The position numbers were made by a program, and so were the translations under genes. The notes beneath the pieces are model-generated. The model saw only the letters and a list, made by a program, of their open reading frames with translations. It was not told the origin of the DNA and made no database searches. From positions 1-27,134 of the forward strand of contig WAKA01000221.1 of the NCBI GenBank assembly GCA_015523565.1: a DNA stretch of 27,134 nucleotides, given 5' to 3'. This document shows, in pieces, positions 1-27,134 of the stretch (its first letter is position 1; each line of letters starts with the position of its first letter). The stretch comes from Candidatus Heimdallarchaeota archaeon. Its GTDB lineage: Archaea > Asgardarchaeota > Heimdallarchaeia > Heimdallarchaeales > Kariarchaeaceae.

Positions 1-165
1 AATATATTTAATATAGTAACATTCATGACCAGCAGTTATTCAAAATACCTGTTAGAAAAAGAAATTTAAATCAACATACAAAACAAATTTTTTTGATTAA
101 TATAAAAAAAATAATTAATTTCTTTTAGGAATCCTTATATTTTTCAGGAACAAAAATTATTCATT

Positions 166-690
166 GTGGCAAGCAATGTTACATCAATAAGTGGAATCAC
201 CCTGTACAACAAAACCAATGGCAAAAGCAACTCTATTGGATTGGGATGTCGATTTAAACCATCAAATCCACTTACAAAAAACGACCAATCCTTTTATCAT
301 GACAAACTTATCAATTTGGTCAGACATTATAAGGAAATTAAAGAAATTCAGCTTGGGTATGTTTTTTTAAAAGAAAATGCAAATGAATTCATATTCTACT
401 TAAATTATGGTAATTTCATTCTTTTTTTGTCTATAATGACAACGAATGTCAAAGATCATTTCACTTCATTCAGCACGGTAATATCAACTCTATTGCCATT
501 GTTAGAAGATTCAGCAGAAGAAAGCAAATCAGTCATCGTAAAAATCCACGATACCCTTATCCCAGAAAAGGAAAGATTTCATTGTGAGGAATGTGATGCT
601 AGAACTTGCATTCCCAGTATAGCCGAACAAACGCTAGGACTGAAAGTGATCACCAGCAATGGAGATATTGCCATTAGGGAATTTTTTTAG
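166..690 (+). CDS. Hypothetical protein with longin-like N-terminal domain and C-terminal Cys cluster (HCEECDARTC)
   Basis: 174-aa ORF with GTG start. Its beta-beta-alpha-beta-beta-beta-alpha pattern (ITLYNKTNG...LGYVFL...FIFYLNYGNFILFLSI) resembles longin domains. Fold call is inference. Confidence 0.5.
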   Translation: MASNVTSISGITLYNKTNGKSNSIGLGCRFKPSNPLTKNDQSFYHDKLINLVRHYKEIKEIQLGYVFLKENANEFIFYLNYGNFILFLSIMTTNVKDHFTSFSTVISTLLPLLEDSAEESKSVIVKIHDTLIPEKERFHCEECDARTCIPSIAEQTLGLKVITSNGDIAIREFF

Positions 691-713
691 CATCTTGTGT
701 CATTATTTAGAAA

Positions 714-1187
714 ATGACATATCAGTTTGACTTGATTGATCGAATTATTCTCCAAAGACTGCAAGAGAATGCACGTATTAATTATAAAGCGTTGGCGGAT
801 GAAACCCGGAAATCCATGGGAACCATTTCAAACAGGATCCAAAAGCTTCTTGCAGAAGGAGTTATTAAGGATTTTTCCATCATTACAGATCCTGAAAGAA
901 TTGGATATGATCTGACGGCCATCATTAATATTCAGATAGATGTCAAACATCTTGATTTCATCAATCAAGAGCTTAAAAAGATTGAAGACCTTTTTGCAAT
1001 TTACAATATTACAGGAGACTATGACATCCTTGCCATTGGACGATTTCTGTCCAGAACCCATCTAGACCAAACAATCCACAGGATTATCAGTATCCCCCAT
1101 ATCCAACGAACTTCAACCACAATTGCCTTAAGAACCCTGAAAGAAGATTTTCGGGTTCATATCCCTATCGAAGGATGGGATGTCTGA
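714..1187 (+). CDS. Lrp/AsnC family transcriptional regulator
   Basis: N-terminal HTH (DLIDRIILQRLQENARINYKALA...RIQKLLAEGVI) and RAM domain (YNITGDYDIL). Confidence 0.95.
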   Translation: MTYQFDLIDRIILQRLQENARINYKALADETRKSMGTISNRIQKLLAEGVIKDFSIITDPERIGYDLTAIINIQIDVKHLDFINQELKKIEDLFAIYNITGDYDILAIGRFLSRTHLDQTIHRIISIPHIQRTSTTIALRTLKEDFRVHIPIEGWDV

Positions 1188-1225
1188 ATCAATACCCTCT
1201 TATCTAATTCATTCGATTCATAGTT

Positions 1226-1498
1226 ATGGCAAACAAAATAAAAGCGTCGCATATCCTTGTTGATAAGCTATCAAAAGCTCAAGAAATCCGTGAACAGGTC
1301 ACCCCCAAAAACTTTGCAGAATTGGCAAGGAAATATTCCTCCTGTCCAAGCAGAAAGAGAGGAGGAAACTTAGGGGAGTTTGGAAGAGGGCAAATGGTCA
1401 AGGAATTTGAACAGGCCGCATTTGCCTTGAATGTAGGGGAAATCTCCCAACCTGTCAAAACAAAGTTTGGTTATCATATTATCATGAGAACCAAATAA
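1226..1498 (+). CDS. ppiC: Single-domain parvulin peptidyl-prolyl cis-trans isomerase
   Basis: Motifs ASHILV, FAELARKYSSCPS, GGNLGEF, MVKEFEQAAF, VKTKFGYHII. Confidence 0.95.
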   Translation: MANKIKASHILVDKLSKAQEIREQVTPKNFAELARKYSSCPSRKRGGNLGEFGRGQMVKEFEQAAFALNVGEISQPVKTKFGYHIIMRTK

Positions 1499-1545
1499 CC
1501 TTTCAAAAAAGATAAAAAGAAACATCCCCTAAATAAAAATGTCTT

Positions 1546-1619
1546 GGGCGGGTAGATCAGCCCGGTAGATCGCCTGATTCGCATTCAGGAGGCCCCGAGT
1601 TCAAATCTCGGTCCGTCCA
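1546..1619 (+). tRNA. tRNA-Ala (anticodon CGC), intronless, CCA not encoded
   Basis: Cloverleaf: acceptor GGGCGGG/TCCGTCC with G3:U70 Ala identity pair, D stem GATC/GATC, anticodon arm CCTGA-TTCGCAT-TCAGG, T arm CCGAG-TTCAAAT-CTCGG, discriminator A. Confidence 0.96.
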
Positions 1620-1625
1620 TTTTTG
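1620..1625 (+). terminator. Oligo-T archaeal-type terminator after tRNA
   Basis: T6 run immediately after the discriminator base. Confidence 0.5.
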
Positions 1626-1922
1626 ATTTGGGTTGTTCCATTTGCAATCAATAAAATCCCAAAAAGATCATGGCATTCAATATTCTTTAAGATTGTATGA
1701 TCCAATCCTCATCTATTCGAATGAAAATCATTGCCGTTTTCTTCAAGCAATTTTTTTATTTCCTCTTCTCCCCCAATATGTCCACCATGTTCCTGATGAA
1801 CTGTTTGATCATTTAGTCACAAAAGAAATTCAATGAAAAGATGAAAGACATTTGAATTAAAAAATAAGGAAATATTATTCATCAAAAATATTAATATAAT
1901 TTTCAGGACATATATAAATTAA

Positions 1923-2261
1923 ATGAGTTGGGAACCCCGTAAAGAGGAATTAGTCGGACTAAATGTCAAACAGGTTCGCGATTTGATGATTAAATGTTTT
2001 ATAGAAGCTCAAAAAGAGACAATGGCAAAAGCAAAGCAACACATAAACGTCGAGATGGAAATCACAGATGCCATTATGCTCATGATTAAACGATGTTTCA
2101 AACAGTGCAATGGTGATTTTGAAAACCCCACTAAGGAGATGCTGATAAGGGTTATAGAAAGGTTGAAATCAAAGGCAGTTGCATTTGGTACCCCATCCGA
2201 CATAGTCAAAAAACATGTAGGCTACATCAATATTGCAATAGAGAACATGGCTTCCGCGTGA
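1923..2261 (+). CDS. Hypothetical small alpha-helical protein
   Basis: 112-aa ORF with ATG start, AT-rich TATA-like region upstream and natural composition (VRDLMIKCF...GDFENPTKE...IVKKH). No function recognised. Confidence 0.75.
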   Translation: MSWEPRKEELVGLNVKQVRDLMIKCFIEAQKETMAKAKQHINVEMEITDAIMLMIKRCFKQCNGDFENPTKEMLIRVIERLKSKAVAFGTPSDIVKKHVGYINIAIENMASA

Positions 2262-2362
2262 TTAAGGAAATGACACAAAAAAATTCGCGTATAAGCGCTA
2301 CTATATGTGAAACACAAATGGTCTTTCCATGCCATTCTTGAAAATTAATGCTTAGGATGTAA

Positions 2363-3046
2363 TTAATGCTTTTTGTTTAATATACTAATTAATTTTCGAT
2401 TGCTACGAATGAGCTCAACAATAAAGACCAGAAACCCGAGTATGAAAAATCTTTGAAAAATATAGTCCCCAACCTTATCGGTCCAGAAGTTTTCTATTGT
2501 AGCCCTGCTTAATCCCAAAAGGAGAAGGTAGAAAGAGTTGGCAATGTCAATTTTACTGAAATTTGCCTTCAGGGGGCTGGACATTACAGATACAAGACGG
2601 TAAGTAATGGCAATGATAGCCATCCCAAAAAATTCAGTTAGGGCGATGACATGATAGAAATTGTTGGTACCTGTATCTGCAATTGCGACAGTTGCCATTG
2701 CAATCATTGAAAGGATCCAAGCAAACCAAAATCCATGAAGAAAGACAAAAGATGTCCCTTTTGATTTTGGGGAAAGCAGAAACACTTGCAGGAAGACAGG
2801 AGCTAGAAGTAGGATGGAACATATAATCAGAGTGGAATTAAAGACTTCAGGATGTGGGCTTGATTGGATATGACTTCCAGAGACAACAGTGGTGACGCTT
2901 TTTCGATTACCTAACGAGCTAAGATAGCTTTGGGTGATGTCAAAGCTTGGTGTAAGGATGATTGCCAAGATTGATCCCACAAGCAAAATGCCAAAGGCAA
3001 TTATGGAAATTGTATCTAGAATATCAAACCAATTTTTTTTATCCAC
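2363..3046 (-). CDS. DUF998 / Frag1-DRAM-Sfk1-like six-TM membrane protein, paralog A
   Basis: About 6 hydrophobic segments, YLSSLG motif after TM1, clear similarity to the neighbouring ORF. Confidence 0.7.
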   Translation of the reverse strand: MDKKNWFDILDTISIIAFGILLVGSILAIILTPSFDITQSYLSSLGNRKSVTTVVSGSHIQSSPHPEVFNSTLIICSILLLAPVFLQVFLLSPKSKGTSFVFLHGFWFAWILSMIAMATVAIADTGTNNFYHVIALTEFFGMAIIAITYRLVSVMSSPLKANFSKIDIANSFYLLLLGLSRATIENFWTDKVGDYIFQRFFILGFLVFIVELIRSNRKLISILNKKH

Positions 3047-3102
3047 ATATATTTTTCACTTAAAACCATTAATATGATTGTCCATCTAATTGTATATCAA
3101 AA

Positions 3103-3798
3103 TCAAAAAAGACCAAAAGAGTTTGCCATTTTTCGATTGCTTCTGATTAATTCGAAAACAAAGAAAATCAAGCCAATGAGAAAGATTCGTTGGTAAATGA
3201 AATCCACTTTGATCTTAGTGTAGATTTTGCCAAAATATCCCATAAAGACACTTGAAATGGTTAGAAAAAATGATAGGGAAATATCCCATTTGCTGAAGCA
3301 GAACCTATAGGGACTTGTTAAAATGAAAATCAACCTGTAAAAAATGGCGAAAGTGGCAAAAGCAAAGAATTCAACAGTCATCAGGAGATGATATGGATAA
3401 TTTGTACCAACATCAATAATTCCGACAAATGCCAAAAATATCATGGCAAGAATCCAACTGATCCAGAAGGCATGGAGAAAAGCAAATGAAATTCCTTTTG
3501 ATCTTGAAGAGAGTAATCTAACCTGGAAGATGGCAATTGGAGTGAAGAGAATTGAACTGAATATCAATGTAAAGTTGAAAATTTCAGGGAAGGGGCTTGC
3601 AACAATTCTTGTACCAGAAACAAGAGTTGTGACTTCCTGTCTATTTCCCAAGGAACTGAAGTAGCTCTCATTAAGATCAAAATCGGGAGTTAGATAAATG
3701 GATAGTGCTAGACCAGAAACAAAAAGCAAGAGCGCGGTACATGATCCCTTATCAATAATTTTGAAAGAGACCCATTCTTCCACAGCCAAACAATCCAC
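3103..3798 (-). CDS. DUF998 / Frag1-DRAM-Sfk1-like six-TM membrane protein, paralog B
   Basis: YFSSLG motif. Shares SSLGNR, VTT.VSG, SKG.SF.FLH.FW, QR.F and ELIRSNRK blocks with 2363..3046. Confidence 0.7.
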   Translation of the reverse strand: MDCLAVEEWVSFKIIDKGSCTALLLFVSGLALSIYLTPDFDLNESYFSSLGNRQEVTTLVSGTRIVASPFPEIFNFTLIFSSILFTPIAIFQVRLLSSRSKGISFAFLHAFWISWILAMIFLAFVGIIDVGTNYPYHLLMTVEFFAFATFAIFYRLIFILTSPYRFCFSKWDISLSFFLTISSVFMGYFGKIYTKIKVDFIYQRIFLIGLIFFVFELIRSNRKMANSFGLF

Positions 3799-3847
3799 AA
3801 ACCTTTTTTAATATTTTATCACGTAGAAATAGAAAAATGATGAGATT

Positions 3848-4237
3848 CTATTTCTCGTCAATTACTTCATAACCCTCAAGCCATTCTTTGTTTGTGAATT
3901 TTTCTGTGGGTTTAGCAGAGATAAGACCAGAAGAGATGGATTGAAGTCCTAAAGAGGTTCGTTCAATTGCCAAGCCTGTTTTGTTTCCAACAACCTTAAT
4001 TCCTTCAATTGTGCCTTGGATCATTCCTACAGACATTGGCAGGATTCCGCCAGATGAGTTAGACAGGATTCCGTCAATCATTCTGCCTGCAATCCGTAAA
4101 GGAGCAAGAGAGATTTCTCGTACAGTTAAGGTGATGCCTGCGGCAATTTCACTGATTCCGTCTGTAATTTTGGTCATTCGACCTTCTTCAAAGGGTTTTG
4201 CTTGCTGTAATTGCCCCAATATATTAGCGAAATCCAT
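3848..4237 (-). CDS. Hypothetical protein, Gly/Ile-rich amphipathic helices
   Basis: 129-aa ORF with ATG start. BRE/TATA-like GAAAGG-TTTATCTA about 23-36 nt upstream on the minus strand. Confidence 0.7.
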   Translation of the reverse strand: MDFANILGQLQQAKPFEEGRMTKITDGISEIAAGITLTVREISLAPLRIAGRMIDGILSNSSGGILPMSVGMIQGTIEGIKVVGNKTGLAIERTSLGLQSISSGLISAKPTEKFTNKEWLEGYEVIDEK

Positions 4238-4265
4238 ATCATTATTGTATCATAAGTACTAGATA

Positions 4266-4303
4266 AACCTTTCACATTAGGATATTAAAATAACCTTTCA
4301 CAT
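4266..4303. repeat. 12-bp direct repeat AACCTTTCACAT (4266-4277, 4292-4303)
   Basis: Exact duplicate read from the sequence in the intergenic gap below nuoN. Confidence 0.8.
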
Positions 4304-4310
4304 CGAGATG

Positions 4311-5777
4311 TTAGAATAATGTTGAGAATACATCTTGAGGAGTTATGAAGAATACAATAACAGAGAAGAAAACGGTCAAGACAGTCAGCAAGACCATCAA
4401 TGCCTTTAGAGGTGTTGCAGGAACCAATGGAATGTCATTTGATGGTTCGTCCAGAATTACCCTTGCCAATTTGACATAGTAATAGACAGAAATGGCGCTG
4501 CCAATTGCAAACACAAATGCAGTAGCCCAAGCAAGAGTTGTGTTGGTGTTGACTACTGCAATGAAGAGGAAATATTTGCTGACGAATCCACCAAGGGGGG
4601 GAATTCCTATGAGAGAGAATAGGGCAAGTACCATGGTGGTTCCCACGACCTTGTCTTTCTTATAAATTCCCCTGAAATTTTCCATATGGTCATTTTCAAA
4701 TGAATTGACAACAATAAGAGCGCCTGCAATCAGGGTTCCTTTCATAAGGATGTTTGCCACTATATGTAAAATTGCGGCATACAAAGCCAGTGCCTTCAGT
4801 TCACTTTCATTGGGCAGACCAGTCGCTTGAGCATATGCAACGAGGGAAATCGCGATATATCCTGCGTGAGCAATGGATGAATATGCAATCAACCGCATGA
4901 CTCGATTTTGGATCGCGGCCATGCCATTTCCGACAAGGATTGAAAGGATGACAATCAGTCCCATGACAGGGCCCCATACATCGGTATCATTGACAAAGCT
5001 GATCATGAACATTTGGAAGGCAAATGCGAATGCCATTTTTTTCGATGCAACAGCCAAGTAATTAACCATGCTAACAGGAGCACCAACATACACGTCACTT
5101 ACCCACCAATGGAATGGGACAAGTGAGAGCTTGAAGGATGTTCCGAACAGGATGAGGAAGATACCGACATTCTTGAGGGGTTGGCTGTTATTTAATGCCA
5201 AAGCTGCAAAAGTCAACTGACCGGTTGCACCATAAACAAGTGAAATGCCATATACAATTATTCCAGAAGATATTGCACCGAGCAAGAAAAGCTTGACGCT
5301 TGCCTCTGTTGCCTCCCTGCTTCTCTTTCGGTATGCGACCATTCCGTAAATCGGGATAGCCATCAGTTCAAATCCCACATAGAGGGGCAACAAGTGATTA
5401 GATGCGGCAATGACAATTCCCCCTGCATTTGAGATCATAAGAAGGGATGCCCAGACACCGAGGTCTTTTTGGACAGTGAAATCATATGCGGCACTGAATA
5501 TCACAAGAATTGAAGCGCTTAGTCCGATGATTGAGAAGATTTGGTAGAAGATGCCAAATTTGAACATTGGCAGTACTGTTTCGGATGGAATAAGGTCATT
5601 GGTTTTTGCGACCAGCAGTATTGCAAGGAGCAATGTGGCAGATGTGATTGAAACAACGAATTTTCTATTGCTTGCAGCATCTTTTGTCACCAAGTCCGCA
5701 ATCAGGACAAGGATGACTCCGGCAAAAAGGGCAAGTACCGGGGAAAATGCTGTAAAAGCTACAGGGTCAACAGCCAT
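4311..5777 (-). CDS. nuoN: NADH-quinone oxidoreductase (complex I) subunit N
   Basis: Antiporter-like subunit motifs GFELMAIP, EASVKLFLLGAISS, FKLSLVPFHW, RLIAYSSIAHAGY, SLIGIPPLGGFVSK. SD-like AGGAG upstream. Confidence 0.93.
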   Translation of the reverse strand: MAVDPVAFTAFSPVLALFAGVILVLIADLVTKDAASNRKFVVSITSATLLLAILLVAKTNDLIPSETVLPMFKFGIFYQIFSIIGLSASILVIFSAAYDFTVQKDLGVWASLLMISNAGGIVIAASNHLLPLYVGFELMAIPIYGMVAYRKRSREATEASVKLFLLGAISSGIIVYGISLVYGATGQLTFAALALNNSQPLKNVGIFLILFGTSFKLSLVPFHWWVSDVYVGAPVSMVNYLAVASKKMAFAFAFQMFMISFVNDTDVWGPVMGLIVILSILVGNGMAAIQNRVMRLIAYSSIAHAGYIAISLVAYAQATGLPNESELKALALYAAILHIVANILMKGTLIAGALIVVNSFENDHMENFRGIYKKDKVVGTTMVLALFSLIGIPPLGGFVSKYFLFIAVVNTNTTLAWATAFVFAIGSAISVYYYVKLARVILDEPSNDIPLVPATPLKALMVLLTVLTVFFSVIVFFITPQDVFSTLF

Positions 5778-5796
5778 TTATTTCATCTCCTTTCAC

Positions 5797-7344
5797 TTAT
5801 GAAAAGAAGGCAAGTCTTGCCCACTCGTCAATCACTTTTTGAACAATGGCAGGGACGACACCCAACAACAATGTCACCAATGCCAAGACAAATATGGGAC
5901 CAGTTTCCCACCACTTTGCGAAACTGGCGTTTTCAATTTCATCGCTTGGTTTGTTGAACATGACCCTGCGCATAGCCCATAGATAATAACCTGCTGTCAC
6001 TATTACAGAAAGAACAGCTACAACAGGGATCCAAATATTTGTTCCTTGAAAGACATCAGAGTTGAATGCACCGGTAAATCCAAGAAATTCAGCGACAAAT
6101 CCTGCCAAACCAGGGAGTCCAGCAGATCCAAAGCCTAAAAAGACAAAGAGTGCCGCGGTGATAGGCATCTTGAAAGTCAAACCGCTGACTTTATCCATAT
6201 CCCTTGTGTGACTTTTTGTATTGTGTTCAATAATTCCTGCCAACAGGAAGAGCCCAGGGGAGATAATTCCATGTGCAATCATCATGAACATTGCGGCGTT
6301 AAGTCCCTCAATATTGAAGGCGGCGAGTCCAAGTAGGACAATGCCCATGTGTGAGATTGATGAATAGGCGATCATCTTTTTCATGTCAATTTGCCGAAGT
6401 GCAATAAATGCGGGATAGATCAATGACACGGCGGCCATAATACCCATAAACACTCTGGAGGATTTTCCAAGTTCATCAGTGAAATAACCAGTATCCGCAA
6501 TCATCCAAAAGCCAATTCTAATGAGACCATAGCCACCCATTTTCAAAAGCAGACCTGCCAAAATGGAAGAGCCTGGTGAAGGCGCTTGGACGTGTGCATC
6601 TGGAAGCCAAGTGTGGAATGGAACTTGAGGGAACTTGACGATGAATCCAATAAAGACAAGCCAAAATATGATATTGATTGTGCTCAATGAGACAGATCCA
6701 TTTGCGACATTGTTGGCAATGTTTGTTTTCAGATCCACCATGTTAAAAGTCCCGTTGCCGTTCTGGAACATCTTGATAAGACCAATAAGCATGATAAGAG
6801 AAGCAAGATGGGTATAGATGAAGAATTTCATGGAAGCGTAGTATTTGTTTACACCGCCCCAAATGGCAATGATGAAAAACATTGGGACCAAAACCACTTC
6901 CCAGAAAATATAGAACAAGAATAGGTCAAGTGCAACAAAAGTTCCCACCAAGCCAGTTAGGAGGAAAAGGTAAAGCCCATAGTACAATGGCTCCCTGTCA
7001 TGGATATAAAAGCTGGAAAATGCAGATACCAAGAAGACGACTTGGGTCAAAAGCAACAGGGGCATTGAAAGACCATCGACGCCAATATCATAGGTGATGG
7101 TCAGGGATCCTGAGCTAAACCAATCAAAACGGGTCTCATAGAGGAAACCGTTTGAACCATAGGAGACACTTGCTCCAATAAAGTCTTGCAACCAGAGATA
7201 GAGTGTCAAAATTGTTGTTATTGACACTGTTCCGACTGCAAACCATTTTGACCATCCTTCATTGACAAATTTTCCGATGAAATAGGTCACTAAAGCCATT
7301 ATTAATGGGAACCACAGTATGAAGTTCAAGATTCCTGCTGTCAT
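5797..7344 (-). CDS. nuoM: NADH-quinone oxidoreductase (complex I) subunit M
   Basis: Motifs GVDGLS, DLFLFYIFWE, VKFPQVPFHTWLPDAH, LLKMGGYG, KKMIAYSSISHMG, LPGLAGFVAEF. Confidence 0.95.
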   Translation of the reverse strand: MTAGILNFILWFPLIMALVTYFIGKFVNEGWSKWFAVGTVSITTILTLYLWLQDFIGASVSYGSNGFLYETRFDWFSSGSLTITYDIGVDGLSMPLLLLTQVVFLVSAFSSFYIHDREPLYYGLYLFLLTGLVGTFVALDLFLFYIFWEVVLVPMFFIIAIWGGVNKYYASMKFFIYTHLASLIMLIGLIKMFQNGNGTFNMVDLKTNIANNVANGSVSLSTINIIFWLVFIGFIVKFPQVPFHTWLPDAHVQAPSPGSSILAGLLLKMGGYGLIRIGFWMIADTGYFTDELGKSSRVFMGIMAAVSLIYPAFIALRQIDMKKMIAYSSISHMGIVLLGLAAFNIEGLNAAMFMMIAHGIISPGLFLLAGIIEHNTKSHTRDMDKVSGLTFKMPITAALFVFLGFGSAGLPGLAGFVAEFLGFTGAFNSDVFQGTNIWIPVVAVLSVIVTAGYYLWAMRRVMFNKPSDEIENASFAKWWETGPIFVLALVTLLLGVVPAIVQKVIDEWARLAFFS

Positions 7345-7370
7345 ATTAACAACTCATCAAAGGATTTGGG

Positions 7371-7378
7371 TATTTTAA
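7371..7378 (-). promoter_or_regulatory. Putative TATA box (TTAAAATA) for nuoMN
   Basis: Located -27 to -34 from the nuoM ATG, consistent with archaeal short-leader transcription. Confidence 0.4.
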
Positions 7379-7656
7379 GGAATACGACATGAATCCATTC
7401 TAGATTTCGGAAATGCCAAAAAAATTCACTTGTAATTTATGCAGAAATCCAGCATGCTACAGGTTTTTTAACCCATATGAAAATTAAAATATAGGAAAAA
7501 AGGATATTGTAAAATTTTGATTATATAAAGAAAAATGAAGTGAACATCGGCTCCCATGTCAGTATCATTTGAAATGAATAAGAAAAATGTATTAATAATG
7601 GAGATAAGAAAAAAAGGAGTGCGAAGTTAATAGTTTCATAATTATATTATTGTCCA

Positions 7657-9306
7657 ATGACAGGTACAACAGCCTCTCTGCACTTAATTAATCTGGAAGA
7701 TTCCCTTCAGAAACTAAATGAGTTGGTAATAAACAAACAAATGCCTGTTGTCCAGAAAAGGATTTTGTACCGAGTGGAAAGGGATACATTTTTTGCCAAT
7801 TTTACCCCATTGTTTGCATCGGATTTACCCGCATCAGAAAAAGCACAAATATTGATGAAACTCCATCCATTGATTGTAAACATAGAGTTGAATATACCAG
7901 AATGGATGGATGAAATTGAAAAGCTGGAAATCCATCAAATGAGACTGATGGTAATTAGTGAAATATTGGGGTATAGGGGTGAACGAGGGAAGCTAATGAT
8001 GATTGGATTGGCAACAAGTCTTTCTTCGATTCTTTTGGGATTGAAGCAAATTGATATTTCAGATATTTTGTGTGATGAACATAATCCTAATTATCCTCGA
8101 CGATTGGCATTGACATTCAACATTCTCAACCTCAATTTCGTCATATTTTCCACAGTCATCAAAAACCTTCATGAGTTGTACCTTGCTGATTTTGAGAACT
8201 GGATGACTATTGCCATAAAAAACCTTTTTCAGCTAATTAATCTTCTGCGGATGCGTTGGGATGTAATTGAGATTTTCAATAGGGGAAGAGGATTCCAGAA
8301 TTTTGCTTTTGTTTTTGAGACATACATTAAAACCATGCAAAATTTAGTTGCCATATATTCTAAAACAAGAAGATGGATGCAGGAAAACTTCGAGGATTTT
8401 ACAAATGATGTAAAGTTCCTGGAGGTGTTAAGTTCGTTACGAAATGAATTGAAATTAATGATTGATGAGTTATTGACTGCAAATGAAGAAAGAATATTTG
8501 GTCAGAACCATGATGCCCTACAGGTACCTGCAATATTGAATGCCCTGACAGCCTACAGGCAAGTTCAGTCCCTTCCAGAGTTTTATGGTTTGATGAAAGA
8601 TATGGCAATGGGAAAGGACATTGATTTTAATTGGGTAAAAAGGGAGAAGGACAGAATTGAAAAATACATGCTTGATTACAAACTTTGCCATGACGATCCT
8701 GCTGTGTTATCGTCCCCATATGGTGAGAGTTCACATGACTTTTTTGAGTATGTCATCCTTGTTTACGCATTAGTTTCAAGAAAGGAGAATTCATTGGATA
8801 CATTGGATCAACTTAAAACACTTGCAGGACAATTCTTTTCAGAAGAAGGTAAGAAGTACCATCCACAACTCAATGGTTTTTATTTGGCAATGAAAATCTG
8901 CGGAACGGACCATCCAAGGGATGAGGACATTAAAGAGTTGGAAGAATTGCTTCCGACAGGGGGTTCACCAAGATATACATTTTTTCTGAATTATGTGCTT
9001 GTTTATTCAAAATTATATAAAGGGAAAATTGAGGTAGAAGAATTTGTCATTAGCATGAGTGAAAGCTTGAAAACACTTATGGGGACAACATCAAATCAAA
9101 AAGTGGTTATGAGAGTTCAAGAGTATATCGATAGTGTTTACAGAATTATCCAAGGAGAAAATGCGGGATATAATCTCACTGCATTCAGCAAAATCAACCC
9201 GTTTGATCCGACAATGCTATTTCTTCCACAGTTCACGATAAGATATAATGGTCAGCCAATATTTTTTGTACCCTTATATCCAATGGAAGACGAACTTATT
9301 GATTGA
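7657..9306 (+). CDS. Hypothetical large alpha-helical protein
   Basis: 549-aa uninterrupted ORF with no recognised motif. Its 3' end overlaps the convergent regulator by 11 nt. Confidence 0.8.
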   Translation: MTGTTASLHLINLEDSLQKLNELVINKQMPVVQKRILYRVERDTFFANFTPLFASDLPASEKAQILMKLHPLIVNIELNIPEWMDEIEKLEIHQMRLMVISEILGYRGERGKLMMIGLATSLSSILLGLKQIDISDILCDEHNPNYPRRLALTFNILNLNFVIFSTVIKNLHELYLADFENWMTIAIKNLFQLINLLRMRWDVIEIFNRGRGFQNFAFVFETYIKTMQNLVAIYSKTRRWMQENFEDFTNDVKFLEVLSSLRNELKLMIDELLTANEERIFGQNHDALQVPAILNALTAYRQVQSLPEFYGLMKDMAMGKDIDFNWVKREKDRIEKYMLDYKLCHDDPAVLSSPYGESSHDFFEYVILVYALVSRKENSLDTLDQLKTLAGQFFSEEGKKYHPQLNGFYLAMKICGTDHPRDEDIKELEELLPTGGSPRYTFFLNYVLVYSKLYKGKIEVEEFVISMSESLKTLMGTTSNQKVVMRVQEYIDSVYRIIQGENAGYNLTAFSKINPFDPTMLFLPQFTIRYNGQPIFFVPLYPMEDELID

Positions 9307-9973
9307 AAACAGTTTCTTTTCTTGGATCAAAACTCAACAGCGGCATAACTAAATTTGAGATCATTATCCTTTGGAAAATTTCATTTGTATCAAGATCCGA
9401 ATTTTTTTTCCCCAATTCATTTATCTTGGATGTAAAGGCGGTAAAAGCCTCTTGGATTTCCATAAGCTCCTTTTCAGAGGCGGCATTGACAAAGGTAAGA
9501 TTACCTGAAAGAAACATTTTTGGCATTTTAGAAGAAGATTTCTCATCTTGGAGTTTCTCAGCCAAGACCTTTGCATTCTCTTCAATATAGTGGGCGGCAT
9601 ATAGCCCAAACCTTTGTGTAATGATGGCAACAGTTCTAAGAATGGCTCCAATTGTGGTAAAGAAAGAAGAATCTTTGTTTTTAAGCCCCTGTTCAAATTG
9701 TTTCTCCCCATTCTTCAGAATTATGTCCAATTTGTCAGTGATGCGGTAATATTTTCCACGTTTATCAGCCATTTGCTGATCAAGCTCAATGTAACCTTCC
9801 TCAATCAGTTTTTTTAGGTGAGGGAGACATGAAGGAGGAGAAATCCCCATGACTTTTGCAATTTGCTTAAGATTAAGAGATCCATATGTCCTCAAAATAA
9901 GGATGATTGACATTTTTGTTTCCTGTTTGAGAAGTTCCAAAAAAGCAGACAATGAAGGTTCAGAACTGGACAT
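9296..9973 (-). CDS. ArsR/SmtB-like winged-helix regulator with C-terminal extension
   Basis: wHTH: LKQETKMSIILILRTYGSLNLKQIAKVMGISPPSCLPHLKKLIEEGYIE...KYYRIT. Divergent from the OPT transporter. Confidence 0.85.
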   Translation of the reverse strand: MSSSEPSLSAFLELLKQETKMSIILILRTYGSLNLKQIAKVMGISPPSCLPHLKKLIEEGYIELDQQMADKRGKYYRITDKLDIILKNGEKQFEQGLKNKDSSFFTTIGAILRTVAIITQRFGLYAAHYIEENAKVLAEKLQDEKSSSKMPKMFLSGNLTFVNAASEKELMEIQEAFTAFTSKINELGKKNSDLDTNEIFQRIMISNLVMPLLSFDPRKETVFNQ

Positions 9974-10027
9974 TTTACATAATCCCCTGATTTTTTGCTT
10001 TTAATAATGTTTATATGATCGAAATAA

Positions 10028-10059
10028 ATTAGGAAATTTAATAAATTAGTTTTCCTAAT
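10028..10059. promoter_or_regulatory. Tandem palindromic operator between regulator and OPT gene
   Basis: ATTAGGAAATTTAAT (10028-10042) and ATTAGTTTTCCTAAT (10045-10059). The second is the reverse complement of the first at 13 of 15 positions. Confidence 0.65.
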
Positions 10060-10064
10060 ATTAT

Positions 10065-12023
10065 ATGAGGAGCATGGCACAAATAGAGAAAGAAAAAAAG
10101 GAAAATGAAAGTTACAAAGGAAAGGTGCTTTCAAATCCCTCTGAAAGCAACAGCTTTATTGGGGATGATAGCACCACTGGAAAAGAGGAAAAAGATTCAC
10201 ATCTGACGTATATTCTTTTTTGGGCGGTCATTATAGGCTTAGTGATGAACTGGCTTTCATTGTATCTCAATATTTCCATGGGTCTTGTCAGTGTAGGTAT
10301 AGGGCCAATGGCGGTTCTTCTTATTGGAAAGCAAATTTTGCGTTGGAAACAACTGGACACCCGTCAAAACTTGGTGATCATTATGATTGCCTACGGGGCA
10401 ACACAGGCTGCGGAAGCCGCTATCGGGTTATTGTTTATGATATGGTTGACAAAAAATGCCGTTTTCTTTTTTGGAATTCCATTCAATCCACCTTGGTGGT
10501 TATTGCCTTCAGAAACAATTTTGTCAAAACGGACAATCCTGTCTTCGGAATGGGCAGTGCCACTTGCAGTTCATTATTTTTTGATGTTGGTTCCAGGGAT
10601 TTTAGGAATTATTTTGGGATATTATATGAAAGACAAGTTCATTCATGATGATAATAGCTACCCTTTTCCAAATATGATATCCCAAACATCGCAGGTTGGT
10701 GTGTTGACAGATGAAGCTGGGACTAGAGGTCCAATTTTTTGGAGAATTGCCAAATACGGGTTTATTGTATCACTTTTGACAATATTAGTTCCAGGGCTTT
10801 TTATAATTGACATTTCCAATATTCCAAAGGGTTTTCTTTTTGGGATCATGCTTGGACCAGTGGGGGTTTCTCTTTTTGCGGCGGGCATCTTGATTGGAAA
10901 ACCTAAAATAACGGTCACACCATTTTTTGTCTCATTCCTCGCATATTCTCTCCTTGGTGTTTTCTTTTATTCAGGTGGAACAGATATGGATTATTTTGAT
11001 TATTTCACAGTTTTGTTGCAAGATTACTATTTTGTGCCGGCACTTGCATTAATGCTTGGAGGACTAATTTTGGGTCCACTTGTGTTGGGGATGATCACCG
11101 CTTCAATTTTCAAGAAAAGCACACAAGAAAAGGAAGACAATGTTAAAGGTTCCATAGATAGTGATAATGAAAAAAACAGAGAACAGAGAAGAGACAATTA
11201 CGAAAATGATCAATTGGAAGATCATTCTGTTGCGGTGACAGGCAACAAGAAACTTATCACTGTTTTTGCAATGGGATTTGTTGCGATGGTTATTTTTGTG
11301 GACACATTAAACATATTGTCAGTTCCATTTTGGCTCATTGTTTTGTTAATTTTCTGGAATGTTATTCTTGGAACTGTTGTAAAAGGATTTGTCACTGCCG
11401 CAAGTGTTGCCAAGTCAGGATCTGCCATATCACCGCCATTTGTCTTTGATGTTGTCCCTATTTTTTTGGCAGGAGGGAGAGGGTTTACACCATATATTTC
11501 CATGCCTAATGCAGAGACAGATGGAGTCAGTGGAGTGATATCCGCCTTGAAGATTTCTCAAATGAATAACGTCAAGGAAAAGAACGCAATACATGCATAC
11601 ATTGCAGGATATCTTGCCACTTCATTGACCACCCCTCTGTTTGCCTTGATGATGTGGAGTGCATTTGACATAGGAACCGCAAAATTCCCTGCACCTGCCT
11701 TTCCAATTCAAGGTGCAATTCTTGCAGGTTTTGCATCAGGCGATATTGAATCCTTCATTAACATTAAATTGTTTTTGATTTTCCTGTTGGTGTCGATCCT
11801 TGTATCTGGGCTTGGACAGGACTTTATTTTAGGGATGATCATAGGGTTGTTGTTTATACCGCATATGGCATTTCCCATGGCTTTAGGAGGAATAGTGAGA
11901 ATATGGATGGAAAGAAAATACGGTAAAGAGAAAGCAAGTGAAAAATCGGTAAATCTTGGACCTGCATTAGCAACAGGAGCGTCTTTTGTAATTCCAATCA
12001 TGATTGTGATTGCATTGCTATAA
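10065..12023 (+). CDS. OPT/YSL-family oligopeptide transporter
   Basis: Many TM segments with OPT-like motifs LYLNISMG, YPFP, FDIGTAKFPAPA, MIIGLLFIP, GGIVR, ALATGAS. Start may instead be the ATG at 10074. Confidence 0.75.
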   Translation: MRSMAQIEKEKKENESYKGKVLSNPSESNSFIGDDSTTGKEEKDSHLTYILFWAVIIGLVMNWLSLYLNISMGLVSVGIGPMAVLLIGKQILRWKQLDTRQNLVIIMIAYGATQAAEAAIGLLFMIWLTKNAVFFFGIPFNPPWWLLPSETILSKRTILSSEWAVPLAVHYFLMLVPGILGIILGYYMKDKFIHDDNSYPFPNMISQTSQVGVLTDEAGTRGPIFWRIAKYGFIVSLLTILVPGLFIIDISNIPKGFLFGIMLGPVGVSLFAAGILIGKPKITVTPFFVSFLAYSLLGVFFYSGGTDMDYFDYFTVLLQDYYFVPALALMLGGLILGPLVLGMITASIFKKSTQEKEDNVKGSIDSDNEKNREQRRDNYENDQLEDHSVAVTGNKKLITVFAMGFVAMVIFVDTLNILSVPFWLIVLLIFWNVILGTVVKGFVTAASVAKSGSAISPPFVFDVVPIFLAGGRGFTPYISMPNAETDGVSGVISALKISQMNNVKEKNAIHAYIAGYLATSLTTPLFALMMWSAFDIGTAKFPAPAFPIQGAILAGFASGDIESFINIKLFLIFLLVSILVSGLGQDFILGMIIGLLFIPHMAFPMALGGIVRIWMERKYGKEKASEKSVNLGPALATGASFVIPIMIVIALL

Positions 12024-12068
12024 AAATTTCAAAAAACACTAAATTGCCATTAAGTTATTAATGATAAA

Positions 12069-14213
12069 TTAAAACAAGGCTAATTTTCCAAAGAATAGGT
12101 TGAAAACCAGTAACAACATCCCAATTCCAAGGATCATGAATTTAGCATAATCCCCGACGATGCCGTCTTGAAGTTTTCTAAGCCTTTGGACAGAGTATTT
12201 AATTGAGTATGCAGAACCGTTGACAATGCCGTCAATGACTTTTTGGTCAAATTGGTCACTGAAATCAGCAATAGCCAGACTTGCAGTTCTGCCGAAGAAG
12301 TTGACCAATCCATCGACAACAACAGAGTCAAAAGTCTTGAAGGCATTGCCAATTGGAAGGGCAACGTGATCAACAAACCAAAAGATTGCGATATCGACGC
12401 CAAATCTGTTGTTGATGAAATCCTCAAAGAATTTCAATGAGCTTCTTATGCTTTCCCTTGCATTTGGATTGATCTTGTAGAAATAAATTGCCGCACCCAT
12501 TCCTATAAAGACCATGATTGTGGAATAGATAATACCTTGCAATGCACCGTCTGTAGGGGTATGAACACCAAACATGTTACCTAAAAATCCTTCAAAAAGG
12601 AAGATTTCTGGCAATTCAAGTTCAGCAAGATGGGCAATAAGACCAATACTGAACCAAATGCTTTCGATGACAACCAAGGATGCAAGGGTTATCAATGGGA
12701 AGAGCATAAGTTTACTTGATGCATGAGGGACAATTTTTTCTTTGTCATAGCGTTCTTCTCCCAAAAACACCACATAAAACATTCGTGTTGAATAGAAAGC
12801 GGTAATTGCAGCAGTCAAAAGCCCTATTGCTTGTGCACCTTCCTTGAATGGAATATCAGAGTTAGCGATTGAAAGGATGACTGCATCTTTTGACACAAAT
12901 CCAGACATGAATGGAAATCCAGCCAAAGCAAGCAGACCAATACCCATTGTAATGGCAGTCCATTTCATATGCCTGTAAAGACCACCCATTTCACGAATGT
13001 CTTGGACATGGTGCAGATTGTGTATTACAGCACCAGCACAAAGGAAGAGGAGTGATTTGAAGGTGGCGTGGGAGATCAAATGGAAGAATGCGGGAGAAAG
13101 ACCGCCAGCACCAATGGCAGAAGCGATATATCCAAGTTGGGAAATCGTTGAGAAAGCCAAGATTCTTTTGATATCAGTAGAAGTTGTTGCCATCAATGCA
13201 CCCAATAATGCCGTTAAAATTCCGATCCAAGTTATTATCGCGGCAGGTGGAATGCTGACATCTGGTAAAACTGCTTCAAATCCACCTACATCATAAAGCA
13301 TGAGGAAGTTTCTCATCAGAAGCAGTAGACCTGCCTTAACCATTGTAGAAGAGTGAAGTAAAGCGGAGACAGGAGTTGGACCCTCCATTGCTTCAGGCAA
13401 CCATCCAAACAGAGGGAATTGGGAGGATTTTCCAACAGCGGCCAAGAATATCAGAATGGCGGGAACAGCGAGTGTTGATGCAGAAAGTTCACCTTTATGG
13501 ATCAATTCAAAAATATGGGTATAGCTTAAATCTCCGCCAGTTTTTCCATAAGTAAGAAATATACCAACAAGAAAGCCTACGTCACCAACCTTGTTGTAAA
13601 GAAATGCTTTCATTGCAGCTGCGGAGGCAGATGGTTTATACCAATAATAGCCTATCAGGAAATAGCTAGATACACCAAGCAGTTCCCAGAATATTAAGCT
13701 GTTGAAAAGATTGCCAGCATAAATGAAGCCCCACATTGAGCCAGTGAAGAAGTTGAGGAAAGCGAAGAATCGGGTCACTTCCTCCTCCCCATGCCTCATG
13801 TAGTCATAAGCATAAAAATGGATCATCAAGGCGATAATGCCCAATAGAGCCCCCATCATTGCGCTTAAGGGATCAATGAGGAAAGCCCATTCAAGTTTTG
13901 TTCCAGCAATGAATTCCCAAGAAGCTTCAATATAGGGAGTCTGGATACCTTTTACGTAATTTGCAAAATACATTGAAAGCACAGTAATTGAAATTCCTGT
14001 TGAAAGGAGGATTGAAAGGTTCCCTATGACTGCAGCACGCAGAGGGCTAACCTGCAATTTTCCCCTGACTTCAATATATCGAATAGCAATAAGAAGTACA
14101 GCGGCGACCATTGGAATCAACACAATTGCGGCAGTCATCAAAATCATTGAATCAGCAGTTGAATCGCCAGTGAATGCCTTAATAATCTCTAGAGTTTTTT
14201 CTGCTTCCGCCAT
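12069..14213 (-). CDS. nuoL: NADH-quinone oxidoreductase (complex I) subunit L
   Basis: Motifs IDPLS, FWELLGVSSYFLIG, KVGDVG, GKSSQFPLFGWLPEAMEGPTPVSALLHS, HATFKSLLFL, QDIREMGGL. Start moved from TTG 14264 to ATG 14213, which has SD GAGGAGG and lies just after the nuoK stop. Confidence 0.95.
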   Translation of the reverse strand: MAEAEKTLEIIKAFTGDSTADSMILMTAAIVLIPMVAAVLLIAIRYIEVRGKLQVSPLRAAVIGNLSILLSTGISITVLSMYFANYVKGIQTPYIEASWEFIAGTKLEWAFLIDPLSAMMGALLGIIALMIHFYAYDYMRHGEEEVTRFFAFLNFFTGSMWGFIYAGNLFNSLIFWELLGVSSYFLIGYYWYKPSASAAAMKAFLYNKVGDVGFLVGIFLTYGKTGGDLSYTHIFELIHKGELSASTLAVPAILIFLAAVGKSSQFPLFGWLPEAMEGPTPVSALLHSSTMVKAGLLLLMRNFLMLYDVGGFEAVLPDVSIPPAAIITWIGILTALLGALMATTSTDIKRILAFSTISQLGYIASAIGAGGLSPAFFHLISHATFKSLLFLCAGAVIHNLHHVQDIREMGGLYRHMKWTAITMGIGLLALAGFPFMSGFVSKDAVILSIANSDIPFKEGAQAIGLLTAAITAFYSTRMFYVVFLGEERYDKEKIVPHASSKLMLFPLITLASLVVIESIWFSIGLIAHLAELELPEIFLFEGFLGNMFGVHTPTDGALQGIIYSTIMVFIGMGAAIYFYKINPNARESIRSSLKFFEDFINNRFGVDIAIFWFVDHVALPIGNAFKTFDSVVVDGLVNFFGRTASLAIADFSDQFDQKVIDGIVNGSAYSIKYSVQRLRKLQDGIVGDYAKFMILGIGMLLLVFNLFFGKLALF

Positions 14214-14214
14214 T

Positions 14215-14556
14215 TTATTCGTCCTCCTCAGATTCTGCCAACTCGTATATATTGGCAACAACAATCTCCCTAAAGTTCCTATATAGGGAAATAAAAATAG
14301 CTAATCCAACGGCAGCTTCTGCTGCGGCCAAGGCAATGACAACCATTGCAAAGACCCATCCCATATATTGATCTATGACGGTTCCAGAAGTAGTGCTTTG
14401 TAGATAGCTATTGAAAGCGACAAAGTTTATGTTTGCAGAGTTAAGGATCAGCTCGACTGAAAACAATATACGAATTGCTGTTTTTTGTGTAAGTACCCCT
14501 AATATCCCAATTGAAAAGAGTATCAGGGAAAGATAGACAAACCATTCAAGTTCCAT
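14215..14556 (-). CDS. nuoK: NADH-quinone oxidoreductase (complex I) subunit K
   Basis: Motifs LFSIG, SVELILNSAN, LAAAEAAVGLAI with both conserved Glu. Start moved to ATG 14556, 9 nt after SD GGAGG and just after the nuoJ stop. Confidence 0.93.
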   Translation of the reverse strand: MELEWFVYLSLILFSIGILGVLTQKTAIRILFSVELILNSANINFVAFNSYLQSTTSGTVIDQYMGWVFAMVVIALAAAEAAVGLAIFISLYRNFREIVVANIYELAESEEDE

Positions 14557-14557
14557 T

Positions 14558-15076
14558 TCATTCATCCTCCTTAATTGCCAACTTGACAGAGGCAAGAAGT
14601 GCGGCAAGGAACATTAGGGCTATGAAAGGTAAAATGACACCAAGTCCTTGATTTGCTTGCCAAATATTTGTGAAGAATTGCCTGAGTAAGAGCTGTCCAT
14701 TGTCAGTTGTATAGATATTGCCTCTTTGGCTTGGAATGGATTTGCTGATGAATACGAACAAATTAGCCAATATCAAAAGAACGAATAGAAATGAGATCAG
14801 AAAATCAGATCGATCAAAGGAAAAGTGATCTTCCTCATTTGAAGTTAATCTTCCAGCAAAGAGCAATAGGACAGCAATACCTCCACCATAAACGCTGACT
14901 TGAATTACCCAAAGGTATTCTGAGTTTACAAGGAGAAATACATTTGCCACCCCTACCAGTGTAAAAATAAGGGAAAGGGCACTTTGCATCACACGTTTTG
15001 CGAATAAGACGCCAAGCCCACTGAAAACAATAAAGAGGGCATTGATTACGAAGAAAAAGTCAAAAAATTCCACCAT
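14558..15076 (-). CDS. nuoJ: NADH-quinone oxidoreductase (complex I) subunit J
   Basis: Motifs SALSLIFTL, EYLWVIQVSVYGGGIAVLLLF. SD GGAGG upstream. Confidence 0.9.
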   Translation of the reverse strand: MVEFFDFFFVINALFIVFSGLGVLFAKRVMQSALSLIFTLVGVANVFLLVNSEYLWVIQVSVYGGGIAVLLLFAGRLTSNEEDHFSFDRSDFLISFLFVLLILANLFVFISKSIPSQRGNIYTTDNGQLLLRQFFTNIWQANQGLGVILPFIALMFLAALLASVKLAIKEDE

Positions 15077-15088
15077 TTCAATAACCTC

Positions 15089-16189
15089 CTAGCTGAAAAC
15101 TCCTGCGAAAAACAGAATACCAAGCATAGCCACAAGACTTGCTGGAAGCAGTTGTTTCCATCCAAAACTGAGAAGCTGGTCAATACGCATTCTAGGGAAT
15201 GCAGTTCTTACAGTTGTCGCGAAGAAGACGAAAAGAAAGAACTTTATAGTGATTGTGGCAACTTGGACAAGTTCGTTGTGTCTCCAACTTTCAATCAAAG
15301 GATTATTGCTTTTGCCAAAAGGCCAAAAGTCATATCCACCAAAAAACACATAAATGAACAAGAGGCTGTTGACAGTCAGATGGACATATTCAACCATCAT
15401 GATAATTGCATACCGCCATCCAGAAAATTCTGTTCTTGGACCCATGACCAATTCAGCTTCAGCTTCAGGAATATCGAATGGAATTCTTTCAGTTTCTGCT
15501 AGACCAGCGACGTAGAAAATCAGAGCTGCAAGCAGTCCAAAGCCCCAATACTTGAACATGAACCATCCATTAAGGATTTGGTATTCAGTCATGTCAATCA
15601 AAGAGAAGGAGCCAACAACACCGATTACACCCAATATTGAGAGGAACATTGGGATTTCATAAGCCAGCAACTGACCAGCAGATCTGAAACCTCCGATAAG
15701 GGCATATTTTGAATTTGATGCCCAGCCACCAATAAACATTGCAGGTGGGAAAATTGAAAAAATTGCAAAAACATAGAGGATGCCTATGGACATGTTGCCC
15801 CCTACCAACGCCTTGCTGAATGGCAATGGTGCAAAACTCATGATTGAGGTCAATCCGATCAAATATATTGACATAAAGAATCCAAACCAATCAGCATTTT
15901 CAGGTCTTGTATCTTCTTTGAAGAGCAATTTACCCAAGTCAGCAGGGATTTGGAGAATTCCTCTAAAACCTACATAATAAGGACCTTTTCGCCCTTGCTG
16001 CCTTGCCATCACCTTTCGTTCAACAAAAGGTCCCAAAAGCTGGAGTATCATGATATAGCTCCCTATCGCAATTGTTACAAGCATGAGGGGGAGCCCGCCT
16101 TTCAGATCCTTAGGGATAAAAGATGAGATGGCCTGGACAGCCAAATCACTGACTTGTTGGATGAATGATGAAATTGGACTGTCAGACAT
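15089..16189 (-). CDS. nuoH: NADH-quinone oxidoreductase (complex I) subunit H
   Basis: Motifs ERKVMARQQGRKGP, GILQIPADLGKLLFKED, ASNSKYALIGGFR, AETERIPFDIPEAEAELV, PRMRIDQL. Confidence 0.96.
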   Translation of the reverse strand: MSDSPISSFIQQVSDLAVQAISSFIPKDLKGGLPLMLVTIAIGSYIMILQLLGPFVERKVMARQQGRKGPYYVGFRGILQIPADLGKLLFKEDTRPENADWFGFFMSIYLIGLTSIMSFAPLPFSKALVGGNMSIGILYVFAIFSIFPPAMFIGGWASNSKYALIGGFRSAGQLLAYEIPMFLSILGVIGVVGSFSLIDMTEYQILNGWFMFKYWGFGLLAALIFYVAGLAETERIPFDIPEAEAELVMGPRTEFSGWRYAIIMMVEYVHLTVNSLLFIYVFFGGYDFWPFGKSNNPLIESWRHNELVQVATITIKFFLFVFFATTVRTAFPRMRIDQLLSFGWKQLLPASLVAMLGILFFAGVFS

Positions 16190-16212
16190 TTCAAGTCGAG
16201 TATGAATTAACC

Positions 16213-16220
16213 TATTAAAA
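16213..16220 (-). promoter_or_regulatory. Putative TATA box (TTTTAATA) for nuoHJKL
   Basis: Located -24 to -31 from the nuoH ATG, the usual spacing for leaderless archaeal mRNA. Confidence 0.5.
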
Positions 16221-16373
16221 TTGTAATTATACTGTATGTGGCTAAATTCGTAAAATTTGAAAATTTTTGAAATTCAATATGGGGTATTTTTTGGGCAATA
16301 TAGTAGTGGAGAATTGAGTTTCCACCAATGAATTGTCGAATATTTTTTTTATTGCAGGGCAAAAATGAGCTAA

Positions 16374-17426
16374 ATGGGTGTTAAGAATCTTTCCGACCTA
16401 TTGAGTCTTTCAAAAATACCATTTAAACAGGATCGGAAAATTACAGATTTCAAAAATCGGAAAATTGCATTCGATGCATTCAATGTCCTTTATCAATTCC
16501 TTTCTTCAATAAGGGATCCATCAGGCAGAATGTTGATGGACAATGAAGGACGAGTAACGTCCCATTTAATTGGATTGCTCACCAGAAATTCACAGCTTTT
16601 GCAGAATGGGATAAAAATAGTATATGTCTTTGACGGCGAATCAGATCCATTGAAAGGACAAGAGATTAAACGAAGAAAAGAGATCAAGGAACAAGCAAGA
16701 GAAGAATACGAAAAGGCGATGGAAGAGGGGGATGTTCAGAGGGCAAAACAGTTGGCATCCCGAATAACTCATTTAACTCCTCAAATGGTGGAGGATTCAA
16801 AAAAACTTCTTGAAGTGATGGGCATTCCCGTTGTCCAAGCGCCTGGAGAAGGGGAAGCCCAATGTGCACAGATGACAAAGGAAGGAATTGTTGATTCTGT
16901 AGCATCACAGGATTATGATGCTTTATTATTTGGCGCACCATCATTAGTGAGAAACTTGAACTTAAGTGGAAAAAGAACATTGCCTAGTGGAAGAGTCATA
17001 ACCATCAATCCTGAAGAGATCAATTTGCGAGATTTGTTGGACGGCTTGCAAATTACAAGGGAGCAATTGATTGATATGGGCATCCTGTTGGGAACTGACT
17101 TTAATCCAGAAGGATTCAAGGGAATTGGTCCCAAGACTGCATACAAACTTTTGAAAAAATACCAATCATTTGAGGAGATAAAAAAGCACGAACCAAAGGT
17201 TCAGAATGTGGAGGTTCCATATGAAAGAATAAGAGGCATATTTTTGAGTCCCAATGTCAAACATGGAGTGAAAGTGAAATTCGGGTCATATGACCCTGAG
17301 AAAATACTTCATTTCCTTGTTGATGAGAGAGGATTTTCAGTAGACCGCCATAAACCACTTATCATGAAAACTGCAAAAATCATAGAGGACTTGGAAAAAC
17401 AAACTTCACTTGAAAGTTTCTTTTAG
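16374..17426 (+). CDS. fen: Flap endonuclease 1
   Basis: MGV start, DAFNVLYQFL, TSHLIGL, YVFDG, APGEGEAQ, SQDYDALLFG, GTDFNP-GFKGIGPKTA, and C-terminal PIP box QTSLESFF. Confidence 0.98.
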   Translation: MGVKNLSDLLSLSKIPFKQDRKITDFKNRKIAFDAFNVLYQFLSSIRDPSGRMLMDNEGRVTSHLIGLLTRNSQLLQNGIKIVYVFDGESDPLKGQEIKRRKEIKEQAREEYEKAMEEGDVQRAKQLASRITHLTPQMVEDSKKLLEVMGIPVVQAPGEGEAQCAQMTKEGIVDSVASQDYDALLFGAPSLVRNLNLSGKRTLPSGRVITINPEEINLRDLLDGLQITREQLIDMGILLGTDFNPEGFKGIGPKTAYKLLKKYQSFEEIKKHEPKVQNVEVPYERIRGIFLSPNVKHGVKVKFGSYDPEKILHFLVDERGFSVDRHKPLIMKTAKIIEDLEKQTSLESFF

Positions 17427-17479
17427 AAAACAAATCGAAGGAAGCTATTTATTCAATGGTTACAGAATATGAGTGAAGA

Positions 17480-19531
17480 ATGAGTTCTTACATTGGATTG
17501 AGGACATCTCTTGAGTTCAGTGCCAAGTTGGATGGGAACAGATTTTATATTCCCTCAAAGTTTAAGGAAATAGAAATTGGGAGCCTCATCCATTATTCAA
17601 TTGTCTCTTCAGACAATGCACCTCCAAAAGGAATTATCAAGGGAACAGTGATGAAAAAGAGACTGGTGTCAATACCCAAGGGATATGTACCCGACAACAA
17701 AAATGTAGTTGTAATCATTTTTGAAATATTCTATCCAATAAGAATTGAAGTAAAAAAGACATTTCAAAGTAGGGTGACTTCCCGTAAAACAATTCAACTC
17801 CCAAAAATTCTGGGATTGGCACCAGGGGATTTCGTGATTGGGAAAGTAATGTCAAACATAACAAAAAACCAAGAATTCCATGAGAAAGCAAGTTTCATGC
17901 AAAAGGTGACAAAAACAGGGGCGATCACACTTCCATTAAAACCAGATCAATTCCGTCCAAAAGACAGGATAGAATATGAAGTGGATTATATTATTAGGTC
18001 AGCGGAAAACATTGAGGAAAGCATTCCCTCGAACATCAGAATGGATATGACCTTTGGCTGGTCAAACACAGAAATAGAAATAATCTTTTCGACAAATCTT
18101 TTGGTTGATGTATCAAATAAGAAAATTGACCTCAAAGAGGGAGAAAACGAGAAAATAGTTGTTGATATGAGTGAAACAGAAGTTGCCATTACAATCTATT
18201 GGTGGCATCAGCAAAAACGACTTGCCTTCCTATTTTTTCAGGTGGAGGGCGAAATTGAATCCTTAGGTTCTTTTATTCAGAGCCTTGTCTATTTCAAGAA
18301 ATCAGAAATTGAAAATCTTCCAGTCAGCATGTTGAATCCGCAAACGCTAGAACGGAAATACAAGAGATTATTGTCTACCATGCACACCAGCTCACAAAAG
18401 CCAGCAATGGCATTGCCGATAAATGAGTTCACTCCTGCGGACATATTTGACCGAACAAAATTCAGCACTGAAGAGGCCACCATCCTGTCTATACTTTTGA
18501 CAAGACTGATAGAAGGCAAGCCAATCACGTCAATAAAGGATTTGAAAGGGTATCCCCTCAATATGGATGATCCAACATTGACGGTAAATGAACTGGTGAC
18601 AAAAGGATTTTTGAGCAAGACCATCGTAGACAATGAGGAAATCGGTTATACAATTCCAAGGTTTTACTTGAAGTCCACCATGAAATTTTTGGAGCAACAG
18701 AAATCATTATTAATCATCATCCATTCCTTTGGAGGAGGTGTGGCAAAAACCACCCTATCCGTAAATATGGGGAAAACCTTTGTTGACATGGGGCTAAGAT
18801 GTGTCGTCATAGATTTCGATTTTGTCAATTCCAGACTTATCCCGATATTTGAGCCATATCTTGAAAAAAGTGAAAGACATTATTTGAATGACTTTTTGAA
18901 TGGAAGTGCAAAAACAGAGGATATCATTCAGGAAACATCAATCAAGTCATTGGATGTAATATTGACGAGTCCAAGTTCAGATATTTTGGGTATCAAGAGT
19001 GCCCACCGTGAAAGGCACGCAGAGTTGCTGGAAAAATACATTGAATTGTTTTCGCAATTAAAAGACAACTATGATGTAATAATAGTGGATGCTGAAGGGT
19101 CATTGGATTTGAATATACTGAACATTTTCCTGTTGGCCGATTTAAGCATAATTCTTTCCAATGGCAATTCCTCAAGCCTGATTGGGCTTAAAAGCAGAAT
19201 TTCATTGATCTTGCAACGGATAGGTTTGGGAATAAGAAATGATGTGCTTGTACAGACACTTGTCCCAAAATCAAAAATGGAGTTGGCAAGAAGAAGGTTA
19301 CAGGATTGGGAAACAATATTTTCAGGCTATGGTGTCAGTATTTTTCCAGATCCAATAATTGATGAACCAAAGGTTCGAGAGTTAATCTATGAAGACAACT
19401 ATTTTTTGGAAAAAGAAACATTATTCCATAATTGGATAGAGAATTTTATGAAAAAAACGCCCAGAATTCAAAAATTTCTGGAATATAAAAAAAATTCAAA
19501 AGGAGTTGGCAAACAGAAAACCAAAGGATAG
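17480..19531 (+). CDS. Multidomain protein: four AbrB/MazE-like repeats, alpha/beta domain, winged helix, MinD/ParA-family P-loop domain
   Basis: Repeats at aa ~13-42, 53-82, 95-124, 139-171. wHTH at aa ~328-393. C-terminal HSFGGGVAKTT, VVIDFDF, YDVIIVDA and LADL motifs. Confidence 0.75.
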   Translation: MSSYIGLRTSLEFSAKLDGNRFYIPSKFKEIEIGSLIHYSIVSSDNAPPKGIIKGTVMKKRLVSIPKGYVPDNKNVVVIIFEIFYPIRIEVKKTFQSRVTSRKTIQLPKILGLAPGDFVIGKVMSNITKNQEFHEKASFMQKVTKTGAITLPLKPDQFRPKDRIEYEVDYIIRSAENIEESIPSNIRMDMTFGWSNTEIEIIFSTNLLVDVSNKKIDLKEGENEKIVVDMSETEVAITIYWWHQQKRLAFLFFQVEGEIESLGSFIQSLVYFKKSEIENLPVSMLNPQTLERKYKRLLSTMHTSSQKPAMALPINEFTPADIFDRTKFSTEEATILSILLTRLIEGKPITSIKDLKGYPLNMDDPTLTVNELVTKGFLSKTIVDNEEIGYTIPRFYLKSTMKFLEQQKSLLIIIHSFGGGVAKTTLSVNMGKTFVDMGLRCVVIDFDFVNSRLIPIFEPYLEKSERHYLNDFLNGSAKTEDIIQETSIKSLDVILTSPSSDILGIKSAHRERHAELLEKYIELFSQLKDNYDVIIVDAEGSLDLNILNIFLLADLSIILSNGNSSSLIGLKSRISLILQRIGLGIRNDVLVQTLVPKSKMELARRRLQDWETIFSGYGVSIFPDPIIDEPKVRELIYEDNYFLEKETLFHNWIENFMKKTPRIQKFLEYKKNSKGVGKQKTKG

Positions 19532-19544
19532 AAAAGTTTTTATT
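19531..19544 (+). promoter_or_regulatory. BRE/TATA promoter of the peptide-TPR cassette
   Basis: GAAAAG followed by TTTTTATT, with the TATA at -30 to -23 from the ATG at 19567. Confidence 0.6.
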
Positions 19545-19566
19545 TTGAATCAGAAGACATTGAATC

Positions 19567-19740
19567 ATGTACGGAAAAATATTTTGGAAAAAACTTTTGT
19601 TGGCTCTTCTACCTATGCTTGCTGGGATTTCACTTTCCATGGTCATGGCAGTGAACGGTATTTTGATTGCAGATCCTTGTGAAGACCCAGATCGTGTAGT
19701 GCCTGTCCCAATGTGTTGGATGGATCTCCCTAACCCCTAA
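19567..19740 (+). CDS. 57-aa secreted or membrane-anchored peptide precursor (absent from ORF track)
   Basis: Hand translation MYGKIFWKKLLLALLPMLAGISLSMVMAVNGILIADPCEDPDRVVPVPMCWMDLPNP. Basic n-region, hydrophobic h-region, acidic Pro-rich tail. Fills the intergenic gap, has its own TATA box, and stops 5 nt before the TPR gene. Confidence 0.8.
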   Translation: MYGKIFWKKLLLALLPMLAGISLSMVMAVNGILIADPCEDPDRVVPVPMCWMDLPNP

Positions 19741-19745
19741 AATCC

Positions 19746-21662
19746 GTGGTAAAATTGGGATTTTTCAAAAAACTTTTTCTTTCTGGTCAAATTGAACAGT
19801 TTTGGGAAGAAGCAAAGAATTTCAAGGAAAAGGAAGACATTTTAGCGGATTATTTTGTCAAAAAGAGTATATGGGGAGAATATGACACAACAAATATTTC
19901 ACGGGATTACAAAGTGATTGTCACATCCGTGATAATGGGGAACAATAACGAAGAAGTTGTCATAGAAGGTGCAGAAGCATTAGAAAGTTTGCTCTATGAG
20001 ATAAAGCATATTTCCAGCCTTGACGAAAAGGAGCTCATGAGATATGAACCACCAATCCAATATTCAAAAGTTGAAGGGTTTATCCAATCATTTGTTTTTG
20101 CTAAAGCAAAAAAATTCATGCCAAGTGACAGGCTAAAGGAAATTTTGGAGAACAGGCTATTTGAGGAAACAGACAGAATTGTCCAGATTAGGCTTGTCAC
20201 TCTTTTATTGGAATTAAACAAAAGCGACAGGGAGAAAACGATTGAATATCTGAAAAATCTGATACGATTGTACAAGGAATTGAAATTCAATGAACCATTA
20301 CCAAAGTTATATCACAATTTGGCATTTATTTATCAGAAACTGGGAGATTATATACAGGCAATGGATGCAGTAAATTTAGCGATTGGATATTGGAAGAAGC
20401 AAGACAGCCCAGACAAATTGACAACTTCATTGCACCTGAAGGTCGTTATTGAACAAAATTGGGGAAAACTTGAAAATGCCAAGAAAACCTTGGAAGAGGC
20501 AATGACATATGCAAATGAGAAATCCCTGCCAAAATTGTTGCATATGAGAGGACTGATAGAGGAAAATCAAGGAAACTACAAAAATGCAACCACATACCTA
20601 AAAAAAGCGATAAGCATGATTAGACCGACAGAAAGCCCATATCTTTGGACATATATCAATTTAGATCTTGCCATGATCTTGTTGGAGGAAGGAAACTATC
20701 AAGAGAGCGAAAGAATTTTCCAAAAATTAAAGGGAACAGTTCATGATAAGCTTCAAGGGGTTTTTGCATTGCGTTATGCAAAGTTCCTGTTGATGAAGGG
20801 GGAAGTATATAAAGCGCAGACATGGATAAATAAAGCCCATAAACTATTGAAGGAAAGCTCAAACCCGATTTATACGCCTCAACTCTTTCTTGTCTTGGCA
20901 GGAGTCCATCATTCACTTGGACAGTATGGAAAGGCATTGAATGCGTACAAAAAAGCCATTGAATTGTATAAATCGCTGAAGAACAACTATCTTTTAATTG
21001 ACTGTCTTTTCGGGATGTTAATCACGTTAATTCAAATGAAAGACCTTGAGACTGCAAAAAGCATTCAGAAGGAAATTGAGAGCTTAGAGACCAAGGGTAG
21101 CTCAACTTACATTGAAAGTATCAGGGCACTGTCAAAAGCCATAATCCTCCTTAGCAAAAGACGTATCAGAGCCATGATAGAGGCAGAAGGCATTTTAAGA
21201 AACATCATTGAGAATAAGGAACTAGAGATTGCCTTGCGTTTTATTGCAACAGCATATTTGATAGAAATCCTATTAGTGGATTACCAGACATCCGAGGATC
21301 AAGAAATAATGAATGAGATCAATGAATTGGTTAGCCCGTTGATGGAACTTGGGAAAAAAACTGCACCCACATTTTTCATAGACAGTAAAATCCTGATTGC
21401 TCGAATCAATTTTGCACAGGGAGACATGGCGAAATCCATCGAGATACTTGATGAGGCATTGGAACTTGCAGAAATCTACGGATTGGAAAGCTATAAGGAA
21501 AAAGTGAAACATGAAATGGGATTGCTTGATGAAAAACTTGAGAGCATGACAATCCTTCTTGAGCAAAACAAATCAGTAAGGGACAGATTTCAAGAAGCAA
21601 AAATACACGACTATTTGAACACGATAGCAAATTCAGCGCTGGTATTACGACGTATGGAATGA
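19746..21662 (+). CDS. Tetratricopeptide repeat protein, cytoplasmic
   Basis: Repeated TPR units (LYHNLAFIYQKLGDYIQA, LLHMRGLIEENQGNYKNA, LAGVHHSLGQYGKALNAY). C-terminal helical region resembles the TPR family I recall as expanded in Asgard archaea. No signal peptide or TM segment. Confidence 0.88.
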   Translation: MVKLGFFKKLFLSGQIEQFWEEAKNFKEKEDILADYFVKKSIWGEYDTTNISRDYKVIVTSVIMGNNNEEVVIEGAEALESLLYEIKHISSLDEKELMRYEPPIQYSKVEGFIQSFVFAKAKKFMPSDRLKEILENRLFEETDRIVQIRLVTLLLELNKSDREKTIEYLKNLIRLYKELKFNEPLPKLYHNLAFIYQKLGDYIQAMDAVNLAIGYWKKQDSPDKLTTSLHLKVVIEQNWGKLENAKKTLEEAMTYANEKSLPKLLHMRGLIEENQGNYKNATTYLKKAISMIRPTESPYLWTYINLDLAMILLEEGNYQESERIFQKLKGTVHDKLQGVFALRYAKFLLMKGEVYKAQTWINKAHKLLKESSNPIYTPQLFLVLAGVHHSLGQYGKALNAYKKAIELYKSLKNNYLLIDCLFGMLITLIQMKDLETAKSIQKEIESLETKGSSTYIESIRALSKAIILLSKRRIRAMIEAEGILRNIIENKELEIALRFIATAYLIEILLVDYQTSEDQEIMNEINELVSPLMELGKKTAPTFFIDSKILIARINFAQGDMAKSIEILDEALELAEIYGLESYKEKVKHEMGLLDEKLESMTILLEQNKSVRDRFQEAKIHDYLNTIANSALVLRRME

Positions 21663-21687
21663 AACTTTCCCTTGAGCAAGCATTTTT

Positions 21688-22389
21688 ATGTCACCAAGCA
21701 AAAAGTCTGTCATGCGAAACCCATTCAGGAAACAGATAAGAACTGCAAACTTGGAAGACTATGGAGAGCTTTCCCCAAAAGAACTTCGAAAGAAACAGCG
21801 TATCCCGCCAGGACAAAGACTTGCCAAGAGATGGCCAGTGCTATCCGCAGAACCGACACCAAAATTCAATGGGGTAGATTGGGATGTCACTGTTAACGGG
21901 CTGGTGGAAAACCCGACCACTTGGACATGGGAAGAGTTCAAGAAACTACCAAAGGTGGAACAGGTCAGCGACCTGCATTGTGTAACTACATGGTCATTAT
22001 TGGATCAGAAATTCGGAGGAGTGGCTTTCAAGACAATAGTGGACATTGTAAAACCCCTGCCAGAAGCAAAGTTTGTCACTTTCGAGGCATACAGTGGTTA
22101 TACAACAGCATTGCCTCTTTATGGTGGTTATCTCGATGAAAATGATGTGCTTCTTGCGTATGAGCATGATGGAAAACCGCTTCCACCAGACCATGGGGGA
22201 CCGCTCAGATCACTCGTACCGCAGCTCTATCTTTGGAAATCGGTCAAATGGCTCACAAAAATGACATTCACGGATGTTTGGGAAAGAGGGTTCTGGGAAG
22301 TGAGAGGATATCACCAAAGAGGAGACCCTTGGCTTGAAGAAAGATACAGTTCACAAGAAAGGGTTAGAAGGCGAAACCAAAAGTTATAG
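21688..22389 (+). CDS. Sulfite-oxidase-family molybdopterin oxidoreductase (YuiH-like)
   Basis: Motifs IPPGQ, DLHCVTTWS (Mo-ligating Cys), PLPPDHGGPLR, YLWKSVKWL, GFWEVRGYH. Confidence 0.92.
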   Translation: MSPSKKSVMRNPFRKQIRTANLEDYGELSPKELRKKQRIPPGQRLAKRWPVLSAEPTPKFNGVDWDVTVNGLVENPTTWTWEEFKKLPKVEQVSDLHCVTTWSLLDQKFGGVAFKTIVDIVKPLPEAKFVTFEAYSGYTTALPLYGGYLDENDVLLAYEHDGKPLPPDHGGPLRSLVPQLYLWKSVKWLTKMTFTDVWERGFWEVRGYHQRGDPWLEERYSSQERVRRRNQKL

Positions 22390-22463
22390 CCACCTATTGA
22401 AGACAAGGCATATCAGTCACCATAGTCAGCCCTATCCCTGTAATTTAATGATTACAAACCAAG

Positions 22464-23870
22464 TCATTCCACCACAGGATAAAGCGTAACAACTTTTTTT
22501 TGCCTTTTCCTAAGGATAATCATGGCAATAAGCACGACCCCGACACCAATAGTAAGCCACCAACCATATGACAAATATGGAACACCAACATCGGCAATTG
22601 TGACATTATAGTCAATTATGAATTGACGGGCACCCAAAGCAATCCCCCCTGCAAATGGGTCGTATTTATACTCTTGGGCGAACACCCACAGTTTTCCCTC
22701 CACATCGGCTACGGCAAGGGGAACAAAATACACGGTAAGTCCGTCATTACTTTCCTCAAAAGGAATTTCAAATGGAACAAGTGAAGACCCATTTGAATAA
22801 AATCCCAGCAACTGACTTGTCCTGTTCTCAATAGAATATTTTGATGCAATTTGCAAACCTCGAACAGCCATGGGAATAAGATATGGAGCCATTTTCGCAA
22901 AGGCAATCTCAAGGGGATTTGACTTTTTCGGCAAGGGAATGCCCTCATCATAATAGGTGCCACGCAATAAGGTTTTATTGCCTTGCAACAGCATGTATTG
23001 AAAAGTGCTGTTCTTATAAGTGACCCCAAGGGAGATGTTCCTTGCAATGTCAATGGGATATGTGCGTGTAAAAACAATATTTGGGAAATAAGTGCCAATG
23101 AATGGAAATGAGATTTCTGAAAGAGTGAAGTTTAAGGTGCTTGGATCAACCTTTCCAACCACCCTTTCTGAAACGTTCGGATAATATTCGGTATCCCAAG
23201 AGATCAAATAAATCAAGCCGTCTGATGCAATCATTTCATTCCTATCCTTGAATGTGTATCGCGGGAAATAATATGTAGAATTGGCGATGATATTACCATT
23301 AGCCGTATCAATCCTGAAAATTCCAATCCCGTCTACTTTATTGGTTCGTATAATTAAGGATACAAAAAGGAAACCAGAAAAAAACTCTCCAAGGATAGCT
23401 TCTATAGTTGCTAACTGACCATCAGGGATTGCAGTGGAAAGCGCATCCCTGAGATCCAATCTCCAAAGTGAGGATAGATCATTCTTCTTCAGTTTATTAA
23501 TGGCATACAGAAATCCAACGTTACGTGTCAGGACATATGCTGATTCGTTGTCAACAGAAAGGATTCCCTCAATATTCTCTGAAAACGAACGTTTTGTGTA
23601 ATTCAGGTTCCTATTAATGGAAAGCAAAACAGTCTCAGTGGGAGAAAAATCAAATAACTGCCCAACAGCCACATAGGAACCGTCAGAGAAGGGCAAGACC
23701 TGTTTGAACTCATAGCTTGCCAAACCAGAGGAATTCATGATGGTATATGGAAACGTTGCAGGAGAGGTTAAGGAATTTTCATTGTTTGTATCATAAAACC
23801 CAAGCAAACCAGCAACCAGAAGCAACAAAAAAATTATTGACAACGCCGGGATGCTTTTGGAATATAACAT
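22464..23870 (-). CDS. Cell-surface glycoprotein: N-terminal signal, beta-rich body, C-terminal TM anchor
   Basis: Hydrophobic N-terminus, 12 NxS/T sequons counted by eye, C-terminal TM followed by RKRQKK. Confidence 0.75.
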   Translation of the reverse strand: MLYSKSIPALSIIFLLLLVAGLLGFYDTNNENSLTSPATFPYTIMNSSGLASYEFKQVLPFSDGSYVAVGQLFDFSPTETVLLSINRNLNYTKRSFSENIEGILSVDNESAYVLTRNVGFLYAINKLKKNDLSSLWRLDLRDALSTAIPDGQLATIEAILGEFFSGFLFVSLIIRTNKVDGIGIFRIDTANGNIIANSTYYFPRYTFKDRNEMIASDGLIYLISWDTEYYPNVSERVVGKVDPSTLNFTLSEISFPFIGTYFPNIVFTRTYPIDIARNISLGVTYKNSTFQYMLLQGNKTLLRGTYYDEGIPLPKKSNPLEIAFAKMAPYLIPMAVRGLQIASKYSIENRTSQLLGFYSNGSSLVPFEIPFEESNDGLTVYFVPLAVADVEGKLWVFAQEYKYDPFAGGIALGARQFIIDYNVTIADVGVPYLSYGWWLTIGVGVVLIAMIILRKRQKKVVTLYPVVE

Positions 23871-23919
23871 AATCCACTATGTTGGGCTAGCTAAAAAAAA
23901 ATTTTCGAATGCATTAGAC

Positions 23920-24309
23920 TTAATGACTGCAACAACTTTTTTCAGGCTCTTTCATAGGTTGAAGCTTGCCCTCGATCCAAAGTCTTGTAGCATCACCAAC
24001 CGTGTCTGCATCATTAGCATCCAGAACAGTTATCCCTCTTTCACGAAACATGTTATACGGTTTGCTCCCCAAATGGGAGGTGATCACGAATGTCGCACCC
24101 GCATTGGCAACAACATCGGCAGGAGTGTCGGTACCACCAAAATGATGATTTGTGTTTTTGACCAATGAGAATTCACCAGTATCAGAATCAAAAAGGGCAT
24201 AATATGGAACCCTGCCAAAATGTTTGCCCAAATGTGCAGATGAAATTCCAATATCATTTTCGCCAGTTTTTATGGGTAATATCGCCTTTGCCATAAGTAA
24301 CATGGGCAT
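23920..24309 (-). CDS. NifB/NifX family (FeMo-cofactor-binding fold) protein
   Basis: Motifs HFGRVPYYAL, VITSHLG, GITV and C-terminal CCSH. True start may be a later in-frame Met such as 24294. Confidence 0.88.
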   Translation of the reverse strand: MPMLLMAKAILPIKTGENDIGISSAHLGKHFGRVPYYALFDSDTGEFSLVKNTNHHFGGTDTPADVVANAGATFVITSHLGSKPYNMFRERGITVLDANDADTVGDATRLWIEGKLQPMKEPEKSCCSH

Positions 24310-24442
24310 TTACTATTCTTAAGTTAGGAGATAAGACATGTCATCAATTGACACATGATAAAATAGGCAAAAAAATAGGTTTGCATAGAAGATTACTTGT
24401 AACTTGTATTAACAAAAGACAACCAAGCTTGTCAACCTATAG

Positions 24443-25447
24443 TCAAATAGAAATAATGTCTATCAATGCCTTCAGTTTCATTTTCGTTTCACTTTCTGGA
24501 TAATCTGCCAGCACATCATAACATTTTTGCTTGTATGTTTTACAGTGCTCCTTGACTGCCGCAGTTCCACCAGAACGGATCAAAATTTGGCGAATTAGCT
24601 CAGGGTCATAATCTTTGTCTCTGAGATAATAGTCCTCCAAAACCCTGCGGTCATCAGGATTTGCACGTCTCATCGCCTCTATCGTAATCAGGCTTTGGAA
24701 ACGGTTTGTAATGTCACTGTCTGGTTCCTTGCCTAAATCGTCAAATGTGCCTTCTATAGCAAGAATGTCATCACGAAGTTGGTAAGCAGTGCCATAATCA
24801 TCCCCGAACTGTGTCATTTTCTCAATCGTTATGGGATCATCTGTCGCCAACAATACAGCACATTTTGCCGCAGACATAAACAAAGACGATGTTTTTCGTC
24901 TTAGGATTTCCATGAAAAATTCCTCAGAAATCACTTTGCTTGATTTCAGATCCTTTGACAGGAACAGTGCAGATGAAAGTTGAGAAGCCGCCTTTCCAAC
25001 AGTTCTTACCACTTCTGCATGCTTTGTCCGCGTCGCCAAGTCAAAAACGAATGCAGAAAGGTTATAAGCAATGGACAGCGCTGCAAACGTTCCGTGTTTC
25101 ACAAAAAATGCTAAATCACCCCGCCTCATTTCATCACGGTCAAAAATATCATCTACAATCAACGACGCATTATGAGCTATCTCAATAGATGCTAAAATCG
25201 GAAGCAAGCGATCCAACGGGGCATCATCGCCTTTGATCAGACGATAAACGTAGATCGAGAGCAATGGACGAAGTTTTTTGCCCCTTTTACCAAAATAGGG
25301 AGAAATCATCTTCGTGATTATTGAATCTTCACCATATTCTTCCTTGATTATTTCATCCAGTGTATCAATAATTGTCTGACGGTCATCTGCAAACGGATCA
25401 GACCGTGCCTTTGCTGAGTCGCGCGATTTTAACATAAGCTTATTCAT
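24443..25447 (-). CDS. Trans-isoprenyl (polyprenyl) diphosphate synthase
   Basis: Motifs GKKLRP, HNASLIVDDIFDRDEMRRG (FARM), KT, AYQLRDDILA, LGKEPDSDI. Confidence 0.93.
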   Translation of the reverse strand: MNKLMLKSRDSAKARSDPFADDRQTIIDTLDEIIKEEYGEDSIITKMISPYFGKRGKKLRPLLSIYVYRLIKGDDAPLDRLLPILASIEIAHNASLIVDDIFDRDEMRRGDLAFFVKHGTFAALSIAYNLSAFVFDLATRTKHAEVVRTVGKAASQLSSALFLSKDLKSSKVISEEFFMEILRRKTSSLFMSAAKCAVLLATDDPITIEKMTQFGDDYGTAYQLRDDILAIEGTFDDLGKEPDSDITNRFQSLITIEAMRRANPDDRRVLEDYYLRDKDYDPELIRQILIRSGGTAAVKEHCKTYKQKCYDVLADYPESETKMKLKALIDIISI

Positions 25448-25768
25448 CTTTTCCCTTTTACTGATATAAAATATACTGATTGTGTCCCAACAACTTTACC
25501 ACATTTCATGAAGCATAATGAAAAAAAACACAAGAGATTAAAAAACAATATTTTTCGTACAATGGTGAAAACCACTCATAGAAAATTTTTGAACAGTCAA
25601 TGCTTTTGAATGTTTTATTGATAGGAAACAAAATTTGTTTACAATATGAATAATATAAAAGCATATTTTTTAGGATCTATGAATAAAAAAACACAAATTC
25701 GAACCGTCAATAATAAGTGGTCGAAAATCTAGCCAAACCTTTCCAAATGCGTTCTTTCAAACCAAACC

Positions 25769-25856
25769 ATGTATATTGGGATTGGACAAGCAAGCAGACT
25801 ATTAGGTGTCTCCGTCCATAGTCACTGTAATTAATGACAAGGGAAGTGAAAAATAA
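25769..25856 (+). pseudogene. 5' remnant of IS607-family TnpA (MerR-type HTH)
   Basis: ATG at 25769 reads MYIGIGQASRLLGVS, matching the typical IS607 TnpA start, then stops at 25834. A shifted frame continues IVTVINDKG. Confidence 0.55.
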
Positions 25857-25889
25857 ATGTTTCTAATTTAGAGGAGAGCCTATTTCCCA

Positions 25890-26306
25890 TTACCACTTCC
25901 AAAATGCATATTGTTCAGATCTGGCTATTTTCACACCATTAAGTTTCAGTGTAAGAAGAATCTGTTCTCTGTGATGCGATTCGTGTGAAATAAGGTAAGT
26001 AATAAATCCAAAAACATTCTTGATACCAGATACCTTTCCACCACTTTGAGTATGTTGAATAAGGTTCAGAACTGCAAGACTAGTTGAATTGAATCCGTCC
26101 ATTACAGTTTCAGAATCTGGAATATCCTGTAACGGTCTGATTGCCTTGAGCCATTGCTTTCGTACCTTTATCATGTGAAGGAATTGCTTCTCAATAGTTC
26201 GTGATCTTGCACGAGCTTTCAAATTCATGTAATCATGGCATATTTTTAAAAGCAGGAGGTTCTTTTCGTTGTGTTTCTCCCATATTTCAAGACAATTTAC
26301 ATCCAC
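25890..26306 (-). CDS. DinB/YfiT-family protein
   Basis: His triad in RTIEKQFLHM and YLISHESHHREQI, C-terminal FWKW. GTG 26306 preferred over TTG 26381 because it matches family length. Confidence 0.8.
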   Translation of the reverse strand: MDVNCLEIWEKHNEKNLLLLKICHDYMNLKARARSRTIEKQFLHMIKVRKQWLKAIRPLQDIPDSETVMDGFNSTSLAVLNLIQHTQSGGKVSGIKNVFGFITYLISHESHHREQILLTLKLNGVKIARSEQYAFWKW

Positions 26307-26628
26307 AATGTCAAAAAGATTTGATGTTAATAAAGACCATGCAGTTTTATATTCGGTATTACAAAAAATGTTTGTTATCAAAACAGCTTATACGGAATTT
26401 TGACATAATATGTTACCAATGAGTTAAATTCGCGATTTTTATTATCGATCTTATAGATGCTTACAGCACATTGAATGGTTTTACTAAATGGAACAACAAA
26501 ATCTTCATACCGCAATGAAACTTTTAACCAACCACAGGATCGTTTTTCTAGAAGGGGACAAAATTTGGTGATACAGAGACCGACATGAACCTCCATCTTT
26601 TTTATGTTTAGGGTTATAAGAAATATCG

Positions 26629-27134
26629 TTGACTGTCATTGAAGACTTCACTTCCGAATCATCATTCCAATTTGTTTTTGAACTAAGAAAAGAGTTTTTC
26701 CCGGCTTTCAACAAGGCATTTGGTCTTGAGGGCTGGCAGGTTGCTGGACGGACGGAGGCGTCGCTCATTGATCCGAGGTCAAAGCTGGAGCCTGACGCCC
26801 TGCTCAAGAAAGCAGGATTGGTCATCCCCATAGAACTGGAGCGTTGGCCGACAGGATATACTGTGTACCAATCCAATATCTACACCTGCTTGGCGGTGAG
26901 GCACAACAAAAAACACAAATCTGATTTGAAGACTATGGCAATGAGCCGATGCCGAATTTTTGCAGTAACTGCTGAAACAAGGGAAATAGGTATTTTCAAA
27001 TGCACGATCCCGCATTTTCGAGCCCTGTACCTTCCCGAATTCCCAGAGCTTGTCATAGATGTCCTGCCGTCCGACCACAAGGCATTTTATTACCTGCAAC
27101 AGCTCCTGGATGACCTAAAGCCCTCTAGATTCCG
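26629..27134 (+). CDS. 3'-truncated ORF with PD-(D/E)xK-like nuclease motif (absent from ORF track)
   Basis: Open for 168 codons from TTG 26629 to the window end: MTVIEDFTSESSFQFVFELRKEFF...LEPDALLKKAGLVIPIELERWP... Confidence 0.6.
   Translation, partial: MTVIEDFTSESSFQFVFELRKEFFPAFNKAFGLEGWQVAGRTEASLIDPRSKLEPDALLKKAGLVIPIELERWPTGYTVYQSNIYTCLAVRHNKKHKSDLKTMAMSRCRIFAVTAETREIGIFKCTIPHFRALYLPEFPELVIDVLPSDHKAFYYLQQLLDDLKPSRF

Follow-up and report, generated by a model that had tools for sequence, protein, structure and literature searches.

Locus and features of the peptide gene

The window, the whole 27,134-nucleotide stretch of Heimdallarchaeota DNA analyzed here, contains a 57-codon open reading frame between the genes of a P-loop ATPase and a long TPR protein (Table 1). 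Upstream of its ATG we find a purine run (19532–19536) that is followed by a TATA-like box (19537–19546) centered ∼26 nt 5′ of the start codon. There is no Shine-Dalgarno sequence between this box and the ATG, which implies a leaderless transcript. The frame thus has its own leaderless-type promoter, as proposed in a preliminary description of this DNA. The export-type N terminus described there is likewise present: Lys-4, Lys-8, and Lys-9 lie in a basic n-region, for which the positive-inside rule predicts a cytoplasmic location, and are followed by an uncharged leader with the family signature L-x-x-A-L-L-P, in which Pro-16 is invariant in our alignments. Candidate signal peptidase sites are found at V-M-A↓V (residues 26–28), V-N-G↓I (29–31), and L-I-A↓D (33–35), and the peptide may be cleaved at one of these small-residue positions. 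The tail has a net charge of −4, contains Cys-38 and Cys-50 (C-x11-C) and six prolines, and ends in P-N-P.

Table 1. Coordinates of genes and sequence elements around the peptide gene in the window
Feature	Position	Strand	Remarks
683-aa protein, C-terminal MinD/ParA-type P-loop ATPase and N-terminal β-rich region	17480–19531	+	AAA_31 6.3e-18
BRE-like purine run and T-rich TATA-like box	19532–19546	+	archaeal promoter-like element
Precursor peptide gene	19567–19740	+	57 aa; stop codon TAA 19738–19740
Basic n-region, residues 1–9 with K4, K8, K9	19567–19593	+	
Uncharged leader/h-region, residues 10–35	19594–19671	+	from alignments and feature table
Acidic Pro-rich tail, residues 36–57	19672–19737	+	putative mature or exposed part
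638-aa cytoplasmic TPR protein, candidate binding partner	19746–21662	+	Pfam TPR_12, TPR_MalT
233-aa molybdopterin oxidoreductase-domain protein	21688–22389	+	Oxidored_molyb 1.2e-38; directly downstream of TPR gene

The TPR gene starts with a GTG only 5 nt past the peptide stop codon, and its product matches TPR_12 (4.6e-26) and TPR_MalT (1.9e-23). We could locate neither an N-terminal hydrophobic segment nor an HTH in this protein, and its peak 19-residue hydrophobicity window (KD 1.89) is below transmembrane strength, consistent with the cytoplasmic, HTH-free and closely coupled TPR protein originally described. The AF2 model (pLDDT 80.7) is an all-helical solenoid spanning approximately residues 100 to 610, with APC5, TSK/BRU1, Ctr9, Tom71, and OGT as best Foldseek matches. 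Orthologs of the TPR protein are found in assembly G001, at locus G002:C88, and on the P0006 contig. Linkage of the ATPase gene to the TPR gene is conserved: in G001 the ATPase ortholog immediately precedes the TPR ortholog, and in G002 the two are divergently oriented. A model of the ATPase N-terminal region matches the swapped-hairpin protein PhS018 (2glw, probability 1.0, TM 0.67 on target), with weaker longin/roadblock-like matches. The 233-aa oxidoreductase-domain gene occupies the same position in G001, P0006, and P0013 and is not at that position in G002.

Conservation of the peptide gene and its family

A short frame in an AT-rich region, with no match in Pfam or NCBIfam searches, could be a spurious ORF in an intergenic spacer, but the conservation data effectively refute this reading. 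Two further Heimdallarchaeota assemblies have a peptide ortholog 3–5 nt upstream of the TPR ortholog, namely G001 (58 aa, E 7.9e-6; peptide and TPR joined through a 55-nt contig-end overlap) and that of the P0006 contig (57 aa). A vent-population variant, P0013, encodes 58 aa, with one inserted in-frame Gly codon and no non-synonymous changes. Four assemblies share the reading frame and its length as well as the Cys pair and the end motif, and gene callers annotated the ORF as a gene in GCA_027071915.1. In the ortholog alignment, Tyr-2, Gly-3, Lys-4, Lys-8, and Lys-9 of the n-region are invariant in three orthologs, as are Pro-37, Cys-38, Glu-39, Cys-50, and Pro-55 in the ortholog tails. In every pair compared, the peptide has a lower pN than the adjacent TPR gene (G001 versus P0006: 61% identity, pN 0.24, pS 0.66 for the peptide; 51% identity, pN 0.30 for the TPR protein), so that conservation at the protein level equals or exceeds that of the flanking gene. 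Together with a family of about 18 members that have promoters or strong Shine-Dalgarno sites, these sequence comparisons show that the 57-codon ORF is a real gene under protein-level constraint.

Between two populations the peptide DNA differs by 1 change in 171 nt (1 of ∼38 synonymous sites), compared with a pS of 0.28 in the TPR gene next door. Such near-invariance, in a small hydrophobic peptide with a single helix, could point to a type I toxin-like product under RNA-level control, in which an overlapping regulatory RNA accounts for the DNA conservation. We consider this very unlikely. The near-identical DNA sits inside a 700-nt low-divergence valley that reaches ∼450 nt upstream into the ATPase gene and may reflect recombination rather than selection; at deeper divergence it is the protein, not the DNA, that is conserved. 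RNA folding of the peptide ORF gave no stable structure (z +1.41), and a search of Rfam found no match. Small single-pass membrane proteins and bacterial type I toxins do resemble the peptide in size, in their one hydrophobic helix, and in their basic N terminus, but the family-wide Cys pair in acidic Cys-loop tails, the signal peptidase-like −3/−1 sites, and the predicted co-transcription with a large (638-aa) gene are foreign to them.

The family comprises precursors of 40–71 aa and is lineage-restricted: a family profile found members in 4 of 400 Asgard genomes (G000, G001, G002, and G011) and only 11 matches among 1.84 billion proteins. A leader HMM matched only five small ORFs and no large secreted protein in the genome of the window. 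Searches and alignments thus show that the family exists and that its leader is family-specific. Each member has 1–5 Lys/Arg, then an uncharged span of 17–26 residues (which comes out longer where the first charged residue falls inside the tail), and then small residues at −3/−1. The leader follows the pattern K-K-L-x-I-A-L-L-P, and a C-x7–15-C tail is present in most members. In a 14-member alignment Pro-16 is invariant, and the K-K pair and the cysteines are nearly so. Predicted tails measure 14–44 aa. G003, a 93% complete genome of the same genus, lacks the TPR ortholog, the ATPase ortholog, and the entire peptide family.

Several features of the family would suit secreted extracellular effectors, that is, disulfide-loop peptides acting as antimicrobials (bacteriocin- or halocin-like), in adhesion, in metal binding, or as ligands of surface receptors. 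In that case the neighboring TPR protein would not be an intracellular receptor; it might serve in regulation, immunity, or maturation, or merely be co-transcribed. As in Sec-dependent disulfide-loop peptides (class II bacteriocins and eukaryotic-style disulfide-closed hormones), the precursors are short, a conserved Sec-type leader makes up more than half of them, and the core, built around one Cys-Cys loop, is hypervariable. Its distribution is patchy and lineage-specific, with 3–6 different family members per genome, as is typical of peptides secreted for competition or communication. Sibling peptides adjoin a HEAT-repeat protein, an MCP chemoreceptor, and other non-TPR genes, so the phenomenon is broader than a peptide plus a TPR protein, and the majority of siblings have no TPR neighbor. 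The MCP, directly downstream of its peptide, has a large extracellular part, and a vent metagenome contig has the same pair, although this contig comes from a very close relative and is not an independent case. We nevertheless regard an effector role as rather improbable for the window gene. It has no adjacent transporter, immunity-type membrane protein, or modifying enzyme, and its product resembles no described bacteriocin or halocin family in Pfam and NCBIfam. Retention of the peptide-TPR pair through deep divergence at three loci is, moreover, difficult to account for unless the two are directly connected in function.

Recurrent linkage to TPR genes

Two-gene units with long cytoplasmic TPR proteins occur at three paralogous loci, the evidence coming from a handful of MAGs. 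At G002:C53 a 63-aa peptide precedes a 684-aa TPR_12/TPR_MalT protein by 12 nt, and at G002:C158 a 71-aa peptide precedes a TPR_12 protein by 16 nt. The two TPR proteins are paralogs (27% identity, E 2e-22) and resemble the window TPR protein only generically. At G011:C213 two related genes flank the peptide gene; one of these is weakly TPR-like and convergent to the peptide gene. TPR-linked peptides form a sub-family with acidic, Pro-rich tails and leaderless TATA promoters. All five have a TATA-like box centered 25–29 nt before the ATG and no Shine-Dalgarno sequence, whereas GGAGG/GGTGA-type sites are found in seven of the nine members not linked to TPR genes. Their tails follow C-x8–15-(F/Y/M)-C with acidic residues after the second cysteine, carry a net charge of −3 to −5 (−3 to 0 in the others, with only G002:C117 at −3), and have a Pro-rich end in four of the five. 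Genome comparison shows that both the linkage to TPR genes and the promoter pattern recur. With TPR_12 matches (E ≤ 0.001) in about 19 of roughly 3,500 genes, a rough binomial estimate gives a probability on the order of 1e-4 that 3 of about 12 locus types adjoin such a gene by chance. If co-duplication produced the cassettes instead, peptide and TPR genes have stayed paired down to <30% TPR identity.

Recurrent small ORFs flanking TPR homologs had been put forward as a sign of signaling pairs, and this expectation is borne out in part. Family ORFs lie directly before the divergent TPR genes at G002:C53 and G002:C158 and beside the weakly TPR-like gene at G011:C213, but none is found next to 7 other TPR paralogs in the genome of the window or at 17 TPR paralog loci in other genera. 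None is found at G002:C88 either, where the TPR ortholog is divergent from the ATPase gene and the ∼130-nt gap lacks such an ORF; the TPR protein can thus exist without the peptide.

Candidate peptide-receptor function

Binding of the tail by the TPR protein was assessed by complex prediction with tail residues 28–57. The pair scored 0.37 compared with 0.01 for the best control, at least 31% of contacts agreed between runs, and partner pLDDT was at least 43. The mark applied was passed by 58 of 80 solved complexes and by 2 of 110 mismatched pairs; only 7 of the 80 solved complexes passed with a score ≤0.60, as did both passing mismatches, so that a pass at a value such as 0.37 is more likely false than true unless the interaction was probable to begin with. 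The binding envisaged in the preliminary description is thus weakly supported by the model.

Our best, and still tentative, explanation is that exported peptide and TPR solenoid form a ligand-receptor cassette whose output runs through a partner protein. The basic N terminus would remain in the cytoplasm while the hydrophobic leader enters the Sec pathway and the acidic two-cysteine tail ends up outside. Signal peptidase would probably free the tail by cutting after a site with small residues at −3 and −1, and a disulfide may link its two cysteines; a VKOR homolog encoded in the genome makes extracytoplasmic disulfides feasible. Peptide and TPR genes would form a single leaderless two-gene unit, which has stayed intact as it diverged into at least three paralogous cassettes, most likely because the solenoid is the cognate binding partner of the tail. 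Lacking a DNA-binding domain, the TPR protein would produce its output through a partner, for which the conserved neighboring AbrB-like/MinD-ParA ATPase protein is the best candidate. Export and re-import of the peptide, its cleavage site, its disulfide, its direct binding to the TPR protein, and the relay of output by the ATPase protein are inferred here. On genomic evidence the Heimdall (Asgard) pairs are credible candidates for peptide signaling; if true, this would place peptide signaling in archaeal relatives of eukaryotes.

The uncharged span is long for a signal peptide h-region and of transmembrane length, so a signal anchor fits it equally well. The peptide could then be a membrane-anchored micro-protein that tethers or regulates the TPR scaffold and the ATPase. 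Alternatively, the TPR protein could be a dedicated chaperone or gatekeeper and the precursor its pre-export client, bound through the acidic C-terminal tail while still in the cytoplasm. Neither form has a re-import loop. MinD/ParA ATPases often work at membranes, and the conserved ATPase-TPR linkage would suit an anchor. The short cytoplasmic Y-G-K … K-K segment, invariant in the three orthologs, and the tight translational coupling (gaps of 3–16 nt), which would give equimolar co-synthesis, suit either form. Fold matches to TPR domains that bind acidic C termini (Tom71 with Hsp70/Hsp90 tails) would favor a client, and the weak complex prediction is equally compatible with tail binding in the cytoplasm. 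On balance we hold these alternatives to be unlikely: the TPR-linked sub-family is defined by its tail while the cytoplasmic N terminus differs between cassettes, small residues at −3/−1 directly follow the hydrophobic span in every member, and the two conserved cysteines together with the VKOR gene point to an oxidized, extracytoplasmic tail. Acidic-tail TPR adaptors (Hop/Tom70/Tom71 with the Hsp70/Hsp90 EEVD) and peptide-in-groove TPR proteins (kinesin light chain, LGN/Pins) are among the best solenoid matches, and the TPR-linked peptides also end acidic and Pro-rich. This similarity is at the generic repeat level (TM 0.3–0.5), and the candidate ligand here, in contrast, is a dedicated, co-encoded mini-peptide.

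The ligand-receptor cassette proposed here would function like the RRNPP systems of Firmicutes and phages (Rap-Phr, NprR-NprX, PlcR-PapR, AimR-AimP) without being homologous to one. RRNPP receptors measure about 250–500 aa by the criteria of PMC10075063. We reject membership: the candidate receptors have 638–684 aa and no HTH or Rap-type domain, and their similarity is that of generic TPRs (APC5, kinesin light chain, Tom71). Among many matches Rap is a single weak one (E 3e-7, rank 13), and no RRNPP structure is found in the Foldseek top 50 of the TPR model. The RRNPP-like layout suggested earlier stands for the export-type peptide gene adjoining, and predicted to be co-transcribed with, a cytoplasmic TPR gene, but receptor length, Cys-bearing tails, and generic similarity speak against strict membership, and the archaeal system is at best a functional analog. 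It differs further in its archaeal host, in the peptide-first gene order on a predicted leaderless mRNA, and in tails with two conserved cysteines in place of linear 5–10-mers; a tail of 22–44 aa, possibly disulfide-closed, would be an unusual Opp-type cargo, unlike known RRNPP signals. Shared with RRNPP systems are several divergent cassettes per lineage, the lack of a DNA-binding domain as in Rap, so that output would run through a partner protein, and the presence of Opp-type importers in the genome, where six Opp/Dpp-type SBP_bac_5 genes make peptide re-import feasible.

The peptide gene and its neighbours

The preliminary description placed a 57-codon ORF with its own BRE/TATA element directly before the TPR gene. 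We confirmed its coordinates and found a purine run followed by a T-rich TATA-like box, and no Shine-Dalgarno sequence upstream of the ATG. The predicted peptide has three lysines near its start (K4, K8, and K9), no charged residue from position 10 to 35, and then a tail (residues 36-57) with a net charge of -4, six prolines, and two cysteines (C38 and C50). Window DNA was found in five runs, all of them DNA contigs of hydrothermal vent metagenomes. The 468-aa protein encoded beyond the operon begins with a hydrophobic signal or anchor and carries, at its C-terminal end, a transmembrane segment with basic residues after it; a 452-aa ORF resembling it (by eye only) lies directly 3' of the TPR orthologue in the same-genus genome G002.

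Coordinates of the window features and of sibling peptide genes elsewhere
Feature	Location	Coordinates	Strand	Remarks
tRNA gene	window	1546-1619		Rfam RF00005, 61.2 bits
Upstream gene	window	17480-19531	+	683-aa protein with MinD/ParA-type ATPase domain
TATA-like box	window	19537-19546	+	T-rich; purine run before; centre ∼26 nt upstream of ATG
Peptide ORF	window	19567-19740	+	57 codons, TAA end
TPR gene	window	19746-21662	+	GTG start at 19746; 638 aa; 5 nt past peptide stop
Downstream gene	window	21688-22389	+	molybdopterin-oxidoreductase domain protein
468-aa protein gene	window	22464-23870	minus	no Pfam match; convergent with operon
C161 sibling	stretch L084	2249-2398	minus	49 aa, C-x10-C; before HEAT-repeat gene
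C161 counterpart in G001:C32	stretch L076	1477-1626	minus	before HEAT-repeat gene
C36 sibling	stretch L064	3824-3994		56 aa, Phe/Gly-rich C-x9-C loop
C227 sibling	contig C227	9657-9803		48 aa, no Cys; 76 nt upstream of MCP
MCP gene	contig C227	9880-11850		656-aa chemoreceptor
VKOR homologue	contig C36	15022-15429		E 1.4e-17

Comparison with related genomes shows that the overlooked ORF is a real gene. In G001, another genome of the genus, a 58-aa ORF (44% identical, E 7.9e-6) directly follows the ATPase orthologue at the end of contig C130, whose final 55 nt overlap the end of contig C114; on C114 the TPR orthologue begins 4 nt past the small-ORF stop. A profile search of 1.84 billion proteins returned a third orthologue (P0006), encoded on a contig in the order peptide, 3 nt, 664-aa TPR protein, oxidoreductase. 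Another vent metagenome supplied a fourth copy, P0013, which matches all 57 residues exactly and has one additional Gly codon after Cys50. Residues kept in three diverged orthologues are Y2, G3, K4, K8, K9, P16, G31-I32-L33, P37-C38-E39, C50, and P55. Because synonymous sites are saturated between the window and G001 or P0006 (pS 0.63-0.82), we compared pN only, not dN/dS, and found it lower in the peptide than in the adjoining TPR gene for every orthologue pair (0.24 versus 0.30, 0.38 versus 0.49, and 0.33 versus 0.48). With orthologues in the same slot and this lower pN, a spurious ORF is barely conceivable; word-based homologue searches with the window peptide and the window TPR protein had each recovered the query itself only, and ESM Atlas look-alikes of the peptide (scores 0.77-0.78) are unnamed. 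The small product might instead be a type I toxin-like peptide, which we judge very improbable; the peptide stretch showed no RNA structure (z +1.41) and an Rfam search gave no match.

Against the P0013 contig, the peptide ORF has one synonymous and no non-synonymous change, and the TPR gene has a pS of 0.28 and a pN of 0.045, the latter peaking at about residues 51-200. A comparison with a related vent population (X4, L101) suggests that the peptide gene (0.6% divergence) lies in a valley at ∼19110-19790; divergence is 13-15% midway along the ATPase gene and ∼3% at its end. Since this low-divergence tract extends over the whole interval, recombination is suggested as an explanation just as good as selection. 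In one sample assembled twice, the TPR gene reads as a single 664-aa product (ENA scaffold, L099) or as 355 + 357 aa (GCA_964604935.1, L100), likely a frameshift or an assembly difference.

A family of export-type peptides

Profiles built from the window orthologues recovered further members, and the resulting sequence alignment (A3, 14 sequences; 18 sequences in the feature table) places the window peptide in a family instead of leaving it a singleton. In A3 one proline is invariant and a Lys-Lys pair two to three turns upstream of it is near-invariant, giving the signature K-K-L-x-I-A-L-L-P. Precursors are 40-71 aa long, with an uncharged span of 17-26 residues (longer in the table where the first charged residue falls inside the tail), small residues at -3/-1 (e.g. 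A-S-A, V-S-A, G-S-A, or V-N-G), and a short tail, usually with a C-x7-15-C spacing. The genome under study (G000) encodes five members, on contigs C221 (the window), C36, C193, C161, and C227. Among 400 Asgard genomes, profile matches are confined to G000, G001, and G002 in one genus and to G011 in a sister genus; one further weak Asgard match had no family features on inspection, and the 1.84-billion-protein search contributed only close variants. A leader HMM matched none of the large secreted proteins of this genome, so the leader is a trait of the family and not merely the local signal peptide.

All 18 tabulated sequences combine a positive n-region, a hydrophobic h-region, and small residues at -3/-1, the pattern of Sec/SPase-I substrates. 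The window peptide, described earlier as having a signal-peptide-like N-terminus and a short polar tail, has candidate cleavage sites at V-M-A|V, V-N-G|I, and L-I-A|D. Its h-region, within a 26-residue uncharged span, is longer than typical, and a signal anchor also fits. The product could be an uncleaved membrane anchor, or else a client bound by the TPR protein before export; we consider these alternatives unlikely. Class III (type IV pilin-like) signals have a (K/R)-(G/A) cleavage motif right before the hydrophobic stretch. We rejected this class, as the hydrophobic stretch directly follows K-K-L and no member has G or A there. A lipobox was likewise dismissed as a family trait, the lipobox-like S-G|C or S-A|C being confined to the HEAT-linked pair.

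This pair (G000:C161 and G001:C32) lies directly upstream of a 126-133-aa HEAT_2/PBS-lyase HEAT-repeat protein, an arrangement kept in both genomes, and its first Cys comes right after the lipobox-like S-A or S-G. The C227 sibling precedes a HAMP/MCP-signal chemoreceptor, and the same two genes occur on a 47.6-kb vent metagenome contig (L107), probably from a very close relative. Variants of the C36 sibling in other metagenomes (P0009, P0011) adjoin an LRR protein. Beside the C36 sibling itself, the next stretch (L064 ∼3990-4320) gives repetitive translations in several frames, which suggests tandem DNA repeats. With neighbours this varied, the window peptide could be an effector that acts outside the cell, with a TPR neighbour that does not serve as its receptor; we regard this as improbable in view of the repeated pairing with TPR genes.

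Coupling to TPR genes

The window-type cassette, a small export-type peptide gene directly before a TPR gene, is present in G000, G001, P0006, and P0013. G002 has two more cassettes: contig C53 encodes a 63-aa member and, 12 nt on, a 684-aa TPR_12/TPR_MalT protein, and contig C158 encodes a 71-aa member and, 16 nt on, a TPR_12 protein truncated by the contig end. The TPR proteins of C53 and C158 are paralogues of each other (27% identity, E 2e-22) and share only generic similarity with the window TPR protein. The gap is 5 nt in the window and ranges from 3 to 16 nt in four other cassettes. G011 encodes a 51-aa member on the opposite strand, flanked by two related genes of which one is weakly TPR-like. 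The expectation that small ORFs would flank TPR genes across Asgard archaea was borne out in G001, P0006, and both G002 cassettes. It failed at G002:C88, where the TPR orthologue is divergent from the ATPase gene and has no peptide gene (lost or never present), at seven other TPR paralogues in this genome, and at 17 TPR paralogue loci in other genera.

Together, the five TPR-linked peptides constitute a recognizable sub-family. Their tails have a net charge of -3 to -5 (elsewhere in the family -3 to 0, with a single member at -3), with an aromatic residue or Met before the second Cys and acidic residues after it, and four of the five end Pro-rich. All five have a TATA-like box 25-29 nt upstream of the ATG and no Shine-Dalgarno sequence, and a GGAGG/GGTGA-type Shine-Dalgarno sequence is found in seven of the nine members not linked to TPR genes. 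This genome has ∼19 TPR_12 genes (E ≤ 0.001), and a rough binomial estimate puts chance adjacency at three of ∼12 locus types at ∼1e-4. Whether the adjacency arose independently or descends from a common ancestral pair kept down to <30% TPR identity, either history argues for a functional tie between the putative partners.

We rejected the idea that read-through or frameshifting fuses the peptide to the TPR protein, because the stop codon is kept and the relative frames differ between cassettes: the genes share a frame in P0006 and G002:C53 and are in different frames in the window, G001, and G002:C158. Co-variation of tails with TPR proteins was compared over six cassettes, whose few pairs are related to one another and whose short semi-global alignments inflate identity. 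Net charge and pI of the TPR partners, set against non-partner paralogues, showed no complementarity to the acidic tails. The proposed complex modelling of the tail with its TPR protein gave weak support. Residues 28-57 with the window TPR protein scored 0.37 versus 0.01 for the best control (contacts agreeing to at least 31%, pLDDT of the partner no lower than 43). Among 80 solved complexes, 58 passed the mark, as did two of 110 mismatched pairs; passes at 0.60 or below comprise seven of the 80 solved complexes and both mismatches.

The window TPR protein matches TPR_12 (4.6e-26) and TPR_MalT (1.9e-23) in Pfam. Its AF2 model is an all-helical solenoid (pLDDT 80.7, pTM 0.74) with the first ∼80 residues poorly defined. 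The preliminary description had it free of an export signal and an HTH, and we found neither, nor any other output domain or a RapH_N or RNPP-type Pfam match. The best Foldseek matches of the model are APC5, TSK/BRU1, Ctr9, Tom71, and OGT, with no RRNPP receptor in the top 50. A profile search against PDB sequences returned kinesin light chain, TTC29, Rap phosphatase (E 3e-7, rank 13), Pins, and IFIT1, matches that reflect generic TPR similarity at the sequence level. PADLOC assigned the locus only generic 'TPR' models (8.9e-7 and 2.7e-4), and its anti-phage defence models matched neither the peptide nor the ATPase protein.

A putative ligand-partner pair and its output

In the reading we favour, the precursor would insert N-in/C-out, since its basic N-terminus and acidic tail follow the positive-inside rule, and would probably be cleaved at a -3/-1 site. 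Oxidation may then close the tail into a loop: the genome encodes a homologue of VKOR, an extracytoplasmic disulfide-forming enzyme that bears on many two-Cys mini-peptides of this genome, and a search for Thioredoxin_4/DsbA-type proteins in this genome (90% complete) gave no match. The tail or its C-terminal fragment would be a specific ligand of the co-encoded TPR protein, and output may pass through the ATPase neighbour. As the TPR protein is cytoplasmic, the tail would have to be re-imported; six Opp/Dpp-type binding proteins in this genome are permissive for this step and nothing more. The core of this proposal, that peptide and TPR protein are a ligand-partner pair, is the best available account, and we hold it tentatively. 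A broader reading would give this Heimdallarchaeia lineage its own peptide-based cell-cell communication, with Sec-exported, disulfide-closed mini-hormones that each have a co-encoded cognate sensor (TPR for the acidic-tail sub-family, HEAT for a second peptide, a chemoreceptor for a third), strain-specific 'pherotype' cassettes, and TPR output through an AbrB-like/wHTH/ParA-MinD ATPase. This we think unlikely.

The operational definition of RRNPP systems comprises a propeptide of 10-100 aa, Sec or PptAB export by SignalP, a receptor of ∼250-500 aa, TPRs, and neighbouring genes, and the associated survey tool was designed for Firmicutes and their mobile elements (PMC10075063). Three of these five features are found here: a small propeptide (57 aa), a TPR receptor, and direct adjacency. 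A fourth, receptor length, departs from the definition, with 638 aa in the window and 657, 664, and 684 aa in related cassettes. For the fifth, export, the window peptide offers a candidate signal (basic n-region, 26-residue uncharged span, small -3/-1 residues) that may equally be a signal anchor. The window receptor also shows neither an N-terminal HTH nor a Rap-type 3-helix domain and no homology to a known subfamily, and the peptide chemistry differs in its two Cys and its tails of 14-44 residues. The suggested RRNPP-like cassette thus holds in layout and not in receptor length or homology. With homology-level support absent and peptide chemistry distinct, the cassette is possibly a functional analogue of independent origin and not an RRNPP member. 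Literature searches found no described archaeal peptide-TPR signalling system and no peptide-based communication system in archaea, in line with the earlier remark that no characterized archaeal equivalent is known. On purely genomic evidence from a small number of MAGs, the original observation is confirmed and widened to a family, and its interpretation is partly supported.

Should the ligand-receptor pairing prove true, the combination of an exported propeptide with a cytoplasmic TPR sensor would have arisen independently in archaea, and would offer a handle on the social behaviour of hard-to-culture organisms central to models of eukaryote origin. If real, the communication system would give RRNPP quorum sensing its first analogue in archaea, and this among the prokaryotes most closely related to eukaryotes. 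Even without this analogy, the family neatly exemplifies secreted or membrane micro-proteins that evolve fast, are specific to one lineage, and are mostly overlooked by standard annotation. The candidate is unusually testable because peptides and partners are both defined, the former short enough for synthesis (13-44 residues) and the latter expressible as soluble proteins.

The ATPase protein consists of an N-terminal beta-rich region, a central region, a helical segment, and the C-terminal MinD/ParA ATPase. By fold, the model of its N-terminal region matches PhS018 (2glw, probability 1.0), a swapped-hairpin protein of the AbrB type, and the central region gives weak longin/roadblock-like fold matches (FLCN, GATOR1). 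Linkage of the ATPase and TPR genes is kept in three genomes and in two orientations, and it is this conserved linkage that makes the ATPase protein the obvious candidate for an output partner of the window TPR protein. In G002 (L003/L034/L062) the ATPase orthologue has the opposite orientation to the TPR orthologue and is split over contigs C88 and C342, with a stop codon near the contig end and the C-terminal piece followed by an MFS transporter and no peptide gene; either gene breakage or faulty assembly may account for this. In the C53 cassette, the TPR protein ends in a Cys-rich, zinc-ribbon-like CxxC segment (L063 9630-10184) with no Pfam match, possibly a domain for output or nucleic-acid binding with no counterpart in the window TPR protein.
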